From the NCBI GenBank assembly GCA_030700025.1, contig JAUYKI010000006.1, positions 13,428-77,427 on the forward strand: a DNA stretch of 64,000 nt, read 5' to 3'. Below, one piece after another: positions 1 through 64,000 of this stretch; positions within the stretch are counted from its first letter, which is position 1, and each line of letters begins with the position of its first letter. The notes beneath the pieces are model-generated. The model was not told the DNA's origin, made no database searches, and saw only the letters and a list, made by a program, of their open reading frames with translations. The position numbers were made by a program, and so were the translations under genes. Source of the DNA: a bacterium (GTDB lineage Bacteria; Patescibacteriota; Minisyncoccia; UBA6257; 02-FULL-45-10c).

Positions 1-8038: not shown

Positions 8039-8527
8039 ATGGATAATCAAAAACCACAAGTTAATATTGAAGATTTAGTAAAAGAGCTGGAACAATGTAA
8101 GAAAGAAAAAGAAGAATATCTGAACGGCTGGAAGCGGGCTAAAGCGGACTTTATCAATTATCAAAAAGACGAAACGAAACGGATAGACGAAGTAATGAAG
8201 TTTAGTAATGAGATGCTGATTCGGGAATTATTGCCGGTTTTAGATAGTTTTCAGCTTTCGCTGTCCGTTATGGCCAGCCCGGCCAGGGAAGACGCGGGCG
8301 CCAGAAGGGGGGTAGAAATTATTCAGTCGCAATTTGAGGATATTTTAAAAAAACACGGATTAGAACCGATTAAAGCGCTGGGGAGTAAATTTGATCCGAG
8401 TTTGCACGAAGCCGTGGAAGAAGCGGAGTCCGATAAGGAATCAGGAACAGTTATAGAAGAATTAACCAGGGGCTGGAAATTACACGGAAGGGTCATCCGT
8501 CCAGCGAGAGTAAAAATTGCTAAATAA
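8039..8527 (+). CDS. grpE: nucleotide exchange factor GrpE
   Basis: 162 aa; GrpE coiled-coil N-terminus plus C-terminal beta domain; position between hrcA and dnaK. Confidence 0.85.
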   Translation: MDNQKPQVNIEDLVKELEQCKKEKEEYLNGWKRAKADFINYQKDETKRIDEVMKFSNEMLIRELLPVLDSFQLSLSVMASPAREDAGARRGVEIIQSQFEDILKKHGLEPIKALGSKFDPSLHEAVEEAESDKESGTVIEELTRGWKLHGRVIRPARVKIAK

Positions 8528-8533
8528 AATTAT

Positions 8534-10390
8534 ATGCCAAAAATTATAGGAATAGATTTAGGAACAACTAATTCGGCGGTCGCGGTGGTGGAAGGCGGCG
8601 AGCCGAAAATTTTAGAAAACGCGGAGGGCAACCGGACTACGCCTTCTATTGTGGCGGTCAGCAAGGCCGGCGAACGGCTAGTGGGATTATTGGCAAAACG
8701 CCAGGCGGTTACTAATCCGAAGAATACGATTTCTTCGGTAAAGCGGTTAATTGGACGGAAGTTCAGCGATCCGGAAGTGCAAGGAGACAGAAAATGGCTT
8801 CCGTATGAAATGAAAGAAGCGTCCAATGGCGGAGTGTCCATTAAATTCGGAGATTCCTGGCTTACGCCGGAGGAAATTTCGGCCATGGTTTTGGCCAAAT
8901 TGAAAGCGGATGCCGAAGCGAAATTAGGAGAGAAAATTGAAGAAGCGGTAATTACGGTGCCGGCTTATTTTGACGACAGCCAGCGGCAGGCCACGAAAAA
9001 TGCCGGAGAAATCGCCGGCTTGAAAGTCCGCCGGATTATCAACGAACCAACAGCCGCGGCTTTGGCGTACGGCTTTAATAAAAAGAAAAATGAAAAAATT
9101 GTAGTTTATGATTTTGGCGGCGGCACTTTTGACGTTTCGGTTCTGGAAGTGGCGGAAGATACGGTAGAAGTGAAATCCACCGGCGGAGACACCCATTTGG
9201 GCGGAGATGATTTTGATAAAAAAATTAATGAGTATTTAGTTTCCGAATATAAAAAGCAGGAGGGCGTGGATGTTTCCAAAGATCCATTGGCGCTTCAGCG
9301 CCTGCGGGAAGCGGCGGAGCGGGCTAAGCACGAATTGTCCACTTCGGCGGAAACCGAAATCAATCTTCCTTATATTACTTCGGACGCTTCCGGCCCGAAA
9401 CATTTCTTATTGAAATTAACTAGGGCAAAATTAGAAGACTTGGTTAAGGATTATATTGACCGGTCGGTTGAATTGACTTTAAAAACCGTTAAAGAAGCCG
9501 GTTTTGAATTAAAGGATATTAATGAATTGATTTTAGTCGGCGGACAGACCCGGATGCCGGCAATCCAGCAGGCGGTGAAAAAAGCTTTTGGCAAAGAGCC
9601 GCATTTGGGCGTGAATCCGGACGAAGTGGTAGCGATAGGAGCGGCAGTGCAGGCCGGAGTTTTTCAGGGCGACGTAAAAGACGTTTTGCTTTTGGACGTG
9701 ACTCCGCTTTCCGTAGGATTGGAAACTCTCGGAGGGATATTTACCCGTTTAATTGAAAAAAATACTACTGTTCCGACTACCAAGTCTCAAGTTTTTTCTA
9801 CTGCTTCGGACAGCCAAACTTCGGTGGAAATCCATGTGCTTCAGGGAGAGCGGGAAATGGCTGGAGATAATAAAACTCTGGCGCGGTTTATTTTAGACGG
9901 CATTCCGCCGTCGCCAAGAGGAGTTCCGCAGGTGGAAGTTACTTTTGATATTGATTCCAACGGCATTTTAAATGTTTCCGCGAAAGATAAAGCCACCGGC
10001 AAAAGCCAGTCGGTCCGGATTGAGGCGAGCACCAGTTTGTCCAAAGAAGAAGTGGAGCGTTTGAAAAATGAGGCGGCAAAAAATCAGGCGGAAGACAAGC
10101 AAAAACGGGAAACTGTGGAAGCTAAGAATAACGCCGAGAGTTTAATTTATCTCGCGGAAAAATCCGTTAAGGAGGCCGGAGAAAAAGTTAGCGAAGACAT
10201 TAAAAAGTTGGTTCAGGAAAAAGTGGATGCTTTGAAATCCGTTAAAGATGGCAATGACGTTCAGAAAATCCAATCGGCCGCGCAAGAGCTTTCTACAGAA
10301 GTGCAGAAAATCGGGCAGGCGATGTATAAAAACGAAAAATCCGAAGAACCAAAAACTGACGACCCGCAGCCCCCGGTGGAAAATAAATAA
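8534..10390 (+). CDS. dnaK: molecular chaperone DnaK (Hsp70)
   Basis: 618 aa; Hsp70 signatures [26 protein letters not shown]. Confidence 0.95.
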
Positions 10391-11475
10391 TGGCAAAAAA
10401 TTATTATCAAATTCTTGGGGTAGAAAAAAGCGCTTCGGAAGAGGACATAAAAAAAGCTTTTCGCAAGCTGGCGCATCAGCATCATCCGGATAAAGCCGGA
10501 GGCAATGAACAGAAGTTCAAAGAAATCAACGAAGCTTATCAGGTGCTTTCCAATAAAGAAAAGCGGTCTCAATATGACCGGTTCGGAAGGGTGGCAGACG
10601 GCGCTCAAGGCAACGGTCCTTTTGGCGGCCCGTTCAGCGGTTTTGGCGAAGGCTTTGATTTTAATTTTGACCCGTCCAATTTGGAGGATCTTTCCAATGT
10701 CAGCGATATTTTTGAGTCGTTTTTTGAAGGGCTGGGAATGAAAAAGAGGAAAACTTACCATCGGGGCGCGGACATTGAGGCCGTAAAAGAAATTTCGCTG
10801 GAAGAAGCTTTCCGCGGAATTGATTTGCGGTTGAAGGTGGAAACCGAATTGTCTTGCAAGCATTGCGCCGGTGCCGGTTATTTTTCTAAAGAAGGTTTTA
10901 CCAAATGCGGAGCTTGCGGGGGGCGGGGCGAGGTGCGGGAAACGCGCCAGACTTTTTTCGGGCAGTTTGCCCAAGTCCGGGCATGTTCCAAGTGCCGCGG
11001 ACAGGGAGAAATTCCGAATAAAATCTGTAATTATTGCAGTGGCAGTGGCCGGATAAAAGGAGAGCGGGAAGTGGAAATTGAAATCGCGCCCGGAATCGCT
11101 GACGGGCAATTAATCAAGGTAACCGGAGCCGGACAGGCGGGCGAACGGGGAGCCGGAGCCGGCGATCTTTACGCGCGGATTAAAATTAAACCGCATCATG
11201 ATTTTCAAAGAGTTAATAATGATTTGATTGTTAAAAAGAGCTTAAGCTTAACCGATATATTGCTTGGGAAAAAAGTGGAAATCCCAACAGTAGCCGGCGG
11301 GAAAATTAACGCGGAAATTCCCGAAGATTTTAATTTACGGGAACGATTGCGGATTCCGGGCGAAGGGATGCCAAGATTTGGTTCTTTTGGGCGCGGAGAC
11401 CTTTATGTGGAATTCCAGATTCGGACTCCGAAAAAGATTGATCCGAAAATCAAAAAGTTTTTGGAAGAGCTATAA
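10390..11475 (+). CDS. dnaJ: molecular chaperone DnaJ
   Basis: 361 aa; J domain with HPD (HQHHPDK), Gly-rich linker, four CxxCxGxG zinc-finger repeats; start overlaps dnaK stop. Confidence 0.92.
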
Positions 11476-11600
11476 TCCCCCACATAACAAAGACAATAGA
11501 TTTATGCCAAAACCAAGCTTTACTATAAAAACCAGTCGTTTATTAAAAAAACAAAGATTTAACGGACAATCTGCTCCGCGGTCTTTGTTATGTGGGGGAT
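11475..11600. repeat. Family-2 element copy 2 (ATCCCCCACATAACAAAGAC / GTCTTTGTTATGTGGGGGAT), between dnaJ stop and SGNH hydrolase start
   Basis: perfect 20-bp inverted repeat with compensatory A-to-C / T-to-G change relative to copy 1; ATG 11599 inside right arm. Confidence 0.8.
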
Positions 11601-12219
11601 GAAACGAAGTCTTACCTTGATTGAGTTGCTGGCCATAGCGCTGACCATTGGGTTGGCGGTTTTGATGTTTTTAGTTCCACAAAAAGAATATCGCCACGAT
11701 TTAGTAGTGGTGGCGTTCGGCGACAGCCTGACTGTCGGCCATGGTGTTCCGCCGGGAAAAAACTTTGTGGTCTATCTTTCGGAATATACGGATATCCCGA
11801 TTATTAACGCCGGCGTTACCGGCGATACCACGGGCGAAGCCCTGCTTCGTTTGCAGGCGGATGTTTTGGATAAAAAGCCGAATGTCGTGACGGTGCTTTT
11901 GGGCGGAAATGATTTATTGAAAGGGAATAGCGAAGAAGTGGTGCGGGCTAATTTAAAAATTATTATCCGGGAAATTAAAAAAATCGGCGCTAAGGTAATT
12001 TTAATCGGCGGAAGCAAGCAATTGGCCCCGGCTTTTGAAATGGTGTTTGAAAAAATCGCTATGGAAGAAAAAGTGGCCGGCTACGTGCCGGATGTTTTGC
12101 GAGGCATGCTTTTGAGAAAGGATTTATTATTTGACGACATTCATCCGAATGACCGCGGACACAAGATTATCGCGGAACGGATTTTGCCGACGCTAGAAAG
12201 AGTTTTAAAAGAGCAATAG
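11599..12219 (+). CDS. SGNH/GDSL-family hydrolase (lipase/acylhydrolase-like)
   Basis: N-terminal TM anchor; GDSL block VVAFGDSLTVGHG; catalytic DxxH near C-terminus (DDIHPNDRGH); upstream ATG at 11590 lies in a repeat arm. Confidence 0.8.
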   Translation: MKRSLTLIELLAIALTIGLAVLMFLVPQKEYRHDLVVVAFGDSLTVGHGVPPGKNFVVYLSEYTDIPIINAGVTGDTTGEALLRLQADVLDKKPNVVTVLLGGNDLLKGNSEEVVRANLKIIIREIKKIGAKVILIGGSKQLAPAFEMVFEKIAMEEKVAGYVPDVLRGMLLRKDLLFDDIHPNDRGHKIIAERILPTLERVLKEQ

Positions 12220-12225
12220 TCCCAA

Positions 12226-12530
12226 ACTCGGAAACCTTTATTCTCCATTTTTGCTCAGCCGTACCACCTCTCCTCAACCCGCTCCGTTCGCTCCTGCGGC
12301 TCACTTCGCTTTGTCCTCGCGGCTCGGCCATCGAGGCTTCCGCCTTTAACGATGGGCCAAGCCCTCGCTCGCTGCGGGGGTATCGGAGAAGTAGTAACGG
12401 CTTCGCTTAAAAAATAAAGGTTTCCTCGCTAAATAAAAAAATAATAAGAAAAATCCTCCCTCACTTTTGTGAAAACGCAATAAAAAAATCCGCCATAGGC
12501 GGATTAACTTTCACAAGAGTGAGGGATCGG
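12226..12530 (+). repeat. Family-3 mosaic GC-rich repeat region
   Basis: modules CTCGGAAACCTTTATTCTCC, GCTCAGCCG.ACCAC.TCTCCTCAAC, ~130-bp unit shared with 49838-49976 (inverted), palindrome CCCTCACTTTTGT...ACAAGAGTGAGGG with inserted hairpin ATCCGCCATAGGCGGAT. Confidence 0.8.
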
Positions 12531-12542
12531 GGGATAAATAAT

Positions 12543-13307
12543 TTATTCAGCAGTGAGCTTGGACCAGACTCCGAAAGTCTGGGTTTTACAGCCCATGACT
12601 TCCTGGTAAATCGCCATGCCCAGATAAACTTTAGTTTCCATGGTGGCTTGCTGGAACGCTACTAAACCGGCGTCCATTTCAGCAAGGCGTCCAGATTTCT
12701 GAATGCCAATTAGTCCCATGCCAACTATGGCTTTATCTCCGGCTTTTTGGCAGAGAATTAATCCCACAGCTAACGCCGCTCGTTTGCCTGCTTTTTGATA
12801 GGCGACCAGTCCCAACAAATGGTCAATGTCATTTTCGGCAGATTCATACAGGGAAATTCCAGTAACAACTAAGATGTCTTTTTTAGCCCGCTGATATCCG
12901 GTTATTCCGAGGACAGTGACGGCATCGCGTCCGGCGCTCTGATATACGGTTATTCCGAGGGCGGTGGCGGCATCGCGTCCGGCGCTCTGATAGCCGGTTA
13001 TTCCGAAGCCGGTGGCGGCATCGCGTCCGGCGCTCTGATATCCGCCCAATCCGACGACGCTCATCGCATCCTCGTTAGCTTTTTGGTGAAGCGAGCAAAC
13101 AGAATAAATGCTTTTTTCGCTGACCGCGTTTCCGAAAACCGTGAAAATATTGCCGTTGATATTGATGGGCAGGCAAAGAATTGCCACCCAGGTCGCCATC
13201 TTAAGCGCCCGCAGGTGAGAGTATTTTACTCGTTTTTGGTTATTCCACATACACCATAAACAGAAGTAGACTATCGCGGTCAGGAAATACAGAACCAGAT
13301 TTTCCAT
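12543..13307 (-). CDS. membrane-anchored repeat protein (ten ~16-aa GxxGYQSAGRDAxT-like repeats), hypothetical
   Basis: 254 aa; N-terminal TM; three near-identical 48-bp tandem DNA units at 12900-13043 inside the CDS. Confidence 0.6.
   Translation of the reverse strand: MENLVLYFLTAIVYFCLWCMWNNQKRVKYSHLRALKMATWVAILCLPININGNIFTVFGNAVSEKSIYSVCSLHQKANEDAMSVVGLGGYQSAGRDAATGFGITGYQSAGRDAATALGITVYQSAGRDAVTVLGITGYQRAKKDILVVTGISLYESAENDIDHLLGLVAYQKAGKRAALAVGLILCQKAGDKAIVGMGLIGIQKSGRLAEMDAGLVAFQQATMETKVYLGMAIYQEVMGCKTQTFGVWSKLTAE
12900..13043. repeat. three near-identical 48-bp tandem repeats inside the CDS 12543-13307
   Basis: GGTTATTCCGAGG.C.GTG.CGGCATCGCGTCCGGCGCTCTGATA..C x3. Confidence 0.85.
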
Positions 13308-13490
13308 TCGTTTCCTCCCTAAATCCGCCAGCTGGCGGATTGGGCTAGCCCGTGCGTACGCACGTACGCCCTAGGGCGATCATCCGACCACTTTGTGGTT
13401 CAGGATGATTTAGCCTTTTTGGTTTTCAAACTACTGCGGTAGTATAATATATTAATTAAATCTCGTCAAGTAGTTTAGAAAAATTTTGAG

Positions 13491-13524
13491 TAAAATAAAA
13501 CCGCGTTTAAGCGCGGTTTTAAAA
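13491..13524 (-). terminator. rho-independent terminator (bidirectional shape) downstream of tRNA-Lys
   Basis: AAACCGCGTTTAAGCGCGGTTT flanked by A- and T-runs. Confidence 0.65.
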
Positions 13525-13528
13525 TTTG

Positions 13529-13599
13529 TGCCTCCACTTGGAATCGAACCAAGCTCAATTGCTTAAAAGGCAACTGCTCTACCACTGAGCTATGGAGGC
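13529..13599 (-). tRNA. tRNA-Lys (anticodon UUU)
   Basis: cloverleaf folded by hand: acceptor GCCUCCA/UGGAGGC, D-arm GCUC-AGUGGUA-GAGC, anticodon stem GUUGC/GCAAU with loop CUUUUAA, T-arm CUUGG-UUCGAUU-CCAAG; promoter TTGAAC-16-TATAAT upstream; hairpin terminator 13498-13519. Confidence 0.8.
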
Positions 13600-13713
13600 A
13601 ATATAGAGATTATATAGTATAAAATTTTTGGTTCAAGAGCAATCGTATATTGACAGTAATTATATTTTATGATATTCTATTGCTAAGTTAGATTTTTGAC
13701 AAGGAGGAAGCGG

Positions 13714-14145
13714 ATGAGCGAAGTTCGGCGGTGCCAGATGGCGTTAGCGCGGATGGAAGAATTGCCGGTAGCGGAAAAGGAATTAGCCCAGTCTATTTAT
13801 CTCCTGATTATCAAGATTGAGCTCTACCATTGGTCTTGGCCGAATTCATTCGGCATGTTGGCGGTGGGCTTGGGCGCTTTGGCTGCTATCATTTCGGGCA
13901 TGCGGCTTCCCGTTACGGGACCATTGGAAATGATTAGCATCGTTGGCGCGATAGGGTTGTTTTATTGGATTGGTTTCCGGCTATCTAAAAATCTGTTTTT
14001 CAACCAGCGGGTCGGCGAACTGCTCCACCAAATGAAAAATCTGCAGTTCTCCAATGCTGGATTTAATAAGACGCTGAAGACTTTGAAAGAAATTGATCCG
14101 CGGATTGAAGTTAATATCGGCAAGCTATTGCCACAAACCTATTAA
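13714..14145 (+). CDS. hypothetical membrane protein
   Basis: RBS AAGGAGG 6 nt before the ATG at 13714; two to three hydrophobic segments. Confidence 0.5.
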   Translation: MSEVRRCQMALARMEELPVAEKELAQSIYLLIIKIELYHWSWPNSFGMLAVGLGALAAIISGMRLPVTGPLEMISIVGAIGLFYWIGFRLSKNLFFNQRVGELLHQMKNLQFSNAGFNKTLKTLKEIDPRIEVNIGKLLPQTY

Positions 14146-14165
14146 GCAAGGGTATTGACTCTTGC

Positions 14166-14270
14166 TTTTTTATTGTCTGAGGCTTTCTTCTCTCGCTACC
14201 GTTCAAACTCCCAGTCCCTCACTTTTGTACAAGAGTGAGGGAAGTTTTCACTGGGTTTCGGATTTCGCTC
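14166..14270 (+). repeat. Family-3 repeat unit, left part (interrupted by Family-1 copy B; right part 14403-14470)
   Basis: contiguous in the 58-kb homolog, split here by the 132-bp Family-1 element. Confidence 0.75.
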
Positions 14271-14402
14271 GCCCAGCCCTATTTATTTTGAGGAACATCC
14301 CGCAGGCGTATTTTGCTTGGACCACAAAATACGCCGAGGGCGAAGAAAATCCGGCCGCTGGAGCCGGATTATTCTGTTTCCGAGAAGTAGATAGGGCTGG
14401 GC
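14271..14402 (+). repeat. Family-1 element, copy B (full length with GCCCAGCCCTAT terminal inverted repeats; core 14292-14381)
   Basis: conserved 5-prime 57 nt; second stem AATCCGGC/GCCGGATT around loop CGCTGGA; nested inside a Family-3 repeat. Confidence 0.85.
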
Positions 14403-14510
14403 ACCATGCCCACTCAATCCTCGGCCCGCGCTACGGAGAAGAAAACCTCAGACACCTTTCTATATTTATGAAGTTGTAATATTTTTTTCATCCATCTATA
14501 CTTTATTTTA

Positions 14511-15743
14511 ATGCGTTCCAAGCCTATTTTCTTTTTAGGATTGATATTGATCTTAACCGTTGCCGGAGCTTTTTTTGTTTATCCGCAAAGTCCTTGGTCG
14601 GAAAAGATTTTGCCATGGCGTTTGGGCCTGGATTTAGTCGGCGGTTCTTATTTGATTTATGAAGTGGATATGGCGTCGGTGGCATCCGGAGACCGGGACG
14701 CGGTTATTAATGGTTTGCGGGACGTTATTGAAAAAAGGGTTAATTTATTCGGGGTCAGCGAACCGAGAGTCACTCTTTCCACGGTTGGGGAAAGCTACCG
14801 CTTAAATGTGGAGCTGGCGGGAATTAAAGATATCAAGGCCGCCATCGCCCAAATCGGTGAAACGCCGTTTTTACAATTTTCGGAAGTGGATTTAACCGAC
14901 GAAACAAATCCTAAGTTTACTCCAACGGAACTGAACGGCCGGTATATTACCAGCGCCGCCGTTGTGTTCAGTCCGGCCAGCCTTCCGACCGTGAGTTTGG
15001 AATTTAATGACGAAGGCGCGGTGATTTTTGAAGAACTGACCAGAAATAATGTCGGCAACATGATCGCCATCTTTTTAGATGATAGTTTAATTGAAATGGC
15101 GAGAGTGACGGAAGAAATTTCCGGCGGGCGGGCGCAAATTTCCGGAATCGGGGACGCTAAGGAAGCCAAGAAATTGGTGGAGCGTTTAAACGCCGGAGCT
15201 TTGCCGGCGCCGATTAAACTAATCAATCAGCAAACCATCAGCGCTTCTTTGGGCCAAGATTCTTTATCTAAAACTATTTGGGCCGGAGTTTGGGGAACGT
15301 TGGCGGTATTGCTGTTTATGCTTATTTATTACCGGGGATTGGGATTTTTCGCCTCCATTGCTTTAGTAGTTTATGTAATATTGACCATGTCTATTTTTAA
15401 GCTGTTTTCTATAACTATGACTCTCGCTGGCATCGCGGGCTTCATTCTTTCTATAGGCATGGCGGTAGATGCCAATATTCTTATTTTTGAGCGCACTAAG
15501 GAGGAGATAAAGCGGGGAATGGCGCGTTTTACGGCTGTTGAAAAGGGATTCAGCCGCGCCTGGACTTCCATTCGGGATTCCAACGTTTCCACGATTTTGA
15601 CTTCGGTTATATTGTTTTATTTCACTTCCGGATTTATCAAGGGATTTGCCCTGGCGTTATTGATCGGAGTTTTGGTAAGTATGTTCACCGCTATTACCGC
15701 CACCCGGAATTTATTAAAGGTATTCTATACGACTAAAGACTAA
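14511..15743 (+). CDS. secD: protein translocase subunit SecD
   Basis: 410 aa; N-terminal TM, periplasmic domain, C-terminal 6-TM SecD/SecF core; followed by secF. Confidence 0.88.
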   Translation: MRSKPIFFLGLILILTVAGAFFVYPQSPWSEKILPWRLGLDLVGGSYLIYEVDMASVASGDRDAVINGLRDVIEKRVNLFGVSEPRVTLSTVGESYRLNVELAGIKDIKAAIAQIGETPFLQFSEVDLTDETNPKFTPTELNGRYITSAAVVFSPASLPTVSLEFNDEGAVIFEELTRNNVGNMIAIFLDDSLIEMARVTEEISGGRAQISGIGDAKEAKKLVERLNAGALPAPIKLINQQTISASLGQDSLSKTIWAGVWGTLAVLLFMLIYYRGLGFFASIALVVYVILTMSIFKLFSITMTLAGIAGFILSIGMAVDANILIFERTKEEIKRGMARFTAVEKGFSRAWTSIRDSNVSTILTSVILFYFTSGFIKGFALALLIGVLVSMFTAITATRNLLKVFYTTKD

Positions 15744-15753
15744 GAACTAAAAC

Positions 15754-16638
15754 ATGTTTGATTTAATTAAGTATAAAAAGTTATTTATCGGCTTTTCCGG
15801 AGCTCTGACGGTATTGGCAATTTTAAGCATGGTTATTTTCGGATTCCGGCAGGGAATTGATTTTGTCGGCGGAACGCTTTGGCAGGTAAAGTTTACCGGC
15901 CAAGCGGTAACTTCGGAGGCTTTGGAAGTGGCGTTAAAAGACAAGCTGGGATTGGAAAACTTTTTGGTAACCGCTTCGGAAAATAATGAATTTTTAATCC
16001 GCTCCAAGGATTTTACAGAAGCCGAACATCAGCAGTTTTTAGAGAGTTTAAGTTTGTCTTTTGGATCGGTTGAAGAACTGCGATTTGAAAGCATTGGTCC
16101 AAGTATTGGCAAGGAATTGCGCGGCCGGGCCTTTCAGGCGTTTGTCATGGTGCTGTTGGGCATTTCCTTATATATAGCCTTTGCTTTTCGGAAAGTTTCC
16201 CAGCCGGTTAGCTCTTGGAAGTACGGCTTTATTACCTTAATCACTCTATTCCACGACGCTTTGATTCCGGCCGGCGTTTACGCGTTTTTAAGCAGTTTCC
16301 GGGGAATAGAAATAGATACTAATTTTATCGTGGCTTTACTGGTGATTATGGGATTTTCAGTCCATGACACGATTGTGGTGTTTGACCGGATCAGGGAAAA
16401 TTTAATTGTTCAGAAAGGGAAGTCTTTGGATGAAATTATTAACGCAAGCATCAATCAAACCTTCGCGCGATCCATAAACACTTCGCTGACCTTGGTGCTG
16501 GTTCTTGTCGCGCTCTATATATTTGGCGCTTCGGTATTAAGTTATTTTGTTTTGACGATTTTATTGGGCACGATTATCGGAACGTATTCTTCTATTTTTG
16601 TTGCTAGCCCATTATTGACTTACTTTGTGAAAAAGTAG
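15754..16638 (+). CDS. secF: protein translocase subunit SecF
   Basis: 294 aa; SecF-type membrane domain; 10 nt after secD. Confidence 0.88.
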   Translation: MFDLIKYKKLFIGFSGALTVLAILSMVIFGFRQGIDFVGGTLWQVKFTGQAVTSEALEVALKDKLGLENFLVTASENNEFLIRSKDFTEAEHQQFLESLSLSFGSVEELRFESIGPSIGKELRGRAFQAFVMVLLGISLYIAFAFRKVSQPVSSWKYGFITLITLFHDALIPAGVYAFLSSFRGIEIDTNFIVALLVIMGFSVHDTIVVFDRIRENLIVQKGKSLDEIINASINQTFARSINTSLTLVLVLVALYIFGASVLSYFVLTILLGTIIGTYSSIFVASPLLTYFVKK

Positions 16639-16757
16639 GAAGCGGGAAGGGGGGTTGACACGTTGGGGCGGGGTATGCTACTATATCTACAAATTGACAT
16701 ACGAAGGTTTTGGGCACTTGACAGATTAAAACCTAGTATGGTAACATATAAAACGAA

Positions 16758-17813
16758 ATGACCGGACAAAATTTAGGACAATTAGTAAATAAAGCGCTGG
16801 CAGTTCTTACTCCTCGGGAAAAAGAGGTGGTAGAACAGCGCTGGGGCCTAAAAGACGGCCAATCTTTAACGCTTGCCGAAGTAGGAGATTCCTATGGCAT
16901 TACCCGGGAACGGGTGCGGCAAATTGAAGCTACGGCTGTTAATAAGCTGAAAGCTTTAGTCCGCAAGGGCGAGTTAAAAGATTTCTTAGGCACGATTGCC
17001 AGCCACTTAAAAGTAGTCGGCGGATTGCGCCGGGAAACCTTGCTTTTGGACGATCTTAAATTCTTATTAAGAGAAAATGTTGGCGCGACTGCCATGGGGA
17101 ATAAAGTAAAGTTTCTTTTGGAATTGTCGGATTCTCCGGCTTACTCTCAAGAAGATAACGATTTCCATTCTTACTGGTATGCTTCCCGGGATGATAAGCA
17201 AAAAGCACACAACTTCGTTTCCAGGCTGGTTAAGTTTTTGGAAAAGAATAAGTCGGCTATTATCACCCAGCCGGTCAGCGTCAAAGATGTAATTAAGGAA
17301 GTGGCCACGACTTTAAATTTGAAAGAAGCGATTGCCTTAAATTATGCTTCTTTATCTAAACAGTTTCATGTTAATCAATACGGCGATTTCGGATTAGCGG
17401 ATTGGGATGAGTTAAATCCGAAAACTGTCCGCCACTGGGCTAACTTGGTTTTGCGAAAAGAACGCCAACCGCTTCACTTTACGGATATCGCGAAAGTAAT
17501 CAATAAAGTTAAAAAGAATTCTTCCAAAGTAGTTAATGCCCAGACCGTGCATAATGAATTAATTAAAGACAGCCGGTTCGTGTTAGTTGGCCGGGGCATG
17601 TACGGCTTGCAGGAATTCGGCTTGATGCCGGGAACTGCCAGAGAGGTTATTGCCCGCTTGCTGAAAAAGCATGGGCCGTTAAAGTCTGCGGACCTAGTAT
17701 CGTTCGTTAAACAAGAAAGAGTTTTTAAGGATAATACTATCTTCATCAATCTGCAGAATAAAAAGCACTTCTCCAGAATGCCGGACGGCCGTTACTCCGT
17801 AAAAGAAGCTTAA
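16758..17813 (+). CDS. sigma-70 region-4 (HTH) domain protein with uncharacterised C-terminal domain
   Basis: N-terminal LTPREKEVVEQRWGL...LAEVG...GITRERVRQIEATAVNKL nearly matches region 4 of the RpoD in this window ([15 protein letters not shown]...[15 protein letters not shown]); rest unassigned; terminator at 17823-17848. Confidence 0.6.
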   Translation: MTGQNLGQLVNKALAVLTPREKEVVEQRWGLKDGQSLTLAEVGDSYGITRERVRQIEATAVNKLKALVRKGELKDFLGTIASHLKVVGGLRRETLLLDDLKFLLRENVGATAMGNKVKFLLELSDSPAYSQEDNDFHSYWYASRDDKQKAHNFVSRLVKFLEKNKSAIITQPVSVKDVIKEVATTLNLKEAIALNYASLSKQFHVNQYGDFGLADWDELNPKTVRHWANLVLRKERQPLHFTDIAKVINKVKKNSSKVVNAQTVHNELIKDSRFVLVGRGMYGLQEFGLMPGTAREVIARLLKKHGPLKSADLVSFVKQERVFKDNTIFINLQNKKHFSRMPDGRYSVKEA

Positions 17814-17822
17814 TTACAAAAA

Positions 17823-17848
17823 ACGTCCCGTAAGAACGGGATGTTTTT
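17823..17848 (+). terminator. rho-independent terminator
   Basis: CGTCCCGTAAGAACGGGATG hairpin then TTTTTTG. Confidence 0.7.
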
Positions 17849-17887
17849 TGTTAAATCAGTTTTTTGATATAATTAGTTTATAATCTT

Positions 17888-19177
17888 ATGGATCCTTTTA
17901 CTGTTTTTTCTAGCCCAGTTTTCATCGGAATTCTCCAGTCTATTTTTAGAGTATTCGCCGCAACCTGGTGGGTGATTTTGCCTATAGGTTTATTTTTTAT
18001 TTGGAAAGATCTCTGGGTTTGGGGTTTGCACTATCTTTGGAAAAAGAACATCAAATGGGCGCTTTTGGAAATTAAAGTCCCAAAGAATATCTTAAAAACG
18101 CCAAAGGCAATGGAGAATGTTTTCGCCGCTCTGCACGCTATGTATATTAAAAACTTCGGCTGGGAAGACCGCTATTTTAAGGGTGAAGACTTTCAATGGT
18201 TTACCTGTGAATTGGTGGGTTATGCCGGCGGAGTGCAGTTTTTTATCCGCTGTCCAGAGATGAGTCGCAATCTGGTGGAGTCGGCGATTTATTCGGAATA
18301 TCCGGACGTAGAAATCATTCCAGCGGATGATTATACGGACTTAATGCCGGACATAATGCCGAACGATAAATATGATTTATACGGCCAGGATTTTGTTTTA
18401 GCCAAGCCGAATCCCTACCCAATCCGGACCTATGAATTTTTTGAAGCTAACGTGGACGAACAGCGTTTGGATCCCATTTCCGCCATTACCGAAGCCATGT
18501 CCCGGTTAAAAGACGGCGAGGCGATTTGGATGCAGTATTTAGTGAAGCCGGTTCCGGATGATTGGAAAAAAGAAGGCGAGGCGATTCGGGATAAAATGAT
18601 GCAAAGGAAGGCAGCTAAAAAAGAAGAGGGGTGGGTTACCGGCCTGATGCACTTTTTTTACAATCTTTCTTTGGCAGCCATTGAACATCCGGTTTGGCCG
18701 GGGGATGAAAAGCCGTCTACGGACCGGATGATTTTCTTATCTCCGGGCGAAAACCTGGTTTTAAAGGGAGTGGAAAATAAGATTTCCAAATTAGGCTTCG
18801 AAACAGTCGTCCGGTTTCTTTATATAGATAAGCGGGATAGTTTTTCTCCGGCTAATATTTCGGCGGTTAACGGCGCTATCCGGCAATTTAATACCCAGGA
18901 CATGAATGCCTTTAAAGTTTTAGGCGACACGGTTACCTTTGTCACCTCCAGAAAATTTACTTATAAAAGCTGGTTTAGGAAACAGAGGGTGCTTTATAAA
19001 AAAAGGCTTTTTTATGATATGTACCGGCTTCGCTGGTTTCCGGCTAAGGCATCAGTTTTAAATACCGAAGAATTGGCAACGGTATTTCATTTCCCATTGG
19101 TAACCGTGGAAGCCCCAATGTTAAGGCGTTTAGACGTAAGAAAGGGCGAGCCGCCGGCGGGATTGCCAATTGAATAG
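17888..19177 (+). CDS. membrane protein (two N-terminal TM helices plus large soluble domain), partner of downstream AAA-like ATPase
   Basis: 429 aa; 18 nt upstream of and co-directional with the ATPase gene. Confidence 0.55.
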   Translation: MDPFTVFSSPVFIGILQSIFRVFAATWWVILPIGLFFIWKDLWVWGLHYLWKKNIKWALLEIKVPKNILKTPKAMENVFAALHAMYIKNFGWEDRYFKGEDFQWFTCELVGYAGGVQFFIRCPEMSRNLVESAIYSEYPDVEIIPADDYTDLMPDIMPNDKYDLYGQDFVLAKPNPYPIRTYEFFEANVDEQRLDPISAITEAMSRLKDGEAIWMQYLVKPVPDDWKKEGEAIRDKMMQRKAAKKEEGWVTGLMHFFYNLSLAAIEHPVWPGDEKPSTDRMIFLSPGENLVLKGVENKISKLGFETVVRFLYIDKRDSFSPANISAVNGAIRQFNTQDMNAFKVLGDTVTFVTSRKFTYKSWFRKQRVLYKKRLFYDMYRLRWFPAKASVLNTEELATVFHFPLVTVEAPMLRRLDVRKGEPPAGLPIE

Positions 19178-19194
19178 GAACTAGAAACAACACT

Positions 19195-20895
19195 ATGAGA
19201 GACATAACTTTATTCGGACAAACAAACTTTCGGAACCAGAAAATCCGGTTCGGCATTAAGGTAGATGACCGCCGGAGGCACATGTATATCATTGGAAAAA
19301 CCGGCATGGGTAAGACCACTATGCTGGAGAATATGATTATTGCCGACATTAATGCCGGCCGGGGCGTTGGCATTGTGGATCCGCACGGCGAGCTGGCGGA
19401 AAAGATTTTAGACTTTGTTCCGGAAAGCCGGATTAAGGATGTAATTTATTTTAATCCCCAGGATTTGGAATTTCCGATTGCTTTTAATCCATTGGAGCAA
19501 GTAGGCACGGAATTCCGCCACTTGGTGGCTTCGGGAATTATGGGCGTATTTAAGAAGATATGGCCGGATGTCTGGTCGGCTCGTATGGAATATATTTTGA
19601 ACAATTCTTTACTGGCGCTTTTGGAATGCCCAGGCTCAACTTTGCTTGGCATTATGCGGATTTTGTCCGACAAAGAATACCGTAAAAAAGTAGTGGATAA
19701 TTTGAAAGACCCGGTGGTCAAGGGCTTTTGGGTAAATGAATTTGCCAAATATACCCAGCGGCTGGAAAGCGAGGCGACGGCAGCTATTCAAAACAAAGTT
19801 GGACAGTTCGTCACCAATCCGCTGATCCGTAATGTTTTAGGACAGGGGCATTCCACGGTGGATATGCGGAAGATTATGGACGAACGGAAAATTTTAATCG
19901 TTAACTTGTCTAAAGGAAGAATCGGAGAAGATAATTCCGCGCTTTTGGGAGCAATGATTATTACCAAGCTTCAGCTGGCAGCTATGTCACGGGTGGATAT
20001 TCCGGAAAAGGAGCGCCAAGACTTTTTCTTATACGTGGACGAGTTCCAAAACTTTGCCACCGATTCCTTTGCTAATATTTTATCGGAAGCCAGAAAATAC
20101 CGGCTTTGCCTGATTTTAGCGCACCAATATATCGGCCAATTGAGCCACGGAGATAATGATAAGGTGCGGGACGCGATTTTTGGTAACGTCGGAACTATGA
20201 TTTCTTTCCGGGTGGGCGCCGAAGATGGAGAATTTTTGGAAAAAGAATTCCAGCCGGACTTTATGATGAATGATTTTGTTAATTTATCCAAATATACTTT
20301 TTATACCAAGCTGATGATTGATGGAATCGCCTCCCGGCCTTTTTCCGCCCAGAATATTGAGCCATTTGTTCCTCCGGCGGTAGCGTTCCGGAATTCAATT
20401 ATTGACGAAAGCCGGAAACGGTACGGTACTGCCCGTTCCATTGTAGAAGTTAAAATTGCAGGCGAGTGGTTAGTGGATGGCGGCCGAACAGCGGATGAAA
20501 AGCCGCCCCGCCGCGAAGAAGGATTTGCGCGTCGGGATGATCGGCCCATGCATCGCGAGGAAAGGCCCGTTTATAGAGAAGACAGGCCTATGCGTAGCGA
20601 CGACAGGCCAATGCGCCGGGAAGAACGGCCATTATCAGAGGCCTTGCGCCCGGTTCCTCAGCGTTCAGATTTTCCGCCGCGCCGGAGCAATGATTGGCGG
20701 CCAGGCGGCCAGCCTACCAGCGATGGCATTCGCAGGATTCCGGTAAGGCGGGAAGAGTTCCGTCCGGCGCCGCAACCGATGGCCCCTCGGAACGATCAGC
20801 CAAGGCCAAAAGTAGACATTGCGGATTTGAAGAAGTCTTTAGACGAAATTTTATTAGATAAAATAACCAAAGAAGAAACGGGCGGAGAAGAATAG
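19195..20895 (+). CDS. AAA-like ATPase of the TraD/VirD4/HerA (DUF87-like) group with RED-rich repetitive C-terminal tail
   Basis: RRHMYIIGKTGMGKTT Walker A preceded by RH; IVDPHGEL; Walker B LYVDEFQNF; C-terminal DRPMxREERP-like repeats. Confidence 0.6.
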   Translation: MRDITLFGQTNFRNQKIRFGIKVDDRRRHMYIIGKTGMGKTTMLENMIIADINAGRGVGIVDPHGELAEKILDFVPESRIKDVIYFNPQDLEFPIAFNPLEQVGTEFRHLVASGIMGVFKKIWPDVWSARMEYILNNSLLALLECPGSTLLGIMRILSDKEYRKKVVDNLKDPVVKGFWVNEFAKYTQRLESEATAAIQNKVGQFVTNPLIRNVLGQGHSTVDMRKIMDERKILIVNLSKGRIGEDNSALLGAMIITKLQLAAMSRVDIPEKERQDFFLYVDEFQNFATDSFANILSEARKYRLCLILAHQYIGQLSHGDNDKVRDAIFGNVGTMISFRVGAEDGEFLEKEFQPDFMMNDFVNLSKYTFYTKLMIDGIASRPFSAQNIEPFVPPAVAFRNSIIDESRKRYGTARSIVEVKIAGEWLVDGGRTADEKPPRREEGFARRDDRPMHREERPVYREDRPMRSDDRPMRREERPLSEALRPVPQRSDFPPRRSNDWRPGGQPTSDGIRRIPVRREEFRPAPQPMAPRNDQPRPKVDIADLKKSLDEILLDKITKEETGGEE

Positions 20896-20907
20896 GGGGC
20901 GGTAAAA

Positions 20908-20936
20908 TTGACGGCCAATGTATTTGAAGCTATAAT
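20908..20936 (+). promoter_or_regulatory. sigma70-type promoter TTGACG-17-TATAAT
   Basis: upstream of 20969 gene with strong RBS. Confidence 0.5.
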
Positions 20937-20968
20937 CCTTTTGGTTCTTAAAATAAGGAGGTAGCAAG

Positions 20969-21298
20969 ATGACTTACCGGCAGTTTTTGAGAGAATTGAG
21001 AAAACTTCGCAATAAAGGAACGTGGTACTTAACATCTACCGACGGAATTCGGATGAGCCATTCGGATTCGGATATGATCTACGATCCCATTACGGTAGTT
21101 TGTAAATTTTTTATCGGAAAAGAATATTTTTCGGATGAATGGGCCAATGCCGCTAAAAGGTTAAATTTAGATCGAAAAGTCATGGGACTTATTATGGTTG
21201 CCACCTGTTTTTCGTTAGACCATTGCAAGACGAAGAATAATCCCAGATTCGCTAAAGTTCGTCAGGATCTTTTAGAAGCTATTGGTTTATCGGAATAA
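20969..21298 (+). CDS. hypothetical protein
   Basis: 109 aa; promoter TTGACG-17-TATAAT at 20908-20936, RBS AAGGAGG; terminator 21300-21321. Confidence 0.5.
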   Translation: MTYRQFLRELRKLRNKGTWYLTSTDGIRMSHSDSDMIYDPITVVCKFFIGKEYFSDEWANAAKRLNLDRKVMGLIMVATCFSLDHCKTKNNPRFAKVRQDLLEAIGLSE

Positions 21299-21323
21299 TC
21301 CCGCAGATAATGCGGGTTTTTGT
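21298..21323 (+). terminator. rho-independent terminator
   Basis: CCCGCAGATAATGCGGG then TTTTTG. Confidence 0.7.
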
Positions 21324-21406
21324 TTTCATTGACACCCCGATAAGCCGGGGAGTAGGATGGGGTTAGAAGCTTTTTGAAAACTTCATACGACAGGAGGGAA
21401 TTAATC

Positions 21407-22573
21407 ATGCGTATCGGAACGCTTCTGAATACCTATAAAATCGTACCCAGGGTTCTTTATGACCTGTCTAACAGCAAAGCGGGCTTGGCTTCCAGGCCTC
21501 CGTGGGCCTTGCGCCATTTGCCTGACGTCGCTGTTTACTGGCTGATGAAAGCCCTGCGGTTAACGGAATTGCCCAAGCGCAAATTCAATATCCAGGTGTT
21601 TTTGGATGAAATTAAGCTGGAACAGCAAATTGCCGAACTTCGGAAGGCCGGAGCCGAACATTTTGAATTATCCGCGGATTTAATTTTTCTGCATCCTCAA
21701 TTTGAGGCGTGGTGGATAGAGCAAATTCCGTTTTTAGCTTCGCTTCGCAAAGAAGGCATTACTTTTTCCGTGCATCTTCCGCAGTTTGCCGGACTTTATT
21801 TAGACTCGTATCTGAATGGCGTGCGGCAGGGAGCGGTGGCGGAAATCCGCCGGATGAATGAAATTTTCAAACCGCTGGATCCGCATTATGTTTTGCACTT
21901 GGGGAGCGACCGGTTTTTCTATTATACCGATTTGCATCTTACCGGCGCCGCTCTTCAGCGGATGCTTATGAAAACAATTGGAAATAAAGGATGGTTTAAC
22001 CGCGCCAAGATGGCCGGCGCAAAGCTGGTTTTCCAGGGACTGGTTAAATTCATAACGCCCTTGGCGGTAAGCCGGGCGGTCCATCCAAGCCTGATCCGTT
22101 CTCTGCAAGAAGTAAGCCAGTTTATGCCCATAGAAAAACTTTGCATTGAAAATCTGGAAAACTTTGATTTTGATTCCGTGATGAAGCGCTTCAACCAGGA
22201 GCCGCTCCGTTCAGAAATTCCGGTTTCGGTTTGCCTGGACGTCGGCCACTTAATTATGCAGAAATGGACCCGAGACCAGCGTTGTTTTGAAAAGTTTTTT
22301 GCCCGCTATGGAAATAGAATTTCTTGTCTACATCTTCATAACGTGGTTAAGTCCGCGGAAACGATTTATGACACCGGAGAGCGGGAACCGGTTCTGCAGG
22401 ACCATCAGCCTCTTAACGAAGAGGGAGGGCTTTTGCCGTTAAGAAAGATATTAGAAATGGTAAAAAAGATAGACAAGAAAACCGGCAAGAACACCACAGT
22501 GGTGATTGAGCTATATTCCCACGACCCGCTCCCTTCAATGAGGTTCTTGAAGGAAATAGTTAGCGGAATGTGA
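21407..22573 (+). CDS. hypothetical protein, possibly xylose-isomerase-like TIM-barrel (sugar phosphate isomerase/epimerase) fold
   Basis: RBS GGAGGG before ATG 21407 (longer ORF from 21374 is possible); scattered His/Glu/Asp blocks (VHLP, LHLG, CIEN, LHLHN); weak assignment. Confidence 0.3.
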   Translation: MRIGTLLNTYKIVPRVLYDLSNSKAGLASRPPWALRHLPDVAVYWLMKALRLTELPKRKFNIQVFLDEIKLEQQIAELRKAGAEHFELSADLIFLHPQFEAWWIEQIPFLASLRKEGITFSVHLPQFAGLYLDSYLNGVRQGAVAEIRRMNEIFKPLDPHYVLHLGSDRFFYYTDLHLTGAALQRMLMKTIGNKGWFNRAKMAGAKLVFQGLVKFITPLAVSRAVHPSLIRSLQEVSQFMPIEKLCIENLENFDFDSVMKRFNQEPLRSEIPVSVCLDVGHLIMQKWTRDQRCFEKFFARYGNRISCLHLHNVVKSAETIYDTGEREPVLQDHQPLNEEGGLLPLRKILEMVKKIDKKTGKNTTVVIELYSHDPLPSMRFLKEIVSGM

Positions 22574-22577
22574 CTTC

Positions 22578-22606
22578 GTCCCCGATGTAATATCGGGGAT
22601 TTTTTA
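22578..22606 (+). terminator. rho-independent terminator
   Basis: TCCCCGATGTAATATCGGGGA then TTTTTTATTT. Confidence 0.7.
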
Positions 22607-22648
22607 TTTCTTGCAAAAAGAAACTTTTTATATTAAAATAATCTTTAA

Positions 22649-23224
22649 ATGCTTAAATACAGCGAATTAAAAGTGGGCACGGTTTTTCGGCTTGAGGGCC
22701 AGGTTTTTGAGGTTATAGAATATGAATTTTTGCGCATGCAGGCTTCTAAGCCGGTGGCAAAAGTCCGTTTAAAGAATTTAACTAGCGGACAGGTAGTTGG
22801 CCGGAATTTCCATTCTAATGAAACTTTTGAAGAAGTGGAAGCCGAATGGCAGCCGCTTACTTATCTATATAGTCATCGGGGTGAATTTTGGTTCTCCGAG
22901 AAAAGTAATCCCAAGAATCGATTTAAGCTTTCCGAAGAGCAATTGGGAGAAGTCAGCCAATTTTTAAAGCCGAACACGGAAGTGTCCGCTTTGAAATTAG
23001 ACGGAGAATTGGTCAGCGTTAAAGCTCCTATTAAAGTTGATTTTAAAGTTACCGAAGCGCCTCCGGGAGAACGGGGCAATACCGCGCAGGGCGGAAATAA
23101 AATAGTGACTCTGGAAACCGGAGCTAAGCTTGCCGTTCCGTTGTTTATTAATACCGGCGATATTGTCAGGGTAAATACTGTTTTGGGAGAATACGTGGAA
23201 AGAGTGGAGAAGTCCAAAGAGTAG
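22649..23224 (+). CDS. efp: elongation factor P
   Basis: 191 aa; EF-P three-domain layout, N-terminal KOW-like domain. Confidence 0.8.
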   Translation: MLKYSELKVGTVFRLEGQVFEVIEYEFLRMQASKPVAKVRLKNLTSGQVVGRNFHSNETFEEVEAEWQPLTYLYSHRGEFWFSEKSNPKNRFKLSEEQLGEVSQFLKPNTEVSALKLDGELVSVKAPIKVDFKVTEAPPGERGNTAQGGNKIVTLETGAKLAVPLFINTGDIVRVNTVLGEYVERVEKSKE

Positions 23225-23272
23225 GCTCATAATCCTTATTCTCATAAATAAGCTCCGCCATGGTTGCCGTAG

Positions 23273-23362
23273 GGAACATCCCGCAGGCGTATTTTGCTTG
23301 GACCACAAAATACGCCGAGGGCGAAGAAAGTTTTATCGCTGGAATAAAACTATTCTGTTTCC
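23273..23362 (+). repeat. Family-1 element, copy C (core)
   Basis: ~98% identical to copy A reverse complement; flanked by direct CCGTAGG heptamers. Confidence 0.85.
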
Positions 23363-23401
23363 CGTAGGCAATCTGGCGGAGCGAGTATGTGGAAGGAGAA
23401 T

Positions 23402-23433
23402 AAAAAAATCCCGTTATCTTGCGATAGCGGGAT
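23402..23433 (-). terminator. rho-independent terminator
   Basis: ATCCCGTTATCTTGCGATAGCGGGAT hairpin with T-run on minus strand after oxidoreductase gene. Confidence 0.6.
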
Positions 23434-23445
23434 TGCCTTTAATTT

Positions 23446-25191
23446 TTAACCGCGCGAAGGGGCGCGTTCTTTATCGTAGCGTTTCTGATACCATTTCTTG
23501 ATTTGCCGGGAAAGGAAGTTGCTTTGGAGCCAGGCGGTAAGGGGGGCAACGGTTGGGCGGTAAATCGGCTCTTGCAGGTTAATCCGGTTGTCGGCTTCCA
23601 AAACCGCGTTAGCGGCTCGGGTGCCGGACTTAACTGCTGCTTCCATGCCTAACTCAAACTCGTCGGTCCAGTCGCCAGCCAGGAATAGGTTAGCCAGGGA
23701 TGTTGCGGGAGAATGGGGAAGGAATCGGGAATTGAGCCGGGGGAATGGCCGGTGATAAAGCGCTGCCGGGTAGATGCGGGCTAGCAGATGCTTATGCACT
23801 TTCGCGGAATTAACTTCCGGGAAAAGCGCTTTTACATCCGTTAATAAGCGCGCTTTCAAAACTTTTTCCGGATAGAACTCCAGCACTTCGCCGTCGTCGG
23901 AAAGCGTGTCAAACACGCTAGTTTTTTCGTAACGGGGCATAATATTAGAAATATCCATACAGCCGTTCATTGACCAGAAGTCTCTGTCCAACCCGGTTAA
24001 ATTATATTCGTGAGTCACTTTCCGGTCTAAGAAAATTCTGGACACGGTAAGAGCCGCGCCTTTGAATTGGCCAAGCGCCCGAAACTCCCGGAATTCCCGG
24101 AGTGGGTGATTGTCGGGAGAGCGGAAAAGATTAGCCAGCTGGTGCGGCTGCATCGCGGAAATAATAAATTCGGCCTCAATCAGTTCGGGAGTTGGTTTAG
24201 CCATGTTCTTCCGATATTTTTTTTCGGGCGTTGCGCAACCGCAAGCCGGACAAAGCGGATATTGTTTGGCCGGCGGATAAAGCAATCCGCAATTATCGCA
24301 AACCATGTTTGCGTAATGGCCGCAGTCTTCCACGGTTACGCCAATAGCGTGTTTTTGTTCTGTAAGAATGTCGCGTACGTGGCAATTGAATCTGAAATTA
24401 ACTCCGCGCGCTTTTAGCGTTTCCACCAACCGGTCAATTAAGGCCGGATTACAATCGTCATTCATCATCCGGCACCCGAGAATATTTTTATCCCGCAGAT
24501 AAGCCAGATAAAAAAGGTGCATGAATTTCGGGCCTACTTGATCGGCATCAGCCAGGTTCGTAATAGAATAGGTAATGCGCCGGAAAGTTTTAACGGCTTC
24601 ATGCGTAAGGCCGAGATGCTTCATAATGCCGTAAAAATTCCAGTCGTCGGAAATCGGCGGTACGGATTTGTCGCCAAAGAGAAGGGCGAGAGCGTGGAAT
24701 CGGACCGCGCTTAACCGGTCCCGGAGAGTTGGAAATCCTTCAAAGTCGGTCAAGATTTGCAAGTTAGAAAGCGGAGCCGGGAGAAACGATAATGCTTTTC
24801 CAATGCGGGTGCTCGGCTTGCCGGTAAGGTGCATTCGCCGTCCGCCTTCGTCGGCTAAGAAAAATCCATCCAGCCGGCCGGTAAAAGACGGATTCGGCTG
24901 ATTGGTCCAGGATTTCGGCAAAGCGGTAATCGGGGATTGGATGCTTGGCAGAGTTAACTCGCGCCAGCAAAAATAATTCAGATTTTCATAAAAAGGAAAA
25001 TTCATTTGCATTTGGCCCTTTCGGATTGATCCATGTTCCGGATCGCGGTGATCGGTCCATGAAGACGTACAACCGCCCGCCATTGGAGCCCGTTCAATAA
25101 CTGTGACTTGGTAACCGCGGTCCACCAGAACGCTGGCGGAGCGGAGGCCGGCTAAACCGGCGCCGAGAATTACGACACTTTTGTTTTCCAT
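23446..25191 (-). CDS. FAD-dependent oxidoreductase (amine oxidase / phytoene desaturase-like) with internal Cys4 zinc-ribbon insertion
   Basis: Rossmann VVILGAGLAGL at N-terminus; C-terminal LFLAGDWT...G.E.AV.SG; insertion CGHYANMVCDNC...CPACGC. Confidence 0.7.
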   Translation of the reverse strand: MENKSVVILGAGLAGLRSASVLVDRGYQVTVIERAPMAGGCTSSWTDHRDPEHGSIRKGQMQMNFPFYENLNYFCWRELTLPSIQSPITALPKSWTNQPNPSFTGRLDGFFLADEGGRRMHLTGKPSTRIGKALSFLPAPLSNLQILTDFEGFPTLRDRLSAVRFHALALLFGDKSVPPISDDWNFYGIMKHLGLTHEAVKTFRRITYSITNLADADQVGPKFMHLFYLAYLRDKNILGCRMMNDDCNPALIDRLVETLKARGVNFRFNCHVRDILTEQKHAIGVTVEDCGHYANMVCDNCGLLYPPAKQYPLCPACGCATPEKKYRKNMAKPTPELIEAEFIISAMQPHQLANLFRSPDNHPLREFREFRALGQFKGAALTVSRIFLDRKVTHEYNLTGLDRDFWSMNGCMDISNIMPRYEKTSVFDTLSDDGEVLEFYPEKVLKARLLTDVKALFPEVNSAKVHKHLLARIYPAALYHRPFPRLNSRFLPHSPATSLANLFLAGDWTDEFELGMEAAVKSGTRAANAVLEADNRINLQEPIYRPTVAPLTAWLQSNFLSRQIKKWYQKRYDKERAPSRG

Positions 25192-25299
25192 ATTTCGCCT
25201 CAGTATTTCAAGGATCTTCGCGGCTTATTTTACCACGCGGAAGTGCCTAAGGTCAATTTTTCGCTCAGCCGATATTGTTTCCTGTAACTCAATTTATTT

Positions 25300-25494
25300 G
25301 CCCAGCCCTATCTATTTCTTGGAAACAGAATAGTTTTATTCCAGCCCCGACGTAAAGTCGGGGCTCCGACATCTTTATTTTAAAAATTTAATAACGAAGC
25401 GTCGGAGCGATAAAACTTTCTTCGCCCTCGGCGTATTTTGTGGTCCAAGCAAAATACGCCTGCGGGATGTTCCTCAAAACAGATAGGGCTGGGC
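25300..25494 (-). repeat. Family-1 element, copy D (full length, TIRs GCCCAGCCCTATCT; core 25321-25473 with 63-nt insertion in the CGCT/GGA loop)
   Basis: insertion itself forms two hairpins (GCTCCGAC...GTCGGAGC and CCCCGAC-TTTAC-GTCGGGG). Confidence 0.85.
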
Positions 25495-25579
25495 GCTCGG
25501 TTTGTTTGGGTATTGGGAAGGCGGTAGCGGCTTCGTTATTCTTGTTTAAGTTATAAAATCGTGATATAATATAATAACT

Positions 25580-27376
25580 ATGACCGAAAAAGGCCCCGAC
25601 TTCCTCAAAAAGAAATACGACCTCCACAAAGCTCCGGAAACGGAAACCGCCGCCAAGCGGACGGAAAAAAGAACTAACGAAAAAGTCCCTCAAGCTCCGG
25701 AAGCCCGCATCCAAAACTACCTCAACCGCTTCAAGGAAATCATAGACCGGAAAGACCCGGAAAAACGGGAAAGAGGCCTGGAAGCCATAAAAAAAGTCCT
25801 CTACGATAAATTCGTCATCCAAGAAAACGAAATCCCGGAATCATACTTTGAACTCCAAAAACGGATTGCGAGAGAACAAGGCCATGGAGAAATTGAAATC
25901 TCCAAAGAACAAAAAGACCAGCTAACCGAAGTAGTCATTACCGACCAAAGAACCACCTTGGATAACTGGGTAGACTACCTATCCTCTCCAGACGCCACCT
26001 ATCCGGACTGGCTCAAATACTGGACTATCCGGAGCATTCTGGGAATAGGCGAATACGACAAAGAAAAGAAAGAATTCACTAAACGCTCCAAAAGCACTAC
26101 CAAGCCCTTCCTGGATATCAATCGGGAAGCTTTAGCCTATGTGCTAGACGCCGTTTCCAAAAAATACGGCCAACAGCACACCAATCTCCTTAACCTCAAT
26201 GAGCAAGAAAGAAAAGACTTTGAATCCCTCCTCCAAGGAGAAAACTTCGCCAAACTCTATGCCTGGGCAATAGAAAAAACTACCGTCGCTCCTCAAGAAG
26301 CCCTGGCTAATACCCAAGGCAAATGGATTAAATACAACCAAGGACAAGACCATATGCCCTTAGTCCAATCCCTTCAAGGACACGGCACCGGCTGGTGCAC
26401 GGCCGGAGAATCCACCGCCAAAACCCAGCTTCAAGGAGGGGATTTCTATGTCTTTTACTCCATGGACAAAAAAGGCAAACCCACCCTTCCCAGAGTGGCT
26501 ATCCGCATGAACGGCAATCAAATCGGAGAAGTCCGGGGAATTGCTCCGGATCAAAACTTGGACCCCTATATCGGCGATATAGTCCAAAAGAAAATGACCG
26601 AATTTCCTGACGGCAAATCTTATGAGAAAAAAGCTGGAGACATGAAAATGCTGACTGCCATAGAACAGAAAACCCTTCGGCTCCGCTCAGGGCAAGCCAA
26701 TCAAGAATTGACCAGGGAAGAATTACATTTCCTCTATGAAATGAACCAAAAAATTCAAGGATTCGGCTATCAAAGAGACCCGCGGATTGAGGAACTAAGA
26801 AAACAAAGAAATTCGGAAGAAGATATGTTGATTATTTTTGAATGTACGAAAGACCAGATTGCCCACACTCCGAAAGAAATCAATTCAAATACTAAAGCCT
26901 ATGTCGGTAAAATTAAACTGGGTATTTTTCAAAAACTACCAGAAAATATCGAGCATGTTTATACTGAATTCCCTGACAAGAAAGTTTTTATGAAAGAGAT
27001 TGTCTCGGATGAAGAAATTATTTCTGCTAAAACCGCCATTCAAAAACTCGAAGTTCAAGGGCACAAAATTGGCGACTATGCCAGAGATATGTTATCCAAA
27101 GTAAATTGGAAGGAAAGTCTAAAAGACTCCTACAACATTATCTCTATTTCTGTTGGGGAACTTTTCGGTGACGCAAACTACCATAATTATGCCGATATCA
27201 AAGCCAAAGCTCGAGAAAGTGGCCTAGACATTATTCCAGCTTCTCTCGCTCCATCAATTCGTTTGAATTATGATAAAAATGGCGAGTGGACAGTCCTCGC
27301 TATGGAAGCGATGCGCGACCGTGACGGTAGTCTTAGGCGTTTCGGCTGGGACGGGGTGGTTCTGAGTCGTGGTTGA
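25580..27376 (+). CDS. DGR target protein (variable C-terminal CLec/FGE-like tail; VR frameshifted in this assembly, probable true end 27444)
   Basis: 3-prime 136 bp (27306-27441) homologous to TR at 27744-27879; differences almost all at TR adenines; AAC-codon register continues past the annotated stop in another frame, ending ...RFFFVRK. Confidence 0.75.
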   Translation: MTEKGPDFLKKKYDLHKAPETETAAKRTEKRTNEKVPQAPEARIQNYLNRFKEIIDRKDPEKRERGLEAIKKVLYDKFVIQENEIPESYFELQKRIAREQGHGEIEISKEQKDQLTEVVITDQRTTLDNWVDYLSSPDATYPDWLKYWTIRSILGIGEYDKEKKEFTKRSKSTTKPFLDINREALAYVLDAVSKKYGQQHTNLLNLNEQERKDFESLLQGENFAKLYAWAIEKTTVAPQEALANTQGKWIKYNQGQDHMPLVQSLQGHGTGWCTAGESTAKTQLQGGDFYVFYSMDKKGKPTLPRVAIRMNGNQIGEVRGIAPDQNLDPYIGDIVQKKMTEFPDGKSYEKKAGDMKMLTAIEQKTLRLRSGQANQELTREELHFLYEMNQKIQGFGYQRDPRIEELRKQRNSEEDMLIIFECTKDQIAHTPKEINSNTKAYVGKIKLGIFQKLPENIEHVYTEFPDKKVFMKEIVSDEEIISAKTAIQKLEVQGHKIGDYARDMLSKVNWKESLKDSYNIISISVGELFGDANYHNYADIKAKARESGLDIIPASLAPSIRLNYDKNGEWTVLAMEAMRDRDGSLRRFGWDGVVLSRG

Positions 27377-27441
27377 ATGACGATGATGGTCGCGATGACG
27401 ACAAGTGGGACGGTAACGGCCGGTTCTTCTTTGTTCGCAAG
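27306..27441 (+). repeat. DGR variable repeat (VR) at 3-prime end of target gene
   Basis: ~136 bp homologous to TR; about 20 TR-A to VR-G differences, 2 non-A differences, one 1-nt deletion in a G-run (27349-27357). Confidence 0.8.
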
Positions 27442-27494
27442 TAGCTTAATTCTTAAATCTTAAGCCCTTTAAACATCTCTTTTTCCTTATCCCT

Positions 27495-27523
27495 TATAAC
27501 TTTTTAAAAAATATTGTTATAAT
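27495..27523 (+). promoter_or_regulatory. candidate promoter with extended -10 (TGtTATAAT) reading toward the DGR template repeat
   Basis: TGTTATAAT at 27515-27523 in AT-rich spacer between VR and TR. Confidence 0.35.
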
Positions 27524-27743
27524 ATATCCGAAAGTAGGTGAATACGCAGACGACTAAGGTTTTCTGCCACCCAAATCAGTATCCATATATCGAGAATATT
27601 TCAGACCAAGGTTTGAAATAGAGTGGTGTATGCAGATTCTTCATAAAAAATGAAGTTACTTGGTTTAGAATCTAGGGCATTATGATGCCGAATACGATAC
27701 AGCTCTGAGAGTATTCTAGGGGCGGTGGTGTAGACGGATTCTA

Positions 27744-27879
27744 AACAATACGCGACCGTGACGGTAATCTTAGGCTTTTCAACTGCAACAGGAATGGTTC
27801 TGAGTCGTGGTTGAATAACAATAATGGTCGCGATGACAACAAGTGGAACGATAACAACCGGTTCTTCTTTGTTCGCAAA
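27744..27879 (+). repeat. DGR template repeat (TR)
   Basis: A-rich with many AAC/AAT codons in the target frame (NNNNGRDDNKWNDNN); followed by hairpin CTCTCCCGAT-TTTGT-ATCGGGAGAG. Confidence 0.8.
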
Positions 27880-27884
27880 TTATT

Positions 27885-28250
27885 TCATTTCTCTCCCGAT
27901 TTTGTATCGGGAGAGTTTTGTTTTGTAAGCTGTCCAAACCAACCGCCAAGCATTTTACCCACCTCATTTATTTTTTCTGAAAGCGCAATATATTTTTTAT
28001 TATCAAGCGACTTGTTTTCCCAAAGAATAAGGAGAAAGATGTTGAGCGTATTGATTTTTTTAATTGCAAGCCTTACATAAGGCGCCTTTTCTTCTCGAGA
28101 AAGAAAAACGGCAACAGAAATAGCCTCTATTGTATCGGTAAATAGATTATCTATCTTTTGACCGATGGTATATCTATGGTTTTTAGGTAGGATCCGGTAA
28201 TATTCATACCAAAGCTGGTAACCGCCTTTGATTTTCTGCAGAATTGGCAA
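27885..28250 (-). CDS. avd: DGR accessory variability determinant (Avd-like four-helix-bundle protein)
   Basis: 121 aa; resembles bAvd/four-helix-bundle family (YQLWYEYYRILPKNHRYTIGQKI ... INEVGKMLGGWFGQL); TTG start; opposite strand to TR and RT. Confidence 0.65.
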   Translation of the reverse strand: MPILQKIKGGYQLWYEYYRILPKNHRYTIGQKIDNLFTDTIEAISVAVFLSREEKAPYVRLAIKKINTLNIFLLILWENKSLDNKKYIALSEKINEVGKMLGGWFGQLTKQNSPDTKSGEK

Positions 28251-28293
28251 TAAATTTGCGAGGGGGGGGGGCTTTTAATGGATCGTTATTGTT

Positions 28294-29286
28294 ATGAAAA
28301 TTCAATTGGCTCATAAATTTGAAGACATTATAAGCGTGGAAAATCTATTGGAGGCATGGAGAGAATTTATCCGAGGAAAACGGAGCAAAAAAGACGCCCA
28401 AGAATTTTCTATTAACTTGATAGATAATATTTTCTCGCTTCATTCCGACCTTGCTGATTTTACCTATAAGCACGGCGGTTATCAAGCCTTTAATATAAGC
28501 GACCCTAAGCCGAGGAATATCCATAAGGCCAGCGTCCGAGACCGCCTGCTTCACCATGCTATTTATAGAATTCTTTACCCATTTTTTGATAAAACTTTTA
28601 TTCCTGATTCTTATTCCTGCCGGATAAATAAGGGTACGCATAAAGCCATAAATCGGCTCCGCTCTTTTGCTTACGAAGTCAGCCGGAATAACACTAAAAC
28701 CTGCTGGATATTAAAGATGGATATAAGAAAATTTTTTGCCAATATTGACCACCTTATTTTACAGGATATTTTGAAGCAATACATACCGGATAAAAATATC
28801 TTATGGCTTTTAGATAGAGTGACTGAGAGTTTTTCCTCGCCATACGGCAATAATAAGGGTTTGCCCCTGGGCAATCTAACCTCCCAACTATTGGTGAATA
28901 TCTATATGAATGAATTAGACCAGTTTGTGAAGCATAAATTAGGAATTAGGCATTATATAAGATACGCGGATGATTTTGTGATTTTGCATGAAAATCGGCA
29001 GTATCTTATAAATCTTTTGCCAAAGATGTCAGTATTTTTAGAAACGCGATTAAAGCTTTTGCTCCATCCGTATAAAGTATTTATTAAAACACTTGCCTCT
29101 GGAGTTGATTTTCTTGGCTGGGTGCATTTCCCGCGCCATCGGATATTGCGGACCGTAACTAAACGAAGAATGTTTAAAAAAATAAATCAAAATCCTACAA
29201 ATGAAACCGCGGCTTCATATTGGGGATTACTTAGTCATGGAAATACGCACAAGCTGATTCATAAAATACGAAAGCTACTCTACTAA
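28294..29286 (+). CDS. diversity-generating retroelement reverse transcriptase
   Basis: 330 aa; RT motifs incl. YADD (IRYADDFVIL); DGR-type motif 4 LPLGNLTSQ (SQ instead of group-II QG); DRLLHHAI motif 2. Confidence 0.85.
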   Translation: MKIQLAHKFEDIISVENLLEAWREFIRGKRSKKDAQEFSINLIDNIFSLHSDLADFTYKHGGYQAFNISDPKPRNIHKASVRDRLLHHAIYRILYPFFDKTFIPDSYSCRINKGTHKAINRLRSFAYEVSRNNTKTCWILKMDIRKFFANIDHLILQDILKQYIPDKNILWLLDRVTESFSSPYGNNKGLPLGNLTSQLLVNIYMNELDQFVKHKLGIRHYIRYADDFVILHENRQYLINLLPKMSVFLETRLKLLLHPYKVFIKTLASGVDFLGWVHFPRHRILRTVTKRRMFKKINQNPTNETAASYWGLLSHGNTHKLIHKIRKLLY

Positions 29287-29309
29287 ACAACCCTTTGTTT
29301 TTCTTGGTA

Positions 29310-29345
29310 ATAAAAATCCCCGACATAGCGTCGGGGAATATTTTT
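29310..29345. terminator. bidirectional rho-independent terminator between convergent RT and putA genes
   Basis: CCCCGACATAGCGTCGGGG flanked by A-run and T-run. Confidence 0.7.
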
Positions 29346-32267
29346 TTAATTTTTCAATTCTGGCGAGAAGCCGCGGCGGGTTAGGTTTTCCGTAACACAG
29401 CGCGCTTCCAAGAGTTGCAGGAGATAATCAGGTCCACCGGCTTTTGGTCCGGTGCCGGAAGCGGCAAATCCGCCGAATGGCTGGCGTCCCACAACCGCGC
29501 CGGTAATCGGGCGATTGATGTACAGGTTGCCGACTGCGAATTGTTTTCTTGCCAGCGCTAAGTGCTCATCGGTTCGGGAATAAATTCCGCCGGTAAGCTT
29601 ATAACGCGTTCCATTGGCAATCTTCAAAGCTTCTTCTAAAGTCTGGGCTTTGATTACCGCCAGCACGGGCCCGAAAATTTCTTCTTGGGCGATCGTGTCA
29701 TCGGGTTTAACATTCGTAAAGATTGTCGGCCCGATAAACCATCCCTGTCCGTTCAGATCGGTAACGTCGGTTTGATAAGCGAATCTTGCTTCCGCTCTGC
29801 CAATTTCAATGTAGTGTCGGATGTCTTGAAATGCTTTCTGGTCAATGACTGCTCCCACGTCAGTCGAGGGATCGCAAGGATCACCGACTTTAAGCGTTGC
29901 CGTAGCGCCGATTAAGCGCCGGACAAATTCGTCATAAACCGATTCCAATACGATTACTCTTGAACAAGCAGAACACTTTTGACCTTGATAGCCGAAAGCG
30001 GATCGGACAACGCCGGAAACGGCTTGGTCCAGATCGGCCGAGTTATCAATAATCACCGCGTTTTTTCCGCCCATTTCCGCGATTACTCTCCGGCAATGGG
30101 TTTGCTGTTCCAATCCGGCATCGCCAGCCCATTTGATAAGCTGGAATCCGATTTGGCGCGATCCGGTGAAAAGCACATTTACAGTTGCTGGATGTTTAAC
30201 CAAATATTCTCCTAAGACTTTTCCGGAACCGGGCAGGAAGTTGATGGCTCCGCCGGGCAAGCCGGCATCCATCAATATCCGGACTAATTGGAATCCGGTC
30301 ATAGCGGTTGCGCTTGCCGGTTTGAAAACTACCGTGTTGCCGGCAGCTAATGCCGCGGCGCACATTCCAGTGGCAATTGCCAGGGGGAAATTCCAGGGAG
30401 CGATTACTACCGCCACGCCCCGGCCTTCGTATCCGTACTCGTTGGCTTCGCCAGCCAATTTTTCGGTTGAGCCGTAACGCGACAGGTAAACCGCCATTCT
30501 GGCGTAATACTCCAGGAAATCAATGGCTTCCGCGATATCCGCGTCAGCTTCTTTCCAGGTTTTGGACGCTTCCAAAACTTCCAGAGCTGCCAACCGGAAG
30601 CGCTCTTCGCGCATTCTAGCCGCCGCCTTAATCAAGATGGCTGCTCTTTTTTCCGCTGAAGTTTGGCTCCAGGCAGAGAAAGATTCTTGGGCGGCATTCA
30701 TTGCAAATCCGGCATGTTCCAGGGTCGCCTGGGAAATCCGGCCGAGAATTTGTTGTTGATTAATTCGGGATGGATTTTCCGGAGCAACGAATTTTTTAGT
30801 GGAAACCGCGACGCCGTTAATAATCAGCGGGAAATTTTTATCAAATTCCGTTTCCGCCAAATTGACGGCATTGGTCATTGCTACGCGATTCGGTATTTTG
30901 GAAAAATCGGTCAGCGGTTCTGGCTGGAAATTTTCCGGGACTAACAGTCGCTGTGGGGCGTTAACCGGTTGGTTAGCCATGGCCGCCTCCTTTCTGGGCT
31001 GGGTTTTGGCAAGAAAATTCATTCCCAAAAACGATTGTTGGCTGGTGTTTTCCAGCAACCGGCGCACCAAGTAGGCCATGCTGGGAATTAAATCCCCGTA
31101 AGGCGTATAGACCCGGACTTTGTAGCCGGCTCCGCGAATCGCTTCACGAACCGCGTCGCCCATTCCATAAAGAACCTGAAATTCGTTTTCGTTTTGGCCG
31201 ATGCCTAATGTTTTCATCGTGTCCATTACGTAAGCAATGCTGTTCAGATTGTGGCTGGCGCAAGCCAGCGTAACTGGAGTTCCGGATTTTTGAGCGATTA
31301 AAATTCGTTTGCAGAGAAGTTCAAACTGCCGGTCGGTCAAAGTTTTGTCGGTGAGAACTGGATTCGGCCAATGTTGGATTTCCGCATTGATGGTTTCAAA
31401 ATCCCAGTAAGCGCCTTTTACGACGCGAATGGTAACCGGACAATGATGTTCTCTGATCCAAATCAGAAAATCGGTTAAGGTTTTTTCCGCGTCCCGAAGA
31501 TAGGCCTGAAGAACAATTCCGGCATTTTTAATATCGGGATTGTATCTCAGCGTTTGTTTGAAAATGGCCATCGTTAAATCGCGGACGCCATACTGTTCTA
31601 TGTCTATATTGATGGCAACGTTATTTTCTTTTCCGGCGTGGAATAGCTTGGCTAATTGCCGGCTAACCGCGTCAACGCATCCGCTAAAATCCACGACGTC
31701 CCATTGTTGTTTGGGAATCAGCGCGGAAAGCTTAACAGAAACATTATGCGAGAATTCCGCGGGCGCCGGCTTTTGGCCCAGGCGTTCAATCAAGCGGAGA
31801 TAGGCATTCAAGAAATTATTCGCTTCGTCTTGGGTAAGAGATTCTTCGCCTAAAATATCCCAGGTAATATCGTGGCCTTGAGCGTTCAATCGCGCGCCAG
31901 TTTGTTCCAGCCGGCGGGGATCAACGCTGTCAATAATGTAATGCCGGGCAAAAAGCTTTATAGACCAGCGGATTATTAACGCCGTCAGATGGATTGCCAG
32001 CGGATGTTCGCCGATTAGCAATGCCATTCGGGCGATCCAGGGTAGGCTTTGTTTATGCGGACGGATATAAGAAAAGAAATGTCCGGCAATATCGCGATCA
32101 GTTTTTAAAATTGGAAAAACATCCACATAGCGGAAAAGCTGGGTCCGCAGGCCGTCGTTAGCCATGCAAATCGCCAGCAGTTTTTCTAAAAGCCGGTTTT
32201 GCCAGTTTCTTTTTGCCCAAATTTGCTCCACTCGGCCAATCAATGCTTCACCGGTAGGTGAGTTCAT
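29346..32267 (-). CDS. putA: bifunctional proline dehydrogenase / 1-pyrroline-5-carboxylate dehydrogenase (PutA-like, no DNA-binding domain)
   Basis: 973 aa; C-terminal ALDH domain with EMGGKN and catalytic Cys (QGQKCSACSR); N-terminal ~450 aa proline-dehydrogenase-like TIM barrel. Confidence 0.7.
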   Translation of the reverse strand: MNSPTGEALIGRVEQIWAKRNWQNRLLEKLLAICMANDGLRTQLFRYVDVFPILKTDRDIAGHFFSYIRPHKQSLPWIARMALLIGEHPLAIHLTALIIRWSIKLFARHYIIDSVDPRRLEQTGARLNAQGHDITWDILGEESLTQDEANNFLNAYLRLIERLGQKPAPAEFSHNVSVKLSALIPKQQWDVVDFSGCVDAVSRQLAKLFHAGKENNVAINIDIEQYGVRDLTMAIFKQTLRYNPDIKNAGIVLQAYLRDAEKTLTDFLIWIREHHCPVTIRVVKGAYWDFETINAEIQHWPNPVLTDKTLTDRQFELLCKRILIAQKSGTPVTLACASHNLNSIAYVMDTMKTLGIGQNENEFQVLYGMGDAVREAIRGAGYKVRVYTPYGDLIPSMAYLVRRLLENTSQQSFLGMNFLAKTQPRKEAAMANQPVNAPQRLLVPENFQPEPLTDFSKIPNRVAMTNAVNLAETEFDKNFPLIINGVAVSTKKFVAPENPSRINQQQILGRISQATLEHAGFAMNAAQESFSAWSQTSAEKRAAILIKAAARMREERFRLAALEVLEASKTWKEADADIAEAIDFLEYYARMAVYLSRYGSTEKLAGEANEYGYEGRGVAVVIAPWNFPLAIATGMCAAALAAGNTVVFKPASATAMTGFQLVRILMDAGLPGGAINFLPGSGKVLGEYLVKHPATVNVLFTGSRQIGFQLIKWAGDAGLEQQTHCRRVIAEMGGKNAVIIDNSADLDQAVSGVVRSAFGYQGQKCSACSRVIVLESVYDEFVRRLIGATATLKVGDPCDPSTDVGAVIDQKAFQDIRHYIEIGRAEARFAYQTDVTDLNGQGWFIGPTIFTNVKPDDTIAQEEIFGPVLAVIKAQTLEEALKIANGTRYKLTGGIYSRTDEHLALARKQFAVGNLYINRPITGAVVGRQPFGGFAASGTGPKAGGPDYLLQLLEARCVTENLTRRGFSPELKN

Positions 32268-32352
32268 TTCAATCTCCTTTTGTGGCTCTCGTATGTGAAG
32301 AACTGCCTATATATTACTAAAATTAGGCGTTTTAGTCAAAGGCGAAATTGAA

Positions 32353-32928
32353 TTAAAGTCTCTTTTTAGCGCGGCGGGAGATTAGTTTCCAGGCAATGAT
32401 AAAAATAGCTAAGCTGGCAAACAATGTTATCTCCGCGAACCGGACATATTTTTTAATCAGTATAAAAGAAAATCCGGCAAAATAACCGATACTACCGATA
32501 ATTAACATCCATAAAATCAGGGAAAGAAGGTAGTTTTTGATAACGCTTTGAATGGGGATATTAAGCATGCCGGCGCGGACCAAGATAATTTTATTGAATC
32601 CATAAGTAAATTTAGAAATAAAAATAGTATAGGCCGGGCTTTGTTTGAGATGCTCATCAAATGGTTCGGATACGCTCGTTACCCAGCGTTTTAAAAATGC
32701 CGGCAAAAAATTCGGGTGAGCGCCGGCCCAGAACCATAAATAATCTCCCAAGAGAACCCCAGTGATTACCGTGAAAATTATGTCTCCTGAGTCAAAAAGC
32801 CCCTGCTTGGTTAAGAAGGCAGTGGTAAAAAGAACTATATCTCCTTCCAGAATCATTCCGAGGAAGACTATGATGTAGCTAATCGGGCCCAGGGCGGTTA
32901 AGGAAGTGAATAATAAGGAGGCGGTCAT
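32353..32928 (-). CDS. DedA/SNARE-associated (TVP38/TMEM64) family membrane protein
   Basis: 191 aa; DedA N-terminal motif LGPISYIIVFLGMILEGD; 4-5 TM segments. Confidence 0.7.
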   Translation of the reverse strand: MTASLLFTSLTALGPISYIIVFLGMILEGDIVLFTTAFLTKQGLFDSGDIIFTVITGVLLGDYLWFWAGAHPNFLPAFLKRWVTSVSEPFDEHLKQSPAYTIFISKFTYGFNKIILVRAGMLNIPIQSVIKNYLLSLILWMLIIGSIGYFAGFSFILIKKYVRFAEITLFASLAIFIIAWKLISRRAKKRL

Positions 32929-33007
32929 AATTTTGGATATCTCACCATTTTAGCATTTTGAGGTAAAACAAAAAATCTCCCCCTTCAATAAACTCGGGAC
33001 GAATTTT

Positions 33008-33152
33008 TACCCCCACGCCATAACAGGTTTTGTAATAGCTTAATTCAAGTTTAATACACCAAACTGGTTCTTAGAGTTTATTTTAGTTAGTGCAAAAAAT
33101 AAGTCCTCCGACTGTAGTCGGAGGACTTAGAAACCTGTTTGGTGTGGGGGTT
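33008..33152. repeat. Family-2-like diverged element copy 4 (TACCCCCACGCCATAACAGGTTT / AAACCTGTTTGGTGTGGGGGTT), between coiled-coil gene and dedA
   Basis: imperfect ~22-bp inverted repeat sharing CCCCCAC..ATAACA core with Family 2; encloses terminator hairpin. Confidence 0.55.
33092..33127 (-). terminator. rho-independent terminator
   Basis: AGTCCTCCGACTGTAGTCGGAGGACT hairpin, T-run on minus strand. Confidence 0.65.
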
Positions 33153-33154
33153 TA

Positions 33155-33404
33155 TTATTCTTGCTCCTCTTCTTTTAACCGCCGTTCGCGGGAATCAGCC
33201 GCGGTTTGAAGCTCTTGGCGCTGTTGGGCCAGTAATTCTTCGCGCTGAACCCGCAATCTTTCGGCTTCAGTGGCGTTTTGCTGTTTGCGCGCTTCAGTAA
33301 TTTGTTCCTCTAATTCGGCGATTTGCTGGGCGAGATTTTTCTCTCGCTCTTGTTTTTCTTTATAGGGTTCGCCGCCCCCGATATGATGTCTTAAGTTTTC
33401 CATA
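33155..33404 (-). CDS. small coiled-coil protein, hypothetical
   Basis: start at internal ATG (MENLRHHIGGG...) preceded by TATACT -10; E/Q/R-rich coiled coil; hairpin terminator 33102-33127. Confidence 0.45.
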
Positions 33405-33431
33405 TTAGCAGTATAGCAAAAATTTCTCTTA

Positions 33432-34646
33432 TTGTCAAATGGAGAATTGTGTGGCATTATATCGCATATGAACGTGAGGAAGAGAAGGGTTTTCGTAGCT
33501 ATGAGTGGCGGAGTGGACAGCTCGGTCGCGGCAGCGCTTCTTAAAGAGCGCGGTTTTGAGGTAGTAGGAGCGCATATGAAATGTTGGAGCCAGGGCGGCC
33601 CTTCGACGGGGCTCAGGGCAGAATCCTGTTCCGCGGAACAGGATTCTGAAGATGCTCGCCGGGCAGCCGAAGTTTTAGGCGTTCCTTTTTATGTTTTTGA
33701 TTTTGAAAAAGAATATAAAGAGAGGGTAGTGAAGTATATGGTGGACGGCTATAAAGAGGGGATTACGCCGAATCCGGATGTAATGTGCAATAAGGAAATA
33801 AAATTCGGGCTTTTTTTAGAAAAGGCATTGGAATTAGGAGCGGATTACGTGGCGACTGGGCACTATGTGCGCCTACGGCGAAAATCCCAAATCACAAATT
33901 ACAAATCACAAACAAATTCAAAATCCAAAAATTCGAATCAAAAAAGTTTGGAATTTGGTGCTTGTGTTTTGGAAATTGCGAAGGATGAGCTTAAGGATCA
34001 AAGTTATTTTCTTTGGACTTTGACACAAAAGCAATTAAAACATTGCTTATTCCCGATAGGGGAATATAAAAAGCCCGAAGTGAGGAAGCTGGCGAAAAAG
34101 TTCGGTTTGCCGAACGCGGAGAAAAAAGATTCGCAGGGAGTATGTTTTTTGGGCCAGATTTCTTTAAAAGATTTCCTCGGTAATTATTTGCCTCAGAAAA
34201 AAGGAATAGTTTTAAATACCGCCGGCCAGATTGTGGGCGAGCATGACGGCGCGCATTTTTATACTATCGGCCAGCGCGGGGGGCTGGGTATTGGCTTGAA
34301 TAAGCCCCACTATATTGCGGAAAAGGATGTTAAAGAAAACGCCATTTTAGTGGCTGAAGAAAATGACCCGGTTTTATTTCAGAAAGAAATTGAATTAGTT
34401 AATTTAAATTTTATCATCCCAATCATCTCCCTTATTCGTGAGAATGGTGGAATGAAGGTTTTGGCGCGCGTTAGATATCGACAACCATTAACCGAAGCCT
34501 TGCTTCGGCAAATCATAAATCCCAAATCCCAAATCCCAAATTATAAGTTGGTGTTTAAAAAGCCGCAAAAATTTGTCGCTTCCGGCCAATCCGCCGTTTT
34601 CTATGATAAAAAAGGCGTCATGCTAGGCGGCGGAGTCATAGTTTAA
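33432..34646 (+). CDS. mnmA: tRNA 2-thiouridine synthase MnmA (with low-complexity insertion)
   Basis: PP-loop VAMSGGVDSSV; catalytic Cys region; low-complexity KSQITNYKSQTNSK insertion from a CAAAT(C/T)A-type repeat; alternative start 33468. Confidence 0.8.
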   Translation: MSNGELCGIISHMNVRKRRVFVAMSGGVDSSVAAALLKERGFEVVGAHMKCWSQGGPSTGLRAESCSAEQDSEDARRAAEVLGVPFYVFDFEKEYKERVVKYMVDGYKEGITPNPDVMCNKEIKFGLFLEKALELGADYVATGHYVRLRRKSQITNYKSQTNSKSKNSNQKSLEFGACVLEIAKDELKDQSYFLWTLTQKQLKHCLFPIGEYKKPEVRKLAKKFGLPNAEKKDSQGVCFLGQISLKDFLGNYLPQKKGIVLNTAGQIVGEHDGAHFYTIGQRGGLGIGLNKPHYIAEKDVKENAILVAEENDPVLFQKEIELVNLNFIIPIISLIRENGGMKVLARVRYRQPLTEALLRQIINPKSQIPNYKLVFKKPQKFVASGQSAVFYDKKGVMLGGGVIV

Positions 34647-34691
34647 GATTGTAAATCACTTTTGCGTTTTAAAATCTAAAATCGAGGCAAT

Positions 34692-34781
34692 ATCTCTTTA
34701 AAGGAACATCCCGCAGGCGTATTTTGCTTGGACCACAAAATACGCCGAGGGCGAAGAAAGTTTTGCCGCTGGAGCAAAACT
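34692..34781 (+). repeat. Family-1 element, copy E (core; flanks ATCTCTTT / AAAGAGAT)
   Basis: second stem AGTTTTGC/GCAAAACT, a compensatory AT to GC change relative to copies A/C; loop CGCTGGA. Confidence 0.85.
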
Positions 34782-35230
34782 ATTCTGTTTCCGAAAAGAG
34801 ATGTAGCCGAGATCCTTGACAAAGTTCGGGTATCTGTTATACTACCCCATAGTACATTAGCAGTGAGCAATCTTCGGGGTTCCGCCTGCCAGCGGAGCCT
34901 ATACAAATCCTGACGGGGTTTAGCAAGTAGTAAAGCTACAAAGCGCGTGGCGCTTTACTCGTCAGGCAGGCGCGACACCTTACGTTTTTTGGTGTCGTGG
35001 GGCGCTTCGGTGAAAATCGAAGTCCTGGTCAGCGCAGCCAGTCGCCGAATGAGATCTCTCCCGATGCAGGTCGGAAAGTATGATCCTCGGCGCGGCGCAG
35101 AGCGGCAAAGTCCCCGAACGCCTTCCTATCGGAAGGTATGGAAGCCCACCAGCCCCGACTTAATTGTCGGGGCCATTTTTTTATTCGCCTCGCTTTAGTA
35201 AAGGCGGATTTTTTATTACAATAGGCAGAT

Positions 35231-36637
35231 ATGCCATTACATAATTTAGCTTTCTGGTTTTGCGCGTTTTTTCTTGCGGGCATATTTTTGATCAGTATTT
35301 TTAATAATTTTCTCATCGCCTTAGTTATTAGTTTGTTAGTTGTAAGCTATTTGGTCTTTTTGCGGAAATATATTTTTGCCTTGCTGGCGTTAGCGATGAT
35401 TTTAGGCGCCGGTTATTATCAAATTTTCGGAGTAGTTCAAAAATCGCAAACACTGATTCGTTTTGATGAAAAAATAGAGTTTCAAGGCATTGTAAAAGAC
35501 GCGCAAAAATCTGCCACTAGCCAGCAATTAATTTTGGATTTAGAACTGCCTCTGAACGGGAAAGTCCGCATAAATGCCCAGCGTTACCCGGATTTTAATT
35601 ATGGGGATTTAGTAAATGTTACGGGGGTGATTAAAAATCCGCCAGCGCGATCGGAAAATTATTATAAAAAAGAAGGCATTAGCGGGATAGTAAGTTTTCC
35701 GGAAATCCGATTATTGGAAACCGGCCGCGGCAATCCGGCGCTGGCGGCGCTTTTTAGTTTTAAAGAAAGTATAGAAAATGTTTTTCGGAAAATTTTACCG
35801 CAGGAAAAAGCCGCGTTTTTATCCGGCATTACTTTGGGCGAACGGGAAAGTTTTTCTAAGGAACTGGAAGAGAAGATGTCTTTAAGCGGAACCACTCATT
35901 TAGTGGCGCTTTCCGGCTATAATATCACGGTTATTGCTCTGGCAATTGGCTGGTTATTTGGCTCATTTTTGGCCCGTAGAGCCTCGTTCTACCTAAGCGT
36001 GGCGGTTATTGTTCTATTCGTCTTAATGGCCGGGGCAGAGGCGTCGGTAGTGCGGGCGGCGATTATGGGTATTATCGCGCTGGTAGCCCAGCATACCGAG
36101 CGGGCGCATAGCGTCCGAAACGCCATTATTATCGCGGCCTTTTTGATGGTCTTGGCGAATCCGCGGGTGCTGGTTTTTGATCTGGGCTTTCAGCTTTCTT
36201 TTGCCGCGCTTTTAGGAATTATTTATATTTCGCCGGTGTTAAAAAAGGTTCTGAAAATTCAAAACCAAGGATTCCTAAATTGGCGGGAGAACCTAGTTAC
36301 GACGCTTTCTGCCCAGTTAGCGGTTGTGCCTTTCTTGCTGGGTAATTTCGGAGCGTTTTCCCTGACCTCATTTTTAGCGAATATCTTGGTTTTGGAAGCG
36401 GTGCCGGTTACTATGGGCTTGGGATTTCTGGCGGGCGGATTAGGATTGATGACGGATTTTTTGGCAAAAATAATCGGCTGGCTGTTGAATATATTAATCG
36501 GCTATGAATTTTGGGTTATTAATATATTTTCCAAAATAACTTTGCCGATAGCCGTAGAATCATTTGGCTTTTTGCCCGCTATAATCTACTATGTGTTATT
36601 AGTTGGACTCATCTACAAACTTCATAAGTTAAGTTAA
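35231..36637 (+). CDS. comEC: DNA internalisation competence protein ComEC/Rec2, membrane (competence) domain
   Basis: 468 aa; N-terminal DUF4131-like segment and polytopic ComEC core (LSGTTHLVALSGYNITV). Confidence 0.8.
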   Translation: MPLHNLAFWFCAFFLAGIFLISIFNNFLIALVISLLVVSYLVFLRKYIFALLALAMILGAGYYQIFGVVQKSQTLIRFDEKIEFQGIVKDAQKSATSQQLILDLELPLNGKVRINAQRYPDFNYGDLVNVTGVIKNPPARSENYYKKEGISGIVSFPEIRLLETGRGNPALAALFSFKESIENVFRKILPQEKAAFLSGITLGERESFSKELEEKMSLSGTTHLVALSGYNITVIALAIGWLFGSFLARRASFYLSVAVIVLFVLMAGAEASVVRAAIMGIIALVAQHTERAHSVRNAIIIAAFLMVLANPRVLVFDLGFQLSFAALLGIIYISPVLKKVLKIQNQGFLNWRENLVTTLSAQLAVVPFLLGNFGAFSLTSFLANILVLEAVPVTMGLGFLAGGLGLMTDFLAKIIGWLLNILIGYEFWVINIFSKITLPIAVESFGFLPAIIYYVLLVGLIYKLHKLS

Positions 36638-36642
36638 GTTTT

Positions 36643-37494
36643 ATGGGGAAACACTTTCAAATTATTTTAGGATGCGCGGTGGCGATTGATTTATTAGTCT
36701 GGTCTTTTATTTTGTTTCCAGCGGAAGCGAAGAATTCAGAGCTTTATTTTTTGCCGGTCGGGCAAGGGGATAGTTCGCTGGTTAATTTAGCTGGCGGCGC
36801 TCAGTTATTGATTGACGGCGGGCCGATAAACGGCAAGGCGCAGGCTAATTTGGAAAAGATTTTAGGCATCAATGACCGCTATGTGGACTTAGTTATGATT
36901 TCCCACCCGCAATTAGACCATTACGGCGGATTGATTGAGGTTTTGAAAAATTACGAAGTGGGCGCGGTTTTAACGGATGGCCAGACTGCCGAAAGCGCGG
37001 CCTGGCAGGAATTGGAAAAAGTTATCCGGGATAAGAAAATACCCCAAATTACTCTCTCAACGGGGGATAAAATTAAGTATGGCGATTCGGTTTTGGATAT
37101 TTTAAGCCCTCAAAAAGGCGAGTGGGCAAAAGACGTTAATGATTTGAGCCTAGTGGGGATTTTAGAGGTTAACGGCATTAAATTTCTTTTTGGCGGAGAT
37201 ATGAGCGCCGATAAGGAAAAGCAGCTGGCCGATTTGTATGATGTGAATGCGGATATTTTAAAAGTCAGCCACCATGGGTCAAAGTATTCTTCCAATTCCG
37301 ACTTTCTCAAAGAAGTTAGTCCGGCAGTTTCGGTAATTGAGGTAGGGAAAAACAGCTATGGCCACCCGACCAAAGAGGCGCTGGGCCGGTTGGCCAATTT
37401 CAGCTCCCAAAGTTACCGGACTGATTTAAATGGATTGGTAAAAATTATTCTTGAAAACGGAAAATTAAAAGTTTATACTGAAACCAGTTCTTGA
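36643..37494 (+). CDS. metallo-beta-lactamase-fold protein (ComEC C-terminal domain encoded as separate ORF)
   Basis: 283 aa; signal/TM then MBL motifs (ISHPQLDHYGG, VSHHGS); 5 nt after comEC membrane part. Confidence 0.75.
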   Translation: MGKHFQIILGCAVAIDLLVWSFILFPAEAKNSELYFLPVGQGDSSLVNLAGGAQLLIDGGPINGKAQANLEKILGINDRYVDLVMISHPQLDHYGGLIEVLKNYEVGAVLTDGQTAESAAWQELEKVIRDKKIPQITLSTGDKIKYGDSVLDILSPQKGEWAKDVNDLSLVGILEVNGIKFLFGGDMSADKEKQLADLYDVNADILKVSHHGSKYSSNSDFLKEVSPAVSVIEVGKNSYGHPTKEALGRLANFSSQSYRTDLNGLVKIILENGKLKVYTETSS

Positions 37495-37511
37495 AAAGGA
37501 GGTAAAAACCA

Positions 37512-37655
37512 ATGAGCGGAAGGAAGTGGGTGGCCTTGCTGGCGGCGGCGGCCTGGGTGGCGGTTTTTGCGGTTGGCGCTGCCGGCGCATTCTGGACTTT
37601 CTTTGTTGGCTTGATAGCAATTTGCCTGAGTTGTTTATTGATTGCGATTTGGTAA
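37512..37655 (+). CDS. small hydrophobic peptide (47 aa), hypothetical
   Basis: strong RBS AAAGGAGG 8 nt upstream of ATG; MSGRKWVALLAAAAWVAVFAVGAAGAFWTFFVGLIAICLSCLLIAIW; not in ORF track (<60 aa). Confidence 0.45.
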   Translation: MSGRKWVALLAAAAWVAVFAVGAAGAFWTFFVGLIAICLSCLLIAIW

Positions 37656-37748
37656 GCTCCGTTTCGGAGCTTTTTTGTGCTTGACAAGACATTATAGTAT
37701 ATGTTAATATATCCGCAGTAGTTTGAGAGCGAAAAAGGAGGATAGAAG

Positions 37749-38060
37749 ATGGATAGAAAGATGTTGTTGGCGGCGCTGATCGCGCTTGTGTTGGCGCTTG
37801 GGGCTGGGTGCTCATTGGGCGTTGGGGTTTTGGCATCGCTACGCTATTTTGCCATGTTGCTTCTGTATGTGGGAGGATTGCTACTGGTAATGGCCCCACT
37901 CGTCGCTGTAGCATATTTAGTAACGCAATCGAAGTTGGATTCTACATCCTCAATATTGTGTGGGGTTGTGTTAGTTATGGCAAGCCTGATCGCTACTATA
38001 TTTTTAGTCGTAACTTATTGGGTGCTCCTTCTAAAATGGTGCACCGTTCAGTCCCTGTAA
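37749..38060 (+). CDS. small membrane protein (103 aa), hypothetical
   Basis: promoter TTGACA-18-TAATAT upstream, RBS AAGGAGG; three hydrophobic segments; hairpin terminator 38050-38074. Confidence 0.55.
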   Translation: MDRKMLLAALIALVLALGAGCSLGVGVLASLRYFAMLLLYVGGLLLVMAPLVAVAYLVTQSKLDSTSSILCGVVLVMASLIATIFLVVTYWVLLLKWCTVQSL

Positions 38061-38075
38061 AAGGGACTTTTTTAT
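38050..38075 (+). terminator. rho-independent terminator
   Basis: AGTCCCTGTAAAAGGGACT then TTTTTTA; overlaps stop codon of 37749-38060. Confidence 0.65.
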
Positions 38076-38109
38076 TTTCCTAAATTTGTGTACAATTAGA
38101 TTTATATTT

Positions 38110-39495
38110 ATGAGAACTTTTGTTTCCGAAATTATAAATAAAGAAAGCCAAAAAGTTGAGCTGATTGGCTGGGTAAATGTCCGCCGAGACCACGGCAAGC
38201 TGATTTTTATTGATTTGCGGGACAAAAGCGGCGTTTGCCAGGTGGTTTTTATCGGCAAGGCGCTTTATGAAAAAGCCAATCCTTTGCGTTCCGAATGGCT
38301 GGTTAAAGTTACCGGACAAGTGAATAAACGGCCGGCGAATATGGTGAATAAGGATTTAATTACCGGCGAGCATGAAGTAACCGCGGAAGATCTGGAAATT
38401 TTATCGGAATCTAAAACTCCGCCTTTTGATTTAACCGGCGACGGATTGGAAATAGACGAAGAAATCCGGTCCCAGTACCGTTATTTGGATTTGCGTCGGG
38501 AAAGGCTTCAGAAAAATTTAGCGCTTCGGCATAAGGTCAGCGTTTTAGCGAGGGAGTATTTGAACAAAAACGATTTTATAGAAATTGAAACTCCGACTTT
38601 AACTAAAACTTCGCCGGAAGGAGCGCGGGATTTTTTGGTGCCGTCCCGTTTTCATCCGGGAAAATTTTACGCTCTTCCGCAGGCGCCTCAGCAGTATAAA
38701 CAGCTTTTAATGATTGCCGGCTTTGAGCGTTATTATCAGCTGGCGCATGCTTTCCGCGATGAGGACCTCCGGGGCGACCGGCAGTTTGAACACACCCAAA
38801 TAGACATGGAAATGTCTTTTGTCTCCGAACAGGATATCCGAGATATGGCGGAAGGAATGATGATTTATATCGCGGAGAATTGCGGAAAAAAGGTTCTGCA
38901 AAAGCCGTTTCCGGTATTTACCCACGAAGAGGCTATGCAAAAATTCGGCGCGGATAAGTTTGATTTGCGGGAAGATAAAAATGACAATAATACCCTGGCT
39001 TTTGCCTGGGTGGTAGATTTTCCGCTTTTTGATAAAGACGAAGAAACTAAGAAATTAACCTTTGCCCATAACCCGTTTTCCGCGCCCAAGCCGGAACACG
39101 TGGAAAAATTAATGGCGGGGGAGGACTTGGAACATTTGCGCGCCCAGCAATATGATTTAGTTTGTAACGGCTTGGAAATGGCTTCCGGCGGAGTTCGGAT
39201 TTCCGATCCTAAGGTTCAGCGGAAAGTTTTTGAAATAATGGGCTTAACTCCGGAACAAACCGAGGCGCGATTCGGCCACTTAATCAACGCTTATGAATAC
39301 GGAGCGCCGCCGCATGCCGGCATTGCTCCGGGACTGGACCGGCTGGTAACGGTTCTGGCCGGAGAAAAAAGCATCCGGGAAGTGATTGCTTTTCCGGTAA
39401 GCGCCCACGGCCGGACTTCGGTTATGGATGCGCCGTCCGAGGTGGATAAAAAACAATTGGACGAACTAGGGCTTGAAATAAAGAAGAAAAAGTAA
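38110..39495 (+). CDS. aspS: aspartyl-tRNA synthetase (short form lacking GAD insertion)
   Basis: class II aaRS; N-terminal OB anticodon-binding domain, motifs 1-3 (FRDEDLR, GLEMASGG, GLDRLV); ORF track start 38086 is TTG, ATG at 38110 preferred. Confidence 0.85.
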   Translation: MRTFVSEIINKESQKVELIGWVNVRRDHGKLIFIDLRDKSGVCQVVFIGKALYEKANPLRSEWLVKVTGQVNKRPANMVNKDLITGEHEVTAEDLEILSESKTPPFDLTGDGLEIDEEIRSQYRYLDLRRERLQKNLALRHKVSVLAREYLNKNDFIEIETPTLTKTSPEGARDFLVPSRFHPGKFYALPQAPQQYKQLLMIAGFERYYQLAHAFRDEDLRGDRQFEHTQIDMEMSFVSEQDIRDMAEGMMIYIAENCGKKVLQKPFPVFTHEEAMQKFGADKFDLREDKNDNNTLAFAWVVDFPLFDKDEETKKLTFAHNPFSAPKPEHVEKLMAGEDLEHLRAQQYDLVCNGLEMASGGVRISDPKVQRKVFEIMGLTPEQTEARFGHLINAYEYGAPPHAGIAPGLDRLVTVLAGEKSIREVIAFPVSAHGRTSVMDAPSEVDKKQLDELGLEIKKKK

Positions 39496-39510
39496 TAAGA
39501 TTTTCACATT

Positions 39511-40098
39511 ATGAAATTAAAAGAAGAACAAACATTAGTATTAATAAAACCGGATGGCGTGAAGCGGGGATTGATCGGTGAGATTATGAAGCGAATTGAG
39601 CAGCGCGGATTAAAAATTATCGCGATTCAGATGACGCAAGCGACCAAGCCAATGCTTTTGAAGCATTATTCTGATTCCAAAGAAAATTTGGCAGCGATGG
39701 GGAATAAAACCCTGGCGACTTATCAAAAGTACGGCTTGGATCCGGTCAAAGAAATTGGCACCAATGATCCGGTTAAAATCGGTAAAATGGTTCACGGGTG
39801 GATTGTGGAGTTTATATCCTCAGGGCCGATTGTTAAAATGGTGGTTGAGGGAATTCACGCGGTGGACATGGTTCGCAAGATTATGGGCAATACCATACCG
39901 GCAATTGCGGATATGGGCACGATTCGCGGCGATTATTCCATTGATTCTCCGATTCTCGCCAATGCCCAGAAACGGGGCATAAGAAACGTAGCTCATGCCT
40001 CCGGCAATGTTGCCGAAGCCGAGCTGGAAATCAATCTTTGGTTTAAGCCGGAGGAAATCCATTCCTACAAGCGAGCCGAAGAAGATATTATGTTTTAA
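39511..40098 (+). CDS. ndk: nucleoside diphosphate kinase
   Basis: 195 aa; NDK fold (LVLIKPDGVKRGLIGEIMKRIE), active-site His region NVAHASG; terminator 40104-40126. Confidence 0.8.
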   Translation: MKLKEEQTLVLIKPDGVKRGLIGEIMKRIEQRGLKIIAIQMTQATKPMLLKHYSDSKENLAAMGNKTLATYQKYGLDPVKEIGTNDPVKIGKMVHGWIVEFISSGPIVKMVVEGIHAVDMVRKIMGNTIPAIADMGTIRGDYSIDSPILANAQKRGIRNVAHASGNVAEAELEINLWFKPEEIHSYKRAEEDIMF

Positions 40099-40100
40099 AT

Positions 40101-40130
40101 AAAAAAGCTCGGCATTGCCGAGCTTTTTAG
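40101..40130 (+). terminator. rho-independent terminator after ndk
   Basis: AAAGCTCGGCATTGCCGAGCTTT then TTAG. Confidence 0.7.
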
Positions 40131-40274
40131 TTTCTTAAAAAAGAAAGCCCCCCTCTAATTTATCCCGGCTAAAACCAGGTGGGTGAGCTCAATTTTAGCC
40201 CAAGGGCTAAAATGCTATTGCTCTCCCTTGATAAATTATAATCCGGAAAAAGAGTGGGACCTTCTATAATCATT

Positions 40275-40431
40275 ATAGCATACCCAGTACTACAATAAAG
40301 ATTGCTTGCGGTACGTGGAGCTGACATCAAAAAATAAATTTAATGTTTTTATCGATAAAATACCCGATATTAACTTAATCATATTCCGCAAGAATAGCTC
40401 TTATCTTTGTTGTAGTACTGGGCATATTGAG
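40275..40431. repeat. long imperfect inverted repeat (ATAGCATACCCAGTACTACAATAAAGATTGCTTGCGG / CCGCAAGAATAGCTCTTATCTTTGTTGTAGTACTGGGCATATTGAG) between convergent ndk and permease genes
   Basis: 13-bp perfect core CCCAGTACTACAA / TTGTAGTACTGGG with extended imperfect pairing; encloses ~75 bp. Confidence 0.65.
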
Positions 40432-40438
40432 GGGGTTA

Positions 40439-42778
40439 TTACCGCCGGCTTAATTTTCTGATAAACCGTTCCCAAAACGCCTCGGCAATTCCTTGGTGCC
40501 CCTTAACGATCATTAAAGAGGCGTCCATATGCTTAGAAAGCATTTCCGGGACATTGCCAAACCGGATTTCTTTCAGGAACTTAGGCCGCGAGGCCGTAAT
40601 CAGAACGGTGTCCACGCCCGCCCTTTTGACCTCTTCAATAATCGCAGTGACGACGGATTTGTCTTTAAAGAATTCTATTTTATTAAAATCTTTTTTCTTT
40701 AAGCCGAGCGGTTTTAGCATTAATGATGGGTCGGGTTTGAGATAAAAGGGGACTTCGGTTTTTAAAATGCTTAAAAATTCAGTTTGAGGTTTAAAGTAAT
40801 TAACTAAGCCGGTAAAGATTTCTCCGGCGGCGGGCAAGTAGGGATTATTGGCGGCGGGATCGGCGGCAACGAGCAAGGATTTAATTTGACTAGGCTGTTT
40901 GACCACCAAAAGATCGCATTTGGATTCACGAAGAATCCGGTCAATCTTACTGCCGAAAACTGTTCCTTTGGTTTGGGTATAGCCTTCCCAATTAAGGATC
41001 AAAAGGTCGCAATCCTCCATTTTTACGATATCTAAAATAATATCCACTACGTCCCGGCCAACCATGATAAGGTTATGCAGATTGATATCTTTCCCGATAC
41101 CCGGAGTTTTTTGATTAAATTCTTCGGCCCAAATTTTAATGTCTTCAAAAGTCTGGCGGTCGTGTTTTACATTGGCGCCGGTGGTCAGGGGAATAGACGG
41201 ATGAACTTCGTGGACGATTACAAAAATAATTTCGCCGTTGAGATGGCTGGCCAGCGCGAAAGCAATTTCAGAAAGATTTTTCAATTCCTCTTTCGAGATG
41301 TCCGGCGCGATCGGCAATAAAATCCGTTTGCCGGTTTTTGGGCCGACCCGGATAGCTTCTTCGTAAATAATTTCTTTTTCAAATTGCTCGCGGCTTTGCG
41401 CTTGGGCGTAAGAAAAATAATTTACCAGCCCGATTAACGCCCAGACAATAGTTATCACCCAGGCAGTCAGATTAATTTGGAGCATGGTAATGGCAAGAGC
41501 GGCGTAAATAATAATCGCCAGCATCGGAGTAACCGGAAAAAACGGTATTTTATAATTCCATTTTATTTTTGGCCAGCGAAAATGGATATTGATGCCGGCA
41601 ATATTCAATTGCAGAAAAAGCAGGACGAAAACCAAGCTGGCGGCGGCGGCAACATCAAATAACGGCAAAGACAGAACCATAATCGCGATTAATATAGTAG
41701 AGGCGACAATCGCGACATGAGGGGTAAGATTTTTTAAATGAATTTGGGAAAGCCGAGACCAGATATTTTTGTCTCTGGCCAGCGCGAAAGAAACATGGCT
41801 GGAGGAGTAGATGGTGGCATTCAGCGCGGCGAGATTAGCTAATAATCCGCCGACTACCATAATGAATCCGCCGAAGGGCATAAATTGGCTGGCGGACTTC
41901 ACAATCGCGCCTTCGCCAAAAGAACTAAGCAGTTCGCCGATGGCGGTTCCTTCTTGCGTAACAGTGGCGCCTACCATAATTAAGCTGACTAAAATATAAA
42001 AAAGCGCGACAACGCCCCAAGAACTAAGCAGGCCAATTTTTAAATCGCGTTTTGGATTTTTAGTTTCTTCACTGGCTTGAACTTGGATTTCTGAACCTTC
42101 AAAAGCGATATAGAAAAATGCCGTGGCGGCAATTATTCCGAGCAAACCGGACGGCAGAAGCGGGGTGAAATTAACTAATGGCTGGGGAGAAGTAAAAATT
42201 TTATAAGCGCCAAAACCGATGAATAAAGTCAGAATAGTTATTAAACAGGCGGTAATATAATTACTGGCCTTGCCGGTAGTTTTGGTTCCGCGCCAATTGA
42301 TATAGCCGAAAATTAATACCGCAACCGCGGCGATTATTTTTTCATTAGAAAACCATTCAAGATTAAAGCCGAGATGGAATTTAAACCCGATAATTTGCAA
42401 AAATTGGTGGGCGTAAAAACCAAAGCTTAGCGCGTAAACTCCGCAAGCCGCGGCATGGGCAAACCAATCCAGCCAGCCGGCTAAAAATCCCTGGAAATTT
42501 CCCAGTCCTTTTCTGACCCAATTGTATCCGCCGCCGGCTTCCGGAAAAGTAGTTCCTAGTGCCAAATACATTTGTAAGTTTAAAAAAGCTACGCCGGCGC
42601 CGAGAATCATGGATAAAAATAATCCCGGGCCGACTAATCCGGCCGCCGGACCGAGTAAGGTAAAAATTCCTCCACCAAGCAGGGCGCCGATGCCCAGCAT
42701 TGTAATTGATCCCGGACCAAGGGTCCGAGCAAGAGTTATGTGGGTAGGATTTTCTAAATTCGGCTCTTGATGAGACAT
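40439..42778 (-). CDS. APC-superfamily amino acid permease fused to tandem universal stress protein (UspA) domains
   Basis: 779 aa; ~12 TM N-terminal half; C-terminal two Usp-like alpha/beta domains (ILLPIAP...FVIVHEV; VLITASRPKF...MIVKG). Confidence 0.7.
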   Translation of the reverse strand: MSHQEPNLENPTHITLARTLGPGSITMLGIGALLGGGIFTLLGPAAGLVGPGLFLSMILGAGVAFLNLQMYLALGTTFPEAGGGYNWVRKGLGNFQGFLAGWLDWFAHAAACGVYALSFGFYAHQFLQIIGFKFHLGFNLEWFSNEKIIAAVAVLIFGYINWRGTKTTGKASNYITACLITILTLFIGFGAYKIFTSPQPLVNFTPLLPSGLLGIIAATAFFYIAFEGSEIQVQASEETKNPKRDLKIGLLSSWGVVALFYILVSLIMVGATVTQEGTAIGELLSSFGEGAIVKSASQFMPFGGFIMVVGGLLANLAALNATIYSSSHVSFALARDKNIWSRLSQIHLKNLTPHVAIVASTILIAIMVLSLPLFDVAAAASLVFVLLFLQLNIAGINIHFRWPKIKWNYKIPFFPVTPMLAIIIYAALAITMLQINLTAWVITIVWALIGLVNYFSYAQAQSREQFEKEIIYEEAIRVGPKTGKRILLPIAPDISKEELKNLSEIAFALASHLNGEIIFVIVHEVHPSIPLTTGANVKHDRQTFEDIKIWAEEFNQKTPGIGKDINLHNLIMVGRDVVDIILDIVKMEDCDLLILNWEGYTQTKGTVFGSKIDRILRESKCDLLVVKQPSQIKSLLVAADPAANNPYLPAAGEIFTGLVNYFKPQTEFLSILKTEVPFYLKPDPSLMLKPLGLKKKDFNKIEFFKDKSVVTAIIEEVKRAGVDTVLITASRPKFLKEIRFGNVPEMLSKHMDASLMIVKGHQGIAEAFWERFIRKLSRR

Positions 42779-42813
42779 AAATACTATCTTAACATATCAG
42801 AGAGTATAAAAAT

Positions 42814-42884
42814 CAGGGTATAGAATAATGGTAGTTCGCACCCTTGGGGTGGGTGTGGCCCCGGTTCGATTCCGGGTACCCTGA
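42814..42884 (+). tRNA. tRNA-Pro (anticodon GGG)
   Basis: acceptor CAGGGUA/UACCCUG plus discriminator A; anticodon stem CACCC/GGGUG with loop UUGGGGU; T-arm CCCGG-UUCGAUU-CCGGG; no encoded CCA. Confidence 0.75.
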
Positions 42885-42977
42885 CATGAGTTTTGAATCG
42901 TCCCAAAAAAGCCATGCCTACCAGCAGGCAGGAACAATTTAATTTTCCGGAAGGATTAACTCCGGAGGTATTTAAGC

Positions 42978-44138
42978 CTATTTCCTAATTAGGCCAGGCA
43001 TTTTAGTTTTTGCGGCTGTGGTAAAAATCGCTATCAGCGCGGCGTGCCGGATTAATACAAATGGGATCGTGTAGTAAAAGTATTTAATATCATGGCCCAA
43101 AAAGAACCAGGGCAGGATCAGGAATAGCGACGCCAGATTGGAAAATTCTAAAGTATAGAACCAGCTTAATTTTGGCGCCGGCAGAAGAACGAAAAACGGC
43201 AGAAGCCAAAGCAAGTATTGAGGCGAAAAAACTTTATTGGTTAATAAGAAAAGCAGAGTGCCCAAAAAACAAAGCTTCAAGATATTTTCCCGGCTGTATT
43301 TTATTAACACCCAAAGATAGCTGAACGCGAAAAGCAGAAGCGACAGGGTATTGATGGCCGGGACATCTAATCCGCGAAAAAGAAATCGCCCGATAGTCCA
43401 GATATTATCCGGATTGGAATCGCGCAGACTGTTTAGGATAAAGAAATACGACCAGCCATTAAAGTTTAAAAGCGCAAAAGGCAGATTGACTACTACGGCG
43501 GTAACAATAAAAATCCCAGCTATTCTAATGTTCTTAAGAACATTAGAATAGTTTTTGAGCAGTAAAGGAGCGAGATAAATTATCGGGAAAAATTTGCTGG
43601 CAAAGCCTAAGGCCAGGAAAAATGACGCCCAGCCGTTTTTCTCCTTTTGCATAAAATAAAAAGCGGTGACGGTAAAAAGCAGGGCGAGCAAATCCCAGTT
43701 ATAAACCGCGAAGAAAATCATGGACGGAGCGAAAATCCAAAAAGTAAAAATCTTTTTCTGGTTTTCCGGACTCGTCCTGAGTTGAGCCGAAGGGCTTGCC
43801 ATGAGCCCGCCGAATGGAGCAGTTATTTTCCCCAGGATATAGGTAGCGGCGACAGCCAAAGCTATTAAAAAGGCAGAACCCCAAAAATAATAAGCTGTCC
43901 GGCCTTTCCCGATTATTCCCATGAGCTGGATGAAAACTCCGGTAATAACCGGATATTCCATTAACTTATCTATATAGGGAAAGCCCGGAGCGGAAACCCG
44001 GTCATAAAATCCCAGAACATCGCTGAAAACAATATGCCAGGGTACGCCCTTGATTAATCCCAGGCCGTGGAAGGCGGCCGAAACAAGGCCAATCAAAATT
44101 ATCGTCGGCAACAGATACGAATTTAATTTAAACGGCAT
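42978..44138 (-). CDS. polytopic membrane protein, possibly GT-C-type glycosyltransferase (DUF2029-like)
   Basis: 386 aa, >9 TM segments, loop with conserved-looking D/E and YPV motif; weak assignment. Confidence 0.35.
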   Translation of the reverse strand: MPFKLNSYLLPTIILIGLVSAAFHGLGLIKGVPWHIVFSDVLGFYDRVSAPGFPYIDKLMEYPVITGVFIQLMGIIGKGRTAYYFWGSAFLIALAVAATYILGKITAPFGGLMASPSAQLRTSPENQKKIFTFWIFAPSMIFFAVYNWDLLALLFTVTAFYFMQKEKNGWASFFLALGFASKFFPIIYLAPLLLKNYSNVLKNIRIAGIFIVTAVVVNLPFALLNFNGWSYFFILNSLRDSNPDNIWTIGRFLFRGLDVPAINTLSLLLFAFSYLWVLIKYSRENILKLCFLGTLLFLLTNKVFSPQYLLWLLPFFVLLPAPKLSWFYTLEFSNLASLFLILPWFFLGHDIKYFYYTIPFVLIRHAALIAIFTTAAKTKMPGLIRK

Positions 44139-44161
44139 TATTCAATAATAACAAAAATCCG

Positions 44162-44356
44162 CTATTTTTTAGCGGATTTTTTGAATGATCGCAAGCATTT
44201 TACGCAAAGCTTAAATCGCCCGGGCTTGCCTGGCATTATGCCCCATTGAAGATTCGGTTGCTTTTTAGTGCGGGCAGTCGGGTTGTAATGGCCGCGCAAT
44301 AATTTACGAGTGCCGCCCATCATATAGCTTTTGGCGCAATTAGTACACTGTCTCAT
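44162..44356 (-). CDS. rpmB: 50S ribosomal protein L28
   Basis: 64 aa from internal ATG: MRQCTNCAKS...GHYNPTARTKKQPNLQ...KLCVKCLRS matches bL28 C-x-x-C...RxxPNLQ...C-x-x-CL pattern; longer ORF to 44440 is an upstream extension. Confidence 0.7.
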   Translation of the reverse strand: MRQCTNCAKSYMMGGTRKLLRGHYNPTARTKKQPNLQWGIMPGKPGRFKLCVKCLRSFKKSAKK

Positions 44357-44391
44357 AGAGATTAGGATATAAGGTATAAAAAAATTAGTCA

Positions 44392-44527
44392 ATCCCACAC
44401 ATAACTGCGATTTAATCCCCAAAGCCGTGAAGTTTGGCAATAAGGCTTAGTTTTTAGCTATTGGCTTAATAAACAACGAACAACCCCTGGGATTAACTAG
44501 CTTTGCAATCGCAGTTATGAGTGGGAT
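44392..44527. repeat. Family-2 element copy 3 (ATCCCACACATAACTGCGAT / ATCGCAGTTATGAGTGGGAT), 36 nt upstream of rpmB
   Basis: outer 14 bp as in copy 1; inner 6 bp replaced on both arms (compensatory); one mismatch. Confidence 0.75.
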
Positions 44528-44570
44528 CAACCCCGCAAAAAAAAATAAAAAACTCCGAACTAATCGGAGT

Positions 44571-45303
44571 TTAATCGTTATGAAAAGCAGTATTTACTTT
44601 ACGCCGCTGGCAATCCGGGCAAAGATCTTTTTCGTGGCGGAACGCGCGGTCGAATCCCAGCGGGCCGGCAATCCAAGCATGGCCTCCCTCAATACTAAGG
44701 CAATCGCGAAGTATTTCCCGGAATTCATTTTCGGGCATTTTGGTCGTTTGGAATACGGTGTTTAAATCGCTCGTCATCTTTTTGACCCAGTCGTCTTGCG
44801 CCTGCCATTCATTGGGTAGCGTGTTTTTGGGAGTTTCTAAGTCCAATCTTTTCTTGAGAGTTTGGCAAGTAAATCGATAACAAATGCGCGGACGGCTTTC
44901 TTTTAATATACAGCCGGCCTTTCCCAGGAAAACGCACTTATATCCCTCGGACGCATAATTAGTTCCAGTCCCGGGTTCCACCGATCGGCAAGTATTCTGA
45001 CTCAAGAATTCAAAGTCCGGCATCGGCAAGGTAAAATTCGGATTTTCCATGATCAATCGGATTAAGTGAACCGCTGTCAGCGGCGAACCGCCTTGATAAC
45101 AGCATTGGCTGCATGGACTGCAGATGGCGATGGCTTTTGGATTGGAAAATAATTTCAAATGAGTTTGCCGTTCGGCTTCCAATTCTGGCGGAAGCGGGGT
45201 AATTTTCTTCCGATGCTCATTAATAAAGATCCGGAGGAATTCAGTAAATTCCCGGAGTTTTTGGAAATATTCACGGTAAGTTTCCGGCGTCATGGGTTTA
45301 CTC
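44571..45303 (-). CDS. YkgJ/UPF0153-family CxxCxxCC metal-binding protein
   Basis: CSPCSQCC motif plus additional Cys cluster (CVFLGKAGC...CYRFTC); RBS GGAG before ATG 45303. Confidence 0.5.
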
Positions 45304-45394
45304 CTATTAAGCTTTGGAGAGCTGCGCATATTGTACCTATAAGTCATTGCCAGGTCAACGGTTTAGGTTTATGATAAAAATAAATTAAAGCATT

Positions 45395-47122
45395 ATGGCA
45401 GACAGCACTATTGAACTTATCAAAAGCAAATTAGATATAGTGGATTTTTTGCGGGGATATTTAAAGTTGGTTCCGGCTGGAAAGAACTACAAAGCCGTCT
45501 GCCCATTCCATAAAGAAAAATCCCCGTCGTTTATGATTTCTCCGGACCGGGGAATCTGGCATTGTTTCGGATGCAGCGCCGGCGGCGATGTTATTAAGTT
45601 CGTAATGCAGTATGAAAATCTGGAATTTTATGACGCGCTTAAAATTTTGGCGGAAAAAGCCGGAATAGAATTAAAATCCATCGTTAACCGCGACTTTCAC
45701 GCCCATAACGTTTTATATAAGGCGCTGGAGGCGGCGAAAGAATTTTTTAAAAACCAATTGGCGAATTCGCCGGAATCCCGGAAATATTTTTTGGACCGCG
45801 GATTGAAATCGGAAACTATCGCGGAGTTTGAGCTGGGATTGGCGCCGGCCGGCCAGGACGTATTATTGCGCGGTTTATTAAAAGCGGGATTTAATGTCGT
45901 TGACTTGGAACGCGCTGGCCTGGTTTTAAAAACTGACAGGGGAACTTATTGGGACCGCTTCCGGGAACGGCTGATGTTTCCTATTCATAATCATTTAGGA
46001 AAAGTGGTGGGATTTACCGGGCGGGTATTGCCGGGCCGGGAAAGCGACAAAGTAGGCAAGTACGTTAACAGTCCGGAAACGCCGGTTTTCCAAAAGTCTA
46101 AAATTCTTTACGGATTTTATAAAACTAAAAATGACATCCGTCAAAATAATTCGGCTGTTTTAGTGGAGGGGCAGATGGATTTTTTGATGTCCTGGCAAAG
46201 CGGAGTAAAAAATATAGTGGCAACTTCCGGAACCGCTTTGACGGCAGATCATTTAGCGGCGCTGAGGCGATTGGCGGATAGCGCGGTAATGGGCTTTGAT
46301 GCGGATGACGCCGGCATTGCCGCGGCGGAACGGGCCGTAGACATGGCCGGAGCCTCGGATTTTAATACCAAAGTTTTAATGCTGGGCGGATTTAAAGATC
46401 CGGCGGATTTGGCGGAAAAGGATCCGGTTAAATTAAAAGAAGCGGTTGCCAGCGCTTTGCCGGCAATGCAATATTATTTTTATAAATATCTGAATGCCTT
46501 GCGGAATGACCAGATTATTGAGAAGAAGCGGGGGATCCGCATGGTCTTGTCAAAGATCGCCGGACTTTCCAGCGCGGTGGAGCGGTCATATTGGCTTAAA
46601 GAATTGGCTAGCCTGACGGCAATTGAAGAATCGGCATTGGCCGAAGAAATGTCGTCGGTTAAAACAGCGGACGTAGGGATCGGAGCGGTTAAAGCAGAAA
46701 CTCCCCAAGACCCGATTTTACGCAAAGATTTAATTTGCCAGAGAATTATCGCTCTTTCCCTTAATCATGATGAATTACGCGGTTTAACCGAAGCTTATTT
46801 GGAATATTTTCCGCCTTTATATAAAGGAGCGGCAGTTAAGCTTTTAAACGCATCGGGAGTGGATAGCGAAGAGGTTTCCGCGGAAGGATTATCCAGCGCC
46901 GTTACGCTGATTAGTCTTCGGTCCAGTTTGGACGCCGGGGAGGCGGATCATAAAAAGCTTAATGCGGAGTTTCAAGACCTTTTACGCCAGTTAAAAATTG
47001 AGTTTTTAAAGGAAAAAAGGCAAAAAGTCCGATTAGCCATGGCATCCGTGAAAAACGAGGAAGAAGAGTCTAAATTATTGGAGGAACACCGCTTGGTTGA
47101 CCAGGAGCTTCAGAAGTTGTAA
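45395..47122 (+). CDS. dnaG: DNA primase DnaG
   Basis: 575 aa; zinc finger CPFHKEKSPSF...CFGC; TOPRIM domain (VLVEGQMD, GFDADDAG). Confidence 0.9.
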   Translation: MADSTIELIKSKLDIVDFLRGYLKLVPAGKNYKAVCPFHKEKSPSFMISPDRGIWHCFGCSAGGDVIKFVMQYENLEFYDALKILAEKAGIELKSIVNRDFHAHNVLYKALEAAKEFFKNQLANSPESRKYFLDRGLKSETIAEFELGLAPAGQDVLLRGLLKAGFNVVDLERAGLVLKTDRGTYWDRFRERLMFPIHNHLGKVVGFTGRVLPGRESDKVGKYVNSPETPVFQKSKILYGFYKTKNDIRQNNSAVLVEGQMDFLMSWQSGVKNIVATSGTALTADHLAALRRLADSAVMGFDADDAGIAAAERAVDMAGASDFNTKVLMLGGFKDPADLAEKDPVKLKEAVASALPAMQYYFYKYLNALRNDQIIEKKRGIRMVLSKIAGLSSAVERSYWLKELASLTAIEESALAEEMSSVKTADVGIGAVKAETPQDPILRKDLICQRIIALSLNHDELRGLTEAYLEYFPPLYKGAAVKLLNASGVDSEEVSAEGLSSAVTLISLRSSLDAGEADHKKLNAEFQDLLRQLKIEFLKEKRQKVRLAMASVKNEEEESKLLEEHRLVDQELQKL

Positions 47123-47169
47123 AATAGAGGGTAATAGCCTCCCTATAGTCACTGGGAGGTTTTAATCTT

Positions 47170-48372
47170 ATGTCGGCAAAAAAACACAAAAAGAAGCCTA
47201 TAAAAAAGAAAAAAGCCGTTAAAAAGTCAAAAAAACACGCCCCTAAGCGGGTTAAATCCGGCGGCAAAAAATCGGCTAAGCCCAAGTCAGCGGCGAAAAC
47301 CGCTTCCGATGAAGTAACCCTGGATGAATTAATTGAACGCGGCCGGGGCCGGGGCTTTGTTACGGACACTGAAGTTCTGCATTTTTTTCCGCGCATTGAA
47401 GACGATGTGAGTTTTTTGGAGGAAATTTATAACAAGCTGGAAAAAGCCAATATTAAAGTTGTGGAAACTAGCCAGCTTATTACTTTGCCGAAAGAAGAAG
47501 AGGTGGGAGAAAAAGAATTGGAACGCGCGACTCAGCCGGAAGGATTGCCGGATTCGGTACAAATGTATTTGAAAGAAATCGGCAAGACGCCGCTTTTAAC
47601 CCGCGAGGAAGAAAAAGAATTAGCCAAACGGTGCGAAAGAGGAGATAAAGAAGCGCGCATTAAATTTATGAAAGCGAATTTGCGGCTGGTGGTTTCTATT
47701 GCCAAGCGCTACGTTAACCGCAGTCCGAACTTAAGCATTTTAGATTTAATCCAAGAGGGAAATATCGGTTTGTCCCGCGCGGTGGAAAAGTTTGATTACC
47801 GCCGGGGTTTTAAATTTTCTACTTACGCGACTTGGTGGATCCGACAGGCCATTACTCGGGCACTGGCAGACCAGTCCCGGACCATCCGGATTCCGGTCCA
47901 TATGGTGGAGACTATTTCTAAATATACGCAGGTCAAGCGGAGATTGATCCAGGAATTGGGCCGCGAACCGCTGGCGGAAGAAATTGCCATTGAAATGAGC
48001 ATGCCGGTGGAAAAAATACACCACATTCAGAAAATTTCCCAGGACGTTATTTCGCTGGAAGCGCCGGTAGGTGAAGACGACGAAGATTCCACCTTGTCGG
48101 AATTTATTGAAGACGTCCATAGTCTGACTCCTTCACAAATCGCTTCCAGCGCCTTATTGAAAGAAAGGATCACCGAAATTCTGGTGGACCTTACGCCCAG
48201 GGAGCAGAAGATTTTACAGATGCGTTTTGGTTTGGAAGACGGCATCACTCACACCTTGGAAGAGGTGGGCAAAGAGTTTGGAGTTACGCGGGAAAGAATC
48301 CGGCAGATTGAAGCCAAGGCATTGGCGCGCATCAAGTCCCACGAAAAGTCGCATCTCATCGAGGGCTACTAA
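47170..48372 (+). CDS. rpoD: RNA polymerase sigma factor RpoD (sigma-70)
   Basis: 400 aa; regions 1.2-4; region 2.4 (IQEGNIGL), region 4.2 HTH; basic KKKK N-terminus. Confidence 0.9.
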
Positions 48373-48427
48373 GAAAAATCAAAATGAAAAAATCAAAATT
48401 CAAAACTACAATTCAAAATTTAAAACC

Positions 48428-48457
48428 TATCCGCTTGCGGCGGATACCTAAATTTTT
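48428..48457 (+). terminator. palindromic hairpin TATCCGC-TTGCG-GCGGATA followed by T-run (terminator-like), upstream of 48485 gene
   Basis: same palindrome arms recur at 62182-62199 before rpsM; related AATCCGCC...GGCGGATT hairpins at 12488-12504 and 13322-13341. Confidence 0.5.
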
Positions 48458-48484
48458 CACTTTACATTTTTAATTTTAAACTTT

Positions 48485-49765
48485 ATGCGCAAGATATTAA
48501 TTATTGCCATTATTTCTGTTTTATTTGGGATGAATATAGTTCATGCCCAAGAAGGCGCTTCTCTTTTACCGTCCAATCCGTTTTATTTTCTTAAAGAATG
48601 GCGCCGGGGGGCCCAGCATTTTTTTGCCTTTAGCGCGTTAAAAGAATTGGAATTGGAATTGCAGATTGTTCATGAGAAAGCTTTTGAGACTAAAAGATTA
48701 GCCGAGATTGATTCCGAAAACGATAAAGCGCTGGAAAAGGCCATTGCCAGTTATTTAGAAAGCCTTAATCGGCTGCGGGACAGTTTGAGTTCGTTGTCCG
48801 AAGCCGGCCGGAACGCGAAAATAGAACAATTTTTTAATCAGCTAATTTCTAAAAGCATTACCCACTCGGAAATATTTTCCGGCTTGAAGCCGAACGCGTC
48901 CGATAAAAATCAAAAGGGGCTGGATCAATTACAGCAGTCTATTGGCCAAACATTAGCGATTATTCCGGAAAAGTTTTGGGGTTATAAAAAATTTCGGGAA
49001 AGCTTGGAGAGTATTTTAAACAGCCGAGACAATGGAGCGCTATCCGGAATGGAAGCGGTAGGATTTTTAAATTGGCTGGAAGGAGCTTTGCCGATAGAGG
49101 GCATTAAAGAAGTTTATAAGCTGGAAGAAGATATTTTATTGGCAATTCAGGGACAGCTTTTAGCCGATGCTTCGGCCTTGGATAATTTAACCGGCGATTC
49201 AGACCGCCTAGTGGTAGCGCTGGATGGATTGCGGGAGCAGGCGGGAGACGGCGCTGATTTAAAAACTAAATTAAATCTTTTGCGGCAGCAGATTTTGGAT
49301 CAGGCGCCTTCCAGGCCTGCCCGCAAATTAGCGGGAGAAAAAACTATCGCGGAGGCCAAGCGCTTGATTAGCGGATTAGAGGGGGATTTCAGCAAATCGT
49401 TTTTATTAGCCAGGGCAAAGTTCAATTTAGAGCAGGCAGAAGTTTCATTTGCCAGCGGCCAACACAACGCGGCATTCGGCCAGGCGACCGCGGCGGTGGC
49501 AGCAGTTAAAAGCGCTTTAGGTTTGATAGTCAGGAATCAGGAAGACTTTGAAAATGATATCAAAAATTTAAAATTCCAATATGATGAATTAGTTAAATTG
49601 GCCGGAGATAATGACGCGGTCATGGGGCTGTTAGCGAAAGCGGAAAAAGATTTGATTAAAGCGGCGGATTTATTAAGCGCTAAAAATCCTAATTTAGATA
49701 AAATTAATTCTTTAGTCCGGGGAGTGAAAATAATTTTGGCAGAAGCGGGAGCGCTGGTGAAATAG
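48485..49765 (+). CDS. secreted/surface alpha-helical protein, hypothetical
   Basis: 426 aa; signal peptide MRKILIIAIISVLFGMNIVHAQEG; helical/coiled-coil composition; terminator 49786-49810. Confidence 0.5.
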   Translation: MRKILIIAIISVLFGMNIVHAQEGASLLPSNPFYFLKEWRRGAQHFFAFSALKELELELQIVHEKAFETKRLAEIDSENDKALEKAIASYLESLNRLRDSLSSLSEAGRNAKIEQFFNQLISKSITHSEIFSGLKPNASDKNQKGLDQLQQSIGQTLAIIPEKFWGYKKFRESLESILNSRDNGALSGMEAVGFLNWLEGALPIEGIKEVYKLEEDILLAIQGQLLADASALDNLTGDSDRLVVALDGLREQAGDGADLKTKLNLLRQQILDQAPSRPARKLAGEKTIAEAKRLISGLEGDFSKSFLLARAKFNLEQAEVSFASGQHNAAFGQATAAVAAVKSALGLIVRNQEDFENDIKNLKFQYDELVKLAGDNDAVMGLLAKAEKDLIKAADLLSAKNPNLDKINSLVRGVKIILAEAGALVK

Positions 49766-49785
49766 TTTTAGATCGGTCTTAATTT

Positions 49786-49810
49786 GGAGCGCCTAAAAGG
49801 CGCTTTTTTG
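49786..49810 (+). terminator. rho-independent terminator
   Basis: GGAGCGCCTAAAAGGCGCT then TTTTTTG. Confidence 0.7.
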
Positions 49811-49837
49811 TTTTCGTAAAAATTTGTATGAATTTAG

Positions 49838-49976
49838 CGAAGCCGCTACTACTTCTCTGAAACCCCCGCAGCGAGCGAGGGCTTGGCCCATCGTTAAGGC
49901 AGAGCCTCGATGGCCGAGCCGCGAGGACAAAGCGAAGTGAGCCGCCGGAGCGAACAAAGCGGGTTGAGGAAAGTGG
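49838..49976 (-). repeat. Family-3 repeat unit (inverted copy of 12268-12410)
   Basis: ~90% identity over ~135 bp in reverse complement; directly upstream of alaS. Confidence 0.8.
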
Positions 49977-50000
49977 TTCGGCTAAGCTATAATTTAACAC

Positions 50001-51776
50001 ATGAACTCAAATCAAGTCCGTAAAGAATTTCTAAGTTTTTTTAAGAAACACGGCCATGCCATTGTGCCGTCTTCTTCGCTGGTGCCGGATGATCCTTCGG
50101 TGCTTTTGACTACCGCGGGAATGCAGCAATTCAAGCCGTATTATGTCGGAAAAGCGGACCCGATTCGGGATTTTAACAGCCGAGATGCCTGTTCGGCTCA
50201 AAAATGTTTCCGGACTTCGGATATTGATGAAGTGGGCGACGAAATTCACCTGACTTTTTTTGAAATGCTCGGCAATTTTTCTTTTGGCGGGTATTTCAAA
50301 AAAGAGGCGATTCATTTTGGCTACAATTTTATTGTTAATGTTTTGGGAATTAATCCGGAAAGAATGTATGTTTCGGTTTTTGAGGGAGATTCCGATGTTC
50401 CGCAAGACAAAGAATCTTTCCGCATTTGGCACGAAGAGCTGGGCCTTCCGAAAGACAAAATTAAGCTCCATAGCCGGGCGAATAATTTTTGGGGGCCGAC
50501 CGGCAACGAAGGCCCTTGCGGCCCGACCACGGAAATTTACGTTGCTCCCTCCGTCGCTGAAGCTATGGAGGGCAAGGGCGTGGAGGTTTGGAACATTGTT
50601 TTTAATGAATTTTACGGGAAAAGAACAGATCAAAAATTGGAGTTAAAAAAGCTGGAAACTTTTGGTATTGATACCGGCATGGGCTTGGAAAGATTGGCGG
50701 TTATGCTTCAGGGAGTAAAAAATGTTTTTGAAACCGATTTATTTCACCCGTTAATTACTCAAATTCGGGAAGTCGCCCCGCATTTGGATGAAAGAGCGTT
50801 GCGGGTATTGGCGGATCATTTGCGCGCCTCGGTATTTTTAATCGCGGATGGCGTTCGGCCGTCCAATAAAGAAGCGGGTTATATTTTGCGCCGTCTGCTT
50901 AGAAGAATTTTAGTTTACGGAATTAAATATGACATTCACGCTGATTTATTCCCGATTGCCGTAAGTTTTGTCAAAGAAAATTACAGCGAGCAGTATCCGG
51001 AAGTTTCTAAAAATAAAGAAATTTTGGACGCGATGCTGGATGAAAAAACTAAATTTGAAAAAGCTTTGGCGCTGGGAGTTAAAGAAATTGAAAAATACGG
51101 CGAAATTACCGCCCAAGACGCCTTCTATATATATGAGACCTTTGGCTTGCCGTTTGAGCTTCTGCAGGAGTTGGTTCCAGCTAAAATTAAGAATCTGGAT
51201 AAAAAAGCGTTTGACGAGGAGTTTAGGAAGCATCAGGAAATTTCCCGCGCCGGAGCGGAGAAAAAATTCGGCGGACACGGCTTGCTTCTGAATACGGGCG
51301 AATTAAAAGCCGGGAGCCAGGAAGAATTGGATAAGGTTTTGCGTTTGCACACCGCTACCCATCTTTTACAGCAGGCGCTGAGGGAAGTTTTGGGTTCGGA
51401 TGTCCATCAGATGGGTTCGGACGTTACCGCGGAACGGACCCGTTTTGACTTTTCTTTTTCTAGGAAGTTAACGGACGAAGAAGTGAAAAAAGTGGAGGAG
51501 ATTGTTAATGGGCAAGTTCAAAAAGATTTGCCCGTCGGATTTGTAGAAATGCCGTTGAATGAAGCCCAGAAAACCGGCGCCCTTCATTTTTTTAAGGAAA
51601 AATATCCGGAAAAAGTAAAAGTTTATTACGTCGGCCATTCATTGCAAGACGCTTTTAGCAAAGAATTCTGTGGAGGACCGCATGTAACGAATACCTTGAA
51701 GGTGGGGAAGTTTAAAATTTCTAAGCAGGAAGCAGTTGGGGCCGGAGTAAGGCGTATTCGGGGAATTGTGGAATAG
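50001..51776 (+). CDS. alaS: alanyl-tRNA synthetase (short form lacking C-terminal C-Ala domain)
   Basis: 591 aa; AlaRS N-terminal catalytic and tRNA-recognition domains (FKKHGHAIVPSSSLVP, TTAGMQQFKPY) and editing-domain HxxxH (HTATHLLQQAL). Confidence 0.85.
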   Translation: MNSNQVRKEFLSFFKKHGHAIVPSSSLVPDDPSVLLTTAGMQQFKPYYVGKADPIRDFNSRDACSAQKCFRTSDIDEVGDEIHLTFFEMLGNFSFGGYFKKEAIHFGYNFIVNVLGINPERMYVSVFEGDSDVPQDKESFRIWHEELGLPKDKIKLHSRANNFWGPTGNEGPCGPTTEIYVAPSVAEAMEGKGVEVWNIVFNEFYGKRTDQKLELKKLETFGIDTGMGLERLAVMLQGVKNVFETDLFHPLITQIREVAPHLDERALRVLADHLRASVFLIADGVRPSNKEAGYILRRLLRRILVYGIKYDIHADLFPIAVSFVKENYSEQYPEVSKNKEILDAMLDEKTKFEKALALGVKEIEKYGEITAQDAFYIYETFGLPFELLQELVPAKIKNLDKKAFDEEFRKHQEISRAGAEKKFGGHGLLLNTGELKAGSQEELDKVLRLHTATHLLQQALREVLGSDVHQMGSDVTAERTRFDFSFSRKLTDEEVKKVEEIVNGQVQKDLPVGFVEMPLNEAQKTGALHFFKEKYPEKVKVYYVGHSLQDAFSKEFCGGPHVTNTLKVGKFKISKQEAVGAGVRRIRGIVE

Positions 51777-51800
51777 GGGGCGAGGTATTACTATAGTTAT

Positions 51801-54800
51801 ATGTCCTCTGAAGAACACCAACAAAATTTTAAAGAGGCCTTGCTTCATTATTTTGGCATCTTAGTTTTAGCTTTAATTTTTCTTTTCCCGGGAAAGCCCC
51901 AGGCTGCTCCAGGGCCGTTGCCACAACTGGTGGGCTATCTTGCGGTGGATTCCGGCGCTAATGTTTTTCATACCTATGATTCTATAGATATCGCGGGAAC
52001 TAAAGTTTTTCTGGCTATGAAAAACCGCAATGTTATTCGGGTGGTAGATGTTTCGTCTCCAACGAACCCTGCCATTATTGCTACATCTTCTCCTTTAGCG
52101 GCAGATTTTTTTATCGGATTGGTAAATAATATCGCGTACACTATTATGGGAAATTATTTCCAAACGGTGGATATTTCCAATATAAATAATATGCCCGTTT
52201 TGGATAATTGGGGTTCGTATGGTTTGGCGCCAACCTCATTGGCTACTCGAAATGGTTATACCTATGTTTTGTATTTAATGGAGAACAAGATGCGAATTTT
52301 CGACGTAACTAATTCCGCTAATATTCAAAATGTCGGAACTATCAGCACTAGTCCGCACCCGGCCTATATTCGCATTAAAGATTCCTACGCCTATGTTATA
52401 ACCACAGGAATGTTGTCAGCGCCAACTCTAGAAATATATGATTTAGCCGATCCATCAAGGCCAATACAGGTTGGAAAAATTAGTACCGTATATGCCGCGC
52501 ATGGCCTTCGAATTGCCGGAAATTTTGCCTATGTATTAGTAGGCCTAAATACATTGCAAGCTTATGATATATCCGATCCGACACAACCAAGGGCCGTAAG
52601 CGCCATTCAAATTGATAATCAGTCGCCTGCTTTAGATATCGCCGGAAATTGCGCTTATGTAGTAAGCCGGGGAGCCAATACCTTGCAAGTTTTTAATATT
52701 GCCGACCCCTTGCACTTGAAAAGGTCTGGATCAGTTAATCTCGGTCCTGGCGTTACTCCGGCCGATATTAGGGTGACTAATAATTATGCTTATGTCGCTA
52801 ATAACTCCTCGCAAACATTACCGAGCCGATCGAATTTAGAGATTTTTGACATCAGCAACGTTCAGGCACAAGGATGCCCGGGCATTGATGCTACTTCGGT
52901 TTCGTTATCATCGGCTCCAATAGTAACTACGACCACCGCGATTCCGAATTCTTGTCCGGCGCTGGTGAATTTAAACCCGACCGTACAGGGTCAGACAGGC
53001 GTACTAGGAATATCTTATAATTTAGAAACTATCAAAGTTTCTGGAAATTGGGCGTTTGTTATTGCCCAGGATCTAAATACTTTAAATTCTATTAATATTT
53101 CCGACGTAACCCAGGTAGCTCTTAGAACTAGGCAAGGCGGCGCCAGCTTCATCAGAACCGGATCGCTCCCCCTTGATCTTTTTGTATCGGGAAATTTTGC
53201 TTACGTAATTACCGGTTCTAATTTGCTTCAGGTCTTTGACGTTTCTGACCCTTTAAATATGAGTTTGGTGGGAACGATTGCTACGCATCAAAGCCCAAAT
53301 TCGGTATTTGTTTCCGGCCAATATGCTTATGTAGTGAATACCGGACCTCGAACTTTGCAAATTTTTAACGTGGCTAACCCCCAAAATATCTCAGAGGTTA
53401 GTTCTTTAAAAGTAGATGGTGCCGGCTACGGCGTCGCGGTAACTAATGGTTACGCTTATGTGATTAATGGGATCGGAAAAGATTTGAGAGCTTATGACGT
53501 CAGTAATCCCGCTAATCCAAGATTGGCCGGATTGATTGGAACTACCGGCGCGCCCAGCGGTTTATTTATTAAAAATAATTTCGCTTACGTAGTTACACAT
53601 TTAGGATTAGAAATTTTTGATATTTCTAATCCATCCCAAATTCAGAAACGCGGCCAGTCAGCAGTCACCGCGTTATCCCGGTCAATATTTGTTACCGAAA
53701 ACTATGCCTATGTGGGAAAAATAAGCGGGGCAGTTGCCGATCCGAATAGTGGATCCACGGTTCAGGCCAATTGGGTAATTTTTGATATTTCCGATCCGGA
53801 TAATCCAAGAATCGCGGCCGGTAATTTTAGCAATCGGATTTTTGACTATGGACTTTATATGCGATCCACTTTTGTAGTTGGCAATTACGCTTTTGTCACC
53901 GAGAACTCCATCACTCGCGGCCAAAACAGTTCTATACGGGTTTTTTGCATTTCTCCTACAGAAAGCGGTGTGGCTTGCGGTTGTCCGCCGCCGACTCCAG
54001 CTCCAGCGCCCACTGTTGCCACAGCGGTTGCTCCACCCGTGAGTCCGGTGGTTACGGCGCCGACAACTAGCTCGCTTAATTTGGCATTAGCGCCGGAGTT
54101 GGTTGGTTCGGCCCAGACCGGAGACGAACCAGTTTCAATTTTTATTTATGGCCATCATTGTTACGTTATCAACCGCATTACCGGCTCGGTTCAAATTTTT
54201 GATATTTTGGATCCGAATAGTCCGGTTTTAGTAGGAGAGTTTCAAACTGATCCCGGGCCGGAGAGAATAGAAGTCGCGGACGGTTTTGCTTATGTGGTTA
54301 GCGGAGCTTCGGACACGCTCCAAATTTATAATGTTTCTGATCCCAGCAATCCGCGATGGGTAAGTTCCATCAGAACCGGCAGATTTCCGAATTTCATCCG
54401 AAGATCCGGGCAATATATTTACGTCACTAATCGGGATTCTAATACGTTACAAGTTTTTGATGTTTCCAATTCCGCGAGCCCGAGATTGGTTAGCAGCGCC
54501 AATTTAGGGCCTTGCACTTGCCACACCTACATAATTAATAATTATATTTATATTACTAATGAAGGATCTAATGCTTTGCAAGTTTTTGACATTGCGGATC
54601 CGACCCGTCCTCGTTTAGCCGGTTCGGCAATTACCCGGCCAAATCCCCGCGGAATTTATGTTTTTGGAAGCTATGCTTATGTTTTGAGTTATCAAGGAAA
54701 TACTCTGGAAGTTTTTGATGTCTCTAGTCCTTCCCGGCCTCGGTCGTTGGGTTGGACCAATACCGCCGCGGGCGCGCATTCCATTTTTATCCGGGGGCCT

Positions 54801-57320
54801 TACGCTTTTGTAACTGCTTTTGACGCCCACCAGCTCCAGGTTTTTGACATTAGCGATCCGGCTAGTCCGGCGCTGGTTACCTATATTAATACCGGGCCAT
54901 GCGCTTGCGGTTTATACGTTGCCGGAGATTACGCTTATGTTTTAAATACCAATGGAGACGCGCTTCAAGTTTTTGATATCAGCAGGGTATTGGCCCGTCG
55001 GGCGAATGCCAGGATATTGCGTCCCGTATTTATCAATCGTTTTAATACCGGAGCGGATCCGCAGGATCTTTGGGTAGCCGATCAAACTGTTTACGTAAAT
55101 CCTGTTTCGTCCGAAAGAGTCCAGATTATTGATTTTTCCAATCCGGATAATCCGGTGAATGTCGGCATTGTCCGTACCAATGGCGATTCGCGCTCGGTTT
55201 TTGTGTTTGATTGCTTGACTGGAAAATGTTTGTGCGTAGTAAATTGGATTACTAATACAATTCAGATTTTTGATATTTCCAACCCGAATCGTCCGCGGGA
55301 AACGGGCCGGGCTAATTTAAGTTTGGGCGCTTGGGACGTAGACGTTGCGGCGCCCTACGCTTATTCGGTGAGTTATAACTCCGGAATCTTAGAAGTTACT
55401 GATTTATCCAATCCTAATAGTCCGGCAGTAGTGGGCCGGGCCAGCACTAATCCCCAGCCATTCGCGGTTGAAGTAGCCGGCAGTTATGCCTATGTAATTA
55501 GTTTTGGTTCCGACGAAAGCCCGACAGCGCGGGGAACATTGGAAATTTTTAATGTTTCTAACCCATTTTTGCCGGTTCGGGTCAGCAGTATTCCAACCAG
55601 CAGAAGCCCCAGAGGAATTTTTATTTCCGGCAATAATGCGTACGTAGTTAACTGGGACGCCAATAATTTAGAAGTTTTTGATATTACTTCGCCGTTTAAC
55701 CCTAGCTTGATTGGTTCTATCGGCACCGGCCAGAATCCGCGATCTGTATTTGTAGAAAATAATCTTGCTTATGTCGCGAATACCGGATCGGATACTTTGC
55801 AAGTGTTTGACGTTTCCAATCCTTCGGCAATGGCTCTTCTTTATGATTTAGCAACTGATCAGGATCCAAGAGCGGTTTTCGTTGATGACCCATTTGTTTA
55901 CGTCGCTAATAGCGGTCCGGACACGGTTCAAGTATTTGATCTTTACGGCGGCACCAGTGTTTTTCCGTCCGCATCTCCATTAGCAGAATTTTTTGCAGCG
56001 GCTTTGCCTCCGGAAGCGGTAACAGTTGTCGGAGAGGCGAGGTCAATTGAATTGGCTTTATCATCGCCAGTGACGGCAGAGGAATCAGAATTGATTTCGC
56101 CGTTGACCGAGGGCGTAACGGAGCCGGTTGCGCTGCCGGAAGATGAAGTTGTAGCAGCTCAGCTCCAAACTCCAGGACAGCCGGAAAATCTGGTAGACGA
56201 ATCCATAACCCCGGTAATTCCGATACTGGAATTACAAACTCCTAATTTATTTGCGCCGGAAATTTACAATAGCCAATTATCAGCTCCGGCGCCCGCTCCG
56301 ATTGCGGTTTCTTTATCTCCGCAAGAACAATTAAATATTACTGCGAATCAAGAAAGAGCTAGGCAGGCAGCTCAATTAGCGAGACAAGCCGTATCCGAAG
56401 CGCGTTTATTGGCGGATCAGGCGGAGGCGGTGGCGGATCAGGCGAGGAATTCAATCAATGAAGCGGAGCGGGCGATTTATCCGTCGCTTCTGGCTATGAA
56501 TCCGAACAATCTTATTAATTTGCCGCAATTGGGCGTTCCCGGGGCGCAAGGAGTTATTCAAGCAAGCCAGGAAATCGCCGAGCAATTGCAAGAAGCAGTA
56601 ACGGCAATGGAAGAAGCGATTGAAGAAGCGGAACAATCGGCAGAGGTAGCGCAAGCTGAATTAGAAAATGCCGAGAATGCAGTTAGCGTTTCTGATGCCC
56701 AATCCGCAGCCGACAGAGTCCAAGATGCTGTTGATGACGTTGTGGCTCAAACCAATGAAGCGTCGGCGCAAGCGGAACAAATTTTGGCGTTAGCCGAACA
56801 GGTCAGCCAAATTACGGAACAAGCCGATGTTTTGGCTGAGTCCGCGTCGGTTTTGCCGGATTCCATTATAGCTTCGGACCTAAGTCAATTAACGGCCGAC
56901 CTACTTTCCTTAGAAGGGGACCGCCGTATGACTGGCGGAGGAAGTTTTGCCGATGCTACGCATGGCTTTGAATTACATTGCGACGCTAATGATTTGCCGA
57001 ATAATTTAGAAATTAATTGGCTGGGACGCGGACGAAGTTCGGGAAGCCATTATTTTCATTTAGAAAATCTAGTTTCTGCCGTTTGCAGTGATGATTCCGA
57101 AATTGACGAGGAGATGCCGGTGGCGGGATTTGATACTTATGTCGGATCGGGCCACGGTCGGTATGACGGAATTTCCGGCGCGACAATAGAATTTACTTTA
57201 ACGGATGCCGGCGAGCCGGGCAGAAATGATTTTACCAAAGTGGTAATTAAAGATAAGGACGGCGCAGTAGTTTTGGATGCTTCCGGCGCTCTTAAGTTCG
57301 GCAATCATCAGGCGCATTAA
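51801..57320 (+). CDS. giant surface protein with >25 LVIVD-type beta-propeller repeats, Pro/Thr linker, coiled-coil region and unique C-terminal domain
   Basis: 1839 aa; signal-anchor; repeated units ...YAYV...LQVFDISNPxxPxxVG...; APTPAPAP linker ~aa 720; AEQ-rich coiled coil ~aa 1500-1650. Confidence 0.75.
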   Translation: MSSEEHQQNFKEALLHYFGILVLALIFLFPGKPQAAPGPLPQLVGYLAVDSGANVFHTYDSIDIAGTKVFLAMKNRNVIRVVDVSSPTNPAIIATSSPLAADFFIGLVNNIAYTIMGNYFQTVDISNINNMPVLDNWGSYGLAPTSLATRNGYTYVLYLMENKMRIFDVTNSANIQNVGTISTSPHPAYIRIKDSYAYVITTGMLSAPTLEIYDLADPSRPIQVGKISTVYAAHGLRIAGNFAYVLVGLNTLQAYDISDPTQPRAVSAIQIDNQSPALDIAGNCAYVVSRGANTLQVFNIADPLHLKRSGSVNLGPGVTPADIRVTNNYAYVANNSSQTLPSRSNLEIFDISNVQAQGCPGIDATSVSLSSAPIVTTTTAIPNSCPALVNLNPTVQGQTGVLGISYNLETIKVSGNWAFVIAQDLNTLNSINISDVTQVALRTRQGGASFIRTGSLPLDLFVSGNFAYVITGSNLLQVFDVSDPLNMSLVGTIATHQSPNSVFVSGQYAYVVNTGPRTLQIFNVANPQNISEVSSLKVDGAGYGVAVTNGYAYVINGIGKDLRAYDVSNPANPRLAGLIGTTGAPSGLFIKNNFAYVVTHLGLEIFDISNPSQIQKRGQSAVTALSRSIFVTENYAYVGKISGAVADPNSGSTVQANWVIFDISDPDNPRIAAGNFSNRIFDYGLYMRSTFVVGNYAFVTENSITRGQNSSIRVFCISPTESGVACGCPPPTPAPAPTVATAVAPPVSPVVTAPTTSSLNLALAPELVGSAQTGDEPVSIFIYGHHCYVINRITGSVQIFDILDPNSPVLVGEFQTDPGPERIEVADGFAYVVSGASDTLQIYNVSDPSNPRWVSSIRTGRFPNFIRRSGQYIYVTNRDSNTLQVFDVSNSASPRLVSSANLGPCTCHTYIINNYIYITNEGSNALQVFDIADPTRPRLAGSAITRPNPRGIYVFGSYAYVLSYQGNTLEVFDVSSPSRPRSLGWTNTAAGAHSIFIRGPYAFVTAFDAHQLQVFDISDPASPALVTYINTGPCACGLYVAGDYAYVLNTNGDALQVFDISRVLARRANARILRPVFINRFNTGADPQDLWVADQTVYVNPVSSERVQIIDFSNPDNPVNVGIVRTNGDSRSVFVFDCLTGKCLCVVNWITNTIQIFDISNPNRPRETGRANLSLGAWDVDVAAPYAYSVSYNSGILEVTDLSNPNSPAVVGRASTNPQPFAVEVAGSYAYVISFGSDESPTARGTLEIFNVSNPFLPVRVSSIPTSRSPRGIFISGNNAYVVNWDANNLEVFDITSPFNPSLIGSIGTGQNPRSVFVENNLAYVANTGSDTLQVFDVSNPSAMALLYDLATDQDPRAVFVDDPFVYVANSGPDTVQVFDLYGGTSVFPSASPLAEFFAAALPPEAVTVVGEARSIELALSSPVTAEESELISPLTEGVTEPVALPEDEVVAAQLQTPGQPENLVDESITPVIPILELQTPNLFAPEIYNSQLSAPAPAPIAVSLSPQEQLNITANQERARQAAQLARQAVSEARLLADQAEAVADQARNSINEAERAIYPSLLAMNPNNLINLPQLGVPGAQGVIQASQEIAEQLQEAVTAMEEAIEEAEQSAEVAQAELENAENAVSVSDAQSAADRVQDAVDDVVAQTNEASAQAEQILALAEQVSQITEQADVLAESASVLPDSIIASDLSQLTADLLSLEGDRRMTGGGSFADATHGFELHCDANDLPNNLEINWLGRGRSSGSHYFHLENLVSAVCSDDSEIDEEMPVAGFDTYVGSGHGRYDGISGATIEFTLTDAGEPGRNDFTKVVIKDKDGAVVLDASGALKFGNHQAH

Positions 57321-57345
57321 TGTATCCTCGGGCATATTGTTTTTC

Positions 57346-57435
57346 GGAAACAGAATAAATTTTTTCCAGCGAAAAATTTTTCTTCGCCCTCAGCGCATTT
57401 TGTGGTCCAAGCAAAATGCGCCTGCGGGATGTTCC
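57346..57435 (-). repeat. Family-1 element, copy F (core; flanks ATATTGTTTTT / AAAAACAATAT)
   Basis: second stem AAATTTTT/AAAAATTT; first stem carries compensatory GCGCATTTTG...CAAAATGCGC. Confidence 0.85.
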
Positions 57436-57517
57436 TAAAAACAATATACCCTTAGCTAATTGACTCAATTTTAAGGAAATAAAAAAAACCGCCGGTTCAT
57501 CCAGCGGTAAATATATT

Positions 57518-57811
57518 TTATGCAATGCGTAAAACAAGCATTGAATTTGGGAAGATACTAGAAACACCCCTCAGATTCTCCGCTCTTCCATGAGTAGAAG
57601 AGGTAAGTACCTCAATGGTCCCGACGGAATGAGCTTTAGTAAAAATACGGGATATCCCCCGAAATCCTCCATGCCCGCTATTATCTCCCGGCAAAGGAAA
57701 ACAAATAAACTTCTCATAGACTTTAAGCTCTCCAAAAGTCATCGGCTCAAAACAAGCGGCCGATTCTTGAACAATTCTCTTCTTTAAATCTTTAGCGGCT
57801 TTAGATGTCAT
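57518..57811 (-). CDS. hypothetical protein
   Basis: 97 aa; promoter ATGACA-18-TAATAT and RBS GGAGGGAAG upstream; terminator-like hairpin downstream. Confidence 0.5.
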   Translation of the reverse strand: MTSKAAKDLKKRIVQESAACFEPMTFGELKVYEKFICFPLPGDNSGHGGFRGISRIFTKAHSVGTIEVLTSSTHGRAENLRGVSSIFPNSMLVLRIA

Positions 57812-57848
57812 TTATTTCTTCCCTCCATCAAAGAGCTTCAGTAACAGG

Positions 57849-57879
57849 ATATTAGCATATTAATAGCTTGTTTGTCATA
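57849..57879 (-). promoter_or_regulatory. promoter module ATGACA-18-TAATAT (copy 1 of duplicated 35-bp promoter)
   Basis: 35-bp near-identical direct repeat with 58462-58496; immediately upstream of 57518-57811 gene with RBS. Confidence 0.55.
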
Positions 57880-57896
57880 CTCGAGCGAAGCTGACA

Positions 57897-58120
57897 CCCC
57901 CTTCCTGGGTATTTAGCGAGGAAATCTTTATTCTCCGTAGCGCGGGCTGAGGGCTGAGCGGGCAGGGTGTCCCGCGAAGCGGGACGAGCGAAGCCCGAGA
58001 CCCAGTGAAAACTTCCCTCACTCTTGTACAAAAGTGAGGGACTGGGAGTTTGAATTGTAGCGGGAGAATAAAGGTTTCCGAGTAAGGTGTTGAGGAGCGG
58101 TGGCTCGGCTGAGCGCTGAG
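57897..58120 (-). repeat. Family-3 mosaic repeat region (inverted homolog of 14166-14270 + 14403-14470 and modules of 12226-12530)
   Basis: shares ~90-bp unit CGCTAC..TTCAAACTCCCAGTCCCTCACTTTTGTACAAGAGTGAGGGAAGTTTTCACTGGG..TTCGCTCG and others with the 14.2-kb and 12.3-kb loci. Confidence 0.75.
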
Positions 58121-58130
58121 ATAGGTCTAA

Positions 58131-58168
58131 AAGAAATAAAAAAGCCGCGCTATAGTATCGCGCGGCTT
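58131..58168 (-). terminator. rho-independent terminator after zinc-ribbon gene
   Basis: AAGCCGCGCTATAGTATCGCGCGGCTT with T-run on minus strand. Confidence 0.65.
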
Positions 58169-58190
58169 GCTTGAACTAATTATTCTCGAA

Positions 58191-58427
58191 TTACCTTCTG
58201 TTGGGTAAACTCTTGGCCAGGACGGGTTCTTTGCGGGGAGGGATAGGCTCGGGCGAAGAATTTAAAAAGTGTCTTTGTACTTCTGCTCCGGTCACCGGTC
58301 CTTTCACGCCAGCTACATTAAACTTAGCTTTGGCACCCGCGGGACAATCGCAGGGTAAATCATTATTTCCCGTCTCCCAAACTCCAGTGCCTCCGCACTT
58401 CTTACATTCAGAGTCTATCTCTAGCAT
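58191..58427 (-). CDS. small zinc-ribbon protein (CxxCxGxG ... CxC), hypothetical
   Basis: start moved to internal ATG after RBS GGAGGAG; upstream ATG at 58475 lies inside the -10 of its own promoter TTGACA-18-TAATAT; CKKCGGTG motif; terminator 58142-58168. Confidence 0.5.
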   Translation of the reverse strand: MLEIDSECKKCGGTGVWETGNNDLPCDCPAGAKAKFNVAGVKGPVTGAEVQRHFLNSSPEPIPPRKEPVLAKSLPNRR

Positions 58428-58464
58428 TTTTTCTCCTCCACGGTAAAGAACATCACCGTGACAG

Positions 58465-58495
58465 GATATTAGCATATCAATAGCTTGTTTGTCAA
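58465..58495 (-). promoter_or_regulatory. promoter module TTGACA-18-TAATAT (copy 2)
   Basis: same 35-bp module upstream of the zinc-ribbon gene 58191-58427. Confidence 0.55.
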
Positions 58496-58499
58496 GTTG

Positions 58500-58766
58500 A
58501 ACCTATCCCTATAATATTTTCCACCGCGATATTAGTCAATTTTATTCAGAACTAGGCTATGAGGGCGAAGCTGTGGTTTTACCACGCTGAGTCCGAGTAA
58601 CGACGTTATGGATAAAATTGGCTATATCCCGTAGGGTTGCGGTCTAAATTGAAAATTTCGTTGTTCTGCCTCGGAGCTATAGCTTAGGCTATAAACCTCC
58701 TCGGCACGCCTAGAAATTTTCAATTTATCTTGACAACGCGGTTAGGAAATATTATAGGGATAGGTT
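58500..58766. repeat. ~265-bp element bounded by 28/30-bp terminal inverted repeats (AACCTATCCCTATAATATTTTCCACCGCG / CGCGGTTAGGAAATATTATAGGGATAGGTT)
   Basis: arms seen directly; inner inverted repeat TAAATTGAAAATTTC / GAAATTTTCAATTTA; right arm overlaps promoter/RBS of 58769 gene. Confidence 0.7.
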
Positions 58767-58768
58767 CT

Positions 58769-60049
58769 ATGCTATACTTAAAAGTGTTGAGTTTTAATGG
58801 GATAAATACTCCACTTAACGGTATTCGCGGCCTATCCGGCAAGTTAGGCGGGGTTATACGGGGAGTACGGGATAGCTTTTCAAGCCTGATTTTTTCGGGA
58901 GATAAATACCTGGTAATTGAAGTTTTAGACCATCATTTACAAGTTACTTTTCTTAAAGCGGACTTAGCTCAAAAGAAAATCCGCGTAATTAAAAATTGGA
59001 ACCGCCCCCTTAAGCAATTCGATACCGCTATCGTTGTTAAAGACGTCGCGCGGATTTTTAAAAAAATCCGGAAGCCGTCTAAGTGCAATATAGTTCTTAA
59101 TTTAGATTCTAATTTAGCCACGACTATTTATTCTTCGGCGTCGCTGGTCCGTCAAAATCCCAGCGATACCATTGATGAGGCGGATATTGATAATTTAATT
59201 TCCCAAGCAGTTTGGAGATTTTTTGATCGGCAAAGAATGAAGGTGGCGCAAAAAATGGGAATAGACGATATTGATGTTTTATTGAGCGATGTCCGGATCC
59301 GCGGCATTAAGTTGGATGGCCACAAAGTAATCAATCCGATCGGCTTTGCGTCTAAGTCGGTAGAGTTTTATTTCAGCCAAACTTTTGTTCCGCGAGATTT
59401 TATCCGGGCGCTGCGCGAGGCAGTCCCGCTCAACCAAATAGTATTTATGGCGGAAGCGGGCACGGTCTTGGCTCACAATGCTCTGAATATCCTAAAAGAC
59501 GACCATCTTTTCTTGGTTAATCTATTTCCAAACCAAACTGTTTTGTATAAAGCCCAAGCTGGAAAGCTCGCTTACTTGGATAAATACCCCTGGGGGCAAA
59601 AGGATTTGCTCGCCTCTATGGAAAATCATTTACAGACCGATCCCGCGGTATCAGCCAGCGTTATAGATTTATATAATAAAAATACGGTTTCGCCGGTTTT
59701 TTCCCGCCGGCTGGAGAACATCCTGATTAAAGAAACCCAGCTTTTTTTAAACGGCTTGGAGGCGCTGGTAGACGAAAATCCGGCTAAAATTTACTTTAAT
59801 CCGTATTTCAATATTCCGGTTACGATTTTGAATTCCCGTTTTCAAAACCGGTCTTTAAAGAATTTAAAGATTTCCGAGTTATCCCAAGATTTGGTTTCCG
59901 ATAGTTTTGGTTTTGAGGTAAAATTGAATAAGTCTGTCCGGCTGGGAAATTCGCTGATGCTCCTGGCAATTTTATCGGAGATGGCCTCTTTGCCGAAAAA
60001 TGACAAATTAAGTTACCTGGCAAAAAGGCGAGTCCGCTGGCTATCATGA
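58769..60049 (+). CDS. hypothetical protein, possibly actin-like ATPase fold (FtsA/PilM-like)
   Basis: RBS AGGGATAGG before ATG 58769 (track start 58730 is TTG); N-terminal YLVIEVLDHHLQV resembles FtsA/PilM phosphate-1 strand; weak. Confidence 0.3.
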   Translation: MLYLKVLSFNGINTPLNGIRGLSGKLGGVIRGVRDSFSSLIFSGDKYLVIEVLDHHLQVTFLKADLAQKKIRVIKNWNRPLKQFDTAIVVKDVARIFKKIRKPSKCNIVLNLDSNLATTIYSSASLVRQNPSDTIDEADIDNLISQAVWRFFDRQRMKVAQKMGIDDIDVLLSDVRIRGIKLDGHKVINPIGFASKSVEFYFSQTFVPRDFIRALREAVPLNQIVFMAEAGTVLAHNALNILKDDHLFLVNLFPNQTVLYKAQAGKLAYLDKYPWGQKDLLASMENHLQTDPAVSASVIDLYNKNTVSPVFSRRLENILIKETQLFLNGLEALVDENPAKIYFNPYFNIPVTILNSRFQNRSLKNLKISELSQDLVSDSFGFEVKLNKSVRLGNSLMLLAILSEMASLPKNDKLSYLAKRRVRWLS

Positions 60050-60149
60050 CAGTATGCGAATGCCTTAACGAATAGGCGCATACGAATAAATTTTATATTT
60101 GTATAATTAGTATGAATTCGTATATTAGTATTACATTACAGTAAAGCAT

Positions 60150-61730
60150 ATGACTAAAAAAATAACAGTTAATAAAAGCGACGAAGCGGCAATAATAGTG
60201 GAGAAAATTATAGAATCCGATGCTAAGGAGGTAATTTTGAGCATTCCGAGGTTTTCCCACTTAGCCGAATCTTTAAGCAATTTCCATCTTTTGAAACGGG
60301 AAGCTGAGACTTTGGGCAAGAAAGTTTTAATAGAGTCGGTAGACGACCGGGTAGTGGAGCTGGCCGCTCTTAGCGGCCTGAAAGCAGTTAATCCATTTTT
60401 TACCAAAAGTAAAAAACAATTTTCGGATATTGTTGCCCCTAGGGCCAAACAAAAATCCGAGGAATCCCAAAAAGCCCATTTTATTCCTTCTAGATTCGCG
60501 GTGGAATCTTTGGAAGAAAAGCCGCCGGCTCCCCGCCAGCGTTTAGGAATGAAATTATTCAGCCTGTCGAAATTCTGGCTTCCTAGTTTGTCGGTATTTC
60601 GGCGGGTTTCCTGGCAGTGGGTGCTAGCGGTAGTTATCATAACCGCGGTTTCTTGGGTTCTATTAAAAGAACTTCCCAGAGCGGATATTAATCTGGTAGT
60701 TCAAAAATCCGAGTGGTCTTATAATGATTCTATTTTGGCGGATAAATCGGCCAAGGTGGACCCTCAATCTTTAACAGTCCCAAGCCAAATTTTTACTCAG
60801 AAAAAAAACGCGGAAATGAGATTTCCGGCTACCGGAAAAAAACAAGTTGAAAGAAAGGCAATCGGAAAGATGGTTGTTTATAATAGCTATAGTTCCGAGG
60901 CCCAGCCATTAGTTGCCAACACTCGTTTCATATCTCCGGACGGAAAACTTTTTCGGCTGGTTAAGGGCATTGTTGTTCCGGGCGCTAAAATTATAGAAGG
61001 CCAAATAGTCCCTTCTAATATAGAAACTGATGTTGTCGCGGATCAGGCGGGCCCGGAATACAATATTGAACCGGTAAAACTTTTTACTATCCCAGGGTTT
61101 AAAGGAAGTCCTAAATATCAGGCGTTTTACGGAGAGTCAAAAGAATCCATGGCCGGAGGTTTTATCGGCGAAGTCGCGTATCCAACGCCGGATGATATTA
61201 AGTCTGCCAAAGCGCGCGTTGCCCAAGCATTGGGAGATGACTTGAAAGCCACGATTTTTTCCCAAATGCCGGAAGGATTCAAGATTTTAAATGAAGCAAC
61301 CAGTTTTAGCACGGTTAGCCAGACAGTTAAAGAAGAAGTAGACGGCGAAAATAATTTTTCTATTTTCTCGGAAGCGAAAATGACTGTAATTGGTTTTAAG
61401 GATAGTGATGTGCTGGACATTTTGAGGTTGCGCGCTCAAGAGGAGCGGGGGATGGAGTTTAAAATTCAGGCAAGTGATCTGAAATACGGCTTGGGCCGGG
61501 CCGATTTCCAGAGCGGAAAAATGAGCTTTTTGGTGGAGTTTAGGGCTAGTTTGTGGCACAGGGTAGATATTGAATCTTTAAAGAATCGGTCGGCTGGCCG
61601 CCCCGAAAATGATCTAAAGGCTATTATCTTCGCCCTGCCGGGAGTAGAAAGCGCCACGGTTTCTCTTTGGCCGTTCTGGGTAGGCAAGGTACCGGTGGAT
61701 TTGGGCAAAATCCGCATCACAGTTGACTAA
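60150..61730 (+). CDS. bitopic membrane protein with large extracytoplasmic domain, hypothetical
   Basis: 526 aa; ~140-aa cytoplasmic N-terminus, single TM (WVLAVVIITAVSWVLL), ~350-aa C-terminal domain. Confidence 0.45.
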   Translation: MTKKITVNKSDEAAIIVEKIIESDAKEVILSIPRFSHLAESLSNFHLLKREAETLGKKVLIESVDDRVVELAALSGLKAVNPFFTKSKKQFSDIVAPRAKQKSEESQKAHFIPSRFAVESLEEKPPAPRQRLGMKLFSLSKFWLPSLSVFRRVSWQWVLAVVIITAVSWVLLKELPRADINLVVQKSEWSYNDSILADKSAKVDPQSLTVPSQIFTQKKNAEMRFPATGKKQVERKAIGKMVVYNSYSSEAQPLVANTRFISPDGKLFRLVKGIVVPGAKIIEGQIVPSNIETDVVADQAGPEYNIEPVKLFTIPGFKGSPKYQAFYGESKESMAGGFIGEVAYPTPDDIKSAKARVAQALGDDLKATIFSQMPEGFKILNEATSFSTVSQTVKEEVDGENNFSIFSEAKMTVIGFKDSDVLDILRLRAQEERGMEFKIQASDLKYGLGRADFQSGKMSFLVEFRASLWHRVDIESLKNRSAGRPENDLKAIIFALPGVESATVSLWPFWVGKVPVDLGKIRITVD

Positions 61731-61773
61731 ACGAAATGACTATGATACACTTCTTTAATCTCGCCGTCTTGTT

Positions 61774-61992
61774 ATGACTGACTCGAAAAGCGTTAAAAAA
61801 ATAGAGGGCGTCGTCCAGGAGGCTTTGCCGGCCACAATGTTCAGGATCCTTAGCCATGAAGGCAAAGAAATCTTAGGGCATCTTTCCGGAAAAATGCGGA
61901 TTAATCATATTAAGATTTTGCCCGGCGACCGCGTTATAGTAGAAGTCAGCCCCTATGACGAGACAAAAGGAAGAATAGTAAGAAGGCATTAA
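61774..61992 (+). CDS. infA: translation initiation factor IF-1
   Basis: 72 aa; S1-like OB fold ([31 protein letters not shown]). Confidence 0.9.
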
Positions 61993-61995
61993 ATT

Positions 61996-62109
61996 ATGCA
62001 AGTAAGCGCTTCAGTAAAAGCACGATGCAAAAATTGCAAGGTGGTCCGAAGGCGGGGCCGCGTTTATATTGTTTGCAAGACCGCTAAACATAAACAAAGG
62101 CAAGGATAG
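61996..62109 (+). CDS. rpmJ: 50S ribosomal protein L36
   Basis: 37 aa [37 protein letters not shown]; not in ORF track (<60 aa); zinc-ribbon C-x2-C...C-x4-H. Confidence 0.85.
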
Positions 62110-62181
62110 ATTAAATTCAAAATTTAAAAATCAAAAGTCAAAATGACAAGTCAAAATTCAAAATTAAATAAATTTAAAATT

Positions 62182-62210
62182 TATCCGCCGCAGCGGATAC
62201 CTGATTTTTT
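62182..62210 (+). terminator. palindromic hairpin TATCCGC-CGCA-GCGGATA followed by T-run, between rpmJ and rpsM
   Basis: preceded by CAAAAT-type A-rich repeats; 12 nt before rpsM start. Confidence 0.5.
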
Positions 62211-62221
62211 CATTTAATTTT

Positions 62222-62605
62222 ATGCGTTTTTTAGGAATTAACATACCGGATAATAAGCGAGCAGAAATCTCGCTTACTTATATTTATGGCGTCGGCCGCA
62301 CGCTTTCCAAGAAAATTTTAGAAGCTACCAAGGTAGATATGAATAAACGCATGAAAGACGTGGAACCAACCGAATTAAACAAGATTAAGGAATTTATAGA
62401 AAAAAATTATAAAGTAGAGGGTGATTTGCGGCAGATCGTAAAACAAAATATTAAACTTATGCAGGAGTTAAAAACTTACCGGGGAAATCGGCACAGCCGG
62501 CGTTTGCCGGTCAGGGGACAAAGAACCAAAACTAATTCCCGGACGGTGCGCGGTAATGTTCGTAAGACCGCCGGCAGTGGAAAGAGATCCGTTGAGCTTA
62601 AATAG
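62222..62605 (+). CDS. rpsM: 30S ribosomal protein S13
   Basis: 127 aa; S13 signature (GINIP...YGVG, GLPVRGQRTKTNSRT). Confidence 0.9.
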   Translation: MRFLGINIPDNKRAEISLTYIYGVGRTLSKKILEATKVDMNKRMKDVEPTELNKIKEFIEKNYKVEGDLRQIVKQNIKLMQELKTYRGNRHSRRLPVRGQRTKTNSRTVRGNVRKTAGSGKRSVELK

Positions 62606-62624
62606 AATTATAATTTAAATAAGT

Positions 62625-63077
62625 ATGGGAAAGAAAAAAGTAGCGCAAAAGTCTCAAGACGAGATATCAAAAGAAGGAAAAAAGCCGGAAAATGCCGCGG
62701 TTAAAGCGGCGGGTAAAGAGGGCAGTAAAAAAGTAGACGTTGGCCGGGTTTATGTTAATGCCTCCTATAATAACACCATGATTTCAGTTACGGACGAAAA
62801 GGGCAATGTGCTGGCGTGGGCATCGGCAGGCGGATTGGGATTTTCCGGTCCGAAGAAAGCGACGCCTTTTGCCGCTTCTAAGATCATTGCTACTTTAGCG
62901 GAAAAGCTGCAAAAAACCGGCCCGTTGAATGTCCACGTTTTAGTGAATGGGGTGGGTGGAGGCCGGGACTCGGCCTTACGATCTATGGCTAATCAAGGAT
63001 TTAATATATTATCAGTACGGGACGTTACTCCGGTGCCGCACAATGGTCCAAGGGCGCCTAAGGTGAGGCGAGTGTAA
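62625..63077 (+). CDS. rpsK: 30S ribosomal protein S11 (with basic N-terminal extension)
   Basis: 150 aa; S11 core VNASYNNTMISVTDEKGNVLAWASAG. Confidence 0.9.
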   Translation: MGKKKVAQKSQDEISKEGKKPENAAVKAAGKEGSKKVDVGRVYVNASYNNTMISVTDEKGNVLAWASAGGLGFSGPKKATPFAASKIIATLAEKLQKTGPLNVHVLVNGVGGGRDSALRSMANQGFNILSVRDVTPVPHNGPRAPKVRRV

Positions 63078-63083
63078 CGAGCC

Positions 63084-63117
63084 GAACCGAGTACATAACG
63101 TCTTATGTGCTCGGTTC
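63084..63117 (+). promoter_or_regulatory. strong 15-bp-stem hairpin (GAACCGAGTACATAA-CGTC-TTATGTGCTCGGTTC) in rpsK-rpsD intergenic region
   Basis: seen directly; no T-run, so not a classical terminator. Confidence 0.5.
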
Positions 63118-63153
63118 TTCAAAGAATTAATATTAATTTATTTAATCAACCGC

Positions 63154-63768
63154 ATGTTTGATACAAGAGAAAAAAGAGAACGATCATTGGGTGTGAAACT
63201 CTTCTTAAAAGGGGCGCGCTGCCTTTCGCCGAAATGCGCCACGGTTCGCCGGCCGAACCGCCCGGGCATTCACGGCAAGTCTCGCCGGAGAACTACTTCG
63301 GAATTCAGCCAACAGCTTAAAGAAAAACAAAAAATAAAGTTCAGCTATGGCTTAAGAGAAACGCAATTAAGAAATGTATTTGCCCGAGCCGCGAAAAATC
63401 CCGGCATTACCGGAAGCGTGCTTCTGCAGTCTTTAGAACGGCGTTTGGATAATGTAGTTTTCCGTTTAGGACTCGCGCCTTCCCGTTCGGTAGGCCGGCA
63501 ATTAGTAAGCCACGGCCATATTATGGTTAAGGGCCGGAAGGTTACCATTCCCTCGTATGCCGTAACTACTGGAGAAAAAATCAGCATTCGCCCGCAATCC
63601 AAGGACCACCCGGCATTTAAAGATTTGGCGGCTAACTTAAAAAAATATGAACCGCCAGTCTGGCTGAATCTAGATAAAGAGAAAATGGAAGGAACCGTTT
63701 TGTCTCTGCCGAAAGACTTGGAAATGTTATTTGACGTTAATATGGTCGTAGATTATTATTCAAAATAA
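63154..63768 (+). CDS. rpsD: 30S ribosomal protein S4
   Basis: 204 aa; S4 N-terminal Zn-ribbon-like region and S4 RNA-binding domain (LDNVVFRLGLAPSRSVGRQLVSHGHIMV). Confidence 0.9.
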   Translation: MFDTREKRERSLGVKLFLKGARCLSPKCATVRRPNRPGIHGKSRRRTTSEFSQQLKEKQKIKFSYGLRETQLRNVFARAAKNPGITGSVLLQSLERRLDNVVFRLGLAPSRSVGRQLVSHGHIMVKGRKVTIPSYAVTTGEKISIRPQSKDHPAFKDLAANLKKYEPPVWLNLDKEKMEGTVLSLPKDLEMLFDVNMVVDYYSK

Positions 63769-63800
63769 AATAAATAACTCATAACAATTAATTAATAACT

Positions 63801-64000
63801 ATGGAATTTGCTTATTTAAGCGACTCAGTAAATTTAAAAAAGATTTCGGAAACTGACACAGAAGGCCTTTTTGAGATTGAGGGGCTTTATAGCGGTTACG
63901 GATTAACTATTGGCAATGCCTTGAGAAGGGCGCTGCTTTCTTCGTTGCCGGGCGCCGCGGTAACCCAGTATAAAATTAAGGGGGCTAACCATGAGTTCGT
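63801..64000 (+). CDS. rpoA: DNA-directed RNA polymerase alpha subunit (5-prime partial)
   Basis: N-terminal [29 protein letters not shown]...[17 protein letters not shown] matches RpoA NTD; runs off window end. Confidence 0.8.

Follow-up and report, generated by a model that had tools for sequence, protein, structure and literature searches.

Contingency loci that carry a slippable tract in the 5' part of a coding sequence include the poly-G tracts of Neisseria lgt, pgtA, and hmbR/hpuAB and the poly-G/C tracts of Campylobacter jejuni (PMC2192423, PMC2193922, PMC3786947, and PMC4965091). Such loci of Neisseria, Haemophilus, and Campylobacter have a G/C tract of some 8–11 nt near the start of an open reading frame (ORF); the gain or loss of a single nucleotide flips the frame, and the length of the tract differs between otherwise identical strains. 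These loci gate surface or modification genes of host-adapted pathogens and are usually specific to a species or strain. Repeats are also found beside promoter elements: in Haemophilus influenzae, a (TA)n repeat lies between the divergent promoters of hifA and hifB. In porA of Neisseria meningitidis, a poly-G switch lies within the promoter spacer (PMC3639595). In the diversity-generating retroelement (DGR) of Bordetella phage BPP-1, the target gene with its variable repeat (VR), avd, the template repeat (TR), and brt all lie on one strand (PMC6182149, PMC5758913). Here, we analyzed a locus that resembles each of these systems in part.

The locus lies in a 64,000-nt stretch of a Patescibacteriota genome (hereafter the window, meaning the whole stretch of DNA that was analyzed) and is a DGR: it encodes a DGR-clade reverse transcriptase (RT) and the accessory protein Avd, and it carries an adenine-specific TR/VR pair, in which the VR occupies the 3' end of the target gene. 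Profile searches bore out both ORFs given in the earlier note. The ATG-started RT gene (28294–29286, plus strand, 330 aa) matches Pfam RVT_1 (E=4.1e-24), and the ORF taken mechanically from TTG 28250 (27885–28250, minus strand, 121 aa), which encodes the four-helix-bundle body of Avd, matches the bAvd profile PF22296 (E=1.1e-10) over profile positions 3–104 of 107. Comparison of the repeats places the TR at 27743–27879 and the VR at 27306–27441, both on the plus strand, with 17 of their 19 mismatches at TR adenines. The VR also has a 1-nt deletion relative to the TR (TR 27793–27794 'AA', VR 27356 'G') that truncates the target ORF as assembled (25580–27376, plus strand, 598 aa), for which a Pfam search returned no match; with the frame restored, this ORF would end at the TAG at 27442–27444. 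The plus strand thus carries the target, VR, TR, and RT, and the minus strand carries avd alone. A terminator-like hairpin with a T-run (27891–27925, plus strand) directly follows the TR and coincides in part with the 3' end of the opposite-strand gene avd, and the RT gene therefore probably needs a promoter of its own. The element shares with the BPP-1 DGR an RT and an Avd, adenine-specific TR/VR differences, and a VR at the 3' end of the target, but it differs in that avd lies on the opposite strand, head to head with the RT gene, and in that the TR has its own terminator-like hairpin. It further differs from prototypical DGRs in having a repeat tract between avd and RT, for which we found no counterpart in those elements.

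We confirmed that this tract consists of ten consecutive Gs at 28262–28271, within GCGAGGGGGGGGGGCTTTTAATGG. This simple-sequence repeat is G10 when read on the plus strand and C10 on the strand of avd, where it corresponds to proline codons. No other G/C run in the 64-kb window reaches 7 nt, and an independent-base model predicts 0.04 runs of ten or more Gs for the window. The GC content, put at about 45% in the earlier note, is indeed 44.9% for the window and 41.5% for the local 2 kb. A chance homopolymer was ruled out by the expectation of 0.04, by the absence of any second such run in 64 kb, and by the conserved position of the tract.

This conservation became apparent in a comparison with related DGRs. 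At least 8000 RT homologs were found at E≤1e-30, many of them beside Avd and TR/VR pairs; the closest were 70–76% identical, and the named ones came mostly from MAGs of Patescibacteria (candidate phyla radiation, CPR). We examined a sample of 160 related loci from genome and metagenome collections. Among the 146 with a detectable avd, this gene was divergent from and immediately upstream of RT in 144, with a median gap of 34 nt when measured from the supposed avd start; the 16 loci without an avd match were nearly all on contigs truncated just upstream of RT. The comparison with homologous loci that the earlier note had proposed revealed a tract at the same position in 135 out of 144 instances (about 94%). 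In 119 of them it is a G tract of 6–14 nt, mostly 8–11 nt with a mode of 9–10 (three of 6 nt, five of 7, 17 of 8, 40 of 9, 31 of 10, 15 of 11, four of 12, two of 13, and two of 14), and in the other 16 a dinucleotide repeat takes its place ((GA)n in 11, (GT)n in three, and (CT)n in two). As for the remaining loci, one (L037) has G12 beside an assembly gap and eight retain only degenerate remnants. The sequence flanking the tract is poorly conserved, mostly with less than 0.4 bits per position, which makes the tract the most conserved feature of the region. In the 836 kb that flank these loci, the remaining G/C runs of at least 9 nt all proved to be this tract in contigs truncated just upstream of RT; besides these, there were two poly-C runs at extreme contig ends and a few runs of 7 nt.

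We judged the origins of the dinucleotide repeats from average-linkage clustering of the RTs. The (GA)n repeats, of 5–21 units, belong to one RT subclade, where two loci whose RTs share 92% identity have (GA)21 and (GA)13, and the (GT)n and (CT)n repeats have at least two independent origins each; an additional (CT)19 occurs in one further clade member. Independent replacement by other simple repeats therefore points to selection for being repetitive rather than for one motif, and it seems that repetitiveness, not a particular sequence, has been maintained. In 19 distant phage DGR loci (RT identity 32–41%), we found neither a tract nor a divergent avd.

According to the earlier note, the tract lies in an intergenic region, with avd starting at TTG 28250. 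Comparative evidence favors an avd start further upstream, at the ATG at 28314–28312 on the minus strand, which places the tract inside the avd frame, and the region between avd and RT is probably coding rather than intergenic. Read in reverse complement, the RT His7 codon CAT gives the proposed start (28312–28314), and avd and RT would then share 21 nt head to head (28294–28314) in a quasi-palindrome (one strand ATGAAAATTCAATTGGCTCAT, the other ATGAGCCAATTGAATTTTCAT). The frame that starts at this ATG enters the tract in 104 out of 113 non-redundant poly-G loci, compared with 4 and 13 for the other frames. In 36 of 37 cleanly aligned loci this frame runs as far as the tract without a stop, compared with 6 and 1 for the alternatives, and antisense stops within the RT leader occur in none of the 37 in the ATG frame and in 13 and 36 of them in the other two frames.

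The overlapped RT codons show a corresponding pattern. Across the clade, synonymous sites in RT codons 2–7 are nearly fixed: Leu5 is TTG in 26 of 31 loci, against 22% TTG among the other Leu codons of these genes (p=4e-13), and His7 is CAT in 34 of 36 loci, compared with 60% of His codons elsewhere in RT (p=3e-6). At the Leu5 position, TTA or CTA would create an antisense stop. Coding constraint on RT alone keeps the codon-aligned antisense frame partly open. The openness of the non-coding leader, together with the bias at Leu5, is more than this RT coding constraint would explain.

We found nothing resembling a ribosome-binding site before the supposed TTG start of avd, and the codon at this position, often not one that starts translation, is TTG in 52 loci and another codon in 35 (CTG in 13, TTA in 10, CTT in 8, and CTA in 4). 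Since TTG is enriched at this downstream position (46%, compared with 22% of Leu codons), an internal start may give basal amounts of Avd. In public gene calls, obtained with an extended query that biased the search towards extended forms, most close Avd relatives carry an extension of the form M-x-Q/E-L-N-F-H, followed by a short linker, 2–4 prolines, and LLPxLQK. The nearest relative (P0121, 85% identical) reads KAPPLANLLPIMQKIK, which is almost identical to the reading of the window with G9, and a few gene calls read HTHTHT, the translated (GT)n variant. Out-of-frame avd alleles are called from an internal Met (MQKIK..., 117–118 aa) or from TTG.

With its G10, the window is itself out of frame. 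From ATG 28314, it encodes a 36-aa peptide (leader ORF 28204–28314, minus strand, MSQLNFHNNNDPLKAPPPRKFIANSAENQRRLPALV) that ends at a stop at 28204–28206. With G9 or G12, the same ATG would open a continuous Avd of 142 or 143 aa, and G8 and G11 would again be out of frame. If the tract is a switch, the window allele would represent the OFF state and would need to lose one G to be ON (G9). A link between the leader ORF and the TTG by termination and reinitiation was rejected for the window, as the leader stop lies 44 nt downstream of the TTG.

Pooled over all loci, the fraction in which avd is in frame through the tract is about one-third, as by chance, until intact tracts (G≥7) are separated from decayed ones (G≤6). 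Among non-redundant loci with an intact tract, 23 out of 123 are in frame under strict counting and 26 out of 104 to 31 out of 113 under looser counting (about 19–27%); the strict rate is below the one-third expected by chance (p=4e-4). Compared with these 23 out of 123, loci with a decayed tract are in frame in 8 out of 11 instances (Fisher p=4e-4), and those with G≤4 in all six (Fisher p=8e-5). When these six are taken together with L156 and two clade members from viral contigs, an in-frame ATG lies just upstream of avd in all nine tract-less loci. One tract-less locus, L206, starts M-STT-LPVVER from an ATG that is the reverse complement of the RT His codon. A downstream TTG start predicts a random frame, and the fact that the tract-less loci are all in frame therefore argues for the upstream ATG as the functional start. 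This is the pattern expected if a DGR that loses its slippery tract would survive only when locked in frame. Among loci without a local start codon, we found no in-frame enrichment. Out-of-frame loci are not dead elements: the Avd bodies and RTs are intact whatever the frame, and in the 92 loci with a recognizable pair, TR/VR differences are adenine-specific (1627 at adenines and 139 elsewhere). The out-of-frame state would therefore be either transient, as in reversible switching, or bypassed, as in recoding.

We favor, with somewhat better than even confidence, the reading that the tract acts on Avd as a repeat-mediated frame switch and thereby gates the activity of the DGR. Under this proposal, translation of avd would start at the minus-strand ATG 28314, opposite the His7 codon of RT, and its frame would pass in antisense over RT codons 1–7 and the leader of RT, cross the poly-C tract as prolines, and lead to the four-helix bundle that forms the Avd body. 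During replication, slipped-strand mispairing would alter the tract length and bring the Avd body in or out of frame. The DGR RT requires Avd for cDNA synthesis, as established for the Bordetella DGR, and turning Avd on or off would thus gate mutagenic retrohoming in a heritable and reversible manner. The earlier note had proposed a slipped-strand phase-variation switch acting in a promoter or spacer. Slipped-strand gating of avd, and with it of DGR activity, is supported by the conservation of the tract across the clade, its replacement by other repeats, and its differences in length between otherwise identical natural sequences, whereas the promoter or spacer mechanism fits less well.

As in the contingency loci described above, the tract is a slippable G10 run, and the repeat would lie inside an ORF close to its start, where a change of one nucleotide flips the frame. 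The length difference between otherwise identical strains has its counterpart here in some near-identical sets, but not in most. The locus differs from contingency loci in that an accessory protein of a retroelement, rather than a surface or modification gene, would be gated, and in that its hosts are free-living or episymbiotic Patescibacteria rather than host-adapted pathogens. It differs further in that the tract is family-wide, across RTs that are only 55–76% identical, and in that it lies where divergent genes overlap head to head and is also part of the upstream region of RT.

Tract lengths at short evolutionary distance were compared among contigs that came from different samples and share an identical RT. 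Of nine such near-identical poly-G sets, eight have one consensus length each, and because of this constancy we suppose that switching may be slow. In the polymorphic set, three assemblies have G9 and four have G10; one haplotype occurs with either length and is otherwise invariant over 2.6 kb. In this set G9 is in frame, with avd called across the tract, and G10 is not. Between L185 and L190, a single G is the only difference over 1.9 kb. Homopolymer sequencing or assembly error could account in part for the polymorphic poly-G set. Among the dinucleotide tracts, (GT)7 and (GT)10 occur in contigs with 0 mismatches over 2.5 kb, where the variant contig also has a T-run indel elsewhere and assembly error is possible. 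If the tract works as a switch, most consensus genotypes would be OFF, an observation that fits a costly system kept off and recoding equally well.

To our knowledge, the regulation of DGRs is largely unknown, and the CPR is the most DGR-rich group of organisms known to us. Adenine mutagenesis of a functional gene must be costly, and a repeat switch on an obligatory accessory protein would, if true, be a simple answer to how DGRs are regulated in the CPR. It would also mean that avd is routinely mis-annotated in this clade, being called from TTG, truncated to an internal Met, or missed, and that tract length is a marker, readable from sequence, of a DGR that is poised to act. Repeat-mediated phase variation would then extend from host-adapted pathogens to uncultured, environmental, ultra-small bacteria. 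Full-text literature searches and DGR surveys and reviews made no mention of the tract; an earlier description in the main paper on CPR DGRs is possible (Paul et al., 2017). In its mechanism, the proposed Avd frame switch would resemble the classical contingency loci, and it is of interest for both DGRs and CPR bacteria.

The main rival is recoding, which we regard as unlikely. In this case, Avd would be produced from out-of-frame alleles by RNA-polymerase slippage on C9–11 or by tRNA-Pro frameshifting on CCC-C, and the tract would be a fixed attenuator that keeps Avd low. CCC-C is a site prone to +1 frameshifting, and IS elements and dnaX provide examples of programmed frameshifting and slippage. 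Like such recoding sites, the tract is a long homopolymer within an ORF, situated between an upstream start and a downstream frame. Long homopolymers are known slippage sites (PMC5574713). The low in-frame rate of intact-tract loci and the consensus lengths that are stable across samples would both suit recoding, as would a mild excess of the most common frame class, which needs a +1 shift and includes the window (46 out of 104 loci, chi-square p about 0.05). However, the three frame classes comprise 26, 46, and 32 of these loci, and this variable frame relation stands against programmed sites, which normally keep one. Moreover, (GA)n, (GT)n, and (CT)n repeats, which substitute for the homopolymer, would bar tRNA re-pairing after a 1-nt shift and are poorer sites for RNA-polymerase slippage, and the G9/G10 polymorphism exists at the level of DNA.

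A promoter-spacer tract of the porA or hif type, whose length would tune transcription of RT and perhaps of avd, appears still less probable. Here, a -35-like element overlapping avd codons 1–2 would be followed by the tract and, just after it, a -10. The window has a weak candidate RT -10, TTTAAT (28274–28279, plus strand), 2 nt after the tract, and a candidate avd -10 that is a perfect TATAAT (28327–28332, minus strand), 12 nt upstream of ATG 28314. Clade-wide, a TATCTT-like hexamer precedes the avd ATG by 7 nt. In a subgroup of 20 loci, TAnnnT directly follows the tract, in 14 of them with exactly 7 nt before the RT ATG (a leaderless geometry), and an nTGGCA -35-like hexamer lies 15–20 nt upstream, with a mode of 17–18. 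From these signals, avd and RT may both be leaderless or nearly so, and in this subgroup the tract may fill the RT promoter spacer as well, much as a poly-G of 9–11 nt or a dinucleotide repeat lies by promoter elements in porA and hif.

Across the clade, the comparison with porA and hif breaks down. Over 113 loci there is no compensation between the lengths of tract and flank (Spearman -0.07, with additive variances) and no preferred -35 spacing, and any -10-like hexamer within 15 nt of the tract is found in only 52. Between TTGGCA and TTTAAT, the window would have a spacer of 24 nt rather than the 16–18 nt required, and dinucleotide tracts of 14–42 nt cannot be 17-nt spacers. The in-frame lock of tract-less loci is left unexplained, and the reading frame, which puts the tract in the 5' coding part of avd, is the dominant signal. 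A strict -35/-10 spacer model was therefore rejected, and we retained the geometry as an effect of the subgroup; the earlier note's reading of an intergenic promoter tract is probably mistaken in its details though not in its general idea; a transcriptional effect of the tract would be secondary at best.

The Avd frame switch can be combined with these promoter signals in a broader, more tentative reading, which we consider possible at less than even confidence: DGR hypermutation in a very extensive Patescibacteria clade of these elements would be gated by a conserved hypermutable repeat in the 21-nt overlap zone, where the repeat would set the frame of Avd and abut the RT -10, with both genes probably leaderless. 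Most cells would then be DGR-off, and rare slippage variants would produce bursts of diversification, amounting to a long-maintained form of bet-hedging on evolvability.

It is very unlikely that the tract is a fixed structural element of DNA or RNA, for instance a binding site for a protein, an insulator that separates the divergent promoters, or a supercoil sink of non-B DNA. Non-B DNA is accessible to G runs, to (GA)n/(CT)n, and to (GT)n alike, and the tract is far more conserved than its flanks and tightly distributed in length (9.6 ± 1.4 nt across 113 loci), which would fit such an element. However, we found no partner or covarying sequence, and an Rfam scan of the window returned two tRNAs only, with no known RNA family at the tract. 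A structural role would leave the upstream ATG, the frame-specific absence of stops, and the in-frame tract-less loci unexplained, and it would have to be dispensable, as tract-less DGRs have intact genes and, where TR and VR were found, adenine-specific VR differences.

An artifact of assembly or sequencing (e.g. poly-G read tails), which the earlier note had allowed for, has practically no chance of being correct: some contigs (L112, L068, and L191) do start in or beside the tract, suggesting that assemblers struggle there, but the tract is contig-internal and lies between both partner genes in more than 130 loci. The independent assemblies that show it number well above 100, stem from numerous studies and platforms, and include one closed genome (CP066687.1). 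Because the tract and its repeat replacements are conserved across the clade, a private accident of this genome is excluded as well. The G10 of the window is shared by two different assemblies, as a Logan contig from SRR13727534, made with a different assembler, carries the same G10 and is identical throughout the region; the window's own population thus shows one length, G10, at the assembly level. The VR likewise has a single consensus across two assemblies of apparently the same sample.

At the start of the reverse transcriptase (RT) gene of this diversity-generating element (DGR) (28294-28314, plus strand) and at the homologous positions in all loci, RT codons 1-7 form a quasi-palindrome, ATG AAA ATT CAATTG nnn CAT, and the synonymous sites of these codons are almost invariant in all loci. 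As a consequence of this quasi-palindrome, the RT and avd proteins both start with M-x-x-x-x-x-H. The CAT codon of RT His7 is the reverse complement of the proposed avd start (ATG, 28314-28312, minus strand), and the need for an avd start codon may contribute no less than RT function to the invariance of this histidine. At the Leu position of avd 'codon 1' (28248-28250 in the window) and its homologues, we found TTG in 46% of loci, compared with 22% for Leu codons elsewhere. This TTG may serve as a weak internal start through which out-of-frame alleles still make a basal amount of Avd. Another possible role is as a piece of a -35-like nTGGCA element belonging to the RT promoter on the other strand. 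Within the subclade of related loci that carry a (GA)n repeat (L143, L126, L135, L056, L041, L148, and L072), the RT frame is open backwards across the repeat, which reads as (Arg-Glu)n, and in most of these loci the stretch from the repeat to the conserved RT His contains no ATG, GTG, or TTG. Because the RT frame is open through (GA)n, the repeat may lie within the RT and avd reading frames together, so that a single slip may shift both.

Several metagenomic contigs, those of the related loci L112, L068, L006, L132, and L191, begin in the tract or a few bases away from it. Such contig starts would be expected if the assembly graph breaks at this homopolymer, either because tract length is heterogeneous or because read quality there is poor. 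Among the members of the population carrying both G9 and G10, L192 differs strongly from L185-L190 in the 5' region of avd, over approximately 40 nt up to the tract, and is identical to them on the RT side. Recombination may have its breakpoint at the tract. Directly 3' of the G run, 53 of the 113 non-redundant poly-G loci have a T and 51 have a C. According to the account of these motifs in PMC12344412, G(n)T motifs of at least 8 nt are extreme T>G mutation hotspots; on that account, a hotspot at G(n)T would allow the tract to grow by substitution in addition to slippage.

When the template repeat (TR, 27743-27879, plus strand) was compared with the variable repeat (VR, 27306-27441, plus strand) in the window, G was the new base in all 19 substitutions (17 A>G, 1 T>G, and 1 C>G). 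Across 92 related loci (L002-L161), changes at adenines comprised 942 A>G (58%), 305 A>C, and 380 A>T. The A>G excess could result from a mutational bias of the RT clade or from selection for Asp/Gly codons. The VR in the window is also one base short (27355-27357, against TR 27792-27795), at a template adenine directly 3' of AAC. This loss cuts the target open reading frame (25580-27376, plus strand) short at 27376; the restored frame would end at a TAG at 27442-27444. The same one-base loss is present in the independently assembled Logan contig (SRR13727534), and TR/VR indels of any kind occur in only 4 of the 92 related loci. Repair of the deletion by re-homing would be impossible for the element while Avd is out of frame. 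Alternatively, the deletion may be a consensus artefact arising from a heterogeneous VR. Twelve nucleotides past the TR end, a strong terminator-like hairpin begins in the window (27891-27925, plus strand), with a 10-bp stem followed by a T-run; it suggests a separate transcript for the TR RNA, with its 3' end at this hairpin. The hairpin may act as the spacer RNA does in the Bordetella DGR, and its sequence is shared with the final avd codons on the opposite strand.

Follow-up and report, generated by a model that had tools for sequence, protein, structure and literature searches.

The definition of LVIVD repeats comes from cell-surface proteins of archaea and bacteria (Adindla et al. 2004, PMC2447325), and the paper that gave it was the sole relevant one in our literature searches on LVIVD, choice-of-anchor and post-COAP proteins. 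In the pilus of Saccharibacteria, a 7-bladed propeller has been proposed to form the adhesin tip (PMC12206443). Host attachment and recognition in CPR/Patescibacteria are largely unknown, and accessory, fast-evolving multi-propeller surface proteins are plausible determinants of host range. Here we compare with these systems a giant LVIVD protein encoded in a 64,000-nucleotide stretch of bacterial DNA, which we refer to as the window.

The giant gene and its locus

The gene is an ORF of 1839 aa plus stop codon that starts with ATG and translates without internal stops. As a first-pass annotation of the window had noted, it is the largest gene there and lies directly after alaS: the runner-up ORF has 973 aa, and alaS (50001..51776) is located upstream at a spacing of 24 nt. 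A Logan contig from a separate assembly (SRR13727534_31165, from SRR13727534) carries a called protein identical to it, and the start is backed by an alignment with P0121, which runs from residue 4. P0121 is the syntenic orthologue (its AlaRS is 74% identical); together with P0122, it makes up the two homologues with the full architecture. The giant ORF and its domain features are no chance feature. Its parts, in window coordinates, are as follows.

51801..57320, + strand: complete gene (ORF list, translation, Logan contig, P0121 alignment)
51801..51908, + strand: putative export signal or signal-anchor at the N-terminus, aa 1-36; PGKPQAAPG follows the hydrophobic core, aa 13-31
51933..52898, + strand: LVIVD propeller 1, aa 45-366; blade starts at aa 60, 104, 144, 187, 233, 275 and 320
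52899..52997, + strand: Thr/Ser/Cys-containing linker, aa 367-399; a 44-aa gap between blade-HMM matches
52998..53954, + strand: LVIVD propeller 2, aa 400-718; blade starts at aa 409, 457, 499, 543, 585, 626 and 688
53955..54095, + strand: Pro/Thr-rich linker, aa 719-765, from the sequence; a 46-aa gap between blades
54096..54980, + strand: LVIVD propeller 3, aa 766-1060; 7 four-stranded blades (AlphaFold2 and blade HMM)
54981..55025, + strand: short inter-propeller linker, aa 1061-1075; in AlphaFold2 one short helix and a low-pLDDT segment, model residues 296-310
55026..55943, + strand: LVIVD propeller 4, aa 1076-1381; 7 four-stranded blades (AlphaFold2 and blade HMM)
55944..56321, + strand: Pro/Glu-rich acidic spacer, probably extended, aa 1382-1507 (composition)
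56322..56900, + strand: Ala/Gln/Glu-rich acidic spacer, probably helical, aa 1508-1700 (composition, Pro/Gly map)
56916..57317, + strand: C-terminal 8-stranded beta-barrel, aa 1706-1839; ends GNHQAH at the stop codon
51777..58729, no strand: accessory segment, made up of the giant gene and ~1.4 kb downstream of it; an insertion that parts alaS from two conserved genes (~410-440 aa and ~530 aa)

The host organism is a CPR bacterium of the Parcubacteria type; the best matches of its AlaRS (70-83% identity) are from Patescibacteria, Harrisonbacteria or Pacebacteria where named, which agrees with the ultra-small bacterium assumed in the first pass. The giant gene is accessory: one relative (GCA_040961635.1) carries it at the same site, and three others lack it. 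In L083, whose AlaRS is 79% identical, and in L084 (Harrisonbacteria), the conserved ~410-440-aa and ~530-aa genes follow alaS directly without the giant gene, while in L085 alaS is followed by other small genes and the giant gene is absent there. A mobile-element signature at the accessory segment was looked for and rejected: there are no flanking direct repeats and no tRNA or other RNA genes nearby, and the GC content resembles that of the rest of the window, with the GC skew only somewhat lower inside the giant gene.

Propellers, linkers and acidic spacer

The repeats match the Pfam model PF08309 (LVIVD) with E=1.6e-69, at 229.5 bits where the cut-off is 20.2 and in 14 stretches, the best of which is aa 459-495 in propeller 2; the NCBIfam model for choice-of-anchor B (TIGR04312) gives 137.6 bits, with its cut-off at 100. 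An iterative blade HMM resolves 28 blades with a period of ~43 aa, falling into four groups of seven. In an AlphaFold2 model of aa 766-1395 (ma358fb8e335f, pLDDT 91.6), 28 strands, a linker and another 28 strands build two separate closed 7-bladed propellers: model residues 2-294, mostly at pLDDT >90, hold the 28 strands of propeller 3, and residues 311-615 the 28 of propeller 4. The initial description of more than 25 LVIVD-like beta-propeller blades is thus well founded. Foldseek with the same model matched tandem double propellers with E values down to 5e-22; a PDB sequence search with propellers 3-4 returned marginal matches only, none better than E=0.003. From the blade HMM and by analogy to propellers 3 and 4, propellers 1 and 2 are likely to be seven-bladed as well; in propeller 1, blade 2 is weak in the blade HMM, and Pfam Beta_propel and DUF7099 match at aa 153-296.

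The Pro/Thr linker expected at ~53980-54070 is present, its motif CGCPPPTPAPAPTVATAVAPPVSPVVTAPTTSS covering aa 726-758 (nt 53976-54074). It had been described as splitting two sets of propellers, and this holds in so far as propellers lie on both sides of it; there are, however, four propellers in a 2 + 2 arrangement and not simply two sets. The proposal that such blades are typical of LVIVD proteins of ultra-small bacteria needs refining, as LVIVD giants are not CPR-specific: the best 120 LVIVD relatives include archaea and other bacteria, among them Methanoregula, Heimdallarchaeota, Flavobacteriales, Thermodesulfobacteriota and Omnitrophota. The four propellers are only 27-37% identical to one another, and a search for DNA-level tandem repeats within the gene found none; the repeats are thus old, and the low identity between propellers rules out recent amplification or an assembly artefact as their source. 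In the window, a profile search found no other LVIVD or barrel proteins.

Propeller 4 is followed by a spacer that is present in all three proteins (~290-510 aa) and whose sequence is not kept. In its first part, aa 1386-1507 carry a net charge of -16, with 15% Pro and a single basic residue (Lys+Arg = 1); in the orthologues the sequence at aa 1382-1507 is not conserved, and other Pro-rich spacers are found in its place. The second part, aa 1508-1700, contains 22% A, 13% Q and 12% E at a net charge of -27, and consists of Pro-free segments at ~1508-1558 and 1585-1685 with a Pro/Gly loop (aa 1559-1584) between them. An analogous Ala/Gln/Glu region exists in P0122, while P0121 is without one, and Pfam matches to this part are weak and sub-threshold only. 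It had been annotated as a coiled coil of ~150 aa rich in Ala, Glu and Gln; the composition is as described, but a heptad test (a crude best-frame score against 2000 shuffles, four segments) gave non-significant fractions of 0.87, 0.05, 0.62 and 0.09, which do not support a canonical coiled coil. This region is probably better termed an acidic helical spacer.

The C-terminal barrel

The distinct Cys/His-containing C-terminal domain seen in the first pass, with GFELHCDANDL at aa 1722-1732, is confidently predicted to be an 8-stranded barrel: the AlphaFold2 model of the C-terminal 134 aa (m4d9cc3037740) has eight strands with a pLDDT of 96 and a pTM of 0.89. The domain contains two cysteines along with several histidines and belongs to an unnamed family, which we define here by alignment A2 (GNHQAH barrel family) and which comprises 2468 cluster representatives at 50% identity from Bacteria and Archaea. 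Identity between the two domains of life is 48-63%, and 142 homologues of the window's barrel are at 45-64% identity. His, Glu, Asp and Asn residues and two Cys are invariant or near-invariant; in domain numbering, the invariant positions are H16, E19, H21, C22, H48, C57, D97, E100, D105, N130, Q132 and H134. The motifs of the family (MTGGG, THGFELHC, PNNLE(V/I)NW, FHL, DAGEPG, GN(H/Q)QAH) are all present in the window protein. The profile made from A2, whose 121 rows include the window sequence, gives 202 bits on the window ORF; the 142 homologues are evidence of membership that does not depend on this profile. The barrel occurs in thousands of exported proteins of soil and sediment bacteria and of ammonia-oxidising and methane-cycling archaea.

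Searches against known domains and structures returned little. Pfam has no model covering the isolated barrel or the 121 family members; neither the domain sequence nor its profile found anything below E=0.01 in sequence searches of the PDB; structural comparison by Foldseek yielded no PDB or BFVD match to the barrel at E<0.001; and a literature search on the barrel found no match. The only curated model that recognises it is NCBIfam NF041523 (post-COAP-1), which covers the DAGEPG...GNHQAH half. Against a cut-off of 40, post-COAP-1 scores 20.9 bits on the full protein and 26.7 on the isolated domain, in both cases at model positions 62-114 of 115 only, and 24 of 26 barrel-family members match it weakly (best E 1.7e-8). 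The barrel is a distant relative of post-COAP-1 and not a member.

In most proteins the barrel is terminal: of 263 sampled members, 246 (94%) end no more than 12 aa after it. In line with a surface-protein module, it stands behind a wide range of adhesin-type passengers (Big_9/cadherin, SpaA, ice-binding-like, SBBP, VWA, TSP3, RTX), and a second Patescibacteria protein carries it on a SpaA_2 chain (L069). It is also found as a stand-alone secreted protein of 179 aa in Variovorax sp. RA8, is sometimes internal or duplicated, and in one protein (P0242) is followed by a dockerin; these occurrences show that the barrel is not simply an anchor tag. We left stand-alone 127-aa "proteins" starting at the conserved Met of MTGGG out of the evidence, because at least one of them (P0030) looks like a fragmented larger gene. 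A search around barrel genes in 80 genome loci for a conserved neighbour that might process or anchor the protein found none, the only large cluster being further barrel hosts. The pairing with LVIVD propellers is rare: the barrel is carried by 2 of the 120 best LVIVD relatives, and LVIVD blades were found in none of the 263 sampled barrel proteins.

The size of the family, its identity across domains, its invariant residues and a confident fold that is without significant PDB neighbour, Pfam model or literature lead us to consider a more far-reaching reading, which we regard as quite a long shot. The barrel might be an undescribed extracellular module of Bacteria and Archaea with a conserved activity (metal-dependent binding or catalysis), or else a new surface-docking system used across envelope types; the CPR giant would then be a rare fusion of it to a propeller array. 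In any case, the barrel is the only part that merits follow-up in an otherwise ordinary LVIVD giant; being compact, highly conserved, confidently modelled and without Pfam entry or solved structure, it is a tractable structural and biochemical target.

Topology, role and comparison with known systems

Conservation against P0121 is graded between the parts of the protein. Propellers 1-2 share only ~29-35% identity with it, their best matches being non-colinear propellers; propellers 3 and 4 are 55% and 53% identical; the spacer is unalignable; and the C-terminal barrel, at 71%, is the most conserved part. Based on the architecture, the export signal, the accessory status and this gradient, we suggest that the protein is probably a Sec-exported modular extracellular protein of a CPR host with a multivalent binding role in adhesion or host contact. 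From N- to C-terminus it has a putative export signal or signal-anchor, four propellers in a 2 + 2 arrangement around the Pro/Thr linker, the spacer and the barrel. The fast-evolving N-terminal propellers could provide the target-binding surfaces, and the strongly acidic spacer of ~320 residues (Pro/Glu-rich, then Ala/Gln/Glu-rich and helical) could act as a flexible stalk. The conserved barrel of 134 residues would then serve a second binding function at the cell-facing end, with either the bacterium's own envelope or a conserved ligand or metal as its partner. The stand-alone, internal, duplicated and dockerin-linked occurrences of the barrel, and the lack of a conserved neighbour in the loci searched, speak against this reading.

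Export is suggested by aa 13-31, the sole Kyte-Doolittle 19-residue window above 1.6 in the entire protein; no such window exists elsewhere, a C-terminal hydrophobic segment included, and no Pfam or NCBIfam sorting domain (LPXTG, PEP-CTERM, T9SS CTD) matches at the C-terminus. Nearly all complete barrel hosts in the genomes likewise begin with a hydrophobic, signal-peptide-like segment, as judged by eye. In the window protein the n-region is net acidic and the candidate cleavage site (PQA/AP) is poor, so that the segment may stay uncleaved and serve as an anchor, in which case the favoured topology would be turned round. The propellers would then sit near the membrane, and the stalk would project the barrel outward as the functional head, which could be ligand-binding, metal-binding or even catalytic. 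Such an arrangement would fit the barrel's conservation and its invariant polar residues and cysteines, as well as its existence as a stand-alone secreted protein and ahead of a dockerin, which argues that it has a function of its own. We nonetheless consider it somewhat unlikely: P0121 and P0122 have the same hydrophobic N-terminus followed by good A-x-A-like sites (SYA/HH and SLA/SH), which are better than PQA/AP, and the first blade begins only ~25 residues after the hydrophobic segment, which would place four propellers under the wall. In adhesins, moreover, the variable end is usually distal and faces the target.

Returning to the favoured reading of an exported binding protein, we find it quite unlikely that the protein is instead a structural component of the envelope, for instance a scaffold that resembles an S-layer or is associated with the wall. 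Cell-surface proteins of Methanosarcina were the first in which LVIVD repeats were described (PMC2447325), and the protein is large and highly acidic (net charge -82 for the whole chain); however, its gene is missing at the same locus in close relatives, which does not fit an essential scaffold, and its N-terminal half diverges very fast. The first pass had named a characterised enzyme family as the competing source of the repeats, and a propeller-based enzyme (methanethiol oxidase/SBP56-like, or a lactonase) is hardly credible and was rejected: Pfam SBP56 (75.8 bits) and Lactonase (53.9 bits) do exceed their gathering scores, but they cover blades or part-propellers (best stretches of only 33 residues, or one blade, and 81 residues), all enzyme equivalog cut-offs are failed by far (MtoX 27.8 vs 650 bits, the 6-phosphogluconolactonase PRK11028 31.3 vs 370, PQQ_ABC_repeats 54.4 vs 287), the best E value in the PDB sequence search was no better than 0.003, and the fold matches are generic tandem propellers.

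Among known proteins, the closest to the giant protein are the LVIVD (PF08309) and choice-of-anchor B (TIGR04312) proteins, which share the ~42-43-aa repeat; hundreds of relatives are, like the giant protein, large and multi-propeller, and they are exported, as it probably is. Many of these have T9SS tails, dockerins, PKD, FN3 or other domains at the end, while the giant protein ends in the barrel. In its propeller part it is ordinary for an LVIVD giant, a kind of putative adhesin. For the barrel, the top Foldseek matches are small 8-stranded beta-barrels: Treponema Tp0751 pallilysin (5jk2), the C-terminal barrel of meningococcal fHbp (4ayn), YceI and de novo barrels. They share strand number and size with it, but the matches are non-significant (E ~0.1, TM 0.32-0.42, rmsd >7 Å, 10-15% identity) and amount to resemblance only; Tp0751 and fHbp both sit on the cell surface and bind molecules of the host. 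Gram-positive wall-associated adhesins have the order of parts in common with the giant protein—export signal (in the giant protein a putative one), variable binding domains, a Pro-rich or extended spacer and a conserved C-terminal module—which in our case is a globular barrel in a protein without LPXTG, C-terminal hydrophobic segment or known wall-binding repeat. PilX2 of Saccharibacteria and PilY1 of Pseudomonas (PMC12206443) carry RCC1-type propellers on a type IV pilus, in contrast to the four propellers with LVIVD-type blades of the giant protein, which is without pilin features; the likeness lies in the seven-bladed propeller as a proposed host-binding element in an ultra-small episymbiont.

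The giant gene and its accessory position

The first-pass annotation placed the largest gene of the window directly after alaS, and this observation is confirmed: the ORF list and translation give an uninterrupted reading frame with an ATG start, by far the largest here (the next has 973 aa). It begins 24 nt after the alaS stop codon, and a GAGG lies about 14 nt before its start.

Features in and around the locus (window positions)
29346..32267 (-): bifunctional PutA, full-length, 972 aa (PutA_N, proline dehydrogenase, aldehyde dehydrogenase)
48485..49765 (+): DUF5667-family secreted protein
50001..51776 (+): alaS; AlaRS of 591 aa, tRNA-synt_2c and tRNA_SAD domains only
51801..57320 (+): giant protein, 1839 aa
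57518..57811 (-): small ORF
57841-57877 and 58458-58494: 37-nt direct repeat, 95% identical
58191..58475 (-): small ORF

An identical giant product was also called on the independently assembled Logan contig SRR13727534. A cluster look-up returned the neighbouring AlaRS and sigma factor as NCBI proteins MDP3999172.1 and MDP3999170.1 and no match for the exact 1839-aa sequence; in the deposited annotation the gene may therefore be modelled differently or labelled as a pseudogene.

The best matches of the AlaRS (70-83% identity) are, where named, Patescibacteria (Harrisonbacteria, Pacebacteria/Paceibacterota, Wolfebacteria, Giovannonibacteria), so that the earlier attribution to an ultra-small bacterium was correct. 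Typical bacterial AlaRS is much longer than 591 aa; since the 120 best homologues, again Patescibacteria where named, all have 556-662 aa, the short form is a clade trait and not a truncation. Patescibacteria are generally regarded as metabolically reduced, and the full-length PutA seems unexpected there.

The locus backbone runs dnaG, rpoD, DUF5667 protein, alaS, a gene of ~410-440 aa and one of ~530 aa, with rpsK and rpsD downstream; relatives' loci additionally show infA, rpsM and rpoA. The DUF5667 gene between rpoD and alaS is conserved in the clade (8393-9937 in L084, a Harrisonbacteria contig; 8491-9900 in L085, another relative). Here the giant gene sits after alaS and before the ~440-aa gene, and GCA_040961635.1 has a giant gene at the same site, encoding the syntenic orthologue P0121 (1815 aa). 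L084 and a relative whose AlaRS is 79% identical (L083) lack it, the two conserved genes coming straight after alaS, and in L085 the site is filled by other small genes; the giant gene is therefore accessory. A search near the accessory segment for marks of a mobile element gave neither flanking direct repeats nor a gene for tRNA or another RNA. GC skew is ~0-0.07 within the giant gene compared to 0.15-0.17 in the preceding housekeeping genes (52001-58000), with unchanged GC content; either amino-acid composition or foreign ancestry of the segment could explain this. Each copy of the 37-nt repeat, also in the accessory segment, lies immediately upstream (minus strand) of one of the small ORFs and contains a sigma-70-like (T/A)TGACA-18-TAATAT element; neither ORF has a Pfam match, and one (94 aa) carries a CxxCGGTG...CDC zinc-ribbon-like motif.

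Four propellers and an acidic spacer

Pfam LVIVD (PF08309), the search proposed in the first-pass annotation, matches the giant protein in 14 stretches with 229.5 bits (E 1.6e-69); for NCBIfam choice-of-anchor B the score is 137.6 bits, above its cut-off of 100. A blade profile, seeded with 18 motif hits and iterated on the protein, detects 28 blades, which recur every ~43 aa and are arranged as four groups of seven.

Segments of the giant protein (blade positions from the blade profile)
aa 13-31: TM-like hydrophobic segment
aa 60, 104, 144, 187, 233, 275, 320: blades, group 1
aa 367-399: Thr/Ser-rich linker, Cys residues nearby
aa 409, 457, 499, 543, 585, 626, 688: blades, group 2
aa 719-765: Pro/Thr linker; core CGCPPPTPAPAP...TTSS, aa 726-758, nt 53976-54074
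aa 777, 820, 863, 906, 949, 992, 1035: blades, group 3
aa 1061-1075: short linker
aa 1087, 1130, 1177, 1220, 1270, 1313, 1356: blades, group 4
aa 1386-1507: Pro/Glu-rich acidic segment (15% Pro, net charge -16, a single Lys+Arg)
aa 1508-1700: Ala/Gln/Glu-rich segment (22% A, 13% Q, 12% E, net charge -27), split by a Pro/Gly loop, aa 1559-1584
aa 1706-1839: C-terminal barrel

As a test of this four-by-seven reading, aa 766-1395 were modelled with an alignment of their closest relatives. The model (mean pLDDT 91.6) has two sets of 28 strands, separated by a short helix and a linker of low confidence, so this region is predicted to be two separate seven-bladed, four-stranded propellers; Foldseek matched it to tandem double propellers (UTP/WDR proteins, LRP6) with E down to 5e-22. 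By analogy we infer that propellers 1 and 2 are also seven-bladed; two blades within them are weak in the profile. The four propellers are mutually 27-37% identical and no DNA-level tandem repeat was found in the gene, so the repeats are ancient. CxC motifs occur at blade starts on propellers 3 and 4 (GPCTCHTY, GPCACGLY and DCLTGKCLCV; ~54510-54530, ~54897-54917 and ~55212-55238; aa 904-910, 1033-1039 and 1138-1146); they are kept in P0121 (CTCGTY, GPCGCGLW, CEKCLCV), not in P0122, the second full-architecture homologue, and may be disulfides or a metal site.

The anatomy proposed earlier thus largely stands: more than 25 blades had been estimated, and the Pro/Thr linker is real, although what it divides is refined from two propeller sets to four propellers. 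For the long coiled coil no support was obtained. In a simple best-frame test, heptads in the Ala/Gln/Glu-rich region were not significant against shuffles (fractions 0.05-0.87), and we therefore term it an acidic, probably helical spacer. P0121 has ~290 aa of Pro-rich sequence instead of the helical region, and P0122 a Pro-rich segment, an FN3-like region (PF00041, precomputed Pfam list) and an Ala/Gln/Glu helical region; the presence of a spacer (about 290-510 aa) is thus kept in all three proteins, its sequence not. A hydrophobicity scan of the whole length found only the N-terminal TM-like segment and no C-terminal membrane anchor.

The C-terminal barrel family

The C-terminal domain, already singled out as distinct, gives nothing in Pfam even at E=10. 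A search of 5.8 billion proteins returned 142 relatives, 45-64% identical and nearly all without annotation; with 121 of these aligned, AlphaFold2 models eight β-strands (pLDDT 96, pTM 0.89). Foldseek against PDB and BFVD found no structure at E<0.001, the top, non-significant matches being small eight-stranded barrels (Tp0751, fHbp C-barrel, YceI and de novo barrels, TM 0.32-0.42), and PDB profile and sequence searches found nothing. Pfam likewise covers the domain in none of the 121 aligned members. NCBIfam post-COAP-1 matches weakly in 24 of 26 members; here the match is half-length, at 20.9-26.7 bits against a cut-off of 40, and by this curated cut-off the barrel does not belong to that family. 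It has neither a Pfam family nor a solved structure, and the literature searched does not describe it; the barrel family is sizeable yet uncharacterised.

When 1.84 billion 50%-identity representatives were searched exhaustively with a profile, 2468 members were recovered at E<=1e-3 (940 at E<=1e-30), and species-representative genomes hold 242 confirmed stretches. Hosts are bacterial (Acidobacteriota, Chloroflexota, Actinomycetota, Proteobacteria, Nitrospirota, Gemmatimonadota, Desantisbacteria, Patescibacteria) and archaeal (Nitrosopumilaceae, Nitrososphaeraceae, Methanoperedens, Bathyarchaeota); in the best 80 loci the domain shares 48-63% identity with the query barrel. Its motifs are (R)MTGGG, THGFELHC, PNNLE(V/I)NW, FHL, a second invariant Cys, P.AGFDT, DAGEPG..D and, at the very end, GN(H/Q)QAH. 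L086 (1482-3384) holds a 127-aa barrel 'protein', P0030, which starts at the conserved Met of MTGGG behind several short same-strand ORFs and probably belongs to a larger gene that has been fragmented; among the short database members there may be further artefacts of this sort.

In 246 of 263 sampled members no more than 12 residues lie between the end of the barrel and the C-terminus, and the remaining 17 have internal or duplicated copies; the barrel strongly prefers C-termini without being a sorting tag of the classical type. Its host proteins are 170 to >2100 aa long, and an N-terminal hydrophobic stretch resembling a signal peptide was seen by eye in almost every complete one. The passengers belong to typical extracellular or adhesin classes (Big_9/cadherin-like, SpaA-type, ice-binding-like, SBBP propellers, VWA, TSP3, RTX), and another Patescibacteria giant, at L069, is built of SpaA_2 domains. 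LVIVD blades occur in none of the 263, and among the 120 best LVIVD relatives only P0121 and P0122 carry the fusion. A bona fide stand-alone form (signal peptide and barrel, 179 aa) is encoded on the complete Variovorax sp. RA8 chromosome, in P0242 two barrel copies precede a dockerin, and no conserved neighbouring gene was found in 80 genome loci carrying the domain; we conclude that the barrel is an autonomous globular domain that has a function of its own. That this is a new biochemical or docking function common to bacteria and archaea seems to us quite doubtful.

Proposed role and relation to known proteins

Against P0121, from a genome whose AlaRS is 74% identical, propellers 1 and 2 show ~29-35% identity, to non-colinear propellers only; propellers 3 and 4 are colinear at 55% and 53%, the spacer is unalignable, and the barrel reaches 71%. 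From this gradient, together with the parts and their folds, the family memberships, the taxon and the accessory status, we infer an exported multivalent binding protein, a plausible function judged from sequence and, on balance, the reading we favour. The four propeller faces would be binding surfaces, with the fastest-evolving N-terminal pair as target-facing adhesin tips, for which fast evolution is expected; an acidic flexible stalk would connect the propellers to the conserved barrel, which might make a second, conserved interaction by docking to the cell's own envelope or by binding a conserved ligand or metal.

The main rival, which we consider unlikely, reverses the topology of the same parts: the N-terminal segment would stay uncleaved and anchor the protein, and the barrel would be the functional head at the distal end. 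While the poor cleavage site of the giant protein and the autonomous occurrence of the barrel speak for it, both orthologues have good A-x-A sites, and the N-terminal end is the variable one. A structural envelope role is improbable, fitting the presence/absence pattern poorly, and an enzymatic propeller, a reading we rejected, is highly improbable, as every NCBIfam equivalog cut-off was missed and Foldseek found no specific enzyme.

The giant protein belongs to the LVIVD / choice-of-anchor B class, whose defining features were tested for and found. Large multi-propeller LVIVD proteins are common across many phyla among its 120 best LVIVD relatives, the class was defined in 2004 in cell-surface proteins (PMC2447325), and propeller-tipped adhesins have already been proposed for Patescibacteria (PMC12206443); the giant protein is thus of a kind already known.
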